Source: Longimicrobiales bacterium
GTDB taxonomy: Bacteria > Gemmatimonadota > Gemmatimonadetes > Longimicrobiales > Gaopeijiaceae
Direction: 5' to 3'
Length of the DNA: 64,000 nucleotides
Assembly (NCBI GenBank): GCA_965116905.1
Contig: OZ220732.1
Coordinates: forward strand, 1,280,001-1,344,000
The notes under the pieces are model-generated. The model saw nothing but the letters and a program-made list of their open reading frames with translations, made no database searches and was not told where the DNA came from. Every line of letters begins with the position of its first letter. Within the stretch, counting starts at the first letter, position 1. A program made the position numbers and the translations under genes. Shown here one piece after another: positions 1 to 64,000 of the stretch.

Positions 1-725
1 TCGGTGGCGTGCACGTAGAGATGGCATGCACCCGGGTGCGCGATGTCCATGGCCAGAACGGCCTCGAGGATCCCGTGGATCTTCGTGACCGCCGGCTTGT
101 CGATGTCCCAGCGCCCGCGCCGCGGCTCCAGCAGCATGAGGGACTCGCCGTAGAGCGTGCCCACGTCGAGGTCGTGCGGAAACCGCTGGTACACGTCGGC
201 CATGGCGCGCGCGTACGTCGAATCCAGCATCTTCCGCGCGTCGCCGTCGTGCTCCTGCGTGTACCGGACCGCCATCGCATCGATCAGCGCCTTCTCGACG
301 TCGTTGGCGTTGCCGTCGGCCAGGGCCTTCGCCTTCCGGATGTTCTCATATGCGCGCGGTGCGTCGTCGGGGCCCATCGGTCCGTTTAGGTAGGGTCCCC
401 AGGCCCATGCCTCGCCCCAAAAGCACATGGCGCACTCGGGATCTTCCCGCTGCGCCTGGCGGAAGGACCGGGCAGCCCGCAGCGGCGTAAAGGCGTACAT
501 CATCTGCACGCCCTGGTCGAAGAACTTCTGCGCGCGTGCCGAACTGGTCGTGATCGGGCGGGTCAGGGGACCGAGTGCGTCGGCGTAGTACGTGGCCTCT
601 TCGTCGAAGCCTGCCGGGTACTCAACCTCCTGTGCCTCGCCATGCGTCTGCGCAATGGCGAAAAGGGACGCGATGACCGCGGTTGTGACGATGGCGCGAC
701 GGCGCCGGGTACATTCAGGATCCAT
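1..725 (-). CDS. TPR-like secreted hypothetical protein, 5' part; runs off the left edge and is absent from the ORF track
   Basis: Manual translation from ATG at 725 is open to base 1: MDPECTRRRRAIVTTAVIASLFAIAQ...AQKFFDQGVQMMYAF...DPECAMCFWGEAWAWGPYLN...HPGACHLYVHA; signal-peptide-like N-terminus. Confidence 0.8.
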   Translation of the reverse strand, partial: MDPECTRRRRAIVTTAVIASLFAIAQTHGEAQEVEYPAGFDEEATYYADALGPLTRPITTSSARAQKFFDQGVQMMYAFTPLRAARSFRQAQREDPECAMCFWGEAWAWGPYLNGPMGPDDAPRAYENIRKAKALADGNANDVEKALIDAMAVRYTQEHDGDARKMLDSTYARAMADVYQRFPHDLDVGTLYGESLMLLEPRRGRWDIDKPAVTKIHGILEAVLAMDIAHPGACHLYVHAT

Positions 726-890
726 CGGGGGGCTATCCGTGTGTCTGGGTGAGCATTCGGGACACGGCCAATCTGAGCGACCGGGCCGATGCCTGCCAGT
801 CCCCGGCACCTCGCCGTCCTCGCGATTAGAATGTTACGATCCAGATCAGCGTATACGCTTGTGTGCACCTGAATCCAACATGGAGGAAGC

Positions 891-1457
891 TTGCTCCCTG
901 ACCTGGAGCGGGAACTATTGCGAAAGTGCCAGGCGGGCAACGCTCGCTTCTTCGAACCGATCGTGAGGGCGTACGAACGCCCCGGACTGCGGGTGGCTCT
1001 GGGAATGATGGGGAACCCGGACGATGCGCGGGACGCGCTGCAGGACGCGTTCGTGAAGGCGTGGAAATCACTTCCCCGCTTCGACCTGAAGAGGCCGTTC
1101 GCGCCGTGGTTCTTTCAGATTCTGAGGAATCAATGCAGGGACGCGCTCCGGAGCCGCAAGGTCCGATTCCAGCTGGAAGCGCTCGACGAGAGGCTGGAGA
1201 TGAAGCCGGCCGACCCCGAGTCGGGCCCCGAACGCATGCGCCAGAAGAAGGCTGCCAAGGAGCTGCTCTGGTCGGGGCTCGAGAAGGTCAGTGAAGATCA
1301 CCGCGAGATACTCGTATTGAAGGAAATCGAGGGGTTTCGCTACGGCGAGATCGCCGGGATATTGAACATTCCGGAAGGAACGGTCGCCAGCCGGCTTTTT
1401 CACGCGCGGCGGGCGCTGGCCGAGGTACTGCGGGAGTCACAGGCGGACTACCCGTGA
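891..1457 (+). CDS. ECF-family RNA polymerase sigma factor
   Basis: Region 2 (DARDALQDAFVKAW, FAPWFFQI) and region 4 (YGEIAGILNIPEGTVASRLFHAR); GGAGG RBS before TTG. Confidence 0.92.
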   Translation: MLPDLERELLRKCQAGNARFFEPIVRAYERPGLRVALGMMGNPDDARDALQDAFVKAWKSLPRFDLKRPFAPWFFQILRNQCRDALRSRKVRFQLEALDERLEMKPADPESGPERMRQKKAAKELLWSGLEKVSEDHREILVLKEIEGFRYGEIAGILNIPEGTVASRLFHARRALAEVLRESQADYP

Positions 1458-1510
1458 ACGATTCCCATGGAGCACCGGGGGAAGAGGCCCCTCCGGAGGC
1501 GGATGAGCCC

Positions 1511-1945
1511 ATGAACGCAAACCTGTCGAACGAAGTGAGCCATGAGGAACTCATGCGTTTCCTCGACGGCGAGGTCACGCCCGAGGAGCGGGCGCGTATC
1601 GAGGGACGCCTGGCGGGGTCGAGCGAGTTGCGACGCGAGTTCGCGATCTTCCGCTCCATGAAACAGGACCTGCAGGACCTGTCGTTCGCCGCCACCGTCG
1701 ACGACTCGGTGTGGGATCGGATCAGGAACAGGATCACGCAGCCGGTGGGCTGGGTGCTCGCGGTGGCCGGATTCGTGGCCTGGCTCGGCTACGGCGTCTG
1801 GACCTTCGTCACGTCGCCGTCGGCGATCGTCGTCAAGCTCGCGACCGGCGCGATCGTCATCGGGATCCTGGTACTCCTCGCCAACGTGATCTGGGACCGT
1901 TACACGGAGTTCGGAACGGACCCGTACCGTCACGTACAACGATGA
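1511..1945 (+). CDS. membrane anti-sigma factor (zf-HC2-like N-terminus, two TM helices)
   Basis: EELMRFLDGEVTPEERARIEGRL followed by two hydrophobic helices, directly after the ECF sigma; start could be 1454. Confidence 0.75.
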   Translation: MNANLSNEVSHEELMRFLDGEVTPEERARIEGRLAGSSELRREFAIFRSMKQDLQDLSFAATVDDSVWDRIRNRITQPVGWVLAVAGFVAWLGYGVWTFVTSPSAIVVKLATGAIVIGILVLLANVIWDRYTEFGTDPYRHVQR

Positions 1946-2271
1946 TACTGGCAACGACGGAGGCGGTCGCCGGGCACCGTGCGGTGCGCACGCTGGGAAT
2001 GGTGAGGGGCAGTTCCGTGCGCGTGCGCCACATCGGACGTGACCTCATCGCCAGCCTGCGAAATCTGGCGGGTGGGGAAGTGTACGAATACACGAAGCTG
2101 CTGGCCGAAGTGCGCGAGCAGGCGGTGGACCGGATGGTCGCGGAAGCCGAAGCGCTCGGTGCGAACGCGATCCTGGCCATCCGCTTTCAGTCTGCCGAAG
2201 TGAGCAGGGGCGCCGCGGAGATGATGTGCTACGGTACCGCGGTGGAGTTGCGCCGGTCCGACCGAAGCTGA
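1942..2271 (+). CDS. YbjQ/UPF0145 family protein
   Basis: MILATTEAVAG...LRNLAGGEVYEYTKLL...LGANAILAIRF...YGTAV; ATGA overlap with the anti-sigma stop. Confidence 0.88.
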   Translation: MILATTEAVAGHRAVRTLGMVRGSSVRVRHIGRDLIASLRNLAGGEVYEYTKLLAEVREQAVDRMVAEAEALGANAILAIRFQSAEVSRGAAEMMCYGTAVELRRSDRS

Positions 2272-2960
2272 CCAGGCGCGGTCCGCGCCAGGGTTCCGGC
2301 CGCGCGCTGCCTCTTGTAGTGGGTCATCTGAATGTCGTGCACCCGGCCTATGATCACGAGCAGAAGGAGGCTCGCCGGCACCAGGACGCCCAGCGATACC
2401 GCCTCGCCCAGGTGTTCGGCTGCACGCTTGTCGATCCCAACCACACCCTTCCGGGCCGCCCAGGTCACCCAACCCGCCGTCGACGGCCCCACAATCGCCA
2501 GGAGCCACCAACAGGGAAGCAGCGCCGATACCCGCTGTCGCTGCCAATTGAGGGGGCCAACGCTGGCCTTCCAGATCTCTCGCATCGCCTGGTAGGGCTT
2601 CCAGAGGTTGGCAATGGGGACGAAGTACCAGCCGACTGCGCCCCGCGGGGTGAAGGCCATCTCCATGGCGCCGAGCGCCCGGGCATTGCTGTTGGCCCGA
2701 TGGATCCACCTGGACACGACAATGGCGGTAGTCAGGGCGGCCATTCCCAGAAGCACGCGGAAGCCCCAGAGTTCCGGTGACGCCAGCGACTCCCCGGCTT
2801 CGGCAAGCGATCGATAGGCGCGGGCGTGGTGCTGGATCCCGAGGAGTGCCGCAAGCAGGCTGAAGCCCAGGAACCCCCTGGCCTGGTTCGTCAGACCGGT
2901 GGGGTTTCGGAAGCCTGCAGACCGCCCCGGCCCCATACCATCGTCCTGTACATCAGGCAT
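2229..2960 (-). CDS. DUF4328-like membrane protein
   Basis: WIHRANSNARALG...AVGWYFVPIANLWKPYQAMREIW motif with several TM segments. Confidence 0.75.
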   Translation of the reverse strand: MPDVQDDGMGPGRSAGFRNPTGLTNQARGFLGFSLLAALLGIQHHARAYRSLAEAGESLASPELWGFRVLLGMAALTTAIVVSRWIHRANSNARALGAMEMAFTPRGAVGWYFVPIANLWKPYQAMREIWKASVGPLNWQRQRVSALLPCWWLLAIVGPSTAGWVTWAARKGVVGIDKRAAEHLGEAVSLGVLVPASLLLLVIIGRVHDIQMTHYKRQRAAGTLARTAPGQLRSDRRNSTAVP

Positions 2961-3840
2961 GGTCTGTACCCTGGCTCTTGAAGGAGTCGAACCCCACGCA
3001 CGCGACCCCGAACCCGCCCAGCCTCTTCGCCATCACCCGTGCCGCTTCAGGGTTGGAATCGACCAGAATGTAGTTCCTGCCCCTGCGCGCCGCAGCCTCG
3101 CCCGTGGTCCCGCTTCCCGCGAAGAAGTCCAGCACCGTGTCTCCCGGGTTCGAGTGCACCTTCACGATGCGTTCCAGGACCCCCAGCGGCTTCTGCGTGG
3201 GATACCCGGTCTTCTCGCCGCCGGTCGGACTGACGATCGTGTGCCACCAGACGTCCGTGGGCGTCTTGCCGCGCGCGGCCTTCTCCCTGCCGACCAGCCC
3301 CGGCGCCATGTACGGGATCCGGTCCATCTCGTCGTAGTTGAAGGTGTACTCGCCCGGATCCTTCGCGTACCAGAAGATCGTGTCGTGCTTGGCCGGCCAC
3401 CTCCGCTTAGACCGCGCCCCGTAGTCGTACGCCCAGATGATCTCGTTCACGAACGACGCGCGCCCGAAGATCTCGTCGAGCAGGATCTTGCAGTAGTGCG
3501 CTTCGCGGTAGTCTATGTGGAAGAAGAGCGACCCCGTGGGCGCGAGCACCCTGTGCGCCTCCTGAAGCCGCGGTTCGAGAAAGGCGAGGTAGTCAGCGTG
3601 GCGGTCCTCGTAGCTGCTCCGCCCCAGGATCGTGGTGCGGTAGCGGGCGCCCTGGAAGCCGGTGCGGTCGCCATTGTCGTCGCGCTCGACCCGGATGCGC
3701 GTTCGCGCCTGCGCCCGCCCGGTGTTGAAGGGCGGATCGACGTAGATGAGCTGCACGCTCCCCCCCTCCATCGCCCGCAGCGCGGAGAGGTTGTCGGCCA
3801 GGATGATCCGGCCCGCCGGGCCACCCTGGCCGCCCTTCAT
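2953..3840 (-). CDS. orphan site-specific DNA methyltransferase (N6-A/N4-C, beta class)
   Basis: Catalytic DPPF motif N-terminal to the SAM-binding DFFAGSGTT; YPTQKP; no restriction enzyme adjacent. Confidence 0.9.
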   Translation of the reverse strand: MKGGQGGPAGRIILADNLSALRAMEGGSVQLIYVDPPFNTGRAQARTRIRVERDDNGDRTGFQGARYRTTILGRSSYEDRHADYLAFLEPRLQEAHRVLAPTGSLFFHIDYREAHYCKILLDEIFGRASFVNEIIWAYDYGARSKRRWPAKHDTIFWYAKDPGEYTFNYDEMDRIPYMAPGLVGREKAARGKTPTDVWWHTIVSPTGGEKTGYPTQKPLGVLERIVKVHSNPGDTVLDFFAGSGTTGEAAARRGRNYILVDSNPEAARVMAKRLGGFGVACVGFDSFKSQGTDHA

Positions 3841-3859
3841 CAGCTGTCCCCGTCGGACA

Positions 3860-5485
3860 TCAGCTGTCCCCGTCGGAGACCGCCCGTTCCTCCTTGGCCT
3901 TGCGAACCATCTCGCGCACGTCCGCCAGCAGCTGCCGTGCGTCGTAGATGATCCCGTCCTTGATCGTGTACCTGATGCTGCCGACGCGCTCCACCTCGCC
4001 GGTGTCGTCGTTGAGCCGCGGGGTGCCGTTGCCATAGAGCACCTTGAGGTTCTGGAGCGGGTTCTCGTCCACGACGACCATGTCGGCCTTGAGGCCCGGG
4101 CGCAGAATGCCGAAATCGATGGTGGAGCCCTTGGGGTCGTGCAATTCCTCGGCCCCGTACAGGGTTGCGGAGCGGATCACCTCGACGGGGTGGAAGCCGG
4201 CCTCGCGCAACAGTTCGAGTTCGCGGATGTAGTCGAAGCCGTAGAGCTTGTAGATGAAGCCGGAGTCGGAACCGGTGGTGACGCGCCCGCCCGCATTCTT
4301 GTAGTCGTTGAGGAAGTGCATCCACTTGTTGAAGAAGCGCTTCCAGTGGTACTCGTCCTCGCTGGTCCAGTAGAACCAGTAGGACCCGTGGGCGATGCGC
4401 GACGGCTGGTAGAAATCCCACTGGCTGGGCAGCGTGTACTCGTCGTGGAAGTCGGCTTCGCGGGAGCGCATCACGTCGCGGCTGGCCTCGTAGATCGTCA
4501 TCGTGGGGTCGAGTCCGAAGTCGAGCTCCAGGAACCGGTCGATGAGGTCGTTCCACTGGTCGGATCCCGGCTCGGCAGCCTGGTTCCACAGGCGGCCGAC
4601 GTTGCCGAAGCGGTGCTGCTCGTCCTGGTAGTTGTAGTCGAGCGGCCAGTCCTGGACGCTGAAGTCGGTCAGCATCGACTCCATGAGGCCGTAGTAGTGG
4701 GTCATCATGTCGAGGCCGACCTCGGCGGCGTCGAGCGCGGTCATGCGCACCACGCCCATCTGGCCGAGGTGGGCGACGGTGCCGAGCCCGAACTTCTTCG
4801 CTTCGTCGATCACCGCGGCCATGATGTCGGGGTCCATCGCACCCAGCTTGAGGCCGTCGATCTTCGCGCCTTCCACGTCGACTTCGACCGCCCAGCGCAC
4901 CCACTCCCGCGCCTTCTCGGGCGAGTCGACCGGGCCGCGGTCCCAGGCCTCGCCGGGGCGCGCGTAGGTGAACATGCGGGGGGCGACGATCTCGTTGCGC
5001 TCGGCCAGCGCCTTCTCCTGCAGCGCCCACATCATCGGGCCGTGGCCGACGCCGCGCGAGGTGGTGATGCCGTGGCCCATCCAGAGCTTGTAGGTGTACT
5101 CGGGCTGGGGTGCCTTGCCGCCGCCGCCGGTGTGCGCGTGCATGTCCACAAAGCCGGGCATGATGAACATGCCGGTCATGTCGATCTCCCTGGTGGCGCC
5201 GGAGGGGCGGCGCTCCTCGTTGATCGGGACGCCGGGATATCCAACCGTCTGGATTTCGGATATCCTGTCGCCTTCAATCACGATATCCACGGGACCCATG
5301 GGCGGGGCACCCGTGCCGTCGATGATCGTGGCACCGCGAAGGATCAGCCGCTCGTGGGGACCGTCCCCCTCGGCGGCACCGCGGGGCGTGGTGGGGTCCA
5401 TCTGCGCGGAGAGCAGGGTGGGGATGGCCACCGCCGCGGCGAGCGCGAGGGCGGCAGAACGAATGTGGCCACGTGAGAACTGCAT
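3860..5485 (-). CDS. secreted amidohydrolase family protein
   Basis: IIDGTG, MPGFVDMHAH, TTGSDSG, PGLKADMVVV motifs; signal peptide; AGGAGG RBS before ATG 5485. Confidence 0.88.
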   Translation of the reverse strand: MQFSRGHIRSAALALAAAVAIPTLLSAQMDPTTPRGAAEGDGPHERLILRGATIIDGTGAPPMGPVDIVIEGDRISEIQTVGYPGVPINEERRPSGATREIDMTGMFIMPGFVDMHAHTGGGGKAPQPEYTYKLWMGHGITTSRGVGHGPMMWALQEKALAERNEIVAPRMFTYARPGEAWDRGPVDSPEKAREWVRWAVEVDVEGAKIDGLKLGAMDPDIMAAVIDEAKKFGLGTVAHLGQMGVVRMTALDAAEVGLDMMTHYYGLMESMLTDFSVQDWPLDYNYQDEQHRFGNVGRLWNQAAEPGSDQWNDLIDRFLELDFGLDPTMTIYEASRDVMRSREADFHDEYTLPSQWDFYQPSRIAHGSYWFYWTSEDEYHWKRFFNKWMHFLNDYKNAGGRVTTGSDSGFIYKLYGFDYIRELELLREAGFHPVEVIRSATLYGAEELHDPKGSTIDFGILRPGLKADMVVVDENPLQNLKVLYGNGTPRLNDDTGEVERVGSIRYTIKDGIIYDARQLLADVREMVRKAKEERAVSDGDS

Positions 5486-5537
5486 CCGGGAACCTCCTGT
5501 GGGTGAACAGTGACGATCTGCAATGTACAGTGTATGA

Positions 5538-7712
<2,175 letters not shown>

Positions 7713-7718
7713 CAGCGC

Positions 7719-9518
7719 GTGGGCCAAACGCGCGGCGAGCAGGCCGGCGGGAAGGCGCCGGGCAACGGCGAACTTGGGCGCCGCGTCGCTGAGCTCGCGG
7801 ACCTCATTGCCCTGGACGGCGGTGATTCGCACCGGGTCAACCATTATCGGCGGGCGGCCACCGTAATCCGCCGCTTTCATCACTCACTGGCGGAGATCAT
7901 CCTGTCCGGCACGGACCTGACCCGGGTGCCCGGGATCGGAAAGGGGCTGGCGGGGTTCCTGGGTGAACTGGTCCGGACCGGTTCGGCGAGGCGTCTGGAG
8001 GACTACAGGGCCCGAATCCCGCGGGGCATTCTCGACCTGATGCGTGTCGACGGCGTCGGCGCAACGCGGGCCCGGACGCTCCGGGACGCGGGCGTGGATT
8101 CGGTCGAGAAGCTGGAAGCCGCGCTCGACGGCCGGTGGATCCATCGGCTGGACGGCTTCGGGCCCTCCGTGGCGAGCCACATCCGCCGCAGCCTCGAGGC
8201 GCGACGTGCGCAGCGTGGCAAGGCACTTCTGTCGCAGGCGGACAGGGCCGTGAGGCGGCTCATCGGAGTCCTGCGGGCAAACGGCGTCGAGTGCAGCATG
8301 GCCGGCGACATCCTGCGGCGCACGGAAATCGTGGCGACAGCCGATATCGTGTGCGCGGCGTCCTCGGAGGTCCTCCGGGACCTGGCGTGCGAATGTCCGG
8401 AGGCGCGGGTGGATGGGACCAGGGGCGACAATCCGGTCCTGGTCACCGTGGACGACGTGCGAATCAGGCTGGTCGCCGCTCCGCGCGAACTGATGGAGCC
8501 GATCGCCCACCACCTCACCGGTCTGCCGGCCTATCTCGACGCACTGGCCGCCCGGGCACGCCGCTACGACCTCGAGATCACACCCACGGGGATCGTCGGG
8601 GTCGGCGGCATGGGCGGCATGGGCGGGACGGGCGATACCGGCGATACCGGCGATACCGAGACCGACGCGAGCCCCGCCTCCGACGAGGCCGCAATCTACC
8701 GACGGCTTCGCCTCCCGTGGATCCCTCCGGAGCTGCGGGAGGATGGCACCACTCTGGAGCAGGCGGAGCGCGGCCTCCCGTCCCTTGTCACGCTGGACGA
8801 CATCCGCGGTGATCTGCACCTGCACACCACCTGGAGCGACGGCGCCGCGACCCTGCGAACCATGGTCGAGGCCGCCGCGGCGCGAGGATACGACTACATC
8901 GCGGTGACCGACCATTCCCCGTCGACCGGCGTCGTGCCCGGCCTGGACGCGGCCGCGCTCGGGGCCCAGGCCGAGGAGATCGCGCGCGTTCAGAGCGACT
9001 TTCCCGGCATCGCCATCCTGCGGGGCTGCGAAGTGGACATCCTTCCCGACGGCACCCTCGACCTGGACGACGAGACGCTCGCGACCCTGGACATCGTGCT
9101 CGCTTCCGTCCATTCCGCCTTTGCCATGTCCCGGAGCCGAATGACGGACCGTATCGTCCGGGCGATGGAAAACCCGCTGGTCGACATCGTCGGTCACCCC
9201 ACCGGCAGGAAGCTGGGACGTCGCGATCCGTACCCTGTCGAACTGAAGGCGCTGCTCGAGGCCGCCCGCGACCTCGATGTCGCCGTCGAGGTCAACGGCA
9301 GTCCCCGGCGGCTCGACCTCGACCACCGCGGACTTTGGCTGTGCCGCGAGTTGGGCGTTAGAGTCGTTGTAAATTCCGATGCGCACTCGGTGGCGCGGCT
9401 GGACAACATGCGGTACGGAATCGACCAGGCTCGGAGGGGATGGTTGCAACCAGCTCAGATTGCAAACGCTACAGAGCTTCCCGCGTTTAGACAGTGGCTT
9501 GGCCGGAGGCTTGATTGA
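7719..9518 (+). CDS. polX: DNA polymerase X / PHP fusion, polymerase active site degenerate
   Basis: N-terminal HhH (VPGIGKG), WIPPELRE thumb, PHP motifs DLHLHTTWSDG, TDH, GHPTGR, NSDAH. Confidence 0.88.
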   Translation: MGQTRGEQAGGKAPGNGELGRRVAELADLIALDGGDSHRVNHYRRAATVIRRFHHSLAEIILSGTDLTRVPGIGKGLAGFLGELVRTGSARRLEDYRARIPRGILDLMRVDGVGATRARTLRDAGVDSVEKLEAALDGRWIHRLDGFGPSVASHIRRSLEARRAQRGKALLSQADRAVRRLIGVLRANGVECSMAGDILRRTEIVATADIVCAASSEVLRDLACECPEARVDGTRGDNPVLVTVDDVRIRLVAAPRELMEPIAHHLTGLPAYLDALAARARRYDLEITPTGIVGVGGMGGMGGTGDTGDTGDTETDASPASDEAAIYRRLRLPWIPPELREDGTTLEQAERGLPSLVTLDDIRGDLHLHTTWSDGAATLRTMVEAAAARGYDYIAVTDHSPSTGVVPGLDAAALGAQAEEIARVQSDFPGIAILRGCEVDILPDGTLDLDDETLATLDIVLASVHSAFAMSRSRMTDRIVRAMENPLVDIVGHPTGRKLGRRDPYPVELKALLEAARDLDVAVEVNGSPRRLDLDHRGLWLCRELGVRVVVNSDAHSVARLDNMRYGIDQARRGWLQPAQIANATELPAFRQWLGRRLD

Positions 9519-10486
9519 GCGAGCTGATCGCGAATCTCCTGTTCCTCATTGGAGGCTTCGGGGCTCTCTACTTCGGTGCCGAGTGGCTGGTCCGCGGCTC
9601 CGTGCGCATCGCCTCGGAAATGGGCGTCAGCCCGGTCGTGGTCGGTCTTACGCTGGTATCGCTGGGCACGTCCGCGCCCGAACTGGTCGTGTGCATCCAG
9701 GCGGCCATCGACGGCGCGGGGAATCTGGCCGCGGGCAACGTCCTCGGATCGAATCTCGCCAACATCGGCCTCATTCTGGGCGCGACGGCGCTCCTGCAGC
9801 CCGTGGCGGTCGCTGATCGCGTGATCGGCCGCGAAGTGCCGATCATGATCCTGATCACGGTCATGATCTTCCCGTTCGTGATGGACGGGAGCATCAGCCG
9901 GGGCGACGGCGTGCTGCTGCTCGTGCTCCTGATCGTGTACCTGGCCATCACGTTTGCCTGGGCCGAGGAGGACGACGCGGACATTCTGGACGAGGTGGGT
10001 CTCGCACGCGACGGGGATCGTCAGGAGCACGCGACAAGCCGCCTGGGCAACCTGGGTCTGGTGGCGGCCGGAGCCATCGGTCTGGCGCTGGGGGGGCGGG
10101 CGATCATCACTGGCGCGACCTACCTGGTCGACGCGTTCGGCGCCAGCGAGATGGTGATCGGGGCCACCGTGATTGCCATCGGGACTTCGCTGCCGGAACT
10201 GGTGACCTCGCTGGTCGCAGCCGCCCGGAAGCACGCGGATGTCGCGGTGGGCAACATCATCGGGTCGAACATTTTCAACCTGACGGCGGTAATGGGAGGC
10301 TCGGCACTGGTCCAGGGCTTCGAGATCGAGGGCACGGTCCTGACCACGGAACTTCCCGCGGTGCTCCTGTTGTCGCTGCTGGTGTGGCCCGTGGCGGCCA
10401 GCGCCCGCAGGGTGCGGCGCTCGGAGGGGCTGCTGCTGCTCATGGCCTACGGCGGGTGCATGGTCTGGATCGGCCTTGCCCACTGA
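9515..10486 (+). CDS. calcium/sodium antiporter (YrbG/CaCA family)
   Basis: Two alpha-repeats: GTSAPE...GNVLGSN and GTSLPE...GNIIGSN. Confidence 0.92.
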   Translation: MSELIANLLFLIGGFGALYFGAEWLVRGSVRIASEMGVSPVVVGLTLVSLGTSAPELVVCIQAAIDGAGNLAAGNVLGSNLANIGLILGATALLQPVAVADRVIGREVPIMILITVMIFPFVMDGSISRGDGVLLLVLLIVYLAITFAWAEEDDADILDEVGLARDGDRQEHATSRLGNLGLVAAGAIGLALGGRAIITGATYLVDAFGASEMVIGATVIAIGTSLPELVTSLVAAARKHADVAVGNIIGSNIFNLTAVMGGSALVQGFEIEGTVLTTELPAVLLLSLLVWPVAASARRVRRSEGLLLLMAYGGCMVWIGLAH

Positions 10487-11837
10487 GTCGGCAAACCGGG
10501 ATCTGGCGGAGCGCCTGAGCAGGGTCGAGTCCAGGAACGTCACCTTCCTGCGCCACCGGCCGCCCTTCTGGACCGAGGCCGAGGGCGCGACCGTCCGTGA
10601 CGCCGCCGGAAAGACCTGCCTGGACTTCACCGGCGCGTTCGGGGTCGCGCTGGCCGGCCACCGCCATCCGCTGATCGCCGAGCGGATCGCGGCCCAGGCC
10701 CGCCGACTGGTCCACGGCATGGGCGACATCCACCCGCCGGCGGTGAAGGTGGAGTTCCTCGAGGCGCTCGCCGCGCTGATGCCCTGGCCCGACACCCGGA
10801 CCATCCTCGGCCTCAGCGGATCGGATGCCGTCGAGGCCGCGCTCAAGACCGCCCAGCTCGCCACGGGCCGGCACGGGATCATCGCGTTCGAGGGCGGGTA
10901 CCACGGGCTCACGCTCGGAGCCCTGGCGACGACCCACCGGGTGCACTTCCGCCGTCCGTTCACGAATCGCCTGGCGCATCATGTGCATTTCGTGCGATTC
11001 CCGTCGTCGGCGGACTCGGCGGACTCGGCGGAGGGCGTGCTGAGCGAAATCGACGCGCTGCTGTCCGGCGACGCGGCGATCCCGGTTGGGGCCGTGCTCG
11101 TGGAGCCGATTCAGGGCCGGGCGGGCGTGCGCATCCCGCCACCGGGGTTCCTGGCGCGGCTGGCGAAGCGAACGCGTGCCGGAGGCGCCCTGTTCATCGC
11201 CGACGAGATCTTTACGGGGATGGGACGGACGGGCGAGCTCCTGGCGTGCGATCATGACCGGGTCGTGCCCGACCTGGTGTGCCTGGGCAAGGCCCTTGGC
11301 GGGGGCATGCCGCTCTCGGCCTGCTCCGGATCCCGTGAGGTGATGGACGCCTGGCCGCCGTCATCGGGCGAGGCCGTGCACACAAGCACGTTTCTGGGCC
11401 ATCCGCTCGGGTGCGCCGCGGGGCTTGGGTTCGTGGCGGCGCTGGAAGCAGACGACCTGGCCGGGCGCGCGCGCCGACTCGGAGCCCTCGCGCTCGACTA
11501 CCTGACGGCGAAGCTGCGGGGCCGCGAGGAAGTGCGGGAGGTGCGGGGAAGGGGGCTGATGCTCGGCGTGGAGCTGCGCGTGCCGGACCCCGCGTCTGCA
11601 GGTGCCGCGGCGGACGCCGATGCCGCCGCTGACGCCGACGTGGGCCCGGCCGTGGCCGTCGCCGGGCGCGCGCTCGACCGGGGGCTGATCGTGTTGCCTG
11701 CGGGATCCGGCGGCGAGGTGGTTGAACTGACGCCGCCCGCCACGATCAGCGAGAAGGAACTCGAAGCGGGACTGGAGGTGCTGGTATCCGCGATGGCTAC
11801 GCGGCCTTCGCCCTCCACGCACCGATCCACTCCGTGA
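10476..11837 (+). CDS. class III PLP aminotransferase
   Basis: SGSDAVEAALK, GYHGLT, EPIQG, IADEIFTG, PLP lysine in LGKALGGG. Confidence 0.9.
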   Translation: MPTESANRDLAERLSRVESRNVTFLRHRPPFWTEAEGATVRDAAGKTCLDFTGAFGVALAGHRHPLIAERIAAQARRLVHGMGDIHPPAVKVEFLEALAALMPWPDTRTILGLSGSDAVEAALKTAQLATGRHGIIAFEGGYHGLTLGALATTHRVHFRRPFTNRLAHHVHFVRFPSSADSADSAEGVLSEIDALLSGDAAIPVGAVLVEPIQGRAGVRIPPPGFLARLAKRTRAGGALFIADEIFTGMGRTGELLACDHDRVVPDLVCLGKALGGGMPLSACSGSREVMDAWPPSSGEAVHTSTFLGHPLGCAAGLGFVAALEADDLAGRARRLGALALDYLTAKLRGREEVREVRGRGLMLGVELRVPDPASAGAAADADAAADADVGPAVAVAGRALDRGLIVLPAGSGGEVVELTPPATISEKELEAGLEVLVSAMATRPSPSTHRSTP

Positions 11838-14800
11838 CGCTGTAGTTCAGCATCGCGAGCGCGGGCACGACCAGCATCAGCAGGAACGTCGCGATCAGGA
11901 CGCCGAAGCCGACCGAGGTCGCGAGAGGCACGAGGTGCTGCGCGTAGGTGCTGGACTCGAAGACGATCGGGGCCACGCCCAGGAACGTCGTCAGGGAGGT
12001 CAGCAGGATGGGCCGGAAGCGGCTCTTGGCACCGGCGATGATCGCGTCGCGCGCTGACATTCCGGAGTCCCGCAGACCGTTGATGAACTTGATCATCATC
12101 AGCGAGTCGTTCACGACCACTCCGAAGACGCCGATCAGTCCGTAGAGCGACCAGAGGCCCCAGCTGAGTCCCAGCAGCATGTGTCCGGCCAGGGCGCCGA
12201 CCGCTCCCAGCGGCACGGCGGCCATGATGATGAGCGGCTGGGAGTAGGAACCGAAGGGGATCGCCATCAGCGCATACATCACGAGCAGTGCCAGGAAGAG
12301 CGACCTGCTCAGCACGGTGTACGCGTGCTCCTGGTCCTTTCGCAGGCCTCCGATGGTGTATTCCAGCCCAGGGTGCTCGTCGATCAGTCGCGGAAGAAGG
12401 TCGTTGTCCACGCTGCGGTTGGCCTGCGCGGCGGATGTGAGCCGCGGGTCGATATCGGCGGTGACCGTCACGGCCCGGCGGCTGTCGACCCGGTGTATGG
12501 TGGCGGCCGACCTGGCGAACCGCGCGGACGCCACCTGCCGCAGCGGCAGCTCGCCGCCCGGAGTCCGCACGATGTAGCGTTCAATGTCGGTCGGCGAATT
12601 CCGCTCGTCCTCCGGAAGCCGGACGTAGACGCGCATGTCCTCCCGGCCCCGCTGCACCCTGAGGGCCTCCGAACCGAAGAACGCGGAGCGTACCTGCCCC
12701 GCAAAGCTGTCCAGGGTCAGGTTCAGAGTGCGGGCTCCGGGCTTAAGTTCCAGCAGAAGCTCCCTGTATCCCTTGTCGAGGTTGTTCCGGACATCGAAGA
12801 CACCGTCCAGGGCGGCGACCTCGCTGGCGAACGCGCCCGCGGCGGCAGCGAGCTCCTCGGGGTCCGGGTGCGAGAGCTCGAAGTGGACCGGAAGCCCCAG
12901 TCCCAGCAGGTTCGAGGAAATCGACACCGACTCGGCCCCGGGGACCGGGCCAGCCTCCTCGCGCCACATCCTCTCGAAGGTCGAAGCGGCGATGTCGTGC
13001 TCCTCCCACCCCGTCAGCTTGAACTGGACGGCGCCCACGTGACCGCGCGGCGCACTGACCTCGTCGCCGGCCAGCGGATCGTAGAGCGCGGCCGCCTCGC
13101 CCACGGTGACCGCGACGTCGAATGCCAGGGACTCCCCGTCGCCGACGTGGTCTTCCGACAGCCGTGCGGCGGCCCTCCTTCCCGCGGCTTCGAGGTCCCC
13201 CAGCACCGCCGCCGTCCGTTCGCCGGGTGTCCCCACGGGCATCTCCACGTTGGCGGAAACGACCTCTCCCTCGATGGGCGTGAGGAACTGGTTGGGCACG
13301 ATCCCCGAGGCTACGACGGCGCCGGAGAGGACGAGCAGCGCGGTCGCCGAAGCCAGCACGACCAGCGGCTGATCGACCGCGAACCGCAACCCCTTCTCCA
13401 GCGGGCCGTCGGTGATTCGCTTGAGCAGCGCCTCGGTGCCTTGCTGCACCCGGCGAAGGAGCCGTGACGCCCGGTTGCGCGCCTTCCCGGCGGCTTCCCT
13501 GAGGTGCGACAGGTGATTCGGCAGCACCAGCAACGACTCGATCAGCGACAGGAAAAGGACCGCGATGACCACGATGGGAATGCTCCGGCCGAGCTTCCCC
13601 TGCGGTCCCGGAGCCGGCAGCAGCGCCGCAAACGCGGTCACGGTGGTGAGGACCGAGAAGATGACCGGGGTACTGACGATTCGAGTCCCCCGGATCGCCG
13701 CCGCGACGCCGCGAGCGCCGCGCTCCCGCTCGGTGAACACGCTCTCGCCCACCACGATCGCGTCGTCCACCACGATCCCCAGGGCAAGGACGAGCGCCAT
13801 CAGCGAGAACATGTTGATCGAGATGCCCATCAATCCCATCACCAGGAACGTCCCCGCGAACGCGACCCCCAGCCCCACGGCAACCCAGACCGCCAGCCGG
13901 ATCTGAAGGAAGAGCGCCAGACAGAGGAACACGAGCGCCAGTCCCAGCAGCGCATTCTCGATCATCAGGCCCAGGCGCCCCGCGACTTCCTCGGAGTCGT
14001 CCTTCCAGATGGCGATGCCGGTGCCCTCGGGAAGGGCCGGCAAGACCTCCGCCGCCAGGTAGTCGGTCACGACACGGGCGATGTCCAGCACCTGCTCGTC
14101 CGAGGTGCGAAACACGTCCACGCGAACCGCCGGCTGCCCGTTGTAGCGCACGCTGAGATCGGAGTCCGCGAATCCGTCCCGCACGTTGGCGATCTCGCCC
14201 AGCCGAACCGACGTGCCGTCCGGCCGCGTCAGAACGACGATGTCTTCGAAGTCCCCCTGGTCGTAGTTCTGTCCCAGGGTTCTGACGAGCACTTCCTCGT
14301 TGGCGGTCGACACCATGCCGGCGGACAGCTCGAGCGATCCCTGCCTCACGGCGAATGCGACATCGTCCAGCGTCAGGCCGAGGGCCCTCAGGTGCCTGAG
14401 CGGCACCTCGATCGAGATCTCGTAGTTCCGGGCGCCGCTGGTTTCGGCCAGAGAGACTTCCGGGAGAGAGGAGATCCCCTCTTCGATATCGTACGCCAGC
14501 TCCTTGAGCGTGCGTTCGGGGACATTGCCGTGGACGAGAAGCCGGATCACGCTCTGGCGACTCGTGATTTCGCGCACCTCGGGGCGTTCGGCGCCGGCCG
14601 GAAAGCTCGGAATGCGATCCACCCGCGCCTTGACGTCGTTCAGGGCGCGATTGATGTCGGTTCCCGACCTGAATTCGACGACGACGGTCCCCAGCCCTTC
14701 GGTAGCCGTCGATTCGATGCGTTGCAACCCGTCGACCGCCCGGATCTCCTCCTCGATCCGGCGAACGATGGACTCCTCCACCTCCTGTGGAGCGGCTCCC

Positions 14801-14967
14801 GGGTACGGCAACACGATCTGTACCCGTTCCAGCGAGAAGTCGGGCAGGACCTCCTGGACCAGATTGCCCGCGGCCCCGAGTCCGGCCAGAAGGAGGAACA
14901 GCATGAGGACATTGGCGGCGACGCCATTCCTCGCCATGAAGCCTATCGGACCGTTGGCGCCCTTCAC
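11797..14967 (-). CDS. RND efflux permease (AcrB-like)
   Basis: 1056 aa; GIVVDDAIVVGE and RFRPILLTSLTT motifs; two periplasmic loops. Confidence 0.92.
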   Translation of the reverse strand: MKGANGPIGFMARNGVAANVLMLFLLLAGLGAAGNLVQEVLPDFSLERVQIVLPYPGAAPQEVEESIVRRIEEEIRAVDGLQRIESTATEGLGTVVVEFRSGTDINRALNDVKARVDRIPSFPAGAERPEVREITSRQSVIRLLVHGNVPERTLKELAYDIEEGISSLPEVSLAETSGARNYEISIEVPLRHLRALGLTLDDVAFAVRQGSLELSAGMVSTANEEVLVRTLGQNYDQGDFEDIVVLTRPDGTSVRLGEIANVRDGFADSDLSVRYNGQPAVRVDVFRTSDEQVLDIARVVTDYLAAEVLPALPEGTGIAIWKDDSEEVAGRLGLMIENALLGLALVFLCLALFLQIRLAVWVAVGLGVAFAGTFLVMGLMGISINMFSLMALVLALGIVVDDAIVVGESVFTERERGARGVAAAIRGTRIVSTPVIFSVLTTVTAFAALLPAPGPQGKLGRSIPIVVIAVLFLSLIESLLVLPNHLSHLREAAGKARNRASRLLRRVQQGTEALLKRITDGPLEKGLRFAVDQPLVVLASATALLVLSGAVVASGIVPNQFLTPIEGEVVSANVEMPVGTPGERTAAVLGDLEAAGRRAAARLSEDHVGDGESLAFDVAVTVGEAAALYDPLAGDEVSAPRGHVGAVQFKLTGWEEHDIAASTFERMWREEAGPVPGAESVSISSNLLGLGLPVHFELSHPDPEELAAAAGAFASEVAALDGVFDVRNNLDKGYRELLLELKPGARTLNLTLDSFAGQVRSAFFGSEALRVQRGREDMRVYVRLPEDERNSPTDIERYIVRTPGGELPLRQVASARFARSAATIHRVDSRRAVTVTADIDPRLTSAAQANRSVDNDLLPRLIDEHPGLEYTIGGLRKDQEHAYTVLSRSLFLALLVMYALMAIPFGSYSQPLIIMAAVPLGAVGALAGHMLLGLSWGLWSLYGLIGVFGVVVNDSLMMIKFINGLRDSGMSARDAIIAGAKSRFRPILLTSLTTFLGVAPIVFESSTYAQHLVPLATSVGFGVLIATFLLMLVVPALAMLNYSVTEWIGAWRAKAA

Positions 14968-15009
14968 CTGGCCGTCACGCGACCCGGGAGTCAGCCAAGG
15001 GGGCCGCCT

Positions 15010-15300
15010 CTAGCGGGCCGAGGTCGCGAAGTCGATTCGCTCCGCCAGCTTGAGGTCCCGCTCCGTCACGCCCCCGGCGTCATGCGACCAGAGATGGAGG
15101 GACACCCGGTCGTACCGGATCTGGATATCCGGGTGGTGACCCTCCTCGTCGGCGATCGTCGCGACCCGGTTGACGAACACGATGGCGCTCCGGAACGAGG
15201 GGAACACGTAGTGTTTGCGTATTCCGTTGTCCGTGAACCTCCACCTGGAATGCGCGGCGGTCCACTCCTCGATCTGACTCGGGGAAAGCTTGTCTGCCAT
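15010..15300 (-). CDS. phhB: pterin-4-alpha-carbinolamine dehydratase
   Basis: FVNRVATIADEEGHHPDI...WSHDAGGVTERD motif. Confidence 0.92.
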   Translation of the reverse strand: MADKLSPSQIEEWTAAHSRWRFTDNGIRKHYVFPSFRSAIVFVNRVATIADEEGHHPDIQIRYDRVSLHLWSHDAGGVTERDLKLAERIDFATSAR

Positions 15301-15392
15301 CGGTCCCCACGGGTAATTCACGGCCTTCTGGACGACCCAGCCAACGTCCCTCTTCGACTACTATCATAACGCCATGGTTGGACCGGTGCACG

Positions 15393-16388
15393 ATGCGGGA
15401 TACATTTGTTTGCGTGGCCACGCTTCAAGAGCTCCTGGTACAGTCGAGCCGCACCTTCGCGGTGGGTATCGACCTGCTTCCCGCGCCCCTGCGGGACGAA
15501 ATCACCGTCGCCTACCTTCTTCTCCGCGTGTCCGACTACCTGGAGGACAACCAGGAACTCGGGGACGACGAGAAGATCGGCCTGCTGAACGAATGGCGGC
15601 GAGTGCTGGAGGGGCACGGCGACGGGGACGCCTTCGCCGCCCGACTCGAAGAGGCCCGCGAAGCAACCCCGGACGCGCTTGTCGCACGGCAGGCGGCCAC
15701 CGTCCTCGGCGCACTCGACCGGCTGGCGCCCGAGGCGCGGGACATCCTGGTGAGGCGGGTCCGGGAGTCGAGCGCCGGGATGGCCCGCTGGACCGAGAGG
15801 GGATCGGTCTTCCGGAACGAGGCGGACCTCGACGACTACATGCACGAGGTGGCCGGGCGGGTGGGGTACCTGCTCACCGAGCTCTTCGCCCTCCGGCTCC
15901 GGCGGCTTCGGGGCGAGCGGGAGCGCATGATGGAACTCGGGCGTGAGTTCGGCCTGGCCCTCCAGACGGTCAACGTGATCAGGGGTCTCCACGAGGACCG
16001 CGACCGCGGCTGGGTGTACGTGCCGGCCGCGTTCCTTCCGGATCCCCGCATCCGCCCCGGCGAGCTCTTCGATCCGGCCAACCGGAACGCTGCCATGGCG
16101 GTCCTGGACAGACTCGTGCGCAAGGCGGATCGCCATCTGGCGGCGGCTCGCGCGTATATCCGCCTGATCCCCCGCGGAAACCACAGGGTGCGGCTCTTCT
16201 GCCTGCTCCCGCTGCTCTTTGCGGTGCGCACCCTCGCGATCAGCCGCGCCAACCCGACGGTGCTGAAGCGGGAGACCAAGATGACGCGCCGCGAAGTCGA
16301 GGTCATCACCCGCCGGGCGAAGGTCTGGGGCTTCTCGAACGGGTGGATCGACTGGTACTGCAGACGACTGGAGACCCGGGGCGCGTAG
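15393..16388 (+). CDS. squalene/phytoene synthase family protein
   Basis: SRTFA, AYLLLRVSDYLED, YMHEVAGRVG, GLALQTVNVIR; start codon uncertain. Confidence 0.85.
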   Translation: MRDTFVCVATLQELLVQSSRTFAVGIDLLPAPLRDEITVAYLLLRVSDYLEDNQELGDDEKIGLLNEWRRVLEGHGDGDAFAARLEEAREATPDALVARQAATVLGALDRLAPEARDILVRRVRESSAGMARWTERGSVFRNEADLDDYMHEVAGRVGYLLTELFALRLRRLRGERERMMELGREFGLALQTVNVIRGLHEDRDRGWVYVPAAFLPDPRIRPGELFDPANRNAAMAVLDRLVRKADRHLAAARAYIRLIPRGNHRVRLFCLLPLLFAVRTLAISRANPTVLKRETKMTRREVEVITRRAKVWGFSNGWIDWYCRRLETRGA

Positions 16389-16437
16389 GGCACTCGTGCA
16401 GGGTACTCGCGCACGACACCGGCGGTGCGTACGGCTG

Positions 16438-16466
16438 TTGACCCCTATTCCGAGTTTCCGTAACTT
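16438..16466 (+). promoter_or_regulatory. sigma70 promoter of the tRNA operon
   Basis: TTGACC-N17-TAACTT ending 11 nt before tRNA-fMet. Confidence 0.75.
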
Positions 16467-16477
16467 AAAGATCTCAC

Positions 16478-16551
<74 letters not shown>

Positions 16552-16710
16552 TACAAGCGACGGAGTGTCTCCGGGAACGCCGCCTCAGCGCGGCGTTTCT
16601 GGCGTAGCGGCCCGGGGTACCGGGACTTGGATCGGCCAGGCCGACCGGTGGTTCCATGCGAACCCGCCGGCAGGGCCCGGTCGGTTTTTGTCGGAGCGAT
16701 GTCGGGCTTC

Positions 16711-16783
16711 GGCCAGGTAGCTCAGTTGGTAGAGCACGCGACTGAAAATCGCGGTGTCGGCGGTTCAATTCCGTCCCTGGCCA
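16711..16783 (+). tRNA. tRNA-Phe (GAA)
   Basis: Cloverleaf, anticodon loop CTGAAAA. Confidence 0.95.
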
Positions 16784-16795
16784 TTGGTTGACGCT

Positions 16796-16869
16796 AGGTC
16801 CGTAGCTCAATTTGGTAGAGCACCGGTCTCCAAAACCGGCGGTTGGGGGTTCGAGTCCCTCCGGGCCTG
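16796..16869 (+). tRNA. tRNA-Trp (CCA)
   Basis: Cloverleaf, loop CTCCAAA, G73. Confidence 0.95.
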
Positions 16870-16885
16870 TAGCCGACGGAGGTTC

Positions 16886-16957
16886 GCCCTCATCGTCTAA
16901 CGGTTAGGACACCACTCTTTCAAGGTGGAGATCGGGGTTCGATTCCCCGTGAGGGTA
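16886..16957 (+). tRNA. tRNA-Glu (TTC)
   Basis: Cloverleaf, loop CTTTCAA. Confidence 0.93.
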
Positions 16958-16993
16958 CTTGGCCGGCGCGGGTTGCCGGCCGCGAGGAAAATT

Positions 16994-17068
16994 GGGGCTG
17001 TAGCTCAGTTTGGTTAGAGTGCCGGTCTGTCACACCGGAGGCCGCGGGTTCGAGTCCCGTCAGCCCCG
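16994..17068 (+). tRNA. tRNA-Asp (GTC)
   Basis: Cloverleaf, loop CTGTCAC, G73. Confidence 0.95.
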
Positions 17069-17107
17069 CTGGCTGGTTTTTGAAAATATGGGTCGTGGAG
17101 CGGGTTT

Positions 17108-17180
17108 GGGGCCGTAGCTCAGTTGGGAGAGCGCCTGAATGGCATTCAGGAGGTCAGGGGTTCGACTCCCCTCGGCTCCA
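17108..17180 (+). tRNA. tRNA-Ala (GGC)
   Basis: Cloverleaf, G3:U70, anticodon GGC. Confidence 0.95.
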
Positions 17181-17203
17181 TTCACCGGATCGATGTGCCG
17201 AAG

Positions 17204-17288
17204 GCTCGGGTGGCGGAATTGGTAGACGCGCAGGATTCAGGATCCTGTGGGGGTTAACCCCGTGAGGGTTCGAGTCCCTCCCCGAGCA
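17204..17288 (+). tRNA. tRNA-Leu (CAG)
   Basis: Long variable arm, loop TTCAGGA. Confidence 0.95.
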
Positions 17289-17319
17289 TTGGCCGGAGCT
17301 GGCAGGCCAGGCTGGGAAC

Positions 17320-17403
17320 GCCCACGTGCTGGAATTGGTAGACAGGCTGGTTTGAGGGACCAGTGTTCGAAAGGACGTACAGGTTCGAGTCCTGTCGTGG
17401 GCA
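17320..17403 (+). tRNA. tRNA-Leu (GAG)
   Basis: Long variable arm, loop TTGAGGG. Confidence 0.95.
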
Positions 17404-17434
17404 CTGAGTTTTTCGGCGATCATCGATTGGCGGA

Positions 17435-17508
17435 GCGCCCGTAGCTCAATTGGATAGAGTACCTGACTACGGATCAGGGGGTTGGGGGTTCGAGTCCTCC
17501 CGGGCGTA
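17435..17508 (+). tRNA. tRNA-Arg (ACG)
   Basis: Cloverleaf, loop CTACGGA. Confidence 0.95.
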
Positions 17509-17516
17509 TTGGTGCA

Positions 17517-17590
17517 GGGCGCGTAGCTCAGCTGGCTAGAGTGCCACGTTGACATCGTGGAGGTCACAGGTTCAAGTCCTGTCGCGCCCA
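17517..17590 (+). tRNA. tRNA-Val (GAC)
   Basis: Cloverleaf, loop TTGACAT. Confidence 0.95.
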
Positions 17591-17620
17591 CTGGCAGTCC
17601 GCGGATGACCCGCGCGAGCA

Positions 17621-17693
17621 GGGGCCGTAGCTCAGTTGGGAGAGCGCAGCGTTCGCAACGCTGAGGTCAGGGGTTCGACTCCCCTCGGCTCCA
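17621..17693 (+). tRNA. tRNA-Ala (CGC)
   Basis: Same body as Ala(GGC), loop TTCGCAA. Confidence 0.95.
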
Positions 17694-17755
17694 CTGGCGA
17701 GGCGGCGACACGGCGGGGCCGCCGGGCCGTCCGCTTGCCGCCCGCCGGAAACATC

Positions 17756-17828
17756 GCCACCGTAGCTCAGCTGGTAGAGCACGTCACTCGTAATGACGGG
17801 GTCGTCGGTTCGAGTCCGACCGGTGGCT
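17756..17828 (+). tRNA. tRNA-Thr (CGT)
   Basis: Cloverleaf, loop CTCGTAA. Confidence 0.95.
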
Positions 17829-17834
17829 CTAGCT

Positions 17835-17907
17835 AGCCCCGTGGTGTAATTGGCAACACGTCTGACTCTGGATCAGAAGAGTCCTGGTTCGAGCCCAGGC
17901 GGGGCTA
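17835..17907 (+). tRNA. tRNA-Gln (CTG)
   Basis: Cloverleaf, loop CTCTGGA; A1-U72 pair. Confidence 0.93.
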
Positions 17908-17910
17908 CTT

Positions 17911-17995
17911 GGAGGGATGGCTGAGCGGCTAAAAGCGGCGCCCTGCTAAGGCGTTGGTCCCAGTGACCACGTGGGTTCGAATCCCACTCCCTCCG
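17911..17995 (+). tRNA. tRNA-Ser (GCT)
   Basis: Long variable arm, loop CTGCTAA, G73. Confidence 0.95.
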
Positions 17996-18127
17996 TGAAC
18001 GGCAGTGAACGGTGGGAGTGGGGTTCGAACTTGTTCGAGCCGGAGGCGGTCGCGCCGCCAGGCGCGAACGCCGGAGACGGCCGAGGACGGCGACAGCCGC
18101 CCACAGGCCCATCCCACTCCCTTTCCA
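17996..18127 (+). repeat. tRNA-Ser-associated ~132-bp element, copy 1
   Basis: Inverted copy of the host tRNA 3' end (18010-18030), conserved core shared with copy 2, direct copy of the tRNA 3' end (18111-18122). Confidence 0.85.
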
Positions 18128-18160
18128 GGAGTGCGGCACACTCGCTCAGACGACCCCCCG

Positions 18161-18245
18161 GGAGGCGTAGTCCTAATTGGTAAGGCACCGCACTCGAAAT
18201 GCGGCGTGCGTCAAGCACTTGGGGGTTCGAGTCCCTCCGCCTCCG
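18161..18245 (+). tRNA. tRNA-Ser (CGA)
   Basis: Long variable arm, loop CTCGAAA, G73. Confidence 0.95.
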
Positions 18246-18263
18246 CTCAGGGAATCTTCAAAA

Positions 18264-18337
18264 CGGGGCGTGGCTCAGTCCGGTAGAGCGCTGCGTTCGG
18301 GTCGCAGAGGTCCCCGGTTCGAATCCGGGCGCCCCGA
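18264..18337 (+). tRNA. tRNA-Pro (CGG)
   Basis: C1-G72, loop TTCGGGT. Confidence 0.95.
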
Positions 18338-18348
18338 TTACCAACCGA

Positions 18349-18432
18349 GGACGGGTGGCCGAGTGGCTTAAGGCGCACGACTGGAAATCGTGTGGGCATC
18401 TGCCCGCGTGGGTTCGAATCCCACCCCGTCCG
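18349..18432 (+). tRNA. tRNA-Ser (GGA)
   Basis: Long variable arm, loop CTGGAAA, G73. Confidence 0.95.
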
Positions 18433-18565
18433 TGAAGCGTCAGCGAACTGACGGGGTGGGGTTCGAACTTGTTCGAGCCGGAGGCGGCCGCGCCGCCAGG
18501 CGCGGGCGCCGGAGACTACCGAGGAGCGGCGGCAGCCGCCCGGAGGTTCATCCCACCCCGTCCGT
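18433..18565 (+). repeat. tRNA-Ser-associated ~132-bp element, copy 2
   Basis: Inverted copy of the host tRNA 3' end (18448-18468), conserved core, perfect 16-bp direct repeat ATCCCACCCCGTCCGT (18550-18565 = 18418-18433). Confidence 0.85.
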
Positions 18566-18576
18566 TGAGCTTCGAC

Positions 18577-19656
18577 ATGACCCCCCAAATCGTTCGCTTC
18601 GCTCCGTTGCTCCTGGGGAACTTGCTGGGTTGGAACAGTGGCGATCCACTAACCCGTCCCGTCATCCCCGGACCTGTTTCCGTAGAGCTCCAGCGTGACA
18701 CGTTGCTGTTGGAGATCGGGGTCATTGCGGGAGACCAGAACCAGGTTTTCGGCAACATCCGTGACGTCGACGTGGATGGGGATGGGAACATCCTGATTCT
18801 TGACGATCAGGACTTCAGTTTGTCCTGGTTTGGACCGGATGGGCGCTTTCGCGGCAGAACCGGACGTGACGGTGGCGGCCCCGGCGAGTTTCGAGCCCCC
18901 GCGGGTTTGGCCGTTAGTCCAGCGGGTCAGATTCACGTTTTGGATGCAGCCTCCCGAAAGGTCGTAGAGTTCGCACTGGGCGAGGAAGGCCTGGAGTTCG
19001 TTCGCAGCTTTCAGGCGCCAGTCCAAGGCAGCGACATGTGCCTTATCGACGGTCGCCTCGTTGTGCTGGGCCAGGCGTCGGATGGCGCACCCAAGGTCTA
19101 CATCCTGTCAGAGGAGGGCGAGGTGATTCGGTCGTTTGGACCAGGCTTTCCGCGCCAGCTACCTCCTCGTGGCCTGGAGAGATTCACAGCTTTTTTTGCC
19201 TCCAGTAATGGACGGGGCTATGTCCACTGCGCAGGAGGGGATGTCCTCGCGGTTGCCAGCGAGCGCCTGGGGATCGTGCGCTGGTTTTCTACACAGGGCG
19301 ACTTCATTCGTGAGGTAACGATCAACGGATTCAGCCCCGTCACGTGGACGCCAAGTCCCGGCGGTGGCCTGTCCATGGGAGTCGACCCGGCAACTGGCGT
19401 TGCCAACACGCTCTCGCACTTGTCAGGTGGAGGACCTGGACAGATCGTCGCCACGATACACACAGCATCAATGGAGGATATGGAGGGGCGTCTCGATATC
19501 TACGTACTCGACCTGGAGGCGGGCGAACAGTCGTCTCCGATCCCATCGGAGGCAGTTGCTTCAGCATTTGCGCACCACCGGCTCTACAGTCTCGTTCGCG
19601 ATCCCTATCCCAAGGTCCTGGTTCAGACAATTCCACAATGGTTGCGGCGACATTGA
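18577..19656 (+). CDS. 6-bladed beta-propeller (NHL-like) secreted protein
   Basis: FGNIRDVDVDGDGNILILD...GRDGGGPGEFRAP motif; visibly lower GC than the backbone. Confidence 0.75.
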   Translation: MTPQIVRFAPLLLGNLLGWNSGDPLTRPVIPGPVSVELQRDTLLLEIGVIAGDQNQVFGNIRDVDVDGDGNILILDDQDFSLSWFGPDGRFRGRTGRDGGGPGEFRAPAGLAVSPAGQIHVLDAASRKVVEFALGEEGLEFVRSFQAPVQGSDMCLIDGRLVVLGQASDGAPKVYILSEEGEVIRSFGPGFPRQLPPRGLERFTAFFASSNGRGYVHCAGGDVLAVASERLGIVRWFSTQGDFIREVTINGFSPVTWTPSPGGGLSMGVDPATGVANTLSHLSGGGPGQIVATIHTASMEDMEGRLDIYVLDLEAGEQSSPIPSEAVASAFAHHRLYSLVRDPYPKVLVQTIPQWLRRH

Positions 19657-19717
19657 CACGTAGCGTGAGTCAGACCAGGCTGCCTTGGCTCGCCCTGGAG
19701 CGTGCAATACGACCGAA

Positions 19718-20827
19718 TCAACGTGAGGCGAAACTCAGGCCGGAGACGTCGTACCAGTCGATCCCACGCCGCGGGACGCCGCTCGGGTCGTCATCCGTCA
19801 ACGGACGGTCTACAAGTACGACCAGGCTGGAGCCACGCCGATCGAACGCAACCATGCTGTGGCGTACACGCACAGTACCCGCATAGGCCTGTGCCTCATA
19901 GACATCGATGTAGGAGAATGCATCCCGGTCCCGGGTAGTCGCCACCCAAAAGCGCCCGTGGTCGTCAACTGTGTGCCCGGACATTCTGGACCACGGCACG
20001 ACCGTGTTTCGGAACTCGGCCAAATCGGCTCTCGAAGGCTCCACGGCCCCGCCGGTCATGGCCTTTACCCCCTGAACGTACGTGGCCACATCGCGCTCGC
20101 CGGGGTAGTTCTCGGTGTAGGTGGGTGAGTCAACGACCGCCGAAGGGAGCCTGTCGTCCCGGTTCGCAAACCACACGGTCTTTTGTCCCTGGCAGGTGAC
20201 GAAGACCAACCCTCCGCCGGGAATCGGATGGCCAATTCCGAGGGTCGTGGCGTCGGGTGTCACCCCGTCGCTGCATTGGACTAGTTCCGGCGAAAAAAAG
20301 CGCTCCCAGACGAATCGCCCACTGGCGATTTCCACTTCGACCTGATGGCGCCTGCCAGTCTGCCGGTTGTAATGGGCACCCGCCACGGCCGATGATAGTG
20401 GCGTGACCGGGATGAGGTCGGGGATCGGTGACGAGGACACCACGGTAGTAGGCCTGGTGCTCGAGGTCTGGAAGACCGTCACACGATTCAATCGGAGGTC
20501 GAACGCCGCAAGCGTTCCTCCGGGACCGGGTCCCAGTAGGAGAGACCCCCGAAACTCTCCAGGACCCTCCCCTCGTCGTCCAAACCTCCAAAGCCTGTCC
20601 TGTGGGTTGGTACAGTAGACTTGGACGTTGTAGCCATCGACCACACAGGCAACGGAGTCGCTGGCTAGCGCGATTCCCCGCGACGGGCTATAGGGAGCCC
20701 GGGATTCGGCAAACGGCTCCGGAGATAGCACGAACTCCTGCGCCGATCGAGCATTCGGCCCGGCGCAGGAGGCTGTGCCGATGAACAGAACCACCGCTGT
20801 GACGCACGGCACGAGCCTTTGCCACAT
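19718..20827 (-). CDS. 6-bladed beta-propeller lipoprotein
   Basis: Lipobox-like FIGTASC; FGRRGEGPGEF; VDDHGRFWV. Confidence 0.72.
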   Translation of the reverse strand: MWQRLVPCVTAVVLFIGTASCAGPNARSAQEFVLSPEPFAESRAPYSPSRGIALASDSVACVVDGYNVQVYCTNPQDRLWRFGRRGEGPGEFRGSLLLGPGPGGTLAAFDLRLNRVTVFQTSSTRPTTVVSSSPIPDLIPVTPLSSAVAGAHYNRQTGRRHQVEVEIASGRFVWERFFSPELVQCSDGVTPDATTLGIGHPIPGGGLVFVTCQGQKTVWFANRDDRLPSAVVDSPTYTENYPGERDVATYVQGVKAMTGGAVEPSRADLAEFRNTVVPWSRMSGHTVDDHGRFWVATTRDRDAFSYIDVYEAQAYAGTVRVRHSMVAFDRRGSSLVVLVDRPLTDDDPSGVPRRGIDWYDVSGLSFASR

Positions 20828-20835
20828 GAGCGCCA

Positions 20836-22137
20836 CTACCCCCCGCCCACTCGCCTCACCACCACCGTCTGCATCCCCAGCTCATCCGTCTCCAGCATCG
20901 CCATCAGTCCCCCCGGACCAAGGGCCATCGGCATGGGCGTTCCCGGGGGATAGCTGCCCAGGTAGCGGCCGTCAGGGGTCAGTACATCGATCGGACCGTC
21001 GCTGAAGACGTCCTCGCCACGCCGCTGCACCCAGATCCGTCCGTCCCACGTGGTGCGCAGATCCAGGACCACCGGGACCTCGTCGGCCACCGGGACCGCT
21101 TCGAGCTGGGCCAGGGTCGACAACCGGACCCCTTCGCGCATCCTCTCGTCCATGTCCAGCGATCCCACCATGATCTCGCCCGTAGTGGCGTTCTGGATTA
21201 TGCGATTCCCCTGCCCCCTGGCCTCGAATCCCGCGATCGCCTCTTCGACCCGCCGTTCGAACTCGGCCTCCACGATCCGGTCGGTCACGGGGACGGGGTG
21301 AAGGGGGCGCGAGAGGATGCGGACGAGGGTGCCATCCGCGTCGAGGATCTTGATCGCGTACGCCGACGAGTCCGAAAACGCCAGGCCCCCTTCCGGGAGG
21401 GTGCCGACGATCAGGGGTGGACCGAAGGTGCGCGGCGGCGGCGTGACACCACCCATCGGGATTTCGCGCCCGGCGATACGGAGCGTGAGTTCGCCGACGG
21501 GCGGCAGGCTCCAGGCCTGGAAAACCGTCTCGAGGGCCACTTCGTCGCCATCCAGGGCAGCGCGCAGGATACGGCGCTTTCCGGGAGGGTCCCTTTCGTC
21601 CTCGGGGATCATCTCCTCGATCCGTGCCAGCCCGACTCCCGTGAGGACAACGCCATCGCGACCACCGTGGATGCGGTCCGCGACCGCCAGCAGGTCATTC
21701 CCCACCCGCACGCCCCGGTCGAAGCTGCCGTCGCTGTTGTAGATCTGGAACGCGCGGTGCCGCGGGACATCGCCCACAACGATGCGCCCGTCCTCCATGA
21801 CCGCCAGCCACCTGGGGAAATCGAACTCGCCGGGACCGTCGCCGGAGCGTCCGATCGTCCGCACTAAGCTGCCCTCGCGGTCAACGACCACCACCGTCGA
21901 TGCGTCGGAGTCCAGCAGGTACAGGTTGCCGGCGCGATCGAAGTCGGCATCCTGGATCCTTCCGAACTGCTCCCAGGGCTCACCGCCCATGCCGCCTGCC
22001 CGGAACACCTCCTCGAAACCGGGGTCCAGCCGGCGGTCCTCGGCGGGCAGCTCGATCAGCTCCTGGGCGGCGACAGTGGGGACGCTCGCGAGACCTGTAA
22101 GGCACAACGCGGCACCGGTGATCAGCGACCTGTTCAT
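20836..22137 (-). CDS. 6-bladed beta-propeller secreted protein
   Basis: Signal peptide; [39 protein letters not shown]. Confidence 0.82.
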
Positions 22138-22307
22138 TCGTTCCTCCCGTTCATGCCCATTGCGACTCCGGTCGATGCTCTCGGCGTTGTCTCGCTCCCG
22201 CCCCCGCGGAAACTGCCCGATTCGAGTTGACGTAAGGGTATGGAGAGCGTGGTGTATACCGCCATTGTCACCTGCTGCCGGTCTTGCTTGTTGAGACGGA
22301 GTCCCGC

Positions 22308-23498
22308 ATGCGCCAATCCTCGTTCCGGTGGGCGCTGCCGCTCACGATGCCTTTTCTCGCCGCCGCTTGTGCCGGGGACGACGCACCCACCGCCGACTAT
22401 GTCATCAACCACGATGGCGTCATCCCTGTCATCAACCACGACCCTCCTCCCGCGGCTCGGCTCGACCTGGTGGTTTCGATCGGACCGAAGACCCTGACGG
22501 ACACGGGATCACCAGACGAGTTCGGCCGCGTGAGCAGCGTTGCGCTGGGGCCGAACGAGGTGGTCTTCGTAGCCGATGACCTTAACCATGAGGTGAAAGT
22601 GTTCGGGCTCGACGGTGCCCACCTCCGGACCTTCGGCCGGGAAGGCGAGGGACCGGGAGAGTTCCAGACCCTCAATTCCCTGGTTTGGTCGGGCGACCGG
22701 GTACTGACCTTCGACCCCGACCAGGGTCGCATCGGCGAGTGGTCGCTGGAGGGCGAGTGGTTGGGGCAGCGGAGGACGCGGGCCGGCGTCACTGGCCCAC
22801 CCGACCTGGTCCGTCTGTACTCTGTCGGCCCGGACGAAGTGTTCCGGGATGCAGTGAGTGATCAGCGTTATGAGCGGCACTTGATCGGCCTGAGCAGCCG
22901 CGGCGATACGGGCGACACGCTGGCATGGCTGCGTGCGCCGCCGAGCGGCCGTCAGGCCTACATCGAGTGCGAATACGAGGATCGAATCGGCTTCTTCGAG
23001 GTCCCATTCGCCACGCGATTCCTGCAGCATCCGGGGCCGGGCGGCGTGCGGTACTCGGCACTCAGTAGCGCCTACCGGATCTTCGTCACGCGGAGCGACG
23101 GCGCGGAGGTTCTCATGGTGATCGAGCGCCCGCTGCCGGCCGAATCGTTCAGTACCGCCGAGTGGCGGGCGGCGAACGCCGAGTACTACGAGTGGCGCGA
23201 GACCCGCAGCGACGCGTCGTGCGACCCGCGGGAACCGCCGCGGCCGGATGCGAGACCGTTCATCGAGGACCTCTTCGTCGCTCCGGACGGCAAGCTGTGG
23301 GTCGAAGCCGTGCGGGCGGCGGGCAACCGCTGGGAAGTGTTCGACACCGAGGGCAGGTTGATTGCCAGCGTCCCGGCTCCCCCGCGCCGCACCGAACACG
23401 TCGTTCCCGCGTTCGGTCCAGACCATCTGCTCACGATCCGCCGGGATAGCCTCGACCTCGATCATGTCGATGTCTGGCGCCTGGAACGGGGGAGTTGA
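22308..23498 (+). CDS. 6-bladed beta-propeller lipoprotein
   Basis: Lipobox [31 protein letters not shown]. Confidence 0.82.
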
Positions 23499-23519
23499 GG
23501 ACGGTGGCCCGAAATCCCT

Positions 23520-24173
23520 TCAGCCCAGCCCTTCCAGCACCGGCAGCAACTCCGTCGGCTCCGGCCTGCGCGTGTAGTCCGGATCGGCTTCGGCATAGGC
23601 GACGACCCCGTTGCGGTCCACGACATACGTCGCCGGGACCGCGAGCTCCCACGAGGGATCCCCGTTGAAGCGACTCAGGTCGATTCGCAGTTCGTTGCGG
23701 TAGACATCCCGCAGGCGTTCGGGGAAAACGAACGTCAGCCCGTAGGATCGGGCCACCCCGTTGCCGGGGTCGGTGAGCACGTCGAACTCGATGCCGTCCT
23801 TTCTAGCCCATGAGGAGGCAAAGTCGTGGAGCTGCGGCGATAGGGTGACCAGGGTGGCTCCACGGGCGCGGATCTCCGGGTACAGGGACTGAAGAGCAGC
23901 CTGCTCAGCGCGGCAGTACGGTCACCACCGCCCGCGAAAGAAGGAGAGGATTACCGGGCCTTTCCCGAGCAGCCGGGCGAGATGCACCGTCCTGTGTTCG
24001 AGATTGGGGCGCGCGAACGGCGGCGCACGGTCCCCGGCCTTCACGATGCCGTCCATGATGCCGGATGCGGCGAGGTCGGCCGTGCAGCTCCGAAGCACGG
24101 CGGTCACCGCGGGATCCCGCTTGGCGGCGCCTGTGTCGCGGATTCGGTCGAGGGTGTCGGCGAGCGTGGGCAT
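23520..24173 (-). CDS. AhpC/TSA (peroxiredoxin-like) protein, probable selenoprotein (UxxC)
   Basis: Reads FFRGRW-[TGA 23924-23922]-PYCRAEQ in one frame through to LAVPATYVVD...DPDYTRRPEP; the family motif is FYRGxWCPYC. Confidence 0.85.
23889..23908 (-). promoter_or_regulatory. candidate bacterial SECIS hairpin
   Basis: CUGAGCA-GGC-UGCUCUUCAG; apical loop starts with G, 20 nt 3' of the UGA. Confidence 0.55.
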
Positions 24174-24339
24174 GCAGACGCATCCGGGGACGAGTGTGGG
24201 CGTGTCTGTGAAGTGACCGTAGCCAAACCTTCCGCGCACGAATCTCGTCAGGCAAGGGCAAGGCACCTGCCGGCGCAGGTATCTGCTGGAAGGCGAGCAT
24301 ACTTCCATCTCCCAGGGAATGTGGCGAAAGGAACGAAGC

Positions 24340-25122
24340 ATGACGAGACGGACGAAGCGAGCGGCGACGGCAGTCGCCCTGGTGGGTGCAGCGGCGATAC
24401 CGGCAGGACTGGCGGCTCAGAGCCGCTGTGAGCTCCGCGACGAGATCGACCTCAGCGGGCCGGCTGTGGGCACGCTGGATATCGACGCCGGGGCCGGAAG
24501 GCTTCATGTCACGGGCGGCGGCGACAGCGGTGAGATCCGCGTGATGGCGGTCCTGTGTGCCTCCGATCGCGCCCGTATGGAGGGTTTGAGCGTGTCGCTC
24601 GACGGTGACAATATTCGGACCGACTATCCGGGCCGTATCGGCGGATGGGGCAACAACTACGCGCGCATCGATCTGACGGTTGAAGTGCCCGCCGGTACGG
24701 GGATCCGGGTGGTGGACAGCTCGGGCAGCCTGGAGATCGTCGGAGTGGGCGACGTGGAGGTGCGCGACGGCTCGGGGAGCATGTCGCTCCGCGAGGTCGG
24801 GTCGGTGTACGTCGAGGACGGGTCCGGCGGCCTCAGGATAGCGGACGTGACCGGCGACGTGGACCTGGAGGATGGCTCGGGGAGCATGGAGATCCGTGGC
24901 GTCAGCGGGAACGTGACCATATCGGACGGCTCGGGGAGCATCCGGGTGGAAGGCGTCGGCGGCACGGTGCGCATCGACGAGGTCGGATCCGGGGGAGTGT
25001 CGGTACGGGATGTGGATGGGGACCTGGTGGTGACCGATGGCCGCCGCGAGCGCATCCGATACTCCGACATCCGCGGAACTCTCGACCTGCCGCCGGCGCG
25101 CCGTAGGGGGCGCGGCAGCTGA
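24340..25122 (+). CDS. secreted DUF4097/adhesin-like beta-repeat protein
   Basis: Signal peptide; repeated DGSGS-x-I-xx-V-xG units. Confidence 0.8.
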   Translation: MTRRTKRAATAVALVGAAAIPAGLAAQSRCELRDEIDLSGPAVGTLDIDAGAGRLHVTGGGDSGEIRVMAVLCASDRARMEGLSVSLDGDNIRTDYPGRIGGWGNNYARIDLTVEVPAGTGIRVVDSSGSLEIVGVGDVEVRDGSGSMSLREVGSVYVEDGSGGLRIADVTGDVDLEDGSGSMEIRGVSGNVTISDGSGSIRVEGVGGTVRIDEVGSGGVSVRDVDGDLVVTDGRRERIRYSDIRGTLDLPPARRRGRGS

Positions 25123-25208
25123 AGGCGGCGCCGCTGGGCGCCACGACGAGCGCGGGTTACGGGGTGCCGCTACGTTTGTACCCGTGATTCCGTCCGTTCG
25201 ACACTGAA

Positions 25209-25712
25209 ATGGTGCTTGCCCCGGTGACAAACCGCGTCAAATGGCCTCGACCTCGGCGGGCGGCCCTTGCCCTGGCCCTGTCCGTCGCCACGCTAACGGG
25301 AGCGCTGGCCCTGCCCGCCCCGGCGGAGGGGCAGATTGCGCAGATCCTGCAGGCCGTGAACAGCGGTGGCAGCTGGATCCAGCTTCCCGTGGAGGGCGGG
25401 CGTGCTTCGTACCGCAGTCCGGCATTCCCGCTCGCGGGGATGGCCTTCGACGGCTGTGTGAAAATCTGGGAGCGCCATTCGGGTTCCTGGACGATCACCG
25501 CCAGGGACGCCATGGGCGACGCGCGGCTCGATGTCACGACCGCTCCCGGCGAACCGGTGAGGTTCGACTACAAGGCCGGCTTTCAGGCCCAATTGGAAGT
25601 CGACATCGAATGGAGCGAACCGCGGGACACGACGCTCTTCGTCTGGGTCGGGGTGTCGGCGTCGATGACCCAGGACACCGGACGGGACCTATGCCAGCCT
25701 CCACCCGGCTGA
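25209..25712 (+). CDS. hypothetical secreted protein
   Basis: Signal-peptide-like ALALALSVATLTGALALPAPAEG; coding-like codon usage. Confidence 0.6.
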   Translation: MVLAPVTNRVKWPRPRRAALALALSVATLTGALALPAPAEGQIAQILQAVNSGGSWIQLPVEGGRASYRSPAFPLAGMAFDGCVKIWERHSGSWTITARDAMGDARLDVTTAPGEPVRFDYKAGFQAQLEVDIEWSEPRDTTLFVWVGVSASMTQDTGRDLCQPPPG

Positions 25713-25780
25713 CGGCGGCCGGACCTCTTGCCGTGGGCACCCGCGCCCGCCCGCAACGCTGGGCAGCCGCCTTGGCCGCA

Positions 25781-27079
25781 ATGGCCCTTATCGGGTGCTG
25801 CGTGCTGGGGGCACGCTCCGTGGCCGCGCAGGATCTGGCGCTCGCCAACGCCGTCGTTCTCAACCCGGCGGATGAGACGGTCGACCACGGCGTGCTGCTC
25901 ATCCAGGACGGCATCGTAGGCGGAGTCCTCGCGGCGGTGCCCCCGGACTTCGGGGGCCGGGTGCTCGACCTCGAGGGCCGCTTCGTCATGCCCGCACTGG
26001 CCGACCTGCACACGCACTCCTTCGGCAACATGTCCCCAAGGGGGATGCCGCAACTGCTTGGACCGCAGGGCACCGCCAACGCCGCGCTCTTCACGGGCGT
26101 CGCCTTCGTCCTCGACCTTTTCAGCCCGGAGCAGATGATCTTCGAGTATCGCAACCGGCGCCGCGACGAGGGAGGGCAGGGTGCGGAGGTGTTCGCGGCC
26201 GGCCCGTGCCTGACGGCGACCAACGGTCACTGCTCGGAGTACGGAGTCCCCACGCGTATTGTCGACACGCCCGAAGACGCGCGGCGGGAGGTCACCGACC
26301 TGGCCCGGTCGGCGCCCGATGTGGTCAAGATCGTCTATGACCACCAGACCTACGGCGGCCGCAGCATGCCCACGGTCGACCTCCCCACGCTGACCGCAGT
26401 CCTGGAGACGGCACGCCAACACGGTTTCAGGACGGTGGTCCATGTGGGGACCTGGGACGATCTGCGCGAGGCGGCGCTGGCCGGTGCGGACGCGGTGACG
26501 CACACGCCCGGTCCGGATGCCGTACCCGCCGGCCTCGCCGAACTGTTGGCTGCGCAGGGTACCTACCACATCCCCACGCTCGCGGTGCAAGGCGACTTCG
26601 CGCGCATGGCGGACGACCCCGGTCTTCTCGACGATGCCCTCCTGACCGAAGCGGTGCCGGCCGCCCTGCGCGATGCCTACAGGGTCGGAGACGGCTGGGA
26701 TCCTCGAATCGAGGGATTCCTGACGTGGCAACGCACGCTGATGGAGTCGAATCAGGTGGCGGTCCGGACGCTGGCCGAGGCGGGCGTGCCCATGCTTACC
26801 GGCACCGACGGCGGCAACATGGGCGTCTTCCAGGGATACTCGGTGCACCGTGAACTCGAGCTTCTCGTCGAGGCGGGACTCTCCGAATGGTCGGCTCTGC
26901 GGAGTGCGACGACCAACGCCGCCGGCTTCCTCGGCAGACGCTGGGGCGTGGCGCCGGGCGACGAGGCGGCGCTGCTGATCCTCGACGCCTCGCCCATCGA
27001 GTCGATCGGCAACACCAGGCGGGTGCACGCCGTGATCCAGGGCGGTATTGTGGTGGACAGGGAGTCACTGCTGAACTGA
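25781..27079 (+). CDS. secreted amidohydrolase
   Basis: MPALADLHTH, TVVH, VTH, LTGTDGG, HRELELL; start uncertain. Confidence 0.85.
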   Translation: MALIGCCVLGARSVAAQDLALANAVVLNPADETVDHGVLLIQDGIVGGVLAAVPPDFGGRVLDLEGRFVMPALADLHTHSFGNMSPRGMPQLLGPQGTANAALFTGVAFVLDLFSPEQMIFEYRNRRRDEGGQGAEVFAAGPCLTATNGHCSEYGVPTRIVDTPEDARREVTDLARSAPDVVKIVYDHQTYGGRSMPTVDLPTLTAVLETARQHGFRTVVHVGTWDDLREAALAGADAVTHTPGPDAVPAGLAELLAAQGTYHIPTLAVQGDFARMADDPGLLDDALLTEAVPAALRDAYRVGDGWDPRIEGFLTWQRTLMESNQVAVRTLAEAGVPMLTGTDGGNMGVFQGYSVHRELELLVEAGLSEWSALRSATTNAAGFLGRRWGVAPGDEAALLILDASPIESIGNTRRVHAVIQGGIVVDRESLLN

Positions 27080-27095
27080 GCCGGAGGTCACGCGC

Positions 27096-28280
27096 ATGTC
27101 ACCCACCAGACGACAGTTCCTCGGCGGGGCGGCGGCCGCCACGGGCGCGCTCGCGTTCTGGCGGTGTACCGTTCCGGAGGCACGGGCGCTTCGCATTCTC
27201 ATCCTCGGTGGCACGGGGTTTCTGGGGCCGCACATGGTCCGGTACGCCCAAATGCGCGGCCACACCGTGACGCTCTTCAACCGCGGACGCACCAACACGC
27301 ACCTGTTTCCCGAGGTGGAGAAGCTCGTCGGGGACCGGGACGGTGAGCTGGGCGCGCTGGAGGGCGGGACGTGGGACGTGGTGCTCGACAACTCGGGGTA
27401 CGTCCCCCGTCACGTCCGAGACTCGGCGCAGTTGCTGAAGGATGCGACCGACCACTACCTGTTCACCTCCACGGCCGGCGTCTACGCAAGCTGGTACGGT
27501 GCGGACGGGGGAATGAAGTCGGCACCGGGCGAGCCCGAATGGCCGGAAGGGGGGACAACGGAGGACGATCCGACCGTCGTGCTCCCGGAGCCCGAATCGG
27601 AGGACGTGGGCCAGTGGTACGGCCACCTCAAGGTCCTCTGCGAGGATGCCGTGCGCGAGGCGTATGGCGACGACCGCTGTGTGATCACGCGGCCGGGCCT
27701 GATCGTGGGGCCGGAGGACACCACCGACCGCTTCACCTACTACCCCGTGCGCCTCGACCGCGGCGGCGAAGTCATTGCCTTCGGGGCCCCGGACGACCCG
27801 GTCCAGTACATCGACGCGCGCGACCTCGCGGCCTGGTCCATCCGGCTGTGCGAGGAGCGGGTCAGCGGCACCTACAACGCGGTCGCCCCTCTCGGCGGCA
27901 TGCGCATGGGCGACTTCCTGGAGGGGATGCGCTCGGCGATCGGGGCGTCGGTGAACTTCACCTGGGTGCCGGGCGCGTTCCTGGCCGAACAGGGGGTGCC
28001 CGAGTTCTCGTTGCCGCCGTGGACGAACCAGGACGGCCCCTTCGCGGGCGCGACCAGCTTCCGGGCCGACCGGGCGTTCGAGGCCGGGCTTACCTCGCGG
28101 CCGCTGGCCGAGACGACCGTCGACACCCTCGAATGGTGGAAGTCGCTGGCGGCGGAACGCAGGGAGGAAATGAGAGCGGGCCTGAGGGGTGGAGACCTGG
28201 AATTCGGTCCGGCGTCGATGGACGCGCAAATGGAGCGGGAAGCCGAGATCCTCGCGGCCTGGCGGGCGTCGCAGGGGTGA
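27096..28280 (+). CDS. Tat-exported NAD-dependent epimerase/dehydratase (atypical SDR)
   Basis: TRRQFL Tat motif; GGTGFLG; YGHLK; RPGLIVGP. Confidence 0.88.
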   Translation: MSPTRRQFLGGAAAATGALAFWRCTVPEARALRILILGGTGFLGPHMVRYAQMRGHTVTLFNRGRTNTHLFPEVEKLVGDRDGELGALEGGTWDVVLDNSGYVPRHVRDSAQLLKDATDHYLFTSTAGVYASWYGADGGMKSAPGEPEWPEGGTTEDDPTVVLPEPESEDVGQWYGHLKVLCEDAVREAYGDDRCVITRPGLIVGPEDTTDRFTYYPVRLDRGGEVIAFGAPDDPVQYIDARDLAAWSIRLCEERVSGTYNAVAPLGGMRMGDFLEGMRSAIGASVNFTWVPGAFLAEQGVPEFSLPPWTNQDGPFAGATSFRADRAFEAGLTSRPLAETTVDTLEWWKSLAAERREEMRAGLRGGDLEFGPASMDAQMEREAEILAAWRASQG

Positions 28281-28509
28281 CTACCTGCTGATCAGCTCGT
28301 ACTGATCAACTCGTAGACCACCACGCCGTCGTACATCCTCGATATTCCTCCGCCGGTGTCAGCCCGGGATCGGCCGGAGCTGCACGCTCGCGCGGTCTTC
28401 GGCAACCGTTCCGAACAACGCGTCATCCATTAAGATTGTCTGCGGAAAGACGCAAGGGACGCATCGGTCCCCACCGAACACGAACCATCAACCTCGAGAC
28501 AAGGGCGGC

Positions 28510-29499
<990 letters not shown>

Positions 29500-29585
29500 C
29501 AGCGACACAGATGTATACTAAAGATGACAATATGTAAAGTAGAGTTTACATTTTCCATGCCTGCGCACCGTGAGCGGTCGCGGCC

Positions 29586-30464
29586 ATGATCCCCCGCGAG
29601 ATCCTGAAGCAGGTGCGGCTGCTCGAGATTACTACGCGCGGACTCGTGAACGACGTGTTCTCGGGCGAGTACCACTCCGTCTTCAAGGGGCGGGGGATGA
29701 GCTTCGCCGAGGTGCGGGAGTACCGCTACGGCGACGACATTCGCGGGATCGACTGGAACGTGACGGCGCGGACGGGTTCGCCGCACGTGAAGGTTTTCGA
29801 GGAGGAGCGCGAGCTGACGCTGATGCTGGTCGTCGACGTGAGCGCTTCGGCCCACTTCGGGACCCGGGCGCGTATGAAGTCTGAGCTGGCGGCCGAGCTG
29901 TGCGGGGTGCTGGCGTTCAGCGCGATCAAGAACAACGACAAGGTCGGGCTGATCCTGTTTTCCGACCGGATCGAGCGGTTCGTGCCGCCTCGGAAGGGGC
30001 GCCGGCACGCGCTGCGGGTGCTGCGCGAGCTGCTGTACCACCCGGCGGAGGGCACGGGAACCGACATCGCGGGCGCGCTGGAATACCTGGCGCGGGTGAC
30101 GCGCAGGCGAGCGGTGGCGTTTCTCGTGTCGGACTTTCTGGCGGAGGGCTACGAGAGGGCGCTGTCGGTGGCGGCGCGGCGGCACGACCTGGTCGCCGTG
30201 CGGGTCGGCGACGCGCGGGAAGCGGCGATGCCGCCGATGGGGTTCGTCGAGTTCGAGGACCCCGAGACGGGTCGGCGGGTGGTGGTCAACACGTCGGGGC
30301 GGGTGTTCCAGGAGCGCTTCGGGGAGGGGCGGGCGGCGGCGCGGGCGCGTGCCGACGAGGTCTTCCGGCGCAGCAAGGTGGACTCGATCGACGTGACGAC
30401 CGGGGTGCCGTACGAGCGGGCGCTCCGGCGCTTCTTCGAGGAGCGGGGTCGGAGGGTGCGGTGA
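29586..30464 (+). CDS. DUF58 domain protein
   Basis: GMSFAEVREY..GDDIR.IDWNVTAR. Confidence 0.93.
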   Translation: MIPREILKQVRLLEITTRGLVNDVFSGEYHSVFKGRGMSFAEVREYRYGDDIRGIDWNVTARTGSPHVKVFEEERELTLMLVVDVSASAHFGTRARMKSELAAELCGVLAFSAIKNNDKVGLILFSDRIERFVPPRKGRRHALRVLRELLYHPAEGTGTDIAGALEYLARVTRRRAVAFLVSDFLAEGYERALSVAARRHDLVAVRVGDAREAAMPPMGFVEFEDPETGRRVVVNTSGRVFQERFGEGRAAARARADEVFRRSKVDSIDVTTGVPYERALRRFFEERGRRVR

Positions 30465-31549
30465 GGGGGGCCGGGTTTCTTGGGGCGGCGGGCTTGTGGC
30501 GTGCGGTCGTCGGGGCTTTCGTGGGGCTGGCGGTGCAGGCGGGGCCGTTCGCGCAGACTGGCGCCGCCCAGACCCCGCAAATCGCCATGGAGGTGGACAC
30601 GACGGCGATCCACGTGGGCGACCGGCTGGCGGTCCGCCTGACCGTCGTTCATCCGGACGACTGGGTCGTGGCCTGGCCCGATTCGTTGGCCATCTCGCCC
30701 TTCGAGGTCTTGGAATACGTGGTTGCCGTGCCGGAGGCCGTGCCGGTTGCCGTGCCGGGGGGAGGCGGGATGCGAGCGGCCGCAACGCTTGCGGTCACCA
30801 GCTTCGAGCTGGGCGAACTGGAGATTCCGCCGATCGAGGTCGCGGTGACCGAACCGGACGGCACGGTGCAGGTGCTGTCCACCGACCCCTTCCGCATCGG
30901 GGTGGAGAGCGTGGGCCTGGACGAGTCCGGCGACATCCGGGAGATCAAGGGGCCGCTGTCGATCGCGCGGAACTGGTGGACGCTGGCCCCCTGGCTGCTC
31001 CTGGTTGCGGCCGTGGGGGCGGGGGCCGTGTACCTGCGTCGGCGCGCACATGCGCGTCCGGTCGTCGAGGCCGAGAAGCCGAAGGTGCCGCCGCGCCCGT
31101 TTCACCTGGTGGCGCTGGAAGCGCTCGACGAGCTGGAGGCGTCGTCGTGGCTGGACCGCGGTCAGGTGAAGCGCTGGCACGTGCGGGTGTCGGAGATCAT
31201 CCGGACCTACGTGGAAGGGCAGCTCGAGGTCCCCGCGCTTGAAATGACCACGGGCGAGGTCGTGTCGGGGCTTCGCGGCGCGGCGCTCGGCGGGCGCGTC
31301 ACGGAGGCGTTCCATGCGTTCCTGGCCCGCTGCGACCTGGTGAAGTTCGCGAAGCTGCGCCCCGGCGCCGATGAGTCGCGGGAACTCCTGGGCGTGGCAC
31401 GCAACCTCGTGCAGATGACGAGCGGGGCGGGCGGGTTGGGCGCTGTGGGCGGCGGTGGCCCGGCAAACGACAACGCTGCGCCGGCGGACGACAACGCCGC
31501 CCCGCTCACGATCGCCACCGTTGAGGGAGCCCCTGGAGGCGCCGGATGA
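30461..31549 (+). CDS. Bat-operon membrane protein (Ig-like domain, one TM helix)
   Basis: DIREIKGP, TM helix, ALEMTT, CDLVKFA; lies between DUF58 and batA. Confidence 0.8.
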   Translation: MRGAGFLGAAGLWRAVVGAFVGLAVQAGPFAQTGAAQTPQIAMEVDTTAIHVGDRLAVRLTVVHPDDWVVAWPDSLAISPFEVLEYVVAVPEAVPVAVPGGGGMRAAATLAVTSFELGELEIPPIEVAVTEPDGTVQVLSTDPFRIGVESVGLDESGDIREIKGPLSIARNWWTLAPWLLLVAAVGAGAVYLRRRAHARPVVEAEKPKVPPRPFHLVALEALDELEASSWLDRGQVKRWHVRVSEIIRTYVEGQLEVPALEMTTGEVVSGLRGAALGGRVTEAFHAFLARCDLVKFAKLRPGADESRELLGVARNLVQMTSGAGGLGAVGGGGPANDNAAPADDNAAPLTIATVEGAPGGAG

Positions 31550-32538
31550 TCTTCCGTTTCGAGGATCCGTGGATGCTGCTCCTGCTGGGTGTCGTTCCGC
31601 TGCTGGGCTGGTGGTACGCGTCGCGCGGAAGGACTCGACGGGGATCGCTGACCTATTCCGACGTGGACGGACTCCTGCGTGCGCACGGTGGGGACGGGCG
31701 GTGGCTGCAGCACCTGCCGGCGGCGCTGCGCGGACTGGCGCTGGTTTGTCTCATCGTGGCATTCGCGCGCCCGCAAACCGGGGTCACCGGTGAGAATGTC
31801 GTGTCGGAGGGGATCGACATCGTGCTGGCGCTGGATGTCTCCAGTTCCATGCTCGCCGAGGACCTGGCGCCGAATCGGCTGGAGGCGGCCAAGGCGGTGG
31901 CGGCGGACTTCGCGGCCGGGCGCGTCAACGACCGCATCGGGCTCGTGATCTTCGCCGGTAAGGCGTTCACCCAGGCGCCCCTCACGCTGGATCATTCCGT
32001 CGTGGTGTCCATGCTGGCCGAACTCGAGGTCGGGATGGTCGAAGACGGTACCGCCGTCGGCATGGGACTGGCCACCGCGGTCAAGCGGCTCCAGGCCAGC
32101 GAGGCCGCGTCGAAGGTCGTGGTTCTGCTGACCGACGGGCGCAACAACCGGGGCGAGATCGATCCGGTCACGGCGGCGCAGGCAGCCCAGGCGCTGGGTG
32201 TGCGCGTCTATACCATAGGGGCGGGCGCTCGGGGGATGGCCCGCGTGCCGGTGCCCGACGGCTTCGGAGGCACGCGTTACGTGACGACCCGGGTCGATGT
32301 GGACGAACCGGCCCTGAGAGCGACCGCGGAGACGACCGGGGGGAGGTACTACCGGGCGACCGATCGCGAGAGCCTGGAAGCCATCTACGAGGAGATCGAC
32401 CAACTGGAAACGACCGAGATGCTTGTCGAGAACTTCACGAGCTATGGTGAGCGCTTCACGTTCCCGCTGATCCTGGGGCTGATCTTCCTTCTGGCCGAAG
32501 TCGTGCTGGGGCGCACCTGGCTGAGGACGCTTCCCTGA
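31546..32538 (+). CDS. batA: vWA domain protein BatA
   Basis: ARPQ, MIDAS DVSSSM, LTDGRNN. Confidence 0.88.
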   Translation: MIFRFEDPWMLLLLGVVPLLGWWYASRGRTRRGSLTYSDVDGLLRAHGGDGRWLQHLPAALRGLALVCLIVAFARPQTGVTGENVVSEGIDIVLALDVSSSMLAEDLAPNRLEAAKAVAADFAAGRVNDRIGLVIFAGKAFTQAPLTLDHSVVVSMLAELEVGMVEDGTAVGMGLATAVKRLQASEAASKVVVLLTDGRNNRGEIDPVTAAQAAQALGVRVYTIGAGARGMARVPVPDGFGGTRYVTTRVDVDEPALRATAETTGGRYYRATDRESLEAIYEEIDQLETTEMLVENFTSYGERFTFPLILGLIFLLAEVVLGRTWLRTLP

Positions 32539-33566
32539 TGTTCCGCTTCGGTGACGCCGCAGCCCTGTGGGCACTGATCCTGGTCCCCCTCCTCGCCGCG
32601 CTGTACTGGTACGCCGGTCGCCGCGGCCGGGTCCTGATGGACCGTTTCGGGGAACACGAGCTTGTGCGGCGCCTGCGGGCCACGGTGAGCGTCACCGCCG
32701 CGCGATGGAAGGGCGCGCTCGTGCTGGCGGCGGTCGCGGCCCTCGTACTCGCGGTGGCCCGCCCCCAGTTCGGCACCCGTGTCGAGACACTGCGGCGGCA
32801 GGGCCAGGACGTGATGGTGGCCCTCGATGTCTCGCGTTCGATGTACGCCGGCGACGTGGCGCCCAGCCGCCTGGAGCGTGCCAGGATCGAGATCGGAAGG
32901 ATCATCCAGCGTCTGGACGGCGACAGGATCGGTCTGGTGGCGTTTGCGGGCGACGCCTTCGTGCAGAGTCCGCTCACGGCCGACTACGGCGCGGCCATGA
33001 TGTTCCTCAGCGCGATGGACCCGGCTTTGATGTCCACGCAGGGAACCGATCTCGCCAGGGCCTTGACGGTGTCCATCGAAGCGCTGGAGGAGACGCCGCC
33101 CGAGAACCGGATCATCGTCGTTGTCACCGACGGGGAGGATCACGAGGGCGGGCTCGCGGAGGCCATTGCGGCGGCGGCCGAGGCCCAGGCCACGGTCCAC
33201 ACCGTGGGGGTGGGGTCGCCGGAGGGCGTGCCGCTGCCCGACGTGGACGGGGTGGAAGCGCGGGGCCGGTTCCGCCGCGATGATCAGGGCAACGTGATCA
33301 CCACGCGCCTGAACGAGACCGCGCTCCAGGACATCGCCCTGCAGACGGGCGGCGAGTACCACCGCGTGGGCGAAGGCGGGGGAGGTCTGGGCCGGCTTCT
33401 GGAAAGGATCGAAGACGGCGGCCGGGAGGTAGAATCCCGTGAGGTCACGCAATTCGAGGAGCAGTTCCAGATCTTTCTCGGGGCGGCGTTGCTTCTGCTC
33501 GTGGTGGAGGTCATCGTGCCGGGAAGGCGAAGGCGTCGGGCCGCAGGACTGGAGGAAGCATCGTGA
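32538..33566 (+). CDS. batB: vWA domain protein BatB
   Basis: DVSRSM, PSRLERA, TDGEDH. Confidence 0.88.
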   Translation: MFRFGDAAALWALILVPLLAALYWYAGRRGRVLMDRFGEHELVRRLRATVSVTAARWKGALVLAAVAALVLAVARPQFGTRVETLRRQGQDVMVALDVSRSMYAGDVAPSRLERARIEIGRIIQRLDGDRIGLVAFAGDAFVQSPLTADYGAAMMFLSAMDPALMSTQGTDLARALTVSIEALEETPPENRIIVVVTDGEDHEGGLAEAIAAAAEAQATVHTVGVGSPEGVPLPDVDGVEARGRFRRDDQGNVITTRLNETALQDIALQTGGEYHRVGEGGGGLGRLLERIEDGGREVESREVTQFEEQFQIFLGAALLLLVVEVIVPGRRRRRAAGLEEAS

Positions 33567-34369
33567 GATTCCGTCGCTCGCATCTCGTCCTGTGGGCGGC
33601 CGCTTTGGTGGCCGCCGCGGTGTCCCTGGGGATTGCGGGCCCCGCGCAGGGCCAGGAGGGCCGCCGGGAAGTCGAGGCCGGAAACCGGCTCTATGAGGAA
33701 GGACGCTTTCAGGAGGCGCACGCCCGCTACCTGGAGGCGCTCGAGCGGGTGCCGGGGCTGCCGGTCGCGCGCTTCAACGAGGGCAGCGCCCTCTACCGGA
33801 GCCAGGAATTCCAGCGGGCGATGGAGGCCTTCCTCGAGGCGGCCGAGGGAGCGGATCCGGAGTGGCAGGCAGACGCGCTGTACAACCTCGGGAACGCGTT
33901 GATCCGGCAGCAGCAGCCCGGACCGGCGGCCGAGGCCTACAAGCAGGCGCTGCGTCTGGATCCCGGCGACCAGGACGCGAAGCACAACCTCGAACTGGCC
34001 CTGCAGCAGCTTGAGCAGCAGGAGCAGCAGCAAGGCGGCGAAGGCCAGGAGGGCGACGACCAGAACCAGGACCCGCAGCAGCAGGGAGAGAGCCAGCCAC
34101 AGCCCCAGGGCAACGAAGAGGGCGAACAGGAGAACAACCCCTCGCAGGGGGAAGACGGGCAGCCGCAGCCCCAGCCCCAGGACGGCTCGCCCGAAGGCGA
34201 ATCGCCGCCCGAAGACCAGCAGGACGGGGAGGGGCAATCGGACATGCCGCCCCCCCAGATGACGCCCGAGCAGGCCGAGCGACTGCTTCAGGCGATCACC
34301 GAGGATCCGGGAGAGGTGAACCGGAAGGCGGCCCAGGCCCGAGGCCGGCGCCCCAGGAGGGACTGGTAG
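33563..34369 (+). CDS. batC: TPR protein BatC
   Basis: TPR repeats (YNLGNA, AKHNLELA), Q/E-rich linker, C-terminal DW. Confidence 0.85.
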   Translation: MRFRRSHLVLWAAALVAAAVSLGIAGPAQGQEGRREVEAGNRLYEEGRFQEAHARYLEALERVPGLPVARFNEGSALYRSQEFQRAMEAFLEAAEGADPEWQADALYNLGNALIRQQQPGPAAEAYKQALRLDPGDQDAKHNLELALQQLEQQEQQQGGEGQEGDDQNQDPQQQGESQPQPQGNEEGEQENNPSQGEDGQPQPQPQDGSPEGESPPEDQQDGEGQSDMPPPQMTPEQAERLLQAITEDPGEVNRKAAQARGRRPRRDW

Positions 34370-34371
34370 GC

Positions 34372-36234
34372 GTGACTGTCGGATCACGAATCGTGACTGT
34401 CGGATCACGAATCGCGGCGTGCGCGAGGTGGTCGGGCTTGTTCGCCCTCTGGATCGCCGGCCTTGGCTTGCCCGTTGCCGCTGTTGCACAGGACATCGGC
34501 GCGCGGGCCTTCCTCAGCAGCCCGCAGGTGGGCGTGGGGCGCCAGTTCGTGCTGAATGTGGAGGTCTCGGGCACGCAGCAGCTCGACACGGATCCCGTGC
34601 TTCCCGACATGGAGGACTTCGCCAGCTTCCTGAGCGCCGGTACGTCCACGTCGATCCAGATCGTGAACGGCCGCACCAGCATGGCGATCACGTACCAGTA
34701 CCGATTCCAGGCGCTGACCGAGGGGACGTTCGAGATTGCGCCGGTGAGCGTCACGGTCGGTGACGAGGTGGTGCAGACCGAGCCCGTCACCCTGGTGGTG
34801 TCGGACGCCCCGCCGCCGCCCGATGCCGGCGCCGATCCGGCGGATCCCGGTGCGGCCATCGGACCCGACGATCTTTTCATCGAGACCCGGGTTTCCAGCG
34901 AGCGCGCCTTCGAGAACGAACCCGTCATCGTCGAATACCGGATCTTCACACGGGTTCCGGTGCAGTCGTATGCGATCACGACCCTCCCCCAGGCGACGGG
35001 CTTCTGGACGGAGGAACTGGAACAGCCCGCCTCGCCGCAAGCGGAACGCGTCGTTCGAAACGGCAGCGAATACCTCACGGCAACCGTGCGGCGGGTGGTC
35101 CTCTTCCCCACGGGACCCGGCTCGAAGACGCTGGACCCGTTGAGTGTCGAGGCGCAGGTGCGGGTGCGTGAACGAAGCGTCTTCGATCCCTTCAGCGACA
35201 TCTTCGGACGATCGAGTCTCTTCGACCAGCGGGTGCCGGTGGTGGTGGCGTCGAGGCCGGTTGCCATCGAGGTGCTTCCGCTTCCGCAGGCGGACCGGCC
35301 GGGGTCGTTCGCCGGGCACGTGGGCACACTCGGCGTATCGGCTTCGGTGGACCGCGCCGCCGTCGAGGCCAACGAGGCGGTGACTCTGACGGTGGAATAC
35401 GCCGGCACCGGCAACCTGCGGACTCTTGCGCCGCCCGACATCGTTTTTCCGGTCGAGTTCGAGACGTTTCCGCCCGAGACCAGCGAGCGCATTGCCGAGG
35501 GCGGAGGAAGCCTGCAGGGGAGCCGCAGCTTCGCATACGTGCTGATCCCGCGGGTGCCCGGCGAGTTGACCATCCCGGAGGTCGAGGTCGCGTACTTCGA
35601 TCCCGCTTCGGGGCAGTACGGCAGCGCGCGGTCCCAGCCCCTGGAGATCAACGTCACGGGTGATGCGGCGGAGGGGGAAGGTGCGGGCGCCGTCCCCACG
35701 GCCGTGGAGACCATCCGCGACGAGATCCGCTTCATCCACGTCGGCACCCCGCGCTTCCGAAGGGTGGGCCTGCCCGTGTACACGACCGGCGCATTCTGGC
35801 TGGTCCTGCTGTTGCCGCTGGCCGCGGTGGGTGGAGCCATGGTCTTCCGCCGTCACCGGGATCGGCTCGAGGGGGATGTGGCCTACGCCAGGGTGAGGAG
35901 GGCGGACCGAATGGCGCGGAAGCGGCTGGCGCGCGCACGGAGTCTGGCGGGCGGCGACCCGCGGGAGTTCTACGCGGAGGTGGCCGGGGCACTCCAGGGT
36001 TTGCTGGCGGACAAGCTCAACCTCGCCGAGGCGGGGATGGTCAGGGAGGACGCGGGACGGGTTGCGGCGCGGCGCGGTGCGTCGGCGGAAACACTGGAGC
36101 GCCTCTTCGCGTGTCTCGACGACTGCGACCGGCAGCGCTTCTCGCCGGCCGGCGCCGAAAGGGAACCGCCGGAGCGCGTCCTGGAGCGCGCGGCGGCGAT
36201 CATGGGCGACCTCGCGCGGGAGTTGTCCCGATGA
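34372..36234 (+). CDS. batD: BatD family protein
   Basis: STSIQIVNG, Ig-like domains, GTGNL, YFDP, C-terminal TM helix. Confidence 0.85.
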   Translation: MTVGSRIVTVGSRIAACARWSGLFALWIAGLGLPVAAVAQDIGARAFLSSPQVGVGRQFVLNVEVSGTQQLDTDPVLPDMEDFASFLSAGTSTSIQIVNGRTSMAITYQYRFQALTEGTFEIAPVSVTVGDEVVQTEPVTLVVSDAPPPPDAGADPADPGAAIGPDDLFIETRVSSERAFENEPVIVEYRIFTRVPVQSYAITTLPQATGFWTEELEQPASPQAERVVRNGSEYLTATVRRVVLFPTGPGSKTLDPLSVEAQVRVRERSVFDPFSDIFGRSSLFDQRVPVVVASRPVAIEVLPLPQADRPGSFAGHVGTLGVSASVDRAAVEANEAVTLTVEYAGTGNLRTLAPPDIVFPVEFETFPPETSERIAEGGGSLQGSRSFAYVLIPRVPGELTIPEVEVAYFDPASGQYGSARSQPLEINVTGDAAEGEGAGAVPTAVETIRDEIRFIHVGTPRFRRVGLPVYTTGAFWLVLLLPLAAVGGAMVFRRHRDRLEGDVAYARVRRADRMARKRLARARSLAGGDPREFYAEVAGALQGLLADKLNLAEAGMVREDAGRVAARRGASAETLERLFACLDDCDRQRFSPAGAEREPPERVLERAAAIMGDLARELSR

Positions 36235-36995
36235 AGCGCGCGCTGCTGGCCGCCGCTGTGCTGTGCCTGTCCGCCTTGCCGTCGGCCGTCGGTGCCCAGC
36301 AGGCGCTCTTCGACGAGGGCAACCGCCTGTACCAGGAGGGCGACTTCAGCGCGGCCGCGGCCAGCTATGGCGCCGTTCTCGAGGGCGGATTCGAGTCGGC
36401 AGAGGTGTACTACAACCTTGCCAACGCGCACTTCCGTCTGGGCGATGTCGCGCACGCGGTGCTCAACTACGAGCGGGCGGCCCGGCTGGATCCCGCCAAC
36501 GAGGATATCCGGGCCAACCTGGCGCTCGTCACCCGGATGCTTCAGGACCGGATCGAGCCCCTGCCCCGATTCTGGGTGCTCTCGGCGTTCGAGTGGTGGA
36601 TGACGCTCGTACCGCGTGGATGGCTGGAAGCGGTGGCCGCGGTCTGCTACGTCCTGCTCGGCTCGGCCACGGTGTTGCTGGTGCTGGGCCGCTTCGGCGG
36701 GCGGCGCGCCGTGGCGCTGCGCAGGATCGCGTACGTGGGCGCGGTGGGCACCGTGATCCTTGGGGGGACGCTGCTCGTCCGCGAGGCCGGGTGGGCGACT
36801 CCGGAGCAGGCGGTGGTCATGGCGGCGGAAGCCCGCGTGCTCAGCGCTCCATCGGAAGACGGCGGACTGACGGTCTTCACGCTGCACGAGGGCACGACCG
36901 TAAGAATTGATCGGCGGACCGAAGAATGGGCCGAGATCGTGCTGGCGGACGGCAAGGTCGGCTGGCTGCCGCTGGACGTGCTGGAGGGTGTCTGA
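36231..36995 (+). CDS. batE: TPR/SH3 protein BatE
   Basis: YYNLANA TPR, TM helices, LHEGT...DGKVGWL SH3-like end. Confidence 0.85.
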   Translation: MKRALLAAAVLCLSALPSAVGAQQALFDEGNRLYQEGDFSAAAASYGAVLEGGFESAEVYYNLANAHFRLGDVAHAVLNYERAARLDPANEDIRANLALVTRMLQDRIEPLPRFWVLSAFEWWMTLVPRGWLEAVAAVCYVLLGSATVLLVLGRFGGRRAVALRRIAYVGAVGTVILGGTLLVREAGWATPEQAVVMAAEARVLSAPSEDGGLTVFTLHEGTTVRIDRRTEEWAEIVLADGKVGWLPLDVLEGV

Positions 36996-39536
36996 CTATG
37001 CCCTCATTCTGCTCCCGGACGGGTCGGACAGTCCCGTGCCGACCGCGGCCACCGTGACCGGGTAACACTCGTTCATGTACATCATCTGCAGCCGCTCGCC
37101 GACCCGGGCGCGCTCGGCCGGCAGCCAGGCCATCAGCAGGTATTTCCCGACGGATGGGCCCATCCCGGCGGAGGTCACTCGGGACTCCCTGCCCAGGGCG
37201 TCGACGATGCGGTTGCCTCCGGGCGTGAGGATCGGCTCGTTTCCGCCCGTCGGGAAGCGCAGGGTGCCGGACGCGCCGGCATGATCGTCCATGGTGAGCG
37301 TGCACAGGCGCGCGGCCGGCTCCACCTCGCGGGCCTTCAGGTACGCGGCCTTGCCGATGAAGTCCGCCCGCTTCACATGGCGCCGCGCCAGGCCGGCCTC
37401 GACCGGTGAGTACTCGGAGGTGAGTTCGGCGCCCATGAGCAGGTAGCCCTTCTCCAAGCGCGCGGTGGTGCCGTAGACACCGATCCCGACCGGCCGCGCG
37501 TCGAACTCCCGGCCGGCACGCCGGATCGCGTCCCAGAGCGCGAGGCCGTGCTCTGTGCGCGTGTAGATCTCCCAGCCGCTCTCTCCCACGTACGAGATGC
37601 GCAGCAGGGTGGCGGGAATCCCGCCGATGAGCGCCTCTCGCACCGTGCCGTACGGGAACTCGCCCTGGCTCAGGCCGCAGTCCGCGACGCTCGAGACCAG
37701 GGCCCCCGCGTCCGGCCCCCATACCCCGAGCGTGGTCATCGCCGACGACCGGTCCTCGAAGTGCACCGAGCCGTCTTGCGGGAGATGTTTGCGGAACCAG
37801 AAGGCGTCGCGGGCGCCATCGAAGACGCCGGTGACGATGCGAAACCGGTCGTGGGCGAGCCTCTGGATGGTCAGATCGGCACGGAAGCCGCCGTCCGGCG
37901 TCAGGAGCGGCGTGTAGATGGCGCTTCCGGCCGGCCGGTCGCACGGGTTGACCGTCATGCGCTCCAGGTACGGGAGCGCGCCGGGCCCCGAGACGTCGAA
38001 GATCTGGAACGCGCCCAGGTCGACCACGCCGACCCTCTCGCGCAGGTGCAGATGTTCCGCGTTAATGATCGGCGACCACCAGCGCCGGTCCCACTCGTGC
38101 GGGCGGTCCGGGACGTTGTAGCGCTCGACCAGGTCCTGGTTGGAGGCGTACCACTGCGGGCGCTCCCATCCCCGCGCTTCGTAGTATTCGGCTCCAAGCG
38201 CCTCGGTCCGGGGGTGGAACGGCGACCGGTTGATCCCGCGCGCGGACTCCCACTGCTCGCGCGGATGCACGATCCCGTATGTCTTGGGGAAGTGCTCGCG
38301 GCAGCGCGTGCGGACGTGGCGGCCGGTGCGCTCATGGGGCTGGAAGCGGGTGACATCCGACTCGTGCGGATCCAGGAGGCGCGGGTACCCGTGGGTCATC
38401 CACTCGGCGATCAGGCGCGCCGAGCCGGGGCCCTCGCGCACCCACACGGCGGCTGCCGACCAGAGGTTCGCCACCTCGGTCGTCTCGCCCAGCAACTGCT
38501 GGGTGTCGGGCGTGAGCGAGAGCAGGCCGTTGATCGCGTACTGCATCTTGGTGCCGGCCAGGAGTTCGCCCATGATCTCGCGCGCGTGTTCGAGCTGCGG
38601 CGCGAAGTCGAGAGGCGTAAAGGGCAGCTCGGTGGGAGAGCGCTCCGCCTCCGAGACAGAGGGAATCTCTTCGGGCCGGATCAGGATGGGGCGATGCGCG
38701 TATGACCCCACCTCCATGGCTCCGTCGCTCTGCCTTTCATACATGAACGAATCCATGTCGCGCACGATCGGGTAGCCGATCTCGTTGCCCGTTTCCAGCA
38801 GCAGTTCGACCGGACCGAAGTCGGCCATCTGGTGCACCGCCGGGGTGAGCGGGATCGTGGCGCCGGCCATCGCGGCGATGCGCGGACTCCAGACTCCGCA
38901 GGCAATGGCCACATGGTCCACCTCGATGGTGCCGCGGGTCGTGGCGACTGCCCGGATACGGGGGCGGCCGAAGGGAACGGGGTCGACTTCGAGGCCGGTG
39001 ACCTCGGTGTTGTCCAGCACGGTGAGCACGCCCCTGGCCAGCGCCCGCTCGCGCATGATCGTGCCCGCCTTCACCGAGTCGACGACCGACACGCTCGGGG
39101 TATGGAAGCCGCCGAGGATCACGTCCGGGTTGACGAAGGGGACCTTTGCGACGACTTGCCGAGGCGTCAGCAGCTCGCTCTCGATGCCCCATACGCGCGC
39201 CGAGGTCATGCGCCGGCGAAGCTCTTCCATGCGCTCTTCGGTGCGCGCGACCTCGATGCCGCCGCAGGTCGTGTTGACGCCGAGCGCTTCGTACTGGCGC
39301 TGGCTCTCGAGGGTGATCAGCGCGATCTCGCGGCCGTGATCGACGGGGAAGATGAAGTTGGACGCGTGGCCGGTCGATCCGCCGGGGTCGGGGAGCGGGC
39401 CCTTGTCGATGAGTACGAGGTCGTCCCAGCCGAGGCGCGCCAGGTGCTCGACCAGGCAGTTGCCGACGATGCCGGCGCCGATGACGGCGACCCTGGCGGT
39501 CCTTGCGCTGGACGGCAGCGTGGGTCGTTCACTCAT
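36996..39536 (-). CDS. FAD-dependent GcvT-family oxidoreductase (dimethylglycine dehydrogenase/oxidase-like)
   Basis: IGAGIVG, GSTGHAS, GWERP, C-terminal THF-binding GcvT domain (RLEKGY). Confidence 0.88.
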   Translation of the reverse strand: MSERPTLPSSARTARVAVIGAGIVGNCLVEHLARLGWDDLVLIDKGPLPDPGGSTGHASNFIFPVDHGREIALITLESQRQYEALGVNTTCGGIEVARTEERMEELRRRMTSARVWGIESELLTPRQVVAKVPFVNPDVILGGFHTPSVSVVDSVKAGTIMRERALARGVLTVLDNTEVTGLEVDPVPFGRPRIRAVATTRGTIEVDHVAIACGVWSPRIAAMAGATIPLTPAVHQMADFGPVELLLETGNEIGYPIVRDMDSFMYERQSDGAMEVGSYAHRPILIRPEEIPSVSEAERSPTELPFTPLDFAPQLEHAREIMGELLAGTKMQYAINGLLSLTPDTQQLLGETTEVANLWSAAAVWVREGPGSARLIAEWMTHGYPRLLDPHESDVTRFQPHERTGRHVRTRCREHFPKTYGIVHPREQWESARGINRSPFHPRTEALGAEYYEARGWERPQWYASNQDLVERYNVPDRPHEWDRRWWSPIINAEHLHLRERVGVVDLGAFQIFDVSGPGALPYLERMTVNPCDRPAGSAIYTPLLTPDGGFRADLTIQRLAHDRFRIVTGVFDGARDAFWFRKHLPQDGSVHFEDRSSAMTTLGVWGPDAGALVSSVADCGLSQGEFPYGTVREALIGGIPATLLRISYVGESGWEIYTRTEHGLALWDAIRRAGREFDARPVGIGVYGTTARLEKGYLLMGAELTSEYSPVEAGLARRHVKRADFIGKAAYLKAREVEPAARLCTLTMDDHAGASGTLRFPTGGNEPILTPGGNRIVDALGRESRVTSAGMGPSVGKYLLMAWLPAERARVGERLQMMYMNECYPVTVAAVGTGLSDPSGSRMRA

Positions 39537-40128
39537 GCGCGAATGGTTCGCGCGCGAAGATCCGGCGCACCATGGGCTCGAAGAACTCCAGCGGCAGCGT
39601 GTCGTAGTCCGGATCGAACGAGCACTGGTCCCAGCGGTGACAGAAGTCCACGGCGTCCTGGTACCAGGGGTGGTCGCGGTACTTGTCGCGCGCGTTACGG
39701 TCGCCGCCCACGTGGTGGCCGTAGTAGAAATACTGGAACAGGCCGTGGTGGCGGACGATCCACCAGGTTCGCTCGCTGACATAGGGGCGCAGCAGCAGCG
39801 CGGCCAGCTCTCCGTGGCTGTGCGGGGCCAGGAGATCGTCGATGTCGTGGAGGAGCGCGGCCACCACCATCTCCTCGTCCGCGCCGTCGCGATAGGCGCG
39901 GGTGGCCGACTGCAGCGAGTGCTCCAGCCGGTCTACCTGGTAGCCACCCACCGAACCGGACAGTTCGCGGAGGTGAGCGAGCACCCGGTCGGCGGTGCCG
40001 GCGGCGAACTCGTCCTCGAGGCGCGCGAGCAACTGGTAGTCCTCGCGGGTGCCGTCCGCCATGTGAATGAAGCTCACCACTGGGCCGTTCGGCTGATTCA
40101 TGTCGTCCATGCGATTCATGTCGTCCAT
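39529..40128 (-). CDS. HD-domain metalloprotein (PhnZ/MIOX-related fold)
   Basis: RLEHSLQSATRA, AALLHD, SHG, RHHG, WDQ candidate dimetal ligands. Confidence 0.85.
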   Translation of the reverse strand: MDDMNRMDDMNQPNGPVVSFIHMADGTREDYQLLARLEDEFAAGTADRVLAHLRELSGSVGGYQVDRLEHSLQSATRAYRDGADEEMVVAALLHDIDDLLAPHSHGELAALLLRPYVSERTWWIVRHHGLFQYFYYGHHVGGDRNARDKYRDHPWYQDAVDFCHRWDQCSFDPDYDTLPLEFFEPMVRRIFAREPFAHE

Positions 40129-40286
40129 GGGTGGCAACTCGTGCGATGAGGGACTTCGCTGGGAGCGTGGGCGCAGGCGTAAGGCGGTGTCAAGGGAGGG
40201 GGGCGCTTGACACGCGCCGGAAGCGCGTGCTCTGATACCGGCAACGCTCGCGTTCGCGCGCTTCAGGCTCACGCACCACGACGACC

Positions 40287-41402
40287 ATGCGTCACTCCAT
40301 CAGCGGCCTCACTCGAAACGCCGATACCCTGACGGCAGTCTGGGGCAGCGGCGAGCAGACCGATCTTCCCTACCTCTGGCTGCGCGACAACTGCGGATGC
40401 AGCGAGTGCCGCGTCGTGCAGACTTCCGAGAAGCGGTTTCACCTCTTCCGGGTGCCTGCCGACCTGACGCCGGCGGAGGTCGGAATCGAGGGCGCCGGAT
40501 CCGCGGACGAAGCCGTCTCGATCGCATGGCCGGACGGACACCGCACCCGCTTTCGGTCGAACGAGATCCATGGTCTGCTGATCCTGCCCCGGTTCGAACT
40601 GCAGTACTGGGCCGGCGGGTTTCAGCCGAGGCGGTTCGACTACCGGCGGTTCCTGGAGAGCGACCAGGCAGCGGCGGAGCTGATCGAGGAGTTTCTGCGG
40701 ACGGGCGTTTGCGTGCTCGTCGACGCGCCGACCGAGCCGGATTCATCCGAACAGCTCGCGACCCGTCTGGGGCCGATTCGCGAGGTGCTGTTCGAGCGCA
40801 TCCACAACGTCAAGCTCGATCCGAAGGGGTACAACATCGCGCACACGGGTCTGGCGGTCGCGCCGCACAACGACTTCACCAGCTACAGCTGGCCCCCCAA
40901 CGTGCAGGCGCTGCACATGCTGGTGAACGAGTGCGAGGGCGGCGAGTCCGTTGTCGTGGACGGCTTCGGCCTGCTCGACGAACTCCGGGACGAGCACCCC
41001 GACAAGTTCGACGCGCTGTGCAGGGTGCCGGTGCCGTTTCGCATCTTCAGCGCGGAGCACGAATGCTATTCGGTCAACCCGATGATCGAGCTGGACGGCG
41101 ACGGCGAGATCACGATGGTGCGCTTCAACACGGCGCAGATGCAGGCCCTTCCCCTCTCGGAACCGCGGCTCGCCGAGTTCTACGCCGGCTACCACGAGCT
41201 GTCCAGGCGCGTCAATGCGCCCCGTGCCCAGGTCACCTTCCGGCTGGAGGGCGGGCAGGTTCTGCTATGCGCCGGACACCGGGTGCTGCACGGCCGCACG
41301 GCTTTGCGCTCAAAGGGGCGGCGCCACCTGCAGGACGCCTACTTCGAGCACGACAACGTGCGCAACCACCTCAGGTGGCTGCGACTCGGCGGGCGGATCT
41401 GA
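40287..41402 (+). CDS. Fe(II)/2-oxoglutarate dioxygenase, gamma-butyrobetaine dioxygenase (BBOX/TmpA)-like
   Basis: Zn-binding WLRDNCGCSEC...WPDGH N-domain; HND and LHGR facial-triad motifs. Confidence 0.9.
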   Translation: MRHSISGLTRNADTLTAVWGSGEQTDLPYLWLRDNCGCSECRVVQTSEKRFHLFRVPADLTPAEVGIEGAGSADEAVSIAWPDGHRTRFRSNEIHGLLILPRFELQYWAGGFQPRRFDYRRFLESDQAAAELIEEFLRTGVCVLVDAPTEPDSSEQLATRLGPIREVLFERIHNVKLDPKGYNIAHTGLAVAPHNDFTSYSWPPNVQALHMLVNECEGGESVVVDGFGLLDELRDEHPDKFDALCRVPVPFRIFSAEHECYSVNPMIELDGDGEITMVRFNTAQMQALPLSEPRLAEFYAGYHELSRRVNAPRAQVTFRLEGGQVLLCAGHRVLHGRTALRSKGRRHLQDAYFEHDNVRNHLRWLRLGGRI

Positions 41403-41450
41403 GGCTACTCTGAAGCTTACTCTGAAGCTACTCGGAGGTTACTCGGAAGC
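41400..41450. repeat. degenerate 11-12-bp tandem repeat (4-5 units) at the dioxygenase stop
   Basis: TGAGGCTACTC TGAAGCTTACTC TGAAGCTACTC GGAGGTTACTC GGAAGC. Confidence 0.75.
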
Positions 41451-41482
41451 TGCACGGTCGGCTGCGGCGATCCTCCTCCCCC

Positions 41483-42787
41483 TCAGACCGTCGCGTCGAG
41501 GCCCCGGGCTGCCGCCACCTCGCGGGCGCTGGGGTTCACGGAGGGTCGGAAGGGCACGTCGCACACGCGCGCGGGGTCCGGCCGCCCCGGCTCGCTGGCG
41601 TACTCGTCGGGCAGCCACACCGTAAGTTCCGTGCCGACGGCCGACCTGCCCACGGGGACCCAGCCGAGCGCGATGTTGCAGCCCAGTTCCGGGGCGTACC
41701 ACGGCGAGGTGAGGTAGCCGATGGGGTCGCCGCCGTCCGCGTCCGACACGAGCCAGAAATCCGGGGCGTAGTCGTCAATGGGCTTTCCGCCCAGGGTCAT
41801 CCCGGCCATGACCATCGCGAAGGGGCAGCGCCCGGCATCGAGTTCGGCTCGCTGGCGCTCCAACGCGGCCCGCCCGATGTAGTCCCCCATCTTCTCGCGC
41901 GGCACCTGGTAGGCCAGGTTGCACTGGAACGGACTCGTCTCGTGGTCGATGTCCTGGCCCCAGGAGAGGATTCCCGCCTGGATCCGGCGCTGGTGGCCCG
42001 GCGCGATGACCATCAACCGGTGCGCCTCCCCGGCTGCGAGCACGGCGCGCCACAGCTTCTCGGCGTGCAGGGTGGCGTCCCGCAGGTAGATCTCGTACCC
42101 CTTCTCGCCCGAAAAACCGGACTGGGAAATCACCACGGAAGTGCCCGCGATCTCCGCCTGCATGAGGCCGTAGTAGGGGATGTCCCGGACGCCGTCACCC
42201 ACCAGGTCGGCCATGAGAGCGAGCGACTTCGGCCCCTGGATCTGCAGCGGACAGACATCGATTTCGTCGATCTCCACGTCCATGCGGAGCCCCGCGTTCA
42301 CGCCCTGCAGCCAGAACAGAAGGTCGGAGTCGGCCAGCGAGAACCAGAACTCGTCCCCGGAAAGGCGCAGCAGCACCGGGTCGTTGAGAATGCCGCCCCT
42401 CTCGTTGCAGACGATGACGTATTTTGCGTGCATTGGCTCGATTCGGGTCGCATCGCGCGTGATCACGTAGTCGGTGAATCGCTCCGCGTCCGGTCCCCTG
42501 ACCCGGATCTGGCGCTCCACCGCGACATTCCACACCGTGACGTGCCGCGTCAGCGCCTCGTGCTCCGCCGCCGCGCCGCCGTCCTCGGGCCGAACGTAGC
42601 CGCGGGGGTGGTAGATGCGGTTGTACACGGTGGCCCGCCAGCAGCCCGCTTCATGCGACAGATGCCAGTAGGGGGACTTCCGGACCCGGGTTGAGATGAG
42701 CATCTCGACCGGTGTGCGGCCGCTCTGGCGCAGGTTGATCGGGACGACCCTGTCGGACTGGTCCACGCTGGTCGGTTGATGGATCAT
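41483..42787 (-). CDS. GcvT/DmdA-like THF-dependent methyltransferase
   Basis: STRVRKSPY...TVYNR, NDPVLL, QSGFSGEKGYEIY, RRIQAGILSWG. Confidence 0.85.
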   Translation of the reverse strand: MIHQPTSVDQSDRVVPINLRQSGRTPVEMLISTRVRKSPYWHLSHEAGCWRATVYNRIYHPRGYVRPEDGGAAAEHEALTRHVTVWNVAVERQIRVRGPDAERFTDYVITRDATRIEPMHAKYVIVCNERGGILNDPVLLRLSGDEFWFSLADSDLLFWLQGVNAGLRMDVEIDEIDVCPLQIQGPKSLALMADLVGDGVRDIPYYGLMQAEIAGTSVVISQSGFSGEKGYEIYLRDATLHAEKLWRAVLAAGEAHRLMVIAPGHQRRIQAGILSWGQDIDHETSPFQCNLAYQVPREKMGDYIGRAALERQRAELDAGRCPFAMVMAGMTLGGKPIDDYAPDFWLVSDADGGDPIGYLTSPWYAPELGCNIALGWVPVGRSAVGTELTVWLPDEYASEPGRPDPARVCDVPFRPSVNPSAREVAAARGLDATV

Positions 42788-43001
42788 CGCCGGGGCTTTC
42801 TCCGGTTGCATGGTTGGGAGTGAGGGGGTCGCCAGCACGACCCCCCGGGGCCGGTTCAGCATGTCGGCTGAAACGCCCTGTAGCAAGGCGACCCGAGGCG
42901 AGCCCTTTGGGTTCGCGGATACTCGGCAGCGGGACTATCGTAGGTCTACGAACACGCGCCCCGGGATGGAATCCGACAGCCCCCAAGGGAGGATGGCCGC
43001 G

Positions 43002-44594
43002 ATGAAAGCCGGGCGACACCGACGCACCACGGCGGATTCCGGGCTGTGGAAGGGGCTGAATCCCGCGATGGCGCTGGCCGCCAAGGGCGTCGTCCTGGCG
43101 TTCGTCGTGGCCACGGTCTGGGACGTGGAGGCGGCGGGCGCCGTCTTCGGCCGCATCCGCGCCTGGATCGAGGGGACGCTCGACTGGTTCTACATCCTGA
43201 CCGTCGCGGCAGCCGTGCTCACCTGCCTGTTTCTGGTATTCAGCCGGTTCGGCCGGATCCGGCTCGGCGACGACGCTTCGCCGCCCGAGTTCAAGACGTC
43301 GTCCTGGATCGCCATGCTGTTTTCGGCCGGCATCGGAATCGGACTGCTGTTCTTCTCCATCGCCGAACCCCTGTTCTACTTCGACAACAGCCAGACCGCG
43401 GGCTACCCCAACAACCCGAGCGCCGACCTCGCGGGCGCCGTGTTGCTCGACGAGCAGCGTGCGGTGCATGCCATGCGGGTCACCTACTTCCATTGGGGCA
43501 TTCACGGTTGGTCCGTGTACGTTCTGGTCGGGCTCTGTCTGGCGTACTTCGGGTTTCGCAAGAAGCTGCCGCTGACGCTGCGCTCGGCCCTGTACCCTCT
43601 CATCGGCGAGCGCATCTACGGCCCGGTCGGCGACCTCGTGGACCTGTTGGCCGTCTTCGGCGGTGTCTTCGGGATCGCGACCTCGCTGGGCCTCGGGGCA
43701 AGCCAGATGGCCACCGGACTCGACGTGCTCTTCGGCGTTGCGCCGGGTGTGGTCACCCAGATCGCCCTCATCGCCGCCATTTCGCTGGCGGCCACCCTGT
43801 CGGCAGTGTCCGGCGTGCGCCGCGGCATCCGCGTCCTGTCCGAATGGAACATCCGCCTGAGCCTTGTCCTGCTGGGATGCTTCCTGCTTCTGGGCCCATT
43901 CGGCTGGCTCGCGGGCTTCGTCGCGTCGTCGCTCGGCGAATACCTGTGGCACCTGGTGCCCATGTCATTCTGGATCGCCGATGACCCGGGGGAAGCCGCC
44001 TGGCAGAACGGCTGGACGATCTTCTACTGGGGGTGGTGGATCTCCTGGGCCCCCTTCGTCGGCACGTTCATCGCGCGCATTTCCCGTGGGCGCACCCTGC
44101 GCGAGTTCATCGTGGGCGTGATGTTCGTCCCGACCGCCCTGGTGCTGCTCTGGTTCGGGATCTTCGGCGGCAACGCCATCCATCTGGAACTCACTGCCGC
44201 GGGCGGCGTCGGAACCGCCGGGGTCATGGAGCTTGTGCGGGCGGCGAACTACGAAGCCGCGCTCTTCGCGACGTTCGACCGGATGAGCGACATCGGCTGG
44301 CTCACCTGGGCCATGTCCGCCATGGCCACCCTCCTGTTGGCGACGTGGTTCGTCACGTCGTCGGACTCCGGCACCCTTGTCATCACCACCTTTCTGAGCA
44401 TGGGCGACGCTCATCCCCCACGGCGGTTCCGCATCGTCTGGGGGCTCGGGGTGGGTGTCGTGGCTGCCGTGCTCCTGCTGGCCGACGGTCTCCAGGCGCT
44501 GCAGACCGCCGCGATCGCCGCCGCCCTGCCCGTGAGCCTCGTGCTGCTGTTCATGATCGCCGGTCTGCTCAAGTCCCTGGCGCGCGAGCGGTGA
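43002..44594 (+). CDS. BCCT family betaine/carnitine/choline transporter
   Basis: SWIAMLFSAGIGIGL, FHWG, WTIFYWGWWISWAPFVG aromatic box, ARISRGRT. Confidence 0.95.
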   Translation: MKAGRHRRTTADSGLWKGLNPAMALAAKGVVLAFVVATVWDVEAAGAVFGRIRAWIEGTLDWFYILTVAAAVLTCLFLVFSRFGRIRLGDDASPPEFKTSSWIAMLFSAGIGIGLLFFSIAEPLFYFDNSQTAGYPNNPSADLAGAVLLDEQRAVHAMRVTYFHWGIHGWSVYVLVGLCLAYFGFRKKLPLTLRSALYPLIGERIYGPVGDLVDLLAVFGGVFGIATSLGLGASQMATGLDVLFGVAPGVVTQIALIAAISLAATLSAVSGVRRGIRVLSEWNIRLSLVLLGCFLLLGPFGWLAGFVASSLGEYLWHLVPMSFWIADDPGEAAWQNGWTIFYWGWWISWAPFVGTFIARISRGRTLREFIVGVMFVPTALVLLWFGIFGGNAIHLELTAAGGVGTAGVMELVRAANYEAALFATFDRMSDIGWLTWAMSAMATLLLATWFVTSSDSGTLVITTFLSMGDAHPPRRFRIVWGLGVGVVAAVLLLADGLQALQTAAIAAALPVSLVLLFMIAGLLKSLARER

Positions 44595-44612
44595 GGCCCC
44601 GCTGCACCGGCG

Positions 44613-46724
44613 CTACCGCACGCTGAACTGAATCCGCAATGTGCGGCCGGGCTGGGGCAGGCCACACTGGTCCAGCACGACGGAGTCGGTGAGATTGGCC
44701 GCCCCCAGGGCGACGTCCACGGTGCGGCCCGATCCCCCGCGCCCGGCCACGAACACCTTCCGGGCCTCAAGGTCGAAGGTGGCGCTGGCGTCCATGCGCT
44801 CCAGACCGGTGACCTCCACGTTCTGGCAGTATTGAACCCCGCGGAACCTGAGGAAGCCACTGACGGTGACCTCCTTCGGGACGATGGCACCCAGATTGAG
44901 CGTCCCGGAAACAGCCGGCGCATACTCCGCTCTGTGATCGCCGCCGGGGACCCCGGGATCACGGATGCGTATCCTTTGCAGGGTGAGGCCGCCGCCGAAG
45001 GTAAAGGCATCGCGGGTTCCCGCCGTGAGCACTTCGAGTCCGGTGGACCGCACCTCGTCGCGGTTGACTCGCTTGAAACGGGGGCCTTCCGTGGTCACCG
45101 TGCTGGTGCGTACGATCCCATCCCTGAGCCTGTGGTGAAAGCCGACCATCTGCAACTGCGTTTCACCGACACTGATTGTGACCCCGGCCTCGCCCGCGAC
45201 CAGGTTCTCGGGTCGCAGCTCGGGATTCGGCTCGAATCGTCCCAGGGCCCCCGAATACAGTTCGCGAAGCGACGGGAACCGCGTGCGCCGGCTCAGCCCC
45301 GCGTGATAGAGCGCGTTGCCGCCCATGCCCGAGCGAGTGATTCCGGTACGCATGCCCCAGTCCCAGAGGGTGCCCAGCGGCGGCTTGTCGCCCGAGCGCG
45401 GCGTGTTGGACCCGTCCACCGAGGTCCCGAGTGTCCAGCGTGTACCACCGCTTCCTCCCTCGCTACCCCCCCCGCCGATCTCCACTTCGCCCCCCAGGCT
45501 CCAGAGACGCTGCTGATAGTCGAAGCTCTCCCCGGACGCGAACGTCTCGGTGTGGCTGACGTTGGCGATGGTCAGCGCGCTCCGAACGTCGGCCCCGATA
45601 TCGAACAGGTGGTCTCCCAGGATACGTCCCGTCAGGGTCGAGGTCTCGCCCTTCTCGCCGTCCACGACGGTCCGATATGCCGCGGTGGCGTACTCGTCGA
45701 TCTCGGTGGTCGACCGGTTCATCCCCAGGCTGGCCTGGAGATCACCTTCACCGGAGCTCGTGCTCCGCCTGCCCGTGCCCCCCGACAGCGTCAGAAACAG
45801 GCGCGACTGGTGAGGGTAGCGCCAGAGTCGAGGGTCCTCGACATGCGCTTCCGGAGGCACTCCGCGCTCGATCCCCGAGGCGCTTGCGAGCGTCGAGAAC
45901 CAGGCACCGCCCTCTCCGCGGTAGCGCGTGGAAAAAAAGCCGTCGATCAGCTGCCGGTCGGAATTGAGGCGCCGCCCCTCGTCGTCGGCCAGCAGCGCGT
46001 GGTTCAGATTGCCATCCTCCCCGGCGCTGCCAGGGACCGTCACGCCGGGGCTGTCCCGATAGGCGCCACCGCCGCGCACGGTCCATGTGGAGGCGTCTCG
46101 CTCGATCATTGCGCCTGCCGTTGCGCTCGCGTTGGTCCCGCCTGCCTCGTCGACCGACACCGCCCCTACGAACGGTGGAACCGGCCCTTCGAGCGACGTT
46201 CCCCTCCCGATGTCGAATTCGATGGCTCCGCCGAGAACGTTGGGTCCGTGGAGCATCGAGGAGAGTCCGCGCAGAAGCGTGACGTTGCGGAACGCCGTGA
46301 GCGGGATGACCGACATGTCGGTTCGGTGGTCCCACCCCACGGTCAGGGGGATGCCGTCGAGCAGGATCGCGATCTGGCGGTCTTCCGCGCCGCGCATGTC
46401 GGGCTGCGCCTCGCCGCGAGAGTTGGCCCGCACCTGAATCATGGGCATCCTGCGCAGGAAGTCCTCCATGGTCGGTGCGGCGAGTACGCCGGCCGAGTCG
46501 AGCGAGATCTCGACGGCGCTGGTGCCCCCGGTCGTGGTCGACGGACGCGGAACCTCAACCCTCAGGCCGCGCACTTCCATGACGAGGGTGTCGGTGGCGA
46601 CCGACGTCGTGTCCTGCGCCGCCGCCCCGGTCGCCATTCCGACCGCAAACAGGGCCAGAACGGCGGTGATCGGCCGAGTTTCGAGACGGCGGATTCCGGC
46701 TCGCCGCGCACGGCCATCGATCAT
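44613..46724 (-). CDS. TonB-dependent receptor
   Basis: Plug domain (LLDGIP, HGPNVLGGAI), NPELRPE, C-terminal PGRT beta-strand. Confidence 0.88.
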   Translation of the reverse strand: MIDGRARRAGIRRLETRPITAVLALFAVGMATGAAAQDTTSVATDTLVMEVRGLRVEVPRPSTTTGGTSAVEISLDSAGVLAAPTMEDFLRRMPMIQVRANSRGEAQPDMRGAEDRQIAILLDGIPLTVGWDHRTDMSVIPLTAFRNVTLLRGLSSMLHGPNVLGGAIEFDIGRGTSLEGPVPPFVGAVSVDEAGGTNASATAGAMIERDASTWTVRGGGAYRDSPGVTVPGSAGEDGNLNHALLADDEGRRLNSDRQLIDGFFSTRYRGEGGAWFSTLASASGIERGVPPEAHVEDPRLWRYPHQSRLFLTLSGGTGRRSTSSGEGDLQASLGMNRSTTEIDEYATAAYRTVVDGEKGETSTLTGRILGDHLFDIGADVRSALTIANVSHTETFASGESFDYQQRLWSLGGEVEIGGGGSEGGSGGTRWTLGTSVDGSNTPRSGDKPPLGTLWDWGMRTGITRSGMGGNALYHAGLSRRTRFPSLRELYSGALGRFEPNPELRPENLVAGEAGVTISVGETQLQMVGFHHRLRDGIVRTSTVTTEGPRFKRVNRDEVRSTGLEVLTAGTRDAFTFGGGLTLQRIRIRDPGVPGGDHRAEYAPAVSGTLNLGAIVPKEVTVSGFLRFRGVQYCQNVEVTGLERMDASATFDLEARKVFVAGRGGSGRTVDVALGAANLTDSVVLDQCGLPQPGRTLRIQFSVR

Positions 46725-46734
46725 GTGTGGCGGT

Positions 46735-48765
46735 TCATCCCTTCTGGAGATACTGACTTCGAATGGCGTCGCACACAGCTTCCACCGTGATTCCGTAGTG
46801 GCGGTAGATTTCCTGGAAAGGGGCCGAAGCGCCAAAGCGGTCGATACCGATTGCAGTGCCTTTTGCTCCCACCCAACGCTCCCATCCCATCGTGGTGCCG
46901 GCCTCGACCGATACCCTCAGTACGTCGTTCGGGAGGATCTGTTCCTGGTAACCGGCCGATTGTGCCGCGAACAGGTGCCAACTTGGCATACTCACGACCC
47001 GCACGCCGATGCTTTCGTTGACGAGGTGCGCCCGTGCCTCGAGGGCAATCGCGACTTCGGATCCGGATGCGACCACCACGGCGTCAAGGCCCGTTCCGGC
47101 GGGCGCATCTCGCAGCACGTAGGCTCCGCGGTGGAGCTGGTCGGCCGAGGGCCCTGCCTCTCCCCTGTCGATCACGGGCACGGTCTGGCGGGTCAGGGCG
47201 AGGAACGACGGCCCCTCGCGATAGGTGAGCGCCGCGCGCCATGCCTCGGCGGTCTCGGGGCCGTCCGCGGGACGGAGGTCCAGGAGGCCGGGGATGGCCC
47301 GGAGCGCGGCGAGCTGCTCTATGGGCTGGTGCGTCGGCCCGTCCTCGCCCAGGCCGATGCTGTCGTGCGTGAACACATAGGTGACCGGAAGCCCCATCAG
47401 TGCGGCAAGCCGAATCGACGGCCGCATGTAGTCCGAGAAGATGAGGAAGGTGCCACCGAAGGGATGGATGCCACCGTGCAGCGCCATGCCGTTCATGACC
47501 GCCCCCATCGCATGCTCGCGCACGCCGAAGTGCACGATCCTCCCGCCGGGATTGTCGCGGAGCAGATCCCCGCTTCCGACGATATCGGTCTTGTTCGAAC
47601 CGCCCAGATCCGCGGAACCGCCGAGCATCGTCGGCAAGGCACTCGCGGCGCCCTGCAGGACCTTGCCCGAGTGGTTCCGGGTGGCGGTCGGCGGCGCCGA
47701 GGACAGGTCCGGCAGCGCATCGTCCCAACCGTCGGGCAGTTCACCCGCCATGACGGCCTCGAACTCGGCCGCAAGCTCCGGGAAGGCGGTGCGGTACGCC
47801 TCAAATCGCCGCTTCCATGCCTCCTGGTGCGCGGCCCCGGCGGCCGCCGCTCCGCGCCAATGCTCCAGGGCGGCGGGCTCCACGTGGAAGGGCTCGTGCG
47901 ACGGATACCCGATGTTGCGCTTGGTCGCCTCGATCTCGTCCTGCCCGAGCGGTGCCCCGTGGGTGGCCGCGGTGCCCGCCATGTTGGGACTTCCTTCCGC
48001 GATGGTCGTCCGCAGGACGATCAGCGACGGACGCTCGACCTCGGCCCTGGCGGCCAGGAGGGCCGCGTCGATGGCTTCGAGATCGGTTCCGTCGTCCACC
48101 GCAAGCGTGTGCCAGCCGTACCCCCGGAAGCGTTGGGACTGATCCGTCGCGGTGGCCAGATCGGTCGCGCCCTCGATCGTGATTCGGTTGTCGTCGAAGA
48201 TCCATGTCAGCTTGGCGAGCCCCTGGTGTCCGGCGATCTCCGCGGCCTCGTGGGAAATCCCCTCCATGAGGTCGCCGTCGGAACAGAGCGCATAGGTCCG
48301 GTGACCCACGACGTCGTGGCCGGACCGGTTGTAGCGATTCGCCAGCCAGCGTTCCGCCAGCGCCATGCCGACCGAATTGGCGACGCCCTGGCCCAGGGGT
48401 CCGGTCGTGGTTTCGACGCCCGGCGTGTGGCCGTACTCCGGGTGGCCCGGCGTCTTGCTGCCCCACTGCCGGAACCGCCTGATGTCGTCCAGCGTGAGAT
48501 CGTACCCGGTGAGGTACAGGAGGCTGTAGATGAGCATGGACGCGTGGCCGGCCGAGAGAACGAACCGGTCGCGGTCGATCCAGCCCGGGTCGCGGGGGTT
48601 GTGCCGCAGGTGCCGGGTCCAGAGCGCATAGCCGACGGGCGCAAGCGCCATGGGCGTGCCGGGATGCCCGGAGTTGGCCTCCTGGACTGCGTCCATGGCC
48701 AGTGTCTTGACGGTGTCGATTGCAAGCTGCTCGATGGTCGTGGACGTGCCCGCGGCCAGGGGCAT
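46735..48765 (-). CDS. tkt: transketolase
   Basis: [39 protein letters not shown]. Confidence 0.97.
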
Positions 48766-48799
48766 GGCTCAGCCTCGCTTCCTGTTGGTCACTGGTTGG

Positions 48800-51325
48800 T
48801 CACTGGACTCTGGCGGTTTCCCTCGCGACGACGAAGTTCAGGAGGCGATCCTTGACGTGGATGATGCGCCGGACATCCATCCCCTCCAGATGGCGTGCCA
48901 CATTTTCTTCCGCGCGGGCGAGGGCTGCGACGCCCTCGCGGTCGGCGCCCGCCGGCGCGGCGACCGTGCCGCGCACCTTGCCGTTCACCTGCACCGCGAT
49001 GCGGACCTGCTGCTCGACCGCCTTTTCGGGATCGAACGCGGGCCAGTTCGCGCCGGCGAAGATGCTCTCGCGGTGCCCCAGCCGTTGCCACAGCTCCTCG
49101 GCCATGTGGGGCGCGAAGGGCGCGATCAGGGGCACCAGAGGCTCGACCTCGGCCCGGCAGGGCGTCCTGCCGCCGGCCCGCGCCGCGTTCAGGTATTCCA
49201 TCATGGCGGCGATCGCCGTGTTGTAGCGCAGTTCGGCGATTTGCCGCGTGGTCTGCTTGATCGTGCGGTGCAGCTTCCGTTCCAGAGCCGCGTCGGGAGC
49301 GCCTTCGCGCAGTTCGCCATCGCGCGGCACGACGGACTCCCAGAGCCGGTGGAGGAAGCCGTGCGGGCCGGAGATGCCCCGGTCCTGGTAGTCCCCGCCC
49401 GCCATGAAGGGGCCGAGGAACATGAGGTAGAGGCGGAAGGTGTCGGCGCCGTACCGCTCGATGATCGGGTCGGGTACGATGACGTTGCCCTTGCTCTTGG
49501 ACATCTTCGCGCCCTCCCGGATGATCAGCCCGTGGGCGCGGAACTGGTCGTAGGGTTCCTCGAAATCGAGCCAGCCCATGTCGTGCAGGGCCATGATGGC
49601 GAAGCGGGAATAGAGCAGATGGAGCACGGCGTGCTCGTTTCCGCCGATGTAGGTGTCGACGGGGAGCCAACGCCGGGTGATGTCGGGGTCGAAGGGCCGG
49701 TCGTCGAAGTCGGTGGACGGGTAGCGGAGGAAGTACCACGCGCTGTCCAGGAAGGTGTCCGACACGTCGGTCTCGCGCGTGGCGTCCCGCCCGCACTTCG
49801 GGCACGGCACTTCGTACCAGTCGCGCACCCTCGCCAGCGGACTGACGCCCGACTCGTCCGGACGGAAATCCTCCACTCTCGGGAGCAGGACGGGAAGATC
49901 CTCTTCGGGGACGGGCACGGCTCCGCAGTCGTCGCAGTGAATGATCGGGATGGGCGGGCCCCAGTACCGCTGGCGCGAGATGCACCAGTCGTGCAGGCGG
50001 TAGTTGACCTGGGCCTCGGCGAGCCCACGGGCCGCCAGGTCCTCCGTAATCGCCCCCTTCGCCTCGGAGGGCCGCAGTCCGTCGTAGCGGCCCGAGTTCA
50101 CCAGCGTGCCGCGCGGGAACTCGTACGCGATTTCGAGCGGGGTATCGGCGTCGTGTCCGTCGTCGGCGACGACCCGGACGATGGGAAGACCGTATTCGGT
50201 CGCGAAATCGAAGTCGCGCTCGTCGTGCCCCGGAACCGCCATGATGGCGCCGGTCCCGTATCCCATCAGCACGTAGTCGGCGATCCACACCGGTACCGGC
50301 TTGCCGGTCGCCGGATTGAGGCAGTAGCCCCCCGTGAACACCCCCGTCTTGTGCTTCTCGATCTTCTGCCGCGCCACGAGGTCCATCGCCCTGGTGCGCG
50401 ACCGGTAGGCGTTCACGCGCTCCCGGCAATCGTCCGAGGTGACCGAATCCACCATCGGGTGCTCGGGGGCCAGAACCATGTAGGTGGCGCCGAACACCGT
50501 ATCCGGGCGCGTGGTGAACACGGGGATCAGGGGCCGCTCACCGCCGTCGCCGTCGGTATCGCCGTCCGCACCGCCGTCGCCCTCGCCCCCGCCCAGGACG
50601 GGGAACCGGAGTTCCGCGCCCTGCGACCGGCGGATCCAGGCCCGCTGGGCCTTGCGCGTGGTATCGGACCAGTCCAGGCCGGGGAGGTTGTCCAGCAGGC
50701 GCCCCGCATACTCGGTGATTTTCAGGAACCACTGACGGATGAAGCGCTGCTCAACCGGGGTGCCGCACCGTTCGCACGCCCCTACGACGACCTGTTCGTT
50801 GGCCAGGACCGTCATGTCCGAAGGGCACCAGTTGACCGGCGCCTCCTTCTGCTCGGCGAGACCGTGCTTGAAGAACTGCAGAAAGAGCCACTGAGTCCAC
50901 TTGTAGTACTCCGGGGCGGTCGTGTCGACGGTGTGACGCCAATCGAACATTCCGCCCATTCGCCGGAGCTGGCGGGTGAAGTTGGCCACGTTCGCCGGAA
51001 TGAGGTCCATGGGATGGATGCCCGCCTTCAGGGCGAAGTTCTCCGAGTGGATTCCGAACGCGTCGAAGCCGATCGGCTCGAACACGTCGTGACCCTGCAG
51101 GCGCTTGAAGCGTCCGTGCACGTCCGCGCCGGTGAAGGCGTAGATATTTCCGACATGCAGCCCCTCGGCCGAGGGATACGGGAACATCATCAGGTTGAAA
51201 AACGGCCGCTCCGCGTTGCGCAGTTGCTCCAGGGTAAGGGAGTTGGTTCCGTCGCGATCCCATTTGGCCTGCCACCTGCTCTCGAGGGTGGCCGGATCGT
51301 ATGTCCTGTCGGCTTCCGTGGACAT
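48800..51325 (-). CDS. leuS: leucine--tRNA ligase
   Basis: MFPYPS, HIGH variant HVGN, CP1 editing domain (FTTRPDT, GTGAIMAVPGHDERD), KMSKS, QVNGK. Confidence 0.97.
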   Translation of the reverse strand: MSTEADRTYDPATLESRWQAKWDRDGTNSLTLEQLRNAERPFFNLMMFPYPSAEGLHVGNIYAFTGADVHGRFKRLQGHDVFEPIGFDAFGIHSENFALKAGIHPMDLIPANVANFTRQLRRMGGMFDWRHTVDTTAPEYYKWTQWLFLQFFKHGLAEQKEAPVNWCPSDMTVLANEQVVVGACERCGTPVEQRFIRQWFLKITEYAGRLLDNLPGLDWSDTTRKAQRAWIRRSQGAELRFPVLGGGEGDGGADGDTDGDGGERPLIPVFTTRPDTVFGATYMVLAPEHPMVDSVTSDDCRERVNAYRSRTRAMDLVARQKIEKHKTGVFTGGYCLNPATGKPVPVWIADYVLMGYGTGAIMAVPGHDERDFDFATEYGLPIVRVVADDGHDADTPLEIAYEFPRGTLVNSGRYDGLRPSEAKGAITEDLAARGLAEAQVNYRLHDWCISRQRYWGPPIPIIHCDDCGAVPVPEEDLPVLLPRVEDFRPDESGVSPLARVRDWYEVPCPKCGRDATRETDVSDTFLDSAWYFLRYPSTDFDDRPFDPDITRRWLPVDTYIGGNEHAVLHLLYSRFAIMALHDMGWLDFEEPYDQFRAHGLIIREGAKMSKSKGNVIVPDPIIERYGADTFRLYLMFLGPFMAGGDYQDRGISGPHGFLHRLWESVVPRDGELREGAPDAALERKLHRTIKQTTRQIAELRYNTAIAAMMEYLNAARAGGRTPCRAEVEPLVPLIAPFAPHMAEELWQRLGHRESIFAGANWPAFDPEKAVEQQVRIAVQVNGKVRGTVAAPAGADREGVAALARAEENVARHLEGMDVRRIIHVKDRLLNFVVARETARVQ

Positions 51326-51431
51326 CTGTCGCTGCGGTCGGAGGGTTACGTTGCCTGGTATGGGGCCCAACCCTCAAAACTAACAGCACGCGCGGCATTT
51401 GCAGTCCGCGTTCCGCTCGCCGGGACCTGCG

Positions 51432-52568
51432 TCAGCCGACCGGCTCCCGGGTGCTGCCTTCGGGCAACAGTTCGAAGGGATCGGCGACCGTGGATACTCC
51501 GCTCCCGAGTTCCTCGATCGCCTGCCTGAGCGAGCCGTTGCTTCGGTCGGTCAGCGCTTCGAAATCCGGGAGGCGATGGTAGTAGCGCATTCGGCTGAGG
51601 AGCGTTGCGTTGTTCAGCGGGGTGGCTTCGAAGCCCGAGAAGGTAAGCGCCCTCAAATGGGGACGAACCTCGTCGCGGAAGAGTCGCATGTGCCGATCGA
51701 ACACCGCCTCGCGCCGGCCGAGGCTTTCAGGGGTGGCGGCGGCCGTGTCGCCATACACCGCCTCGAGTTCGGCCACGAGGCCGTCGATGAACACCGAGAA
51801 CCGCATCACGTCCTGCCACCGGTCGCGGGCGCGGTTGCACCACACCGTGTCCGGGCCCCCACCCGGACGCGTGCAGAAGAACTCGGCCGCGCCCGTCCTT
51901 CCCACCCAGGTGGCGAAGCTCTCGTTGAAGCGCACCTGGCCGGGCACGAAGAGGTGGTTGTGGGAAAGCTCGTGGATGACCGTCGTCACGAGTTCCACCT
52001 CGTCATACCGCACGATTGTCGAGAGCAGAGGATCGGAGAACCAACCCAGGGTGCTGAAGGCGGCCGTGGGCCGAAGGTAGGTGTCGAATCCCTCGTCCTC
52101 GAGCTTCCGCTGTTCAGCGAGCGCGTCGTCGAGCGAAAAGAACCCCCGGTAGGGGACGTGACCCACCACGGGGAACCACCAGGTCCGTGACTGAAGCCTG
52201 TCCCGGTATGCGGCGGACAGGACCATCGCGAGGGTGTCGCTTTCGACTTCGCTGTAGGTGGTGTAGCTGTCGCCGACGTCGAGCGCCAGCACGTTCATGG
52301 CGAACTCGCGGGCTTCCCGTACGAGCGTGAGCTTGCCCCTGGTGCGCTCGTCCGTGGTCGGGGCCAGAATCACCTCGGGAATCGGCTGGCGCGCGCGCAG
52401 AATCTTCGCCTCCGCCCAACCCGCCTTGATCACGTACACCGGCGAGCAGGCGGTGCCCAGCCAGAGCACCGCGGCCACCATGACGAGTCCGCCAACGGCC
52501 GCGAGCCGCCTCGCCCGCGGCCGTCTGCGCACTCGCTTCACGCCACTGCCCTTCACGCCGCCCGCCAC
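51432..52568 (-). CDS. zinc aminopeptidase-like lipoprotein (DUF2265-like)
   Basis: WWFPVVG.VPYRGFF, STLGWFSDP, HELSH...FNESFA. Confidence 0.85.
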   Translation of the reverse strand: MAGGVKGSGVKRVRRRPRARRLAAVGGLVMVAAVLWLGTACSPVYVIKAGWAEAKILRARQPIPEVILAPTTDERTRGKLTLVREAREFAMNVLALDVGDSYTTYSEVESDTLAMVLSAAYRDRLQSRTWWFPVVGHVPYRGFFSLDDALAEQRKLEDEGFDTYLRPTAAFSTLGWFSDPLLSTIVRYDEVELVTTVIHELSHNHLFVPGQVRFNESFATWVGRTGAAEFFCTRPGGGPDTVWCNRARDRWQDVMRFSVFIDGLVAELEAVYGDTAAATPESLGRREAVFDRHMRLFRDEVRPHLRALTFSGFEATPLNNATLLSRMRYYHRLPDFEALTDRSNGSLRQAIEELGSGVSTVADPFELLPEGSTREPVG

Positions 52569-52578
52569 GACCGGAGCG

Positions 52579-53466
52579 CTACCTTCCGCCGCCCAGGTTC
52601 CGGATCAGCGGGATTCCGCCCTCGGTGGGCACGTACACCAGCGACCCCTCGGGCATCTGCGCCAGCTGCTGGATGTAAAAGAAGGTCAGGTATTCCTGCG
52701 ACAGCCCCTCGGTGATGATCTGCTGGGCTTCCGCGATTCCCTTGGCCTCTTCGGCCTGCTGGCGCGCCTGCTCCTGAATGATCTGCGTCTGGAACTCCTC
52801 GGCGGCGACCTGCTGCTCGCGCTCCAGCTTCTGCTCGATCGCCTCGCGTACCCTCGGCGGCGCCTGGATGTCGCGCACGAAGACGTCCACGACCTCGATC
52901 CGGTCGCCGGCCTTGGCCTGGATCTCCTCCTTCATGCTGTTCGCCACCTCGCGGCGGTTGGGGGAGAAGATCTCATTGATGGACTTGGTGGCGACCGCGT
53001 CACGGACGCCGTTGCGGACCGCGTTGAGCACGATGCTGCGCTTGATCTGGTTTTCGGACCCGATACGCTGATAGAGGTCGGGGGCGTTGCCGCCGTTGAT
53101 CTCGAACAGGATCGACACCTCGAGCGCGACGTTGAGCTGCTCCGAGGTCTGGGCCTCGATCTGCTCCACGCCGCCCTGGGCCGGGAAGGACTGCTCGCGG
53201 ATGGACATCCGTTCCACGGAGGCGAAGGGATTGACGACGTGCAGGCCCTGTTCCAGAGACTCGGGATCGACGCTGCCGAGGAAGTGCTTGACGCCCACTT
53301 CGCCGACGCGGATCATCACGACGGCGTTGAGGAACGTGAGGCCGACCCCCACGAACATGATGACGTATCCGGCCAGCTTGGTCGGGACCTTCCCGCCGTC
53401 GCTCGGGAGGGATCGGACGATGGCCCCGATGGCGATCAGGACGATGGCGATGGCTGCGAAACCCAT
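52579..53466 (-). CDS. prohibitin/SPFH (band 7) protein
   Basis: N-terminal TM helices, GEVGV, GLHVVNPF, AIEQK, EAKGIAEA coiled coil. Confidence 0.9.
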   Translation of the reverse strand: MGFAAIAIVLIAIGAIVRSLPSDGGKVPTKLAGYVIMFVGVGLTFLNAVVMIRVGEVGVKHFLGSVDPESLEQGLHVVNPFASVERMSIREQSFPAQGGVEQIEAQTSEQLNVALEVSILFEINGGNAPDLYQRIGSENQIKRSIVLNAVRNGVRDAVATKSINEIFSPNRREVANSMKEEIQAKAGDRIEVVDVFVRDIQAPPRVREAIEQKLEREQQVAAEEFQTQIIQEQARQQAEEAKGIAEAQQIITEGLSQEYLTFFYIQQLAQMPEGSLVYVPTEGGIPLIRNLGGGR

Positions 53467-53658
53467 TTTGATGTTCCTTTCATGGAATGGTTGGACGGGT
53501 ATCCGGTTGTTTTTCCCTTACATGAATATGTGTGTTTCCACTACGTGTCGCGCCGGGCGAGCCGTCACCGGAATCGGCGCGGGGCACCGGTCGGAGGCAC
53601 CGGGGGTTGCCGCGCGGCGCCTCTCAATCACGCGGACACGATCCGGGGAGGTCATTCA

Positions 53659-54616
53659 GTGAGAACCGCAGCGTCGGAGCATCGTCTGGAAGCGAAGGTG
53701 GCGATCGTCACCGGGGCATCGTCCGGAATCGGCCGGGCGATCGCGTACGCGTTGGCGCGGGAGGGTGCCGCGGTCGTGCTCGCGGCCAGACGCAACGAGC
53801 GTCTCGAGGCGGACGTCCGCGAGTTGAGCGGAGCCGGGGCACGGGCCCTTGCCGTCGCCGCCGACGTGACGCGGATGGACGACATGCATGCCGTGGCGGA
53901 CGCGGCCGGCACGGCCTTCGGGCGGATCGACATCCTGGTCAACAATGCGGGGATCATGCCCCTGTCTCCGCTCTCGGAGGGTCGCGTGTCGGACTGGACC
54001 CGAATGGTGGACGTCAACGTCAACGGCGTGTTGCACGGGATCGGGGCGGTGCTCCCCGTGATGCTGGAGCAGGGGACGGGCCACATCGTCAACATAGGGT
54101 CCGTGGCCGGACGCCGCCCGTTCCCGGGTGGAACCGTGTACTGTGCCAGCAAGTTCGCCGTGCGCTGCATTTCGTGGGGTCTCCACCTGGAGCTGGGGGC
54201 GGAACGCGGCATTCGCTCCACCGACATCCAGCCGGGCTATGCCGAGACCGAGCTGATCGACACCCTGCCGGACGCCGCTGCCCGCGACGCCTGGAATGAA
54301 CGGTGGGCCGGCAAGAAGCCGCTGGAGGCGGAGGACGTTGCCCAGGCGGTTCTGTACGCCGTCACGGCGCCGCCCCACGTCTCGGTCAGCGAGGTGCTGG
54401 TGCGCGGAACGCGGCATTCGCTCCACCGACATCCAGCCGGGCTATGCCGAGACCGAGCTGTTGCCGGACGCCGCTGCCCGCGACGCCTGGAATGAACGGT
54501 GGGCCCAAGAAGCTGGAGGCGGAGGACGTTGCCCAGGCGGTTCTGTACGCCGTCACGCGCCGCCCCACGTCTCGGTCAGCGAGGTGCTGGTGCGGCCGTT
54601 GGACCAGCCGACGTAG
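53659..54616 (+). CDS. SDR oxidoreductase (YdfG-like); 3' end disturbed by a tandem duplication
   Basis: TGASSGIG, NNAG, YCASK; the native C-terminus RPLDQPT* lies after the second, frameshifted repeat copy. Confidence 0.8.
54200..54594 (+). repeat. ~200-bp tandem duplication of the SDR 3' end
   Basis: Copy 1 is 54200-54404 and copy 2 is 54405-54594; copy 2 differs essentially by small deletions. Confidence 0.95.
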
Positions 54617-54773
54617 TCGCGTTTGCTCGCGCCGCGTGGCCGCTGGCAGCGTGCGGGACACCCTCCCAAGTACGTATCACTGTTAGTTCAGCTTACGCCA
54701 TAAGCTAAACCAAGAGCACGACGCCTCCTACAGGGGAGGGACGACATCTCGGTCGAGCCGGCGCCCGCGACGC

Positions 54774-56660
54774 TCAGGCAGCCGCTCCCGCGAACTGGAG
54801 TTCGTGCAGCCGGCGGTACAATCCCTCCTGCGCCAGAAGCTCCTGGTGACTTCCTTCCTCCACCAGCCGGCCATGGTGCATGACCAGAATCCGGTCGGCG
54901 CCCTGCACGGTCGAAAGGCGGTGGGCGATCACCAGGCTGGTTCTGTCCTGCATGAGCCGGTCCGTCGCCTCTTCGATGCGCGCCTCGATTTCGGAATCGA
55001 CCGAACTGGTCGCCTCGTCGAGCACCAGGATGCCCGGGTCGAACGCCAGTGCACGCGCGAACGAGAGCAGCTGCCGCTCGCCCACCGACAGGCTTGCCCC
55101 GCGCTCGCCCAGCTCCTGCGCGGATCCCTCGGGAAGGCGTTCCACGAAGGGCGTGGCGCCGACGGCCTCGAGCGAATCGGCCACCCTGGCCTCGCCGATG
55201 TCGCCCGCCCCGAGCCGCACGTTGTAGTCGACCGACTTGCTGAACAGGAAGATGTCCTGCAGGACCAGGCCGATCCGTGCGCGCAGATCCTGCAGCCGAA
55301 GCTCCTCGACCGGGATTCCGTCGACCAGGATGCGGCCGCGCTGAGCCTCGTAAAACCTCATCAGCAGGTTGATGACGGTCGTCTTGCCGGCACCCGTGTG
55401 GCCCACGATCGCCAGCTTCTCCCCGGGCGCGACCGTGAACGACAGGTCCCGAATCACCCAATCGGGGCGAGCCTCCGGGCCAGGCCGGGCCTCCGCGCCT
55501 GGGCGAGCCTCCGCATCGGGGCGGGCCTCCGCGCCCGTCCGTCCGTCCGTCTCAACCTCTCGATTCCCGTATGCGAACCACACGTTCTCGAACCGGATTT
55601 CCCCCGTCGCCCCTTCCGGGAAACGCCGCGTGACGTCCGCGTCCCGGATCGCCGGCTCGCGGTCGAGGAGTCGGAAGATGCGCTCGGAAGAGGCCATGGC
55701 GCCCTGCAGCAGGTTGTACTTCTCGGACAGGTCCTGAATCGGGCGGAAGAAGCGGCGCGCATAGTCCAGGAAGGCCGCGAGCACGCCGATGGTCACGGCG
55801 CCCTGGATCATCGCGCTGCCCCCGTACCAGATAATGAGCGCGAGTGCCACCGAGGTGAGTTGCTGGATGACGGGGAAGAAGAGCGCGTAGTAGGTGATCG
55901 ACCGCAGGTGGGCGTCCAGGTAGTCGTTGTTGAGATCCTTGAAGCGGCCCAGGTCGGCGTCTTCGCGGTTGAAGAGCTGCACCACCCGGATTCCGGTGAA
56001 CCGCTCCTGGAGGAATGCGTTCATCCGCGCCAGGCGGTAGCGGATATCCCGATACGCGGACCGGATGCGGGAGCGGAAGACGAATGCGGCCCATGCCACG
56101 AAGGGAAGCACGCTGAAGGTGACCAGGGCCAGGTCGGCGTCCATCTGCAGCATCGCGGCCACGATGAAGAAGAGCATGAAGAGGTCGCCGAAGACCGTGA
56201 CCAGCCCCGAGCTGAAGAGTTCGTTCAGCGTCTCCACGTCCGAGGTGATGCGCGTCATCAGCCGGCCGACGGGATTCCGGTCGTAGAAGCGCAGGTCCAG
56301 CTCCTGCAGCTTGCGGAAGATCTGCGTGCGGAGATCGTACATGACCCGCTGTCCGAGCCACGTCGTGACGAGGGCCTGCAGGTACTGGAAGACGAAGACC
56401 AGAACGGTGATCGTCAGGTAGACGATCGCCAGAAGGGCGAGCTGCCTGCCATCGTTGGAAGGGATCGCCTCGTCCAGGGCGATCATGGTGAGGTAGGGGC
56501 CGATCACGGCCGCCAGCGAGGCCAGCAGCAGGAGGACGACGGCGCCCGCAACCTGCAGCGTGTAGGGGCGCAGGTAGCGCAGAAGGCGCGCCATCAGGCG
56601 CGAATCGTACGCCTTGCCTAGGACCTCTTCTTCGTAGCCGTCGTGAGCCGAGCGCGTCAC
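54774..56660 (-). CDS. ABC transporter permease/ATP-binding fusion (MsbA-like exporter)
   Basis: TM domain, Walker A GHTGAGKT, signature LSVGERQ, LDEATS, IAHRLST. Confidence 0.93.
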   Translation of the reverse strand: MTRSAHDGYEEEVLGKAYDSRLMARLLRYLRPYTLQVAGAVVLLLLASLAAVIGPYLTMIALDEAIPSNDGRQLALLAIVYLTITVLVFVFQYLQALVTTWLGQRVMYDLRTQIFRKLQELDLRFYDRNPVGRLMTRITSDVETLNELFSSGLVTVFGDLFMLFFIVAAMLQMDADLALVTFSVLPFVAWAAFVFRSRIRSAYRDIRYRLARMNAFLQERFTGIRVVQLFNREDADLGRFKDLNNDYLDAHLRSITYYALFFPVIQQLTSVALALIIWYGGSAMIQGAVTIGVLAAFLDYARRFFRPIQDLSEKYNLLQGAMASSERIFRLLDREPAIRDADVTRRFPEGATGEIRFENVWFAYGNREVETDGRTGAEARPDAEARPGAEARPGPEARPDWVIRDLSFTVAPGEKLAIVGHTGAGKTTVINLLMRFYEAQRGRILVDGIPVEELRLQDLRARIGLVLQDIFLFSKSVDYNVRLGAGDIGEARVADSLEAVGATPFVERLPEGSAQELGERGASLSVGERQLLSFARALAFDPGILVLDEATSSVDSEIEARIEEATDRLMQDRTSLVIAHRLSTVQGADRILVMHHGRLVEEGSHQELLAQEGLYRRLHELQFAGAAA

Positions 56661-56670
56661 GGCCGCGACC

Positions 56671-57744
56671 TCAGACCGTGCGCGCCGCGATCGTGTCGAG
56701 CCCGTCCAGGAGACGCTGCATCCTGTCCCACGGGGCGACCGTCGCCCTGAGTCCGGACCCACGCGCGGTGGTGCCTGCGAATGGACGCACGCGCACCCCG
56801 CACGACTCCAGCTGCTGCGTCTCCGGTTCCAGCCTGTCGTCCGGACGCAGGATGAACACGAAGTTGGCCGCCGAGGCCGGAACCCGGTAGCCGCGCCGGC
56901 TCAGGCAGTCCATCAACCGCTCCCGGTTGACCTTCGTCTCGGCGATTGTCTCGTCCAGCCACGGCGAGTCGCTGGAAACCGCCGCCGCCGCCGCAGTGCT
57001 CGTGACGCCGGAGACGACGAACGGACCCCGCGCCTTGTCGACCTCGAGGACGAGGGACTTGCTGCCCACGCCGTAGCCGGCCCGCATGCCGGCGAGCCCG
57101 TACGCCTTCGACAGCGTCTTCACGCACAGGGTGCGCTCGCCCTCCAGCGCCATCTCGAAGGGAGTCAGGTCATCACGGGACCGGTGGTACTCGCCGTACG
57201 CCTCGTCGATGATCAGGACGCTCCCGAGGGCTTCCGCGTGCTGGTAGACCGCCCGAATCCAGTCATCGGGGACGGCCTCCGCGGTCGGATTGCCCGGGTT
57301 CGCGATGTACACGATGCCGGGCCGCGATCCCGCGAAGCGGATCGGGTCGTCCAGCGCGTCCTCCCACTCCACCGGCGCCGGATCGTGTCCGTTCATGCGC
57401 GCCAGCATTCCCGCCGCCGGCCAGCCCGGGTCCATGAAGCGCATCTGCGTCGGCGCGACCGCCCGCATGACCGCGTCCAGCACCCCGGTCCCCCCCGCGC
57501 CCGTGGTCACGTTTTGCGTCGAGGTGCCGAACTTCGCGGCGACCGCCATCGCGAGCTCGTCCGCGTAGCTGTCCGGGTACTCGGAGGCGACCGCCGTTCC
57601 CGCCTCGGCCATCACGGCCAACGCCGCCGGATGGGCTCCCCAGAGGTTGCGATTGTCCCCGAGGTCCGCCGCGATCGGCGACCGGTCCGGAAGGTAGCGG
57701 CCGAGGGCTCCGTAGTCGTCGCGCGGATAGATGTCCGGTTTCAT
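56671..57744 (-). CDS. class I/II PLP aminotransferase (HisC-like)
   Basis: [34 protein letters not shown]. Confidence 0.85.
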
Positions 57745-57893
57745 CGTGATCCTGCTGGTAGATTGGAAAGAGACCGCGTGTGCTTCGTTGCGGCGCGAGG
57801 CCGTTCCACGGTCGGGAAAATCGCCCGAAGGCAACGGGGCGGCAACGGGGCGGCCACTCAGGGGCCAGCGGCCACGGACTTCCAGGGGCGTTG

Positions 57894-60827
57894 ATGGATC
57901 GATCGATTCGGATCAGGGGTGCGCGGCAGCACAATCTGAAGAACCTCGACCTCGACCTGCCCCGGAACGCGCTCACGGTCGTCACCGGGCCTTCGGGATC
58001 GGGAAAGTCCTCGCTGGCCCTCGATACGCTCTTTGCGGCGGGCCAGCGCCGCTACGTCGAGGCCCTGTCCAGCTACGCCAGGCAATTCCTCGACCGGCTG
58101 GAGAAGCCCGATGTGGACCGGATCGAAGGGCTATCGCCCGCCGTGGCGATCGAGCAGCGCAATCCGACCACGAGCAGCCGTTCCACCGTGGGGACCGCCA
58201 CGGAAGTGTACGACTTCCTCCGGCTTCTCTATGCACGCGTGGGTCGCACGCATTGCCCCGCGTGCGGCGACGAAGTGCGTCCGGACAGCGTCTCCGATGC
58301 CGTCGACCGCGTTGCGTCGCTGCCCCCGGGCGACCGGTTTCTGGTCGCGTTTCCGTTGAACAGGAGCGGTCGGGTTTCCCATGAACTGGTTGTCGAAAAC
58401 CTCCGGGCCCTCGGCTTCGCCCGCGTACTGGCGGACGGAGTGCCGGCCGAGTTGTCGGACGCCGCCGTCCCCGATCTCGCGACCGCCCGCGAAGTCATGG
58501 TGGTCGTCGACCGGCTGAAGGTCCCGCCCACCCCCGACCGGAACTGGATGGACCGGCTTGCGGATTCGATCGCCACCTGCTTCCACGAAGGCGAGGGCGA
58601 GGCGGTCGTGGTTCCCGTGAACCCCGGCCACGCCGCCACCGCTGCGGACGGCCACGCCGTGCCCCCAGCGGACGGCCATGCGGCCCCCCCCGCGGACGAG
58701 GCGATTCGCTTTTCGGAGCGGTTCCGCTGTCCCCGGCACCCGGAGCAGGCCTTCCTGAAGCCGACGCCGCGCCTCTTCTCCTTCAACAACCCCTACGGCA
58801 GCTGCCCGACGTGCACCGGCTTCGGCGCGACCCTGGACTACGACCCCGCGCTTGTCGTTCCCGACGAGGACCTGTCGCTCGACGACGGGGCGGTGGATCC
58901 GTGGGCAAAGCCCCGGTACGGTCGGGAACGCGCCCACCTGCGCCGTTTCGCCGACGAACGCGGCGTCTCGATCCACGCCCCCTGGAAGCGGCTGCCCGAG
59001 TCCTTCCGCGAGGCGGTGCTGTACGGCCAGGGGTCGTTTCGCGGGGTACTGGACTTTCTCGCCTCCAGGGAGCGAAAGCGGTACAAGCAGTACATTCGCA
59101 TCTTCCTGCGCCAGTACCAGCGGCCCCGACCCTGCCGCGCCTGCGGCGGATCGCGCCTACGGCCCGAGGCGGGGCACGTGACCGTGGGCGGCCTCGACGT
59201 CGGCAGCGTCTCCGCCATGCCGATCGAGGCGCTTCCGGAATGGATGGAGGGACTGGATCTGCGCCCGATGGAGGCCAGGATCGCGAGCACCATACTCCGG
59301 GAGCTCTCTGCGCGGGTGGGTTTTCTCGTGGACGTCGGCCTGGGATACCTCACGCTGGGCCGGCAGATGCGCACGGTCTCCGGAGGCGAGGCGCAGCGCA
59401 TCTCCCTCGCCAACTCCCTGGGCTCGCGTCTCGTGGACACGCTGTACGTCCTCGACGAGCCGTCGATCGGGCTGCACCCGCAGGACATGGACGCCCTGAT
59501 GGCGCTGCTGCACCGTCTCCGCGACGGCGGCAACACGGTGGTCGTGGTCGAGCACAACGCCACCGCCATCCGCGCCGCGGACCACGTCGTCGAGCTGGGC
59601 CCGGGTTCGGGTGACCTGGGCGGCGAGGTCGTGTTCGAAGGCACGCCCGCCGATTTGGTCCAGACCGCGACAAATACCGGCAGGTATCTGTCCAGGGAAC
59701 GCGCACGGCTTCGCGGTGACGGGGAATCCGGCCGCGACGGGCGGCGCGGATGGACCGAGCGCCGCCGCCGGCCCGTGGACGGCGCGCGCATCCGGCTGGA
59801 GGGAGCGCGGCTGCACAACCTGCGCGGCGCCGAAGCCGAGTTCCCCATCGGCGCGATGACGGTCGTGACCGGGGTGTCCGGGTCGGGCAAGTCGACCCTC
59901 GTGCACGACATCCTCTACCGGGCGCTGGAGCGCGAACTCAGAGGAGGCCGTACGTCGGCAAAGGAGCACCTCGGCGAGGTGGTCGGTGCCTACGGCTCCC
60001 TGACCGGCACCGAACACCTGGACGACGTGGTCCTGATCGACCAGAGCCCCATCGGACGGACGCCCCGCTCGAACCCGGTCACCTACATCCGGGCGTGGGG
60101 CGAGATCCGCCGCATCTTCGCCGGCCAGCGCGCCGCCGCCAAGGCCGGTCTGGACGCGCGCAGCTTCTCGTTCAACGTCAAGGGAGGCCGCTGCGAGGAG
60201 TGTGGGGGCGCCGGATACGTGCGCGTGGAAATGGTCTTCATGGCCGACATCCACGTGCCGTGCGAGGTGTGCGGCGGAAAGCGGTACCGGCCCAGGGTGC
60301 TGGAAGTCAGCGTGCGGGGCCTCAACGTGACCGACGTGCTCGACATGACCGTCGATCGGGCCATTCGCTTCTTCCTGCGCGAGCCCCGGCTGGGGCAGGC
60401 ACTGTGGCATCTGCAGCAGGTCGGCCTCGGCTACCTGCGTCTGGGCCAGCCCGCCACGACCCTGTCGGGGGGCGAGGCGCAGCGGCTCAAGATCGCGCGC
60501 GAACTGATCGGAGCCGCGGCCCGCAAGGGCACCCGCAAGGCCTACATCCTCGACGAACCGACGACGGGTCTCTCGGGAGAGGACGTGGCGCTGCTGAACG
60601 AAGTGCTCCGCCGGCTCGTCAAGGCGGGCCACACCCTTGTGGTGGTCGAGCACGACCTGGATGTGGTCAGGGCGGCCGACTGGGTGGTCGACATGGGCCC
60701 CGGAGCCGGTGCGGGCGGCGGCGAGGTCGTCGCGATGGGGCGGCCCGAGGACGTGGCCACCGTACCCGAGAGCGTGACAGGACGCTATCTCGGAGAGGCG
60801 TTGGGGTTGGGAGCAGTCCGTGGATAG
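57894..60827 (+). CDS. uvrA: excinuclease ABC subunit A
   Basis: GARQHNLKN, two ABC ATPase sites ([18 protein letters not shown]), SGGEAQR twice, Zn fingers. Confidence 0.95.
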
Positions 60828-60893
60828 AGCCGCCCGAGCACCGAGAGCGGCGAGGCGCCGGGCCTCGGATTCCGGTGCGCCTGCGGGAGCCGC

Positions 60894-61922
60894 GTGACCT
60901 CGTCCCGGCCCCGTTCCGCGCCCCTCGTCACCGTCGTCCTTCCGGTCAGGGACGGCGCCGCCACCCTGGGAGCCGCGCTGCGGTCGCTCGCCGCACAGAC
61001 GTTTTCCGGCTACGAGGTCGTCGTGATCGACGACGGATCCCGAGACGACTCGGTGGAGATCGCGCGGCAGTGGGCGCGGCGCGATGGCCGCTTCCGCCTC
61101 GTGCGCATGCCGCCCGGCGGGATTGTGCCGGCGCTCCGGCGCGGCCTCGCCGAGGCGCGCGGCACCCTTGTCGCGCGGATGGACGCCGACGACGTCTGCC
61201 ACCCGGCCCGGCTCGCAACCCAGGTCGACCTCCTCGAGCACCGCCCAGACCTCGCCGGCTGCGGCACCGGCGTCCGTTACGTCCCCGCTGGCGGCGTCAC
61301 CGCGCGGGCCGCCCAGTACGCGGCGTGGCTCAACGCCATGACCACGTGGGAGACGGTCGCGGCGAACATCTTCGTCGAGTGTCCCCTCGCGCACCCGACC
61401 ATCTTGTTCCGGGCTGCGGCGCTTTCAGCCGTGGGCGGCTACCGCGACCGGGGCTGGCCCGAAGACTACGACCTCCTGTTGCGGATGTGGCGCCACGGCC
61501 ACCGCTTCGTCGCCGCCCCGCGCGTTCTCCTCGACTGGAACAACCGCGGGGACCGTCTGAGCCGCACGCACCCGGCCTACGCGCTGGCCGCGTTTCGCGC
61601 GTGCCGGGTGCATCACCTGCGGCGCAGTCTGCTCGCCGGAAGGGCGGGCGTCGTGATCTGGGGCGCGGGTCCCACGGGCAAGAAGCTCGCGCTGGAGTGC
61701 CGTCGCCAGGAGGTGGCCGTGCGGGCGTTCATCGAGGTCGATCCGCGGAAGATCGGGCAGGTGATTCACGGCGCTCCGGTGCGTGAGGCCGCAGCCGCGA
61801 AGGCGTTCCGGGACGCGCTTCACCTGGGCGCCGTCGCGCGGTCGCCGGGCCGCGAGACGGTGCGGGCGGCGGCGGTGGGGGAGGGGCTCACGGACGGTGT
61901 GGACTTCGTGGCGATGGCGTGA
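60894..61922 (+). CDS. glycosyltransferase family 2
   Basis: IDDGSRD, RMDADD, EDYDLLLR; C-terminal Rossmann-like WGAG. Confidence 0.9.
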   Translation: MTSSRPRSAPLVTVVLPVRDGAATLGAALRSLAAQTFSGYEVVVIDDGSRDDSVEIARQWARRDGRFRLVRMPPGGIVPALRRGLAEARGTLVARMDADDVCHPARLATQVDLLEHRPDLAGCGTGVRYVPAGGVTARAAQYAAWLNAMTTWETVAANIFVECPLAHPTILFRAAALSAVGGYRDRGWPEDYDLLLRMWRHGHRFVAAPRVLLDWNNRGDRLSRTHPAYALAAFRACRVHHLRRSLLAGRAGVVIWGAGPTGKKLALECRRQEVAVRAFIEVDPRKIGQVIHGAPVREAAAAKAFRDALHLGAVARSPGRETVRAAAVGEGLTDGVDFVAMA

Positions 61923-61988
61923 GCACGGGGCCGCGGGGGGCGGTCGTCGAAGGGTCCCGACGGGCTTGAATCGACTGCACTTGACGGC

Positions 61989-62017
61989 TTGAAATCGCCC
62001 CGAAATCCGGCTATTTT
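61989..62017 (+). promoter_or_regulatory. candidate sigma70 promoter of gyrA
   Basis: TTGAAA-N17-TATTTT in an AT-rich intergenic stretch. Confidence 0.5.
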
Positions 62018-62090
62018 TAATGGCTGTCCGGGGCTCGTTTTTCACGCCCTGTGACCCAGCGCATCCACCCCTCCAGCGCCCGCAGGATTA

Positions 62091-64000
62091 ATGGCCGAAG
62101 ACGAGCACACTACCGCAGGCGAACGGGTCCTCGAACGAATCCTCGAACAGGAGATGCGCGAGTCGTTCATCGACTACTCGATGAGCGTCAACGTGCAGCG
62201 CGCCCTCCCCGACGTGCGCGACGGCTTGAAGCCGGTGCACCGGCGCATCCTCTACGCCATGTCCGAGCTGGGGCTGTCGCCCGGGCGGGCCTACAAGAAG
62301 TGCGCAACGGTCGTCGGCGAAGTGCTCGGCAAGTACCATCCGCACGGTGACTCGGCGGTCTACGACGCCCTCGTGCGCATGGTCCAGGACTTCTCGCTGC
62401 GGTATCCGCTCGTCGACGGCCAGGGCAACTTCGGCTCCATCGACGGCGACTCGGCCGCGGCGTATCGCTACACCGAGGCGCGCCTCCAGCGGCTCTCCAT
62501 CGAACTGCTGGCGGACATCGACAAGGACACCGTCCGCTTCGACGAGAATTTCGACGGCCGTCTCAAGGAGCCGTCGGTCCTGCCGTCGAAGGCGCCCAAC
62601 CTGCTGATCAACGGAGCGTCGGGGATCGCCGTGGGGATGGCGACGAACATTCCCCCGCACAACCTGCGCGAGGTGGTCGCCGGCCTTCTCGCGCTGATCG
62701 ACGACCCGTCGCTGCCACAGGACCAGCTGGAAGAGATCATCCGGGGACCCGACTTCCCCACCGGCGGCCTCATCTGCGGCACCGAGGGCATCCAGGAAGC
62801 GTATCGCACGGGGCGGGGCCGGGTCGTCATCCGTGCCAGGGCCGATATCGAGGAGGACGACGACGGGCCCTCTCGGATCATCGTCACCGAGATCCCGTTC
62901 ATGGTGAACAAGGCGCGCCTGATCGAACAGATCGCGGCGCTGGTGCGCGACAAGAAGCTCACGTCCATCCGCGACCTCCGGGACGAGTCCGACCGCGACG
63001 GCCTCCGCGTCGTCATCGAACTGAAGCGGGACGCGGTGCCCCAGGTCGTACTCAACCGGCTGTACAAGCACACGCCAATGCAGTCGACCTTCGGCGTGAT
63101 CTTCCTCGCACTGGTGGACGGTGTGCCGAAGGTCATGCCGTTGCGCGAAATGCTCGTGCACTTCATCGACCACCGCCACAACGTCGTGGTCCGGCGGAGC
63201 CGGTTCGACCTGGCCGCCGCGAGGGAGCGCGAGCACATCCTCGAGGGACTGAGGCTGGCGGTCGACAACATCGACGAGGTCGTGACGATCATCCGCGGGT
63301 CGCGCGACGCGGCCGAGGCGTCGGTGGGGCTGCGGCGGGCATCGCGGTCGTGGCGCAAGCTGGTGCTCCCGGGCGAGCCGGTCGAGGATCTGCCCGAGGT
63401 TCCCGACGGCGAGCCGTACGAGCTGTCGGAGCGTCAGGCGCGGGCCATCCTGGACATGCGGCTGGCCCGTCTGACCGGGCTCGAGATGGAGAAGCTCGAC
63501 GACGAGCTGCTGGGCGTCAGGGCGCGCATCGCGGAGCTGGAACACATTCTCGGCGACCGCGGGGTGCGGATGGGCATCATCAAGGACGAGCTCAGGGACA
63601 TCGCCGCCCGCTACGGCGACGACCGGCGTTCGGCGATCCGGGGCAGCGTGTCCTCCTTCGACGTCGAGGACCTGATCGCGGACGAGGAAGTCGTGATCAC
63701 CATGTCCCGCCAGGGCTACGTCAAGCGGATCCCCATCGACACCTACCGTGCGCAGCGCCGGGGCGGACGGGGCCTCCGGGGGATGAATACCAAGGCGGAG
63801 GACTGGGTCGAGCACCTCTTCGTGGCGTCGACCCACGACTACCTGATGGCCTTCACGGACCAGGGCAGGTGCCACTGGGTGAAGGTGTGGGGAATCCCTC
63901 ACGGAGGCCGCTACGCGAAGGGCAAGCCGATCGTCAACTTCCTGCACCTGGCCCCGGGCGAGAAGGTGGCGTCGGTTCTGCCGGTTCGCGAGTTCAGCGG
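62091..64000 (+). CDS. gyrA: DNA gyrase subunit A, partial; runs off the right edge and is absent from the ORF track
   Basis: [38 protein letters not shown], GyrA-box QRRGGRG near 63755. Confidence 0.96.

Follow-up and report, generated by a model that had tools for sequence, protein, structure and literature searches.

Two serine tRNA genes of a Longimicrobiales bacterium are each followed by a gene-less repeat of ~130 bases that carries both an inverted and a direct copy of the 3' end of its own host gene, and the reading favored here, with a probability of about one half, is that this repeat is a non-autonomous element that folds as single-stranded DNA (ssDNA) and is moved between tRNA genes by an enzyme acting in trans. 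The element is of the same kind as the tRNA-linked repeats (TLRs) of Escherichia coli, lies outside the E. coli sequence family, and is represented by 67 tRNA-adjacent copies in one genus and by 11 host ends in the family. The window referred to below is the whole stretch of 64,000 nucleotides that was analyzed (C1:1280001-1344000 of the source genome G000, which has 4.2 Mb and 67.7% GC).

Each unit follows the order a-b (the tRNA gene), leader cap, b'-a' (the inverted arm), turn, a, core and b, where a spans G53 to A58 of the host and b runs from A59 to its 3' end (Table 1). The core measures 72-73 nt in the window copies, which are 85% identical to each other and have folding z-scores of -3.9 and -5.4. 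A first-pass annotation had placed both tRNA-Ser genes and both elements at these positions, with inverted arms that match in 19/21 bases and with inverted and direct copies that follow the local host at both bases distinguishing the two hosts, and ARAGORN and the sequence itself agree on all of these points. An inverted-arm match this strong within 40 nt occurred at 0/200,000 random genome positions, and among 51 ARAGORN tRNA/tmRNA calls these two genes alone have one (scores of 33-34, the others at most 16). The direct copy of the tRNA 3' end that had been described is also present in both units, but only the second is complete; the direct repeats are just 12-15 nt long because CCA is not encoded.

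Table 1. Features of the two window copies and of the neighboring tRNA-Ser genes (window coordinates).
Feature	Position	Strand	Remarks
Host gene tRNA-Ser(GCT)	17911..17995	+	T-loop TTCGAAT at 17976-17982; ARAGORN and Rfam
Copy 1 leader, cap between tRNA end and inverted arm	17996..18009	+	GA-AC-GGCA-GT-GA mini-hairpin
Copy 1 inverted arm	18010..18030	+	Reverse complement of host G53 to G73, 19/21
Copy 1 turn (TT) and direct copy of host T-loop 5' part GTTCGA (G53-A58)	18031..18038	+	Folds back onto inverted arm; helix 4 of pair model
Copy 1 structured core, at A58/A59 step	18039..18110	+	Two branches; GNA/GNA and GA/GNA internal loops; tips cGCCAg / cGACAg
Copy 1 direct repeat, host 3' end from A59	18111..18122	+	Truncated, 12 nt
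tRNA-Ser(CGA)	18161..18245	+	T-loop TTCGAGT; without element
Host gene tRNA-Ser(GGA)	18349..18432	+	T-loop TTCGAAT; ARAGORN and Rfam
Copy 2 leader	18433..18447	+	GC-GTCA-GC mini-hairpin
Copy 2 inverted arm	18448..18468	+	19/21 against own host
Copy 2 turn (TT) and direct GTTCGA	18469..18476	+	Sequence
Copy 2 structured core	18477..18549	+	Fold and alignment
Copy 2 direct repeat, host 3' end from A59	18550..18564	+	Complete, 15 nt

Beyond the window copies, which are its only full ones, the source genome has a single remnant, located behind tRNA-Ser(TGA) elsewhere in the chromosome sequence (G000:C1:3079928-3079976, minus strand). This remnant retains the leader, the terminal portion of the core and a complete direct repeat, lacks an inverted arm, and has similar counterparts in G043 and G013. 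The window copies lie in a cluster of 17 tRNA genes (16478-18432), mostly without encoded CCA, whose order is conserved across the genus and family. Elsewhere in this genome, several short copies of its own 3' end stand behind tRNA-Sec (G000:C1:2688507-2688603). A search of Rfam over the element, where a match would have pointed to a described family, returned no passing family on the core and the tRNA alone above cut-off. Matches to miRNA families were sub-threshold and located on the tRNA or the long hairpin, and a match to sX4 (RF02223; 28.6 bits over 18344-18464 against a cut-off of 70) was discarded since the aligned part is tRNA-Ser rather than core; in the phylum 0/61 genomes had sX4 above cut-off, and the matches examined sit on tRNA genes, mostly tRNA-Ser.

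BLAST matches to copy 2 were found in 37/53 genomes of the genus, the named records with the element belong to Gemmatimonadota, Longimicrobiales, and the sequencing runs that contain the stretch are mostly sponge metagenomes. The core pattern was present in 37/401 genomes of the order, all from family f1 (0/71 in f2 and 0/73 in f3), and a covariance model matched 7/150 genomes of the phylum, again all from f1. Within the genus the hosts are tRNA-Ser GCT, GGA and TGA, with both filled and empty sites at each of the three, and 70/103 such genes carry the element, a proportion inflated by the partial selection of loci through element matches. In other genera, units that share the core start and the GAGAC motif stand behind Cys(GCA), Pro(CGG, GGG, TGG), Arg(CCG), Ser(CGA) and, once, Leu(CAA) genes; model R1 recovered homology for four other-genus loci at E 1e-5 to 2e-9 and missed a fifth (L289). 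Different units were seen behind tRNA-Ser in other classes of the phylum (L101:1595-1700, L122 and L128, the last in tandem), in which the T-stem 5' strand is copied in direct orientation and a direct repeat is present, with little or no inverted arm; model R1 scores units of this type weakly (E 0.008-0.9).

Nearly all hosts belong to the class of tRNA genes with a TTCGAAT T-loop, which makes up 13/50 tRNA calls in the source genome. The first-pass annotation had linked the lack of an element at tRNA-Ser(CGA) with a different T-stem; the lack itself holds throughout the genus (0/37 genes examined), but the TTCGAGT T-loop of this gene tracks it better than the T-stem, because in other genera the element is present behind Ser(CGA) genes whose loop reads TTCGAAT. 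The main search patterns were biased toward TTCGAAT hosts, so a counter-biased pattern was run as a check on 260 genomes. It gave 16 matches in 11/260 genomes, of which 5 were chance matches away from tRNAs, 10 were traced to Cys or Pro units with TTCGAAT wherever the host gene was in view, and 1 lay behind a tRNA-Leu(CAA) gene with the T-loop TTCGATT. An absolute TTCGAAT rule was dropped on account of this last host.

The element stands immediately downstream of a tRNA gene except for a few island-displaced copies (L038, L041, L081, L082). A single copy is present at 38/64 loci and more than one core motif within 900 nt at 26/64, with exact tandem units at L034, L036, L061, L067 and L083. Empty sites often retain just the leader; for example, two sequencing runs contain empty Ser(GCT) sites that keep a 12-nt leader, and these sites may derive from other strains. 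Six loci (L004, L005, L009, L035, L075, L078) have, behind the first copy at Ser(GCT) or Ser(TGA), units of a second type whose 5' half is different and which terminate in the same 3' core or in a short direct repeat; these are nested or chimeric units. An element at Ser(GGA) is identical, together with its downstream flank, in two species-level genomes (L035 of G007 and L013 of G016), reflecting either recent transfer or binning contamination. The region after tRNA-Ser(GGA) in the window (18577 to ~23500, also L081, L082 and L038) is a variable cassette region in which two of the three window ORFs scanned encode 6-bladed beta-propellers (PF17170); the order of the cassettes varies among relatives, with element copies at some of their borders. 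A GA-GC-GAA-GC-GA motif resembling the element leader lies at the start of a propeller ORF (18583-18612, minus strand) and is retained in L081 and has a one-base change in L082.

The host-tailored ends extend far beyond the two window loci. Among the 67 tRNA-adjacent genus copies used for counting (after removal of G023, a false positive of the motif, and of 3 copies without a parsed arm), the inverted arm carries the host base at nt 66 in 62/67 (1 swapped, 4 other) and at nt 69 in 62/67 (2 swapped, 3 wobble), and the direct repeat agrees with the host at these positions in 62/63 and 61/63. Co-variation of both ends with the tRNA was found in the genus and in other genera, and the arm also tracks differences between host alleles of a single isoacceptor. 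When 33 elements were compared with 11 host ends, the own host was best or tied in 26; the mean own-host arm match was 7.1/10 versus 4.5 after shuffling (0/10,000 shuffles as high), with the caveat that related copies are not independent. An unusual A at position 53 of a tRNA-Cys host (L314) recurs in both the inverted and the fold-back copy.

The two ends differ in how they match. The direct repeat begins with AT or AAT at the T-loop A58/A59 step in 64/64 cases and has a ragged right edge (-10 to +185), and its first 9 nt are perfect in 58/63, versus 11/67 for the inverted arm. The arm is wholly perfect in 5/67, its mismatches recur at positions 4, 5 and 12, and at position 5, which adjoins a tracked base, a C-A mismatch persists in 45/67. 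Donor-type or unmatched arms occur beside a host-type direct repeat (G145 Ser-GGA, L280, L285, L303). From this exactness of the direct repeat and the imperfect, sometimes donor-type arm, we infer that the target supplies the sequence of the direct repeat, and that the inverted arm comes along with the core and is re-fitted afterward. The option in the first-pass annotation that the element copies its target is thus not borne out as far as a freshly made arm is concerned.

Cores have been exchanged between host tRNA loci. The core distance is 0.148 between different hosts within a genome (32 pairs) versus 0.211 when one host is compared between genomes (479 pairs), and in 727/917 triplets the paralogous core, at another tRNA of the same genome, is closer than the core at the same tRNA in another genome (3 rows left out). 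In one genome (G016) near-identical cores at GCT and GGA have arms that differ toward their respective hosts. A tree of 52 cores (3 rows left out) contains 19 host changes, against a minimum of 2 and a shuffled mean of 25; it is poorly resolved, with 10/48 inner branches starred, and its well-supported branches alone force 3-6 host changes per label. The host label is nevertheless clustered in this tree (3/200 shuffles were as low), so inheritance in place also occurs. The exchange could be insertion or gene conversion, and given this vertical inheritance at the locus, conversion could account for part of the signal. Patchy presence, tandem arrays and repeated host switches fit the first-pass proposal of a non-autonomous tRNA-targeting mini-element, and we infer that the element is mobile between tRNA genes. 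No circle junction was seen among the joints listed from four sequencing runs, most of them on contigs. In five genomes (G014, G018, G021, G063, G065; seen in full in the first three) the 7:66 pair of Ser(GGA) is A-T instead of G-C, as in Ser(GCT), possibly through conversion of the tRNA end tied to element traffic.

The alternative that survives best, possible if on balance doubtful, is a resident repeat without a dedicated enzyme, which would spread by gene conversion through the universally conserved GTTCGA and ATCC flanks, expand by slippage and have its arm corrected by template switching, while a host protein binds the ssDNA fold. The lack of a linked enzyme, the vertical inheritance by locus in part of the core tree, and the leaders left alone at empty sites all agree with such a repeat, and ragged right edges and arrays of 'n plus a fraction' units fit slippage. 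Conversion, however, offers no easy way for an inverted arm to arise in the first place at tRNAs as unrelated as Cys, Pro, Arg and Leu, template switching should also mend position 5 of the arm, where the C-A mismatch is instead common, and the left junction is invariant.

Evidence on the folded form comes from an alignment of 52 copies (G041, G019 and cores outside 70-90 nt excluded), in which a 38-pair model has 96.9% of cells paired, compared with 34-48% in slid controls, and in which 12/38 pairs change on both sides, the covariation analysis having included RNAalifold. In this model the inverted arm pairs with GTTCGA and the direct repeat to give a duplex of host nt 53-73, which is capped at both ends and from which the core bulges at the 58/59 step; the closing stem covaries with the host (pairs 24:141 and 27:138). 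Leader pair 6:16 likewise covaries (GC in 39 and AT in 12 of the 52 copies), and GA/GA flanks surround the leader mini-hairpin in 46/52. On the top strand G-T pairs far outnumber A-C (85 versus 5), which identifies the tRNA-sense strand as the folding strand. Replication orientation is consistent with lagging-strand exposure of this strand, yet is uninformative because most tRNA genes are co-oriented.

The loops of the fold point to DNA. Of 156 hairpin tips, mostly closed by C-G, 93 are GNYA, 21 GNA, 21 GNRA and 21 other, one tip alternates between a three- and a four-base loop, and GNA/GNA and GA/GNA internal loops are present in 48-52 of 52 copies. RNA controls from the same organisms gave GNRA in 6/6 loops of 16S rRNA, 10 GNRA, 2 GNYA and 4 GNA of 16 in 23S rRNA, and GNRA in all 28 parsed loops of the Ser(TGA) variable arm (7/35 unparsed); a purely mechanical hairpin scan of the element gave a weaker contrast (51 GNYA, 43 GNRA, 26 GNA), and all loop and pair counts come from related sequences and are not independent events. 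The 16S and 23S motifs of the source genome lie ~230 kb apart (near 3.00 Mb and 3.23 Mb), an unlinked rRNA operon. Triloop hairpins of the form GCC-GNA-GGC inside the core were considered and dropped, as covariation places the GNA triplets in an internal loop. GNA/GNA internal loops in DNA form sheared-pair zippers. Loops of the d(GNA) type closed by C-G show unusual stability in DNA (PMC3201870), d(cGNNAg) is a selected DNA tetraloop class according to a reference title in the same paper, and GNA loops mark functional ssDNA overhangs in Streptomyces telomeres (PMC5449611). The element loops (cGNAg, cGNYAg, GNA/GNA) follow the rules of DNA rather than those of RNA, and the folded form of the element is probably single-stranded DNA. 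Folding energies do not discriminate between DNA and RNA.

These loops bear on a second alternative, raised in the first-pass annotation as an RNA switch: a co-transcribed RNA module in which the arm pairs with either the tRNA 3' half or the distal repeat and tunes processing, or a small RNA with a tRNA end. The folding strand is indeed the sense strand with G-T pairs dominant, the minimum-energy RNA fold pairs the inverted arm with the tRNA end, the E. coli repeats RrA/B/F are transcribed, processed and bound by Hfq and CsrA (PMC8144298), and in one RNA run, where the raw reads yielded 1 read, contigs of a related strain cover both elements, which cannot show transcription. The element loops nevertheless violate the GNRA rule followed by neighboring true RNA loops and alternate between tri- and tetraloop; presence is patchy, tandem copies number from one to several, some units are truncated and others have been displaced from their tRNAs, and a terminator-like hairpin with a T-run separates tRNA from element at L270 and L273. 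An RNA module is therefore disfavored and seems unlikely.

No enzyme was found that could be tied to the element. The first-pass statement that the window encodes no recombinase is upheld for tyrosine recombinases, and GIY-YIG nucleases are likewise absent (0 matches of each to local profiles among 183 stop-to-stop frames of at least 150 aa); the 12 tyrosine-recombinase matches of the source genome all lie outside the window. Three of the examined loci matched the local tyrosine-recombinase profile and one of these (L041) is beside an element, where the integrase belongs to an island that displaced the copy along with an 11-nt tRNA end. A Y1 HUH transposase was found in 0/53 genus genomes by a search that was positive in 6/14 reference genomes. 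GIY-YIG proteins gave 0 matches in 9,594 frames of the tRNA/element loci, and none of 16 short GIY-YIG loci is near a tRNA or element. A patchy set of ~100-aa GIY-YIG-like proteins ending in GYAVWW or GYGVWQ was noted in the genus, not near tRNAs (L345-L352, L356, L359, L360).

A third alternative, somewhat less probable than an RNA module, would make the element the shrunken remnant of an integrase-carrying island that underwent internal deletion, its direct repeat being an ordinary attR. It draws on the role of tRNA-Ser(GGA) as a hot spot for islands, with gene cassettes that vary, and on copies that lie 2.5 kb (L082) and 7 kb (L081) from the tRNA at cassette borders. The longer copies with an integrase or transposase that such an origin implies, and that the first-pass annotation had thought worth seeking, did not appear: no form with an integrase or gene between the ends was found in the short flanks of the examined loci, and no full-length element copy in phages, plasmids or IMG/VR. 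The sole integrase island beside a copy displaced that copy (L041), and one integrase fails to explain 11 host ends or the inverted arm. Descent of both copies from one old tRNA-Ser and spacer duplication with passive host matching, which the identical whole T-arms of the two window hosts might suggest and which would have undone the first-pass interpretation, is refuted by the occurrence of the same core, each time with arms proper to its host, behind tRNAs for Cys, Pro, Arg and Leu, along with paralogous cores that are usually closer than orthologous ones, and is extremely improbable.

Known systems share parts of this organization. T-loop/3'-end integrases of islands and prophages duplicate the tRNA 3' end and keep the gene intact, so the 3'-end duplication is common to both, but the element has an extra inverted copy and neither integrase nor cargo, and islands displace it rather than contain it (L041). 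The CTX phage carries two opposed target-like sites, separated by ~90 nt, that form a folded att duplex within one strand, and target-like copies remain after its integration (PMC3089051). The element resembles CTX attP(+)/XerCD and integron attC in having inverted target-like sites able to fold into an att duplex on one strand; the CTX target is dif, whereas that of the element is a tRNA gene with arms differing by host, and CTX and attC use tyrosine recombinases, whereas for the element none was found linked and no circle joint was among those listed. With REP/BIME/REPIN sequences and their RAYT (Y1 HUH) enzymes, and with IS200/IS605, it shares gene-less hairpin DNA, tandem amplification and an ssDNA-type fold, but it is without a Y1 transposase, has a very low copy number, is strictly tRNA-linked and carries target copies. 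The Ssn (SsnA) GIY-YIG single-strand nucleases act on NTS/SRM hairpin repeats (PMC11893778), which the element resembles as a hairpin repeat acted on as ssDNA in the Ssn case; the Ssn system differs in that no short GIY-YIG gene adjoins the element or its tRNAs, and the main text of that paper does not mention tRNA.

The closest precedent is in E. coli, where TLRs have been on record since 1978 without known function and are counted as 22 copies at 10 loci, and where the TLR 3' end repeats 18-19 bp of the 3' end of the upstream gene (PMC8144298). For the units compared in NC_000913.3 (tyrT/tyrV rtT; lys, arg, proK and serX; RrA/B/F), a host-matched inverted arm was found after Tyr, Pro, Lys, Arg and Ser(GGA) genes, with matches of 10/10 for Tyr, 9/10 for Lys and shorter ones at Arg, Ser and Pro. 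The direct repeats start at A58/A59, long units contain a fold-back T-arm copy, cores have GNA/GNNA loops and a GA-RC-GNNA-GY-GA motif, and all five host types have TTCGAAT T-loops; tRNA-Val genes within the same loci have no such unit. The Longimicrobiales element thus shares with these TLRs the position directly behind tRNA genes, tandem arrangement, a direct repeat from A58/A59, a host-matched inverted arm, GNA/GNNA loops and the leader-type motif. It differs in an inverted arm of up to 21 nt (~6-10 nt plus a separate T-arm piece in E. coli), a shorter spacer in the genus of the window, and a shorter direct repeat (12-15 nt in the window against 18-19 bp). The tyrT/tyrV rtT units correspond to Rfam RtT (RF00391), for which no homology was found up to E 10 on 18330-18600 or up to E 1 on 8 divergent loci, and model R1 gave a best E of 0.07 on five E. 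coli TLR loci. The pattern of host-matched inverted ends is real, as the first-pass annotation held, but it has a precedent of the same layout. A preprint describes elevated coverage at tyrT/rttR, with signals from RNA genes ascribed to RNA/DNA hybrids (bioRxiv 10.1101/2024.07.17.603846). No account of the TLR inverted arm or of an ssDNA role was found in the literature covered, and Rudd 1999 or Egan and Landy 1978 may mention the arm.

A folded-ssDNA element moved in trans would work as follows. The tRNA-sense strand, exposed either in lagging-strand synthesis, as the template, or when the tRNA is transcribed, as the non-template strand, would fold into a dumbbell that rebuilds the duplex of the host tRNA 3' end, and a site-specific enzyme would act at the A58/A59 step of TTCGAAT T-loops. 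Insertion would duplicate the host 3' end, leaving a target-derived direct repeat and an intact tRNA gene, while the inverted arm would travel with the core and later be re-fitted to the new host by selection for the closing stem and/or by template switching across the hairpin of tRNA end and inverted arm. Arrays may then grow or shrink by recombination or slippage between direct repeats. Given the T-loop junction and the folded att-like duplex, the first candidate for the enzyme would be a T-loop tyrosine recombinase that passing phages or islands bring in and that works on the folded strand, by analogy with Xer on CTX. A strict circle swap, which predicts a tRNA end of donor type, was rejected, being contradicted by G145, in which the tRNA end and direct repeat are host-type and the inverted arm is donor-type. 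The lack of an enzyme, the lack of a phage, plasmid or IMG/VR copy, and transcription of the E. coli repeats (PMC8144298) weaken this explanation.

It is tentatively possible that TLRs from E. coli to Gemmatimonadota form a single widespread class of non-autonomous ssDNA elements, with reconstitution of the target as a hairpin-capped duplex, insertion at A58/A59, arm re-fitting and DNA-guided site choice by an unrecognized enzyme. Were this so, the choice of insertion site would be guided by DNA and be protein-free in cis. TLRs have been without an accepted function since 1978, and the present family offers a large natural series with testable rules, namely the folding strand, DNA-type loops, an invariant T-loop junction, a preference for TTCGAAT, a direct repeat derived from the target and an inverted arm that lags behind; E. 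coli K-12, an easy system for experiments, shows these rules too. Should the element be mobile, base-pairing would set the target and the enzyme could become a retargetable integration tool; if it is not, the family would still represent an ssDNA structure selected beside tRNA genes.

Follow-up and report, generated by a model that had tools for sequence, protein, structure and literature searches.

A conserved gene on the minus strand of the window (the whole 64,000-nt stretch of DNA analysed here) is intact across an in-frame UGA that is very likely recoded as selenocysteine (Sec), a reading to which we give a probability of about 0.93. This assignment is made by comparative sequence analysis: the frame is open, the TGA is conserved, selection is purifying on both sides of it, a hairpin downstream is constrained and the genome holds complete Sec machinery. 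The product is predicted to belong to the known 'Prx-like thiol:disulfide oxidoreductase / Prx-like 1' family, as a U-x-x-C oxidoreductase with a thioredoxin fold. Its features are as follows.

23520..24173, minus strand: coding sequence, stop codon included, of a predicted 217-aa Prx-like (PF00578/PF08534) UxxC selenoprotein, from the frame, Pfam, orthologue starts and AlphaFold2
23922..23924, minus strand: in-frame UGA, predicted Sec84, first residue of U-P-Y-C, where helix 85-103 begins; TGA in 16/16 gene-bearing relatives, invariant Cys in 75 Cys homologues
23913..23915, minus strand: Cys87, second residue of UxxC and predicted resolving Cys, invariant in alignment A3 and in 19/19 orthologues
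23894..23906, minus strand: predicted bacterial SECIS upper stem-loop GAGC-A-GGC-U-GCUC, codons E90-L94, from GCT codons, pairing and covariation, and TGA versus Cys loci
23634..23636, minus strand: Pro180, at the place of the thioredoxin-fold cis-Pro and of the true-peroxiredoxin catalytic Arg, invariant in A3, placed by a low-scoring profile alignment
24066..24164, minus strand: N-terminal two-helix extension, residues 4-36, typical of the subfamily, with helices 4-18 and 21-36 modelled at pLDDT >90

One reading frame with a conserved internal TGA

The gene runs from an ATG at 24173 to a terminal TGA at 23522-23520 (-), a single frame of 217 codons whose sole internal stop is the TGA at 23924-23922, codon 84, within the peptide VILSFFRGRW*PYCRAEQAALQ. 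Two fragments of the open reading frame track (23922-24341 and 23520-23780) share this frame, bearing out the original prediction that they form one 217-aa protein with no other lesion. The ATG lies exactly 83 codons ahead of the TGA in 18 of 19 orthologues, and GC3 is 0.86 before the TGA and 0.82 after it. A longer, 274-codon form from ATG 24341 was rejected: orthologues begin at the position of 24173, and the assemblies of public runs X2, X3 and X4 have an extra base near 24269. That base, at window position 24269, is found in contigs of these three runs and not of X1, and falls between two divergent genes.

A pseudogene arising by nonsense mutation, or an error of sequencing or assembly, could in principle account for the TGA: TGC becomes TGA by one change, TGA ends more long coding ORFs here than any other stop (1050/1766) and the hairpin downstream is weak. 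However, contigs of runs X2, X3 and X4 cover the codon and all agree at 23888-23927, with no differing letter there and many differences nearby, so the TGA is not an assembly error; TGC or TGT, the sign of a sequencing error, was sought in these assemblies and does not occur. One contig of the RNA run X3 holds the stretch; it spans both divergent genes, and so is no demonstration of transcription, and it may originate from DNA. A consensus promoter scan at the locus gave no match.

The TGA is also conserved well beyond the species. Among 61 genomes, the gene is present (E of 1e-20 or lower) in 16, namely the window's own and 15 of the 36 from its genus, and in 0 of 24 from two other families; every copy has a single TGA, always in the same column. 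All 16 carriers have selA, which is present in 48/61 genomes overall. The two other families (G037-G060) split, selA being found in 12/12 genomes of f3 and 0/12 of f2, and this query recovered the redoxin from neither, so that its distribution is patchy even among Sec users. Across a sample of the phylum, 31/301 genomes match, 30 of the 31 with an internal TGA. Checking the column in 23 newly fetched loci gave 22 TGA and 1 Cys, the last from G078, the one Cys carrier in the phylum sample, though its genome has selA. G197 was left out of this check; its homologue (G197:C1:1613171-1613730) is split over two matches that overlap in different frames, one of them containing a TGA, which may reflect a frameshift or decay.

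A scan of a wider collection returned 53 loci, 20 with TGA, 32 with TGY and 1 not covering the column, proportions that are no estimate since the search patterns included a Cys word. Records with the TGA form are titled Rokubacteria, Hyphomicrobiaceae, Reyranella, Acidiferrales and Desulfobacterales, among others. One record titled Deltaproteobacteria (L009) has a redoxin 89% and a neighbouring gene 90.5% identical to those of the window; it is probably mis-binned or mis-titled. The identical TGA persists across phyla and in proteins only about 40% identical, it aligns with a Cys that never varies among 75 Cys homologues (alignment A3), and the expected alternation was seen, with only TGA or TGY in the Sec column. 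selA occurs in 5/5 TGA-form genomes from other phyla compared with 1/5 Cys-form genomes, in a small sample with MAGs of unstated completeness.

Purifying selection acts both before and after the TGA. In 18 pairwise comparisons against the window gene (four duplicate loci having been dropped), dN/dS is 0.10-0.30 upstream and 0.08-0.21 downstream, and the relaxed downstream selection that would accompany decay was looked for and not seen. With the TGA shared at such distances, downstream dN/dS no higher than 0.21 and other assemblies concurring at the codon, a pseudogene or an error is vanishingly improbable; on sequence grounds, we regard it as already refuted by conservation and dN/dS.

Selenocysteine machinery and genomic context

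The genome, a single contig of 4.2 Mb that is 97% complete, encodes the Sec machinery whose presence elsewhere in the genome had been foreseen. Genes for selA (497.6 bits), selB (308.2 bits, with a full-length frame) and selD (373.3 bits, with an in-frame TGA of its own) all score over their cut-offs, and a tRNA-Sec with a UCA anticodon scores 79.7 bits. The latter is the sole UCA tRNA in the 50-gene list from ARAGORN.

These genes bear on whether a variant code or suppression could place Trp, Gly or Cys at the UGA, or whether the two halves could be expressed separately, as gene callers imply by giving the 120-122-aa C-terminal piece its own start. A variant code is unlikely because TGA is the commonest stop, and TGA also terminates this very gene. 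The only UCA tRNA listed is the tRNA-Sec, separate halves would split a single compact domain within its UxxC motif, and the TGA form co-occurs with selA; we consider decoding as another residue, or as two proteins, highly improbable. Conserved TGA, selA co-occurrence and Sec machinery instead uphold the original prediction of a UxxC selenoenzyme.

The genome has at least nine further candidate selenoprotein genes of known families, a lower bound since the dicodon screen used in looking for them is crude, with TGAs at contig positions 3903242(-), 3912652(-), 3674310(+), 3369960(-), 169688(+), 1254176(-), 641802(+), 3656670(+) and 3690576(-) (loci L100-L106 and L004). Two of them, another UxxC redoxin and a peroxiredoxin with TxxU, have N-termini that by eye resemble signal peptides; the others are two CxxU proteins like AhpD/CMD, two OsmC-like proteins, SelD, FdhA and a MerB-like lyase with T-U in place of the listed C-U motif. 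Pfam matches flank the TGA of the candidates on at least one side, and a G-loop hairpin accompanies most of them. Counted as candidates and as a lower bound, the lineage would carry about ten selenoproteins.

The nearest named relatives of the gene are in Gemmatimonadota/Longimicrobiales MAGs (87-90% identity), and the best-matching named runs for this lineage are sponge metagenomes. Neighbouring genes differ between clades (DUF4097, amidohydrolase, carboxylesterase-like and beta-propeller genes in loci with 1.5-3 kb flanks) and so offer no operon clue; a conserved partner gene was sought, and none was found beyond close kin. In the window, genes for 6-bladed beta-propellers (NHL/DUF5128-like) flank the locus at 18469-19656 (+), 20836-22137 (-) and 22284-23498 (+), the first two called from weak Pfam matches and the third by eye. 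Elsewhere in the window lie an array of 17 tRNA genes (16478-18432, +) and a Bat-type cluster (28510-34369, +) of a MoxR AAA ATPase, DUF58, two BatA/VWA genes and a TPR gene. Of the 17 anticodons in the array, 14, those of the sole Phe, Trp and Asp tRNAs among them, are absent from the rest of ARAGORN's 50-gene list for the genome, which suggests a core cluster and not a redundant mobile array.

The hairpin downstream of the UGA

The hairpin GAGCA-GGC-UGCUC occupies 23906-23894 (-), and its loop begins 20 nt after the UGA. The bacterial SECIS (bSECIS) consensus, as given in the available text of PMC13188914, has a loop of 3-9 nt beginning with G[G/U], an upper stem of 4-16 bp and a distance of 16-37 nt from the UGA. 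The 5-bp stem, GGC loop and 20-nt distance found here have this geometry, and the loop A-GG-C-U agrees with the published pattern and spacing. In energy, the element is borderline: the upper stem alone (−4.1 kcal/mol) misses the bSECIS limit of −7.5 kcal/mol, the region from +4 to +45 gives −9.2 kcal/mol, and the hairpin is no more stable than shuffled sequences (z of +0.55 to +1.47). Further, among 5000 random TGA triplets of this 68% GC genome, a loose rule for G-first hairpins passes 45% with stems of at least 4 bp and 23% with stems of at least 5 bp, so the hairpin alone is at chance level and only its conservation makes it evidence. We accordingly dropped stability as an argument. The hairpin originally noted 20 nt after the UGA, with its G-first loop, is present and conserved, but is weak when taken by itself.

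Several observations indicate that, at the level of these alignments, the hairpin is under RNA-level constraint. First, of 65 invariant columns holding residues with at least four-fold degeneracy in 19 orthologues, only three use a single codon: Ala92 (GCT), Ala93 (GCT) and Thr201 (ACG). The two GCT codons are invariant in 19/19 orthologues, and their wobble Us pair with the two As of the 5′ arm. GCT is rare, making up 3.7% of the 80,522 Ala codons in the genome and 29/460 of the other Ala codons in the same orthologue genes, and GCT-GCT accounts for 23 of 10,711 Ala-Ala pairs in the genome.

Second, in a less redundant set of 31 of the 53 TGA sequences, an 8-bp stem closed by a triloop is paired in 81.9% of cells, compared with 76.5% in shuffles (reached by 0/500) and 38-52% in slid controls. 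The closing pair is AU in 13 sequences, UA in 8, UG in 1 and unpaired in 9. In a control of 11 Cys sequences, stem pairing is 55.7%, with 121/500 shuffles doing as well. Third, stem covariation in the 31 sequences is 0.190 against 0.121 when shuffled, and a 4-bp core with G[G/U] is found at 52/53 TGA loci and 0/12 Cys loci (five duplicates and loci with <150 aligned residues or <30% identity having been dropped), figures for covariation and for the 52/53 that are overstated because the stem register and the core were defined on the same TGA sequences and because kin are non-independent.

An exact-motif scan for the hairpin after a TGA gave 22 matches among 87,943 TGA triplets, of which only this gene looked coding by eye; the motif is therefore specific to the family and not genome-wide. 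By analogy with established bacterial Sec decoding, the SelB-GTP-Sec-tRNA complex would bind the GG loop and bring Sec to codon 84.

Active site, predicted chemistry and family

With U at position 84, the protein matches AhpC-TSA (PF00578) at 94.3 bits (cut-off 26) and Redoxin at 70.2 bits, both matches running across the TGA, and contains the UxxC motif U84-P-Y-C87. Built from 76 sequences with Cys placed at 84, an AlphaFold2 model reaches a mean pLDDT of 97.2 and a pTM of 0.92. It resembles AhpE 5id2 (Z 21.2, rmsd 1.4 over 151 residues), BcpB (20.3), Bcp1 (19.3) and ResA (16.4), and Foldseek returns Bcp4 3hjp (E 1.4e-13); the matches mostly span residues 41-217 and leave residues 1-40 largely unmatched. 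Inspection by eye found no evident membrane anchor or signal peptide, and the product would be cytoplasmic.

The active site departs from this closest fold. The PxxxT/SxxC(U) motif of true peroxiredoxins is absent: in RGRWUPYC, profile alignment places Arg80 at the Pro and Sec84 at the Thr of PxxxTxxC. The peroxiredoxin catalytic Arg, which precedes the strand near the C-terminus, is likewise absent, Pro180, invariant in alignment A3, being aligned there in a low-scoring stretch. Pro180 stands opposite an Arg of the peroxiredoxin 2ywn and a Pro of ResA 4nmu, both within second alignment stretches that score low (10.0 and 2.6 bits); we take these counterparts to be the 'catalytic Arg' and the 'cis-Pro', respectively. 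Taken together, model and alignment give an active site of thioredoxin type set in a scaffold like that of peroxiredoxins. Among 114 full-length Cys homologues, the motif is CPYC in 102, CPFC in 11 and CPSC in 1. No NCBIfam cut-off is reached by the SelL-related NF040769 (32.5/120 bits), PrxU NF040737 (18.4/270) or ResA NF002854 (45.2/170).

Lacking the peroxiredoxin Pro and Arg and having a thioredoxin-type Pro, the protein is likely a thiol-disulfide oxidoreductase and not an AhpC peroxidase, a call weakened by a fold closest to true peroxiredoxins (AhpE and BcpB over ResA); given recoding, dithiol-disulfide exchange is the chemistry we favour, with reservations. The initial label 'AhpC/TSA-like' accordingly holds as a Pfam fold name, whereas the active-site residues point to thiol-disulfide exchange. 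A real selenoprotein could instead reduce peroxide physiologically, with Sec replacing the Arg/Thr activation of Cys peroxiredoxins. Selenolates are highly reactive with peroxides, the best Pfam match is AhpC-TSA and the top structural matches are AhpE, Bcp and PrxQ peroxiredoxins, all of which suit a peroxidase. We nevertheless hold peroxide reduction to be the unlikelier chemistry by a fair way, as Arg80 and the invariant Pro180 occupy the positions of the motif Pro and catalytic Arg, the same active site works as CxxC in Cys homologues and no NCBIfam peroxiredoxin model comes near its cut-off. In thiol-disulfide exchange, the Sec84 selenolate would attack a disulfide or oxidised-thiol substrate, the mixed selenylsulfide would be resolved by Cys87 with Pro180 taking the cis-Pro role, and a cellular reductant would recycle the enzyme, whose most likely job would be thiol repair under oxidative stress.

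The closest Cys-form relatives, 'peroxiredoxin-like family' proteins of Caulobacter, Sphingomonas, Bradyrhizobium and Methylobacterium (P0015, P0054, P0064, P0039), are 38-47% identical over nearly the full length. They share FxRGxWCPYC (Cys for Sec), the invariant P180 and D199/R203/P206, and differ in having Cys for Sec and no hairpin core. We take them to be of the CDD PRX_like2 type, cd02970. As described in the available part of PMC3514251, PRX_like2 proteins are CXXC proteins without the typical peroxiredoxin catalytic trait, which by that description fits this protein. True peroxiredoxins (AhpC, BCP/PrxQ and AhpE) and Sec-Prx (TxxU) have its fold in common; unlike them, it has neither PxxxTxxC/U nor the catalytic Arg, and its Sec is at the Thr position and not that of the peroxidatic Cys. 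ResA/TlpA/DsbE have a WCxxC-type motif and, like this protein, Pro at the cis-Pro position; this protein differs in its extra N-terminal helices, its helical insertion at 152-170 and the lack of an evident anchor or signal peptide.

Both the redoxin family and the subfamily have been predicted as selenoproteins before, and this gene would add another member. The available text of PMC13188914 lists a 'Prx-like thiol:disulfide oxidoreductase' (PF00578, UxxC/UxxU, a high-confidence prediction), with WP_010940744.1 as an example that may come from another subgroup of the loose Prx-like family, together with a cd02970 UxxS family and a PF08534 UxxC redoxin, their functions largely uncharacterised. 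In the portions available, PMC1088965 counts 22 Prx-like selenoproteins and PMC1794560 lists the Prx-like family with Cys-to-Sec conversions. The 2008 GOS survey (PMC2398784, in its available parts) reports 225 'Prx-like 1' selenoprotein sequences, with the same Pfam family (pfam00578) and UxxC motif as this protein. Between the headers '#Prx-like 1' and '#Prx-like 2' of its Dataset S1, four records, including JCVI_READ_1091141146517 and JCVI_READ_1091141080623, are colinear with this protein by eye, and share a helical N-terminal extension ending in SGI, FRGxWUPYCxAE, S/TPQ, NGDxSWxLPxP and a PxYxxRPEP tail. Against the Prx-like 1 members published there, what differs is the host lineage (Gemmatimonadota/Longimicrobiales) and the A-GGC-U loop variant. 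The available text of the 2026 review PMC13188914 has 0 mentions of Gemmatimonadota, and a search of the open literature, with subscription journals outside its scope, found no paper devoted to selenoproteomes of this phylum.

A bolder proposal is that the helical-cap subfamily forms a separate Sec enzyme spread across phyla and dedicated to one substrate of its own, which the pair of N-terminal helices and the insertion at 152-170 (largely missing from solved Prx/Trx structures) would select, with a conserved near-minimal SECIS, GAGC-N-G[G/U]N-N-GCYC, with nearly all its Sec members hidden by annotation, and with the proteobacterial Cys 'peroxiredoxin-like family' perhaps derived from it by Sec-to-Cys reversion; we think this proposal improbable as a whole. 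Two quick trees place the main proteobacterial Cys clade within the Sec rows, with unstarred support, but an AU test on 40 selected rows of 103 did not reject one clade of Sec rows (p 0.626), the tree under that constraint having the better score. We therefore do not take a Sec-to-Cys origin of that clade as a firm result.

The value of the finding is more practical than conceptual. As was anticipated, pipelines truncate the gene, which is represented in databases by a cluster of 46 members of 83 aa, two of them named 'hypothetical protein', and by separate C-terminal fragments of 120-122 aa. Since no NCBIfam model reaches its cut-off for the subfamily, a dedicated model would rescue this mis-annotated gene (an 83-aa hypothetical protein plus a 120-aa fragment) in many genomes, and the orthologue set shows with unusual clarity how a weak SECIS can be marked by constraint at synonymous sites together with compensatory change.
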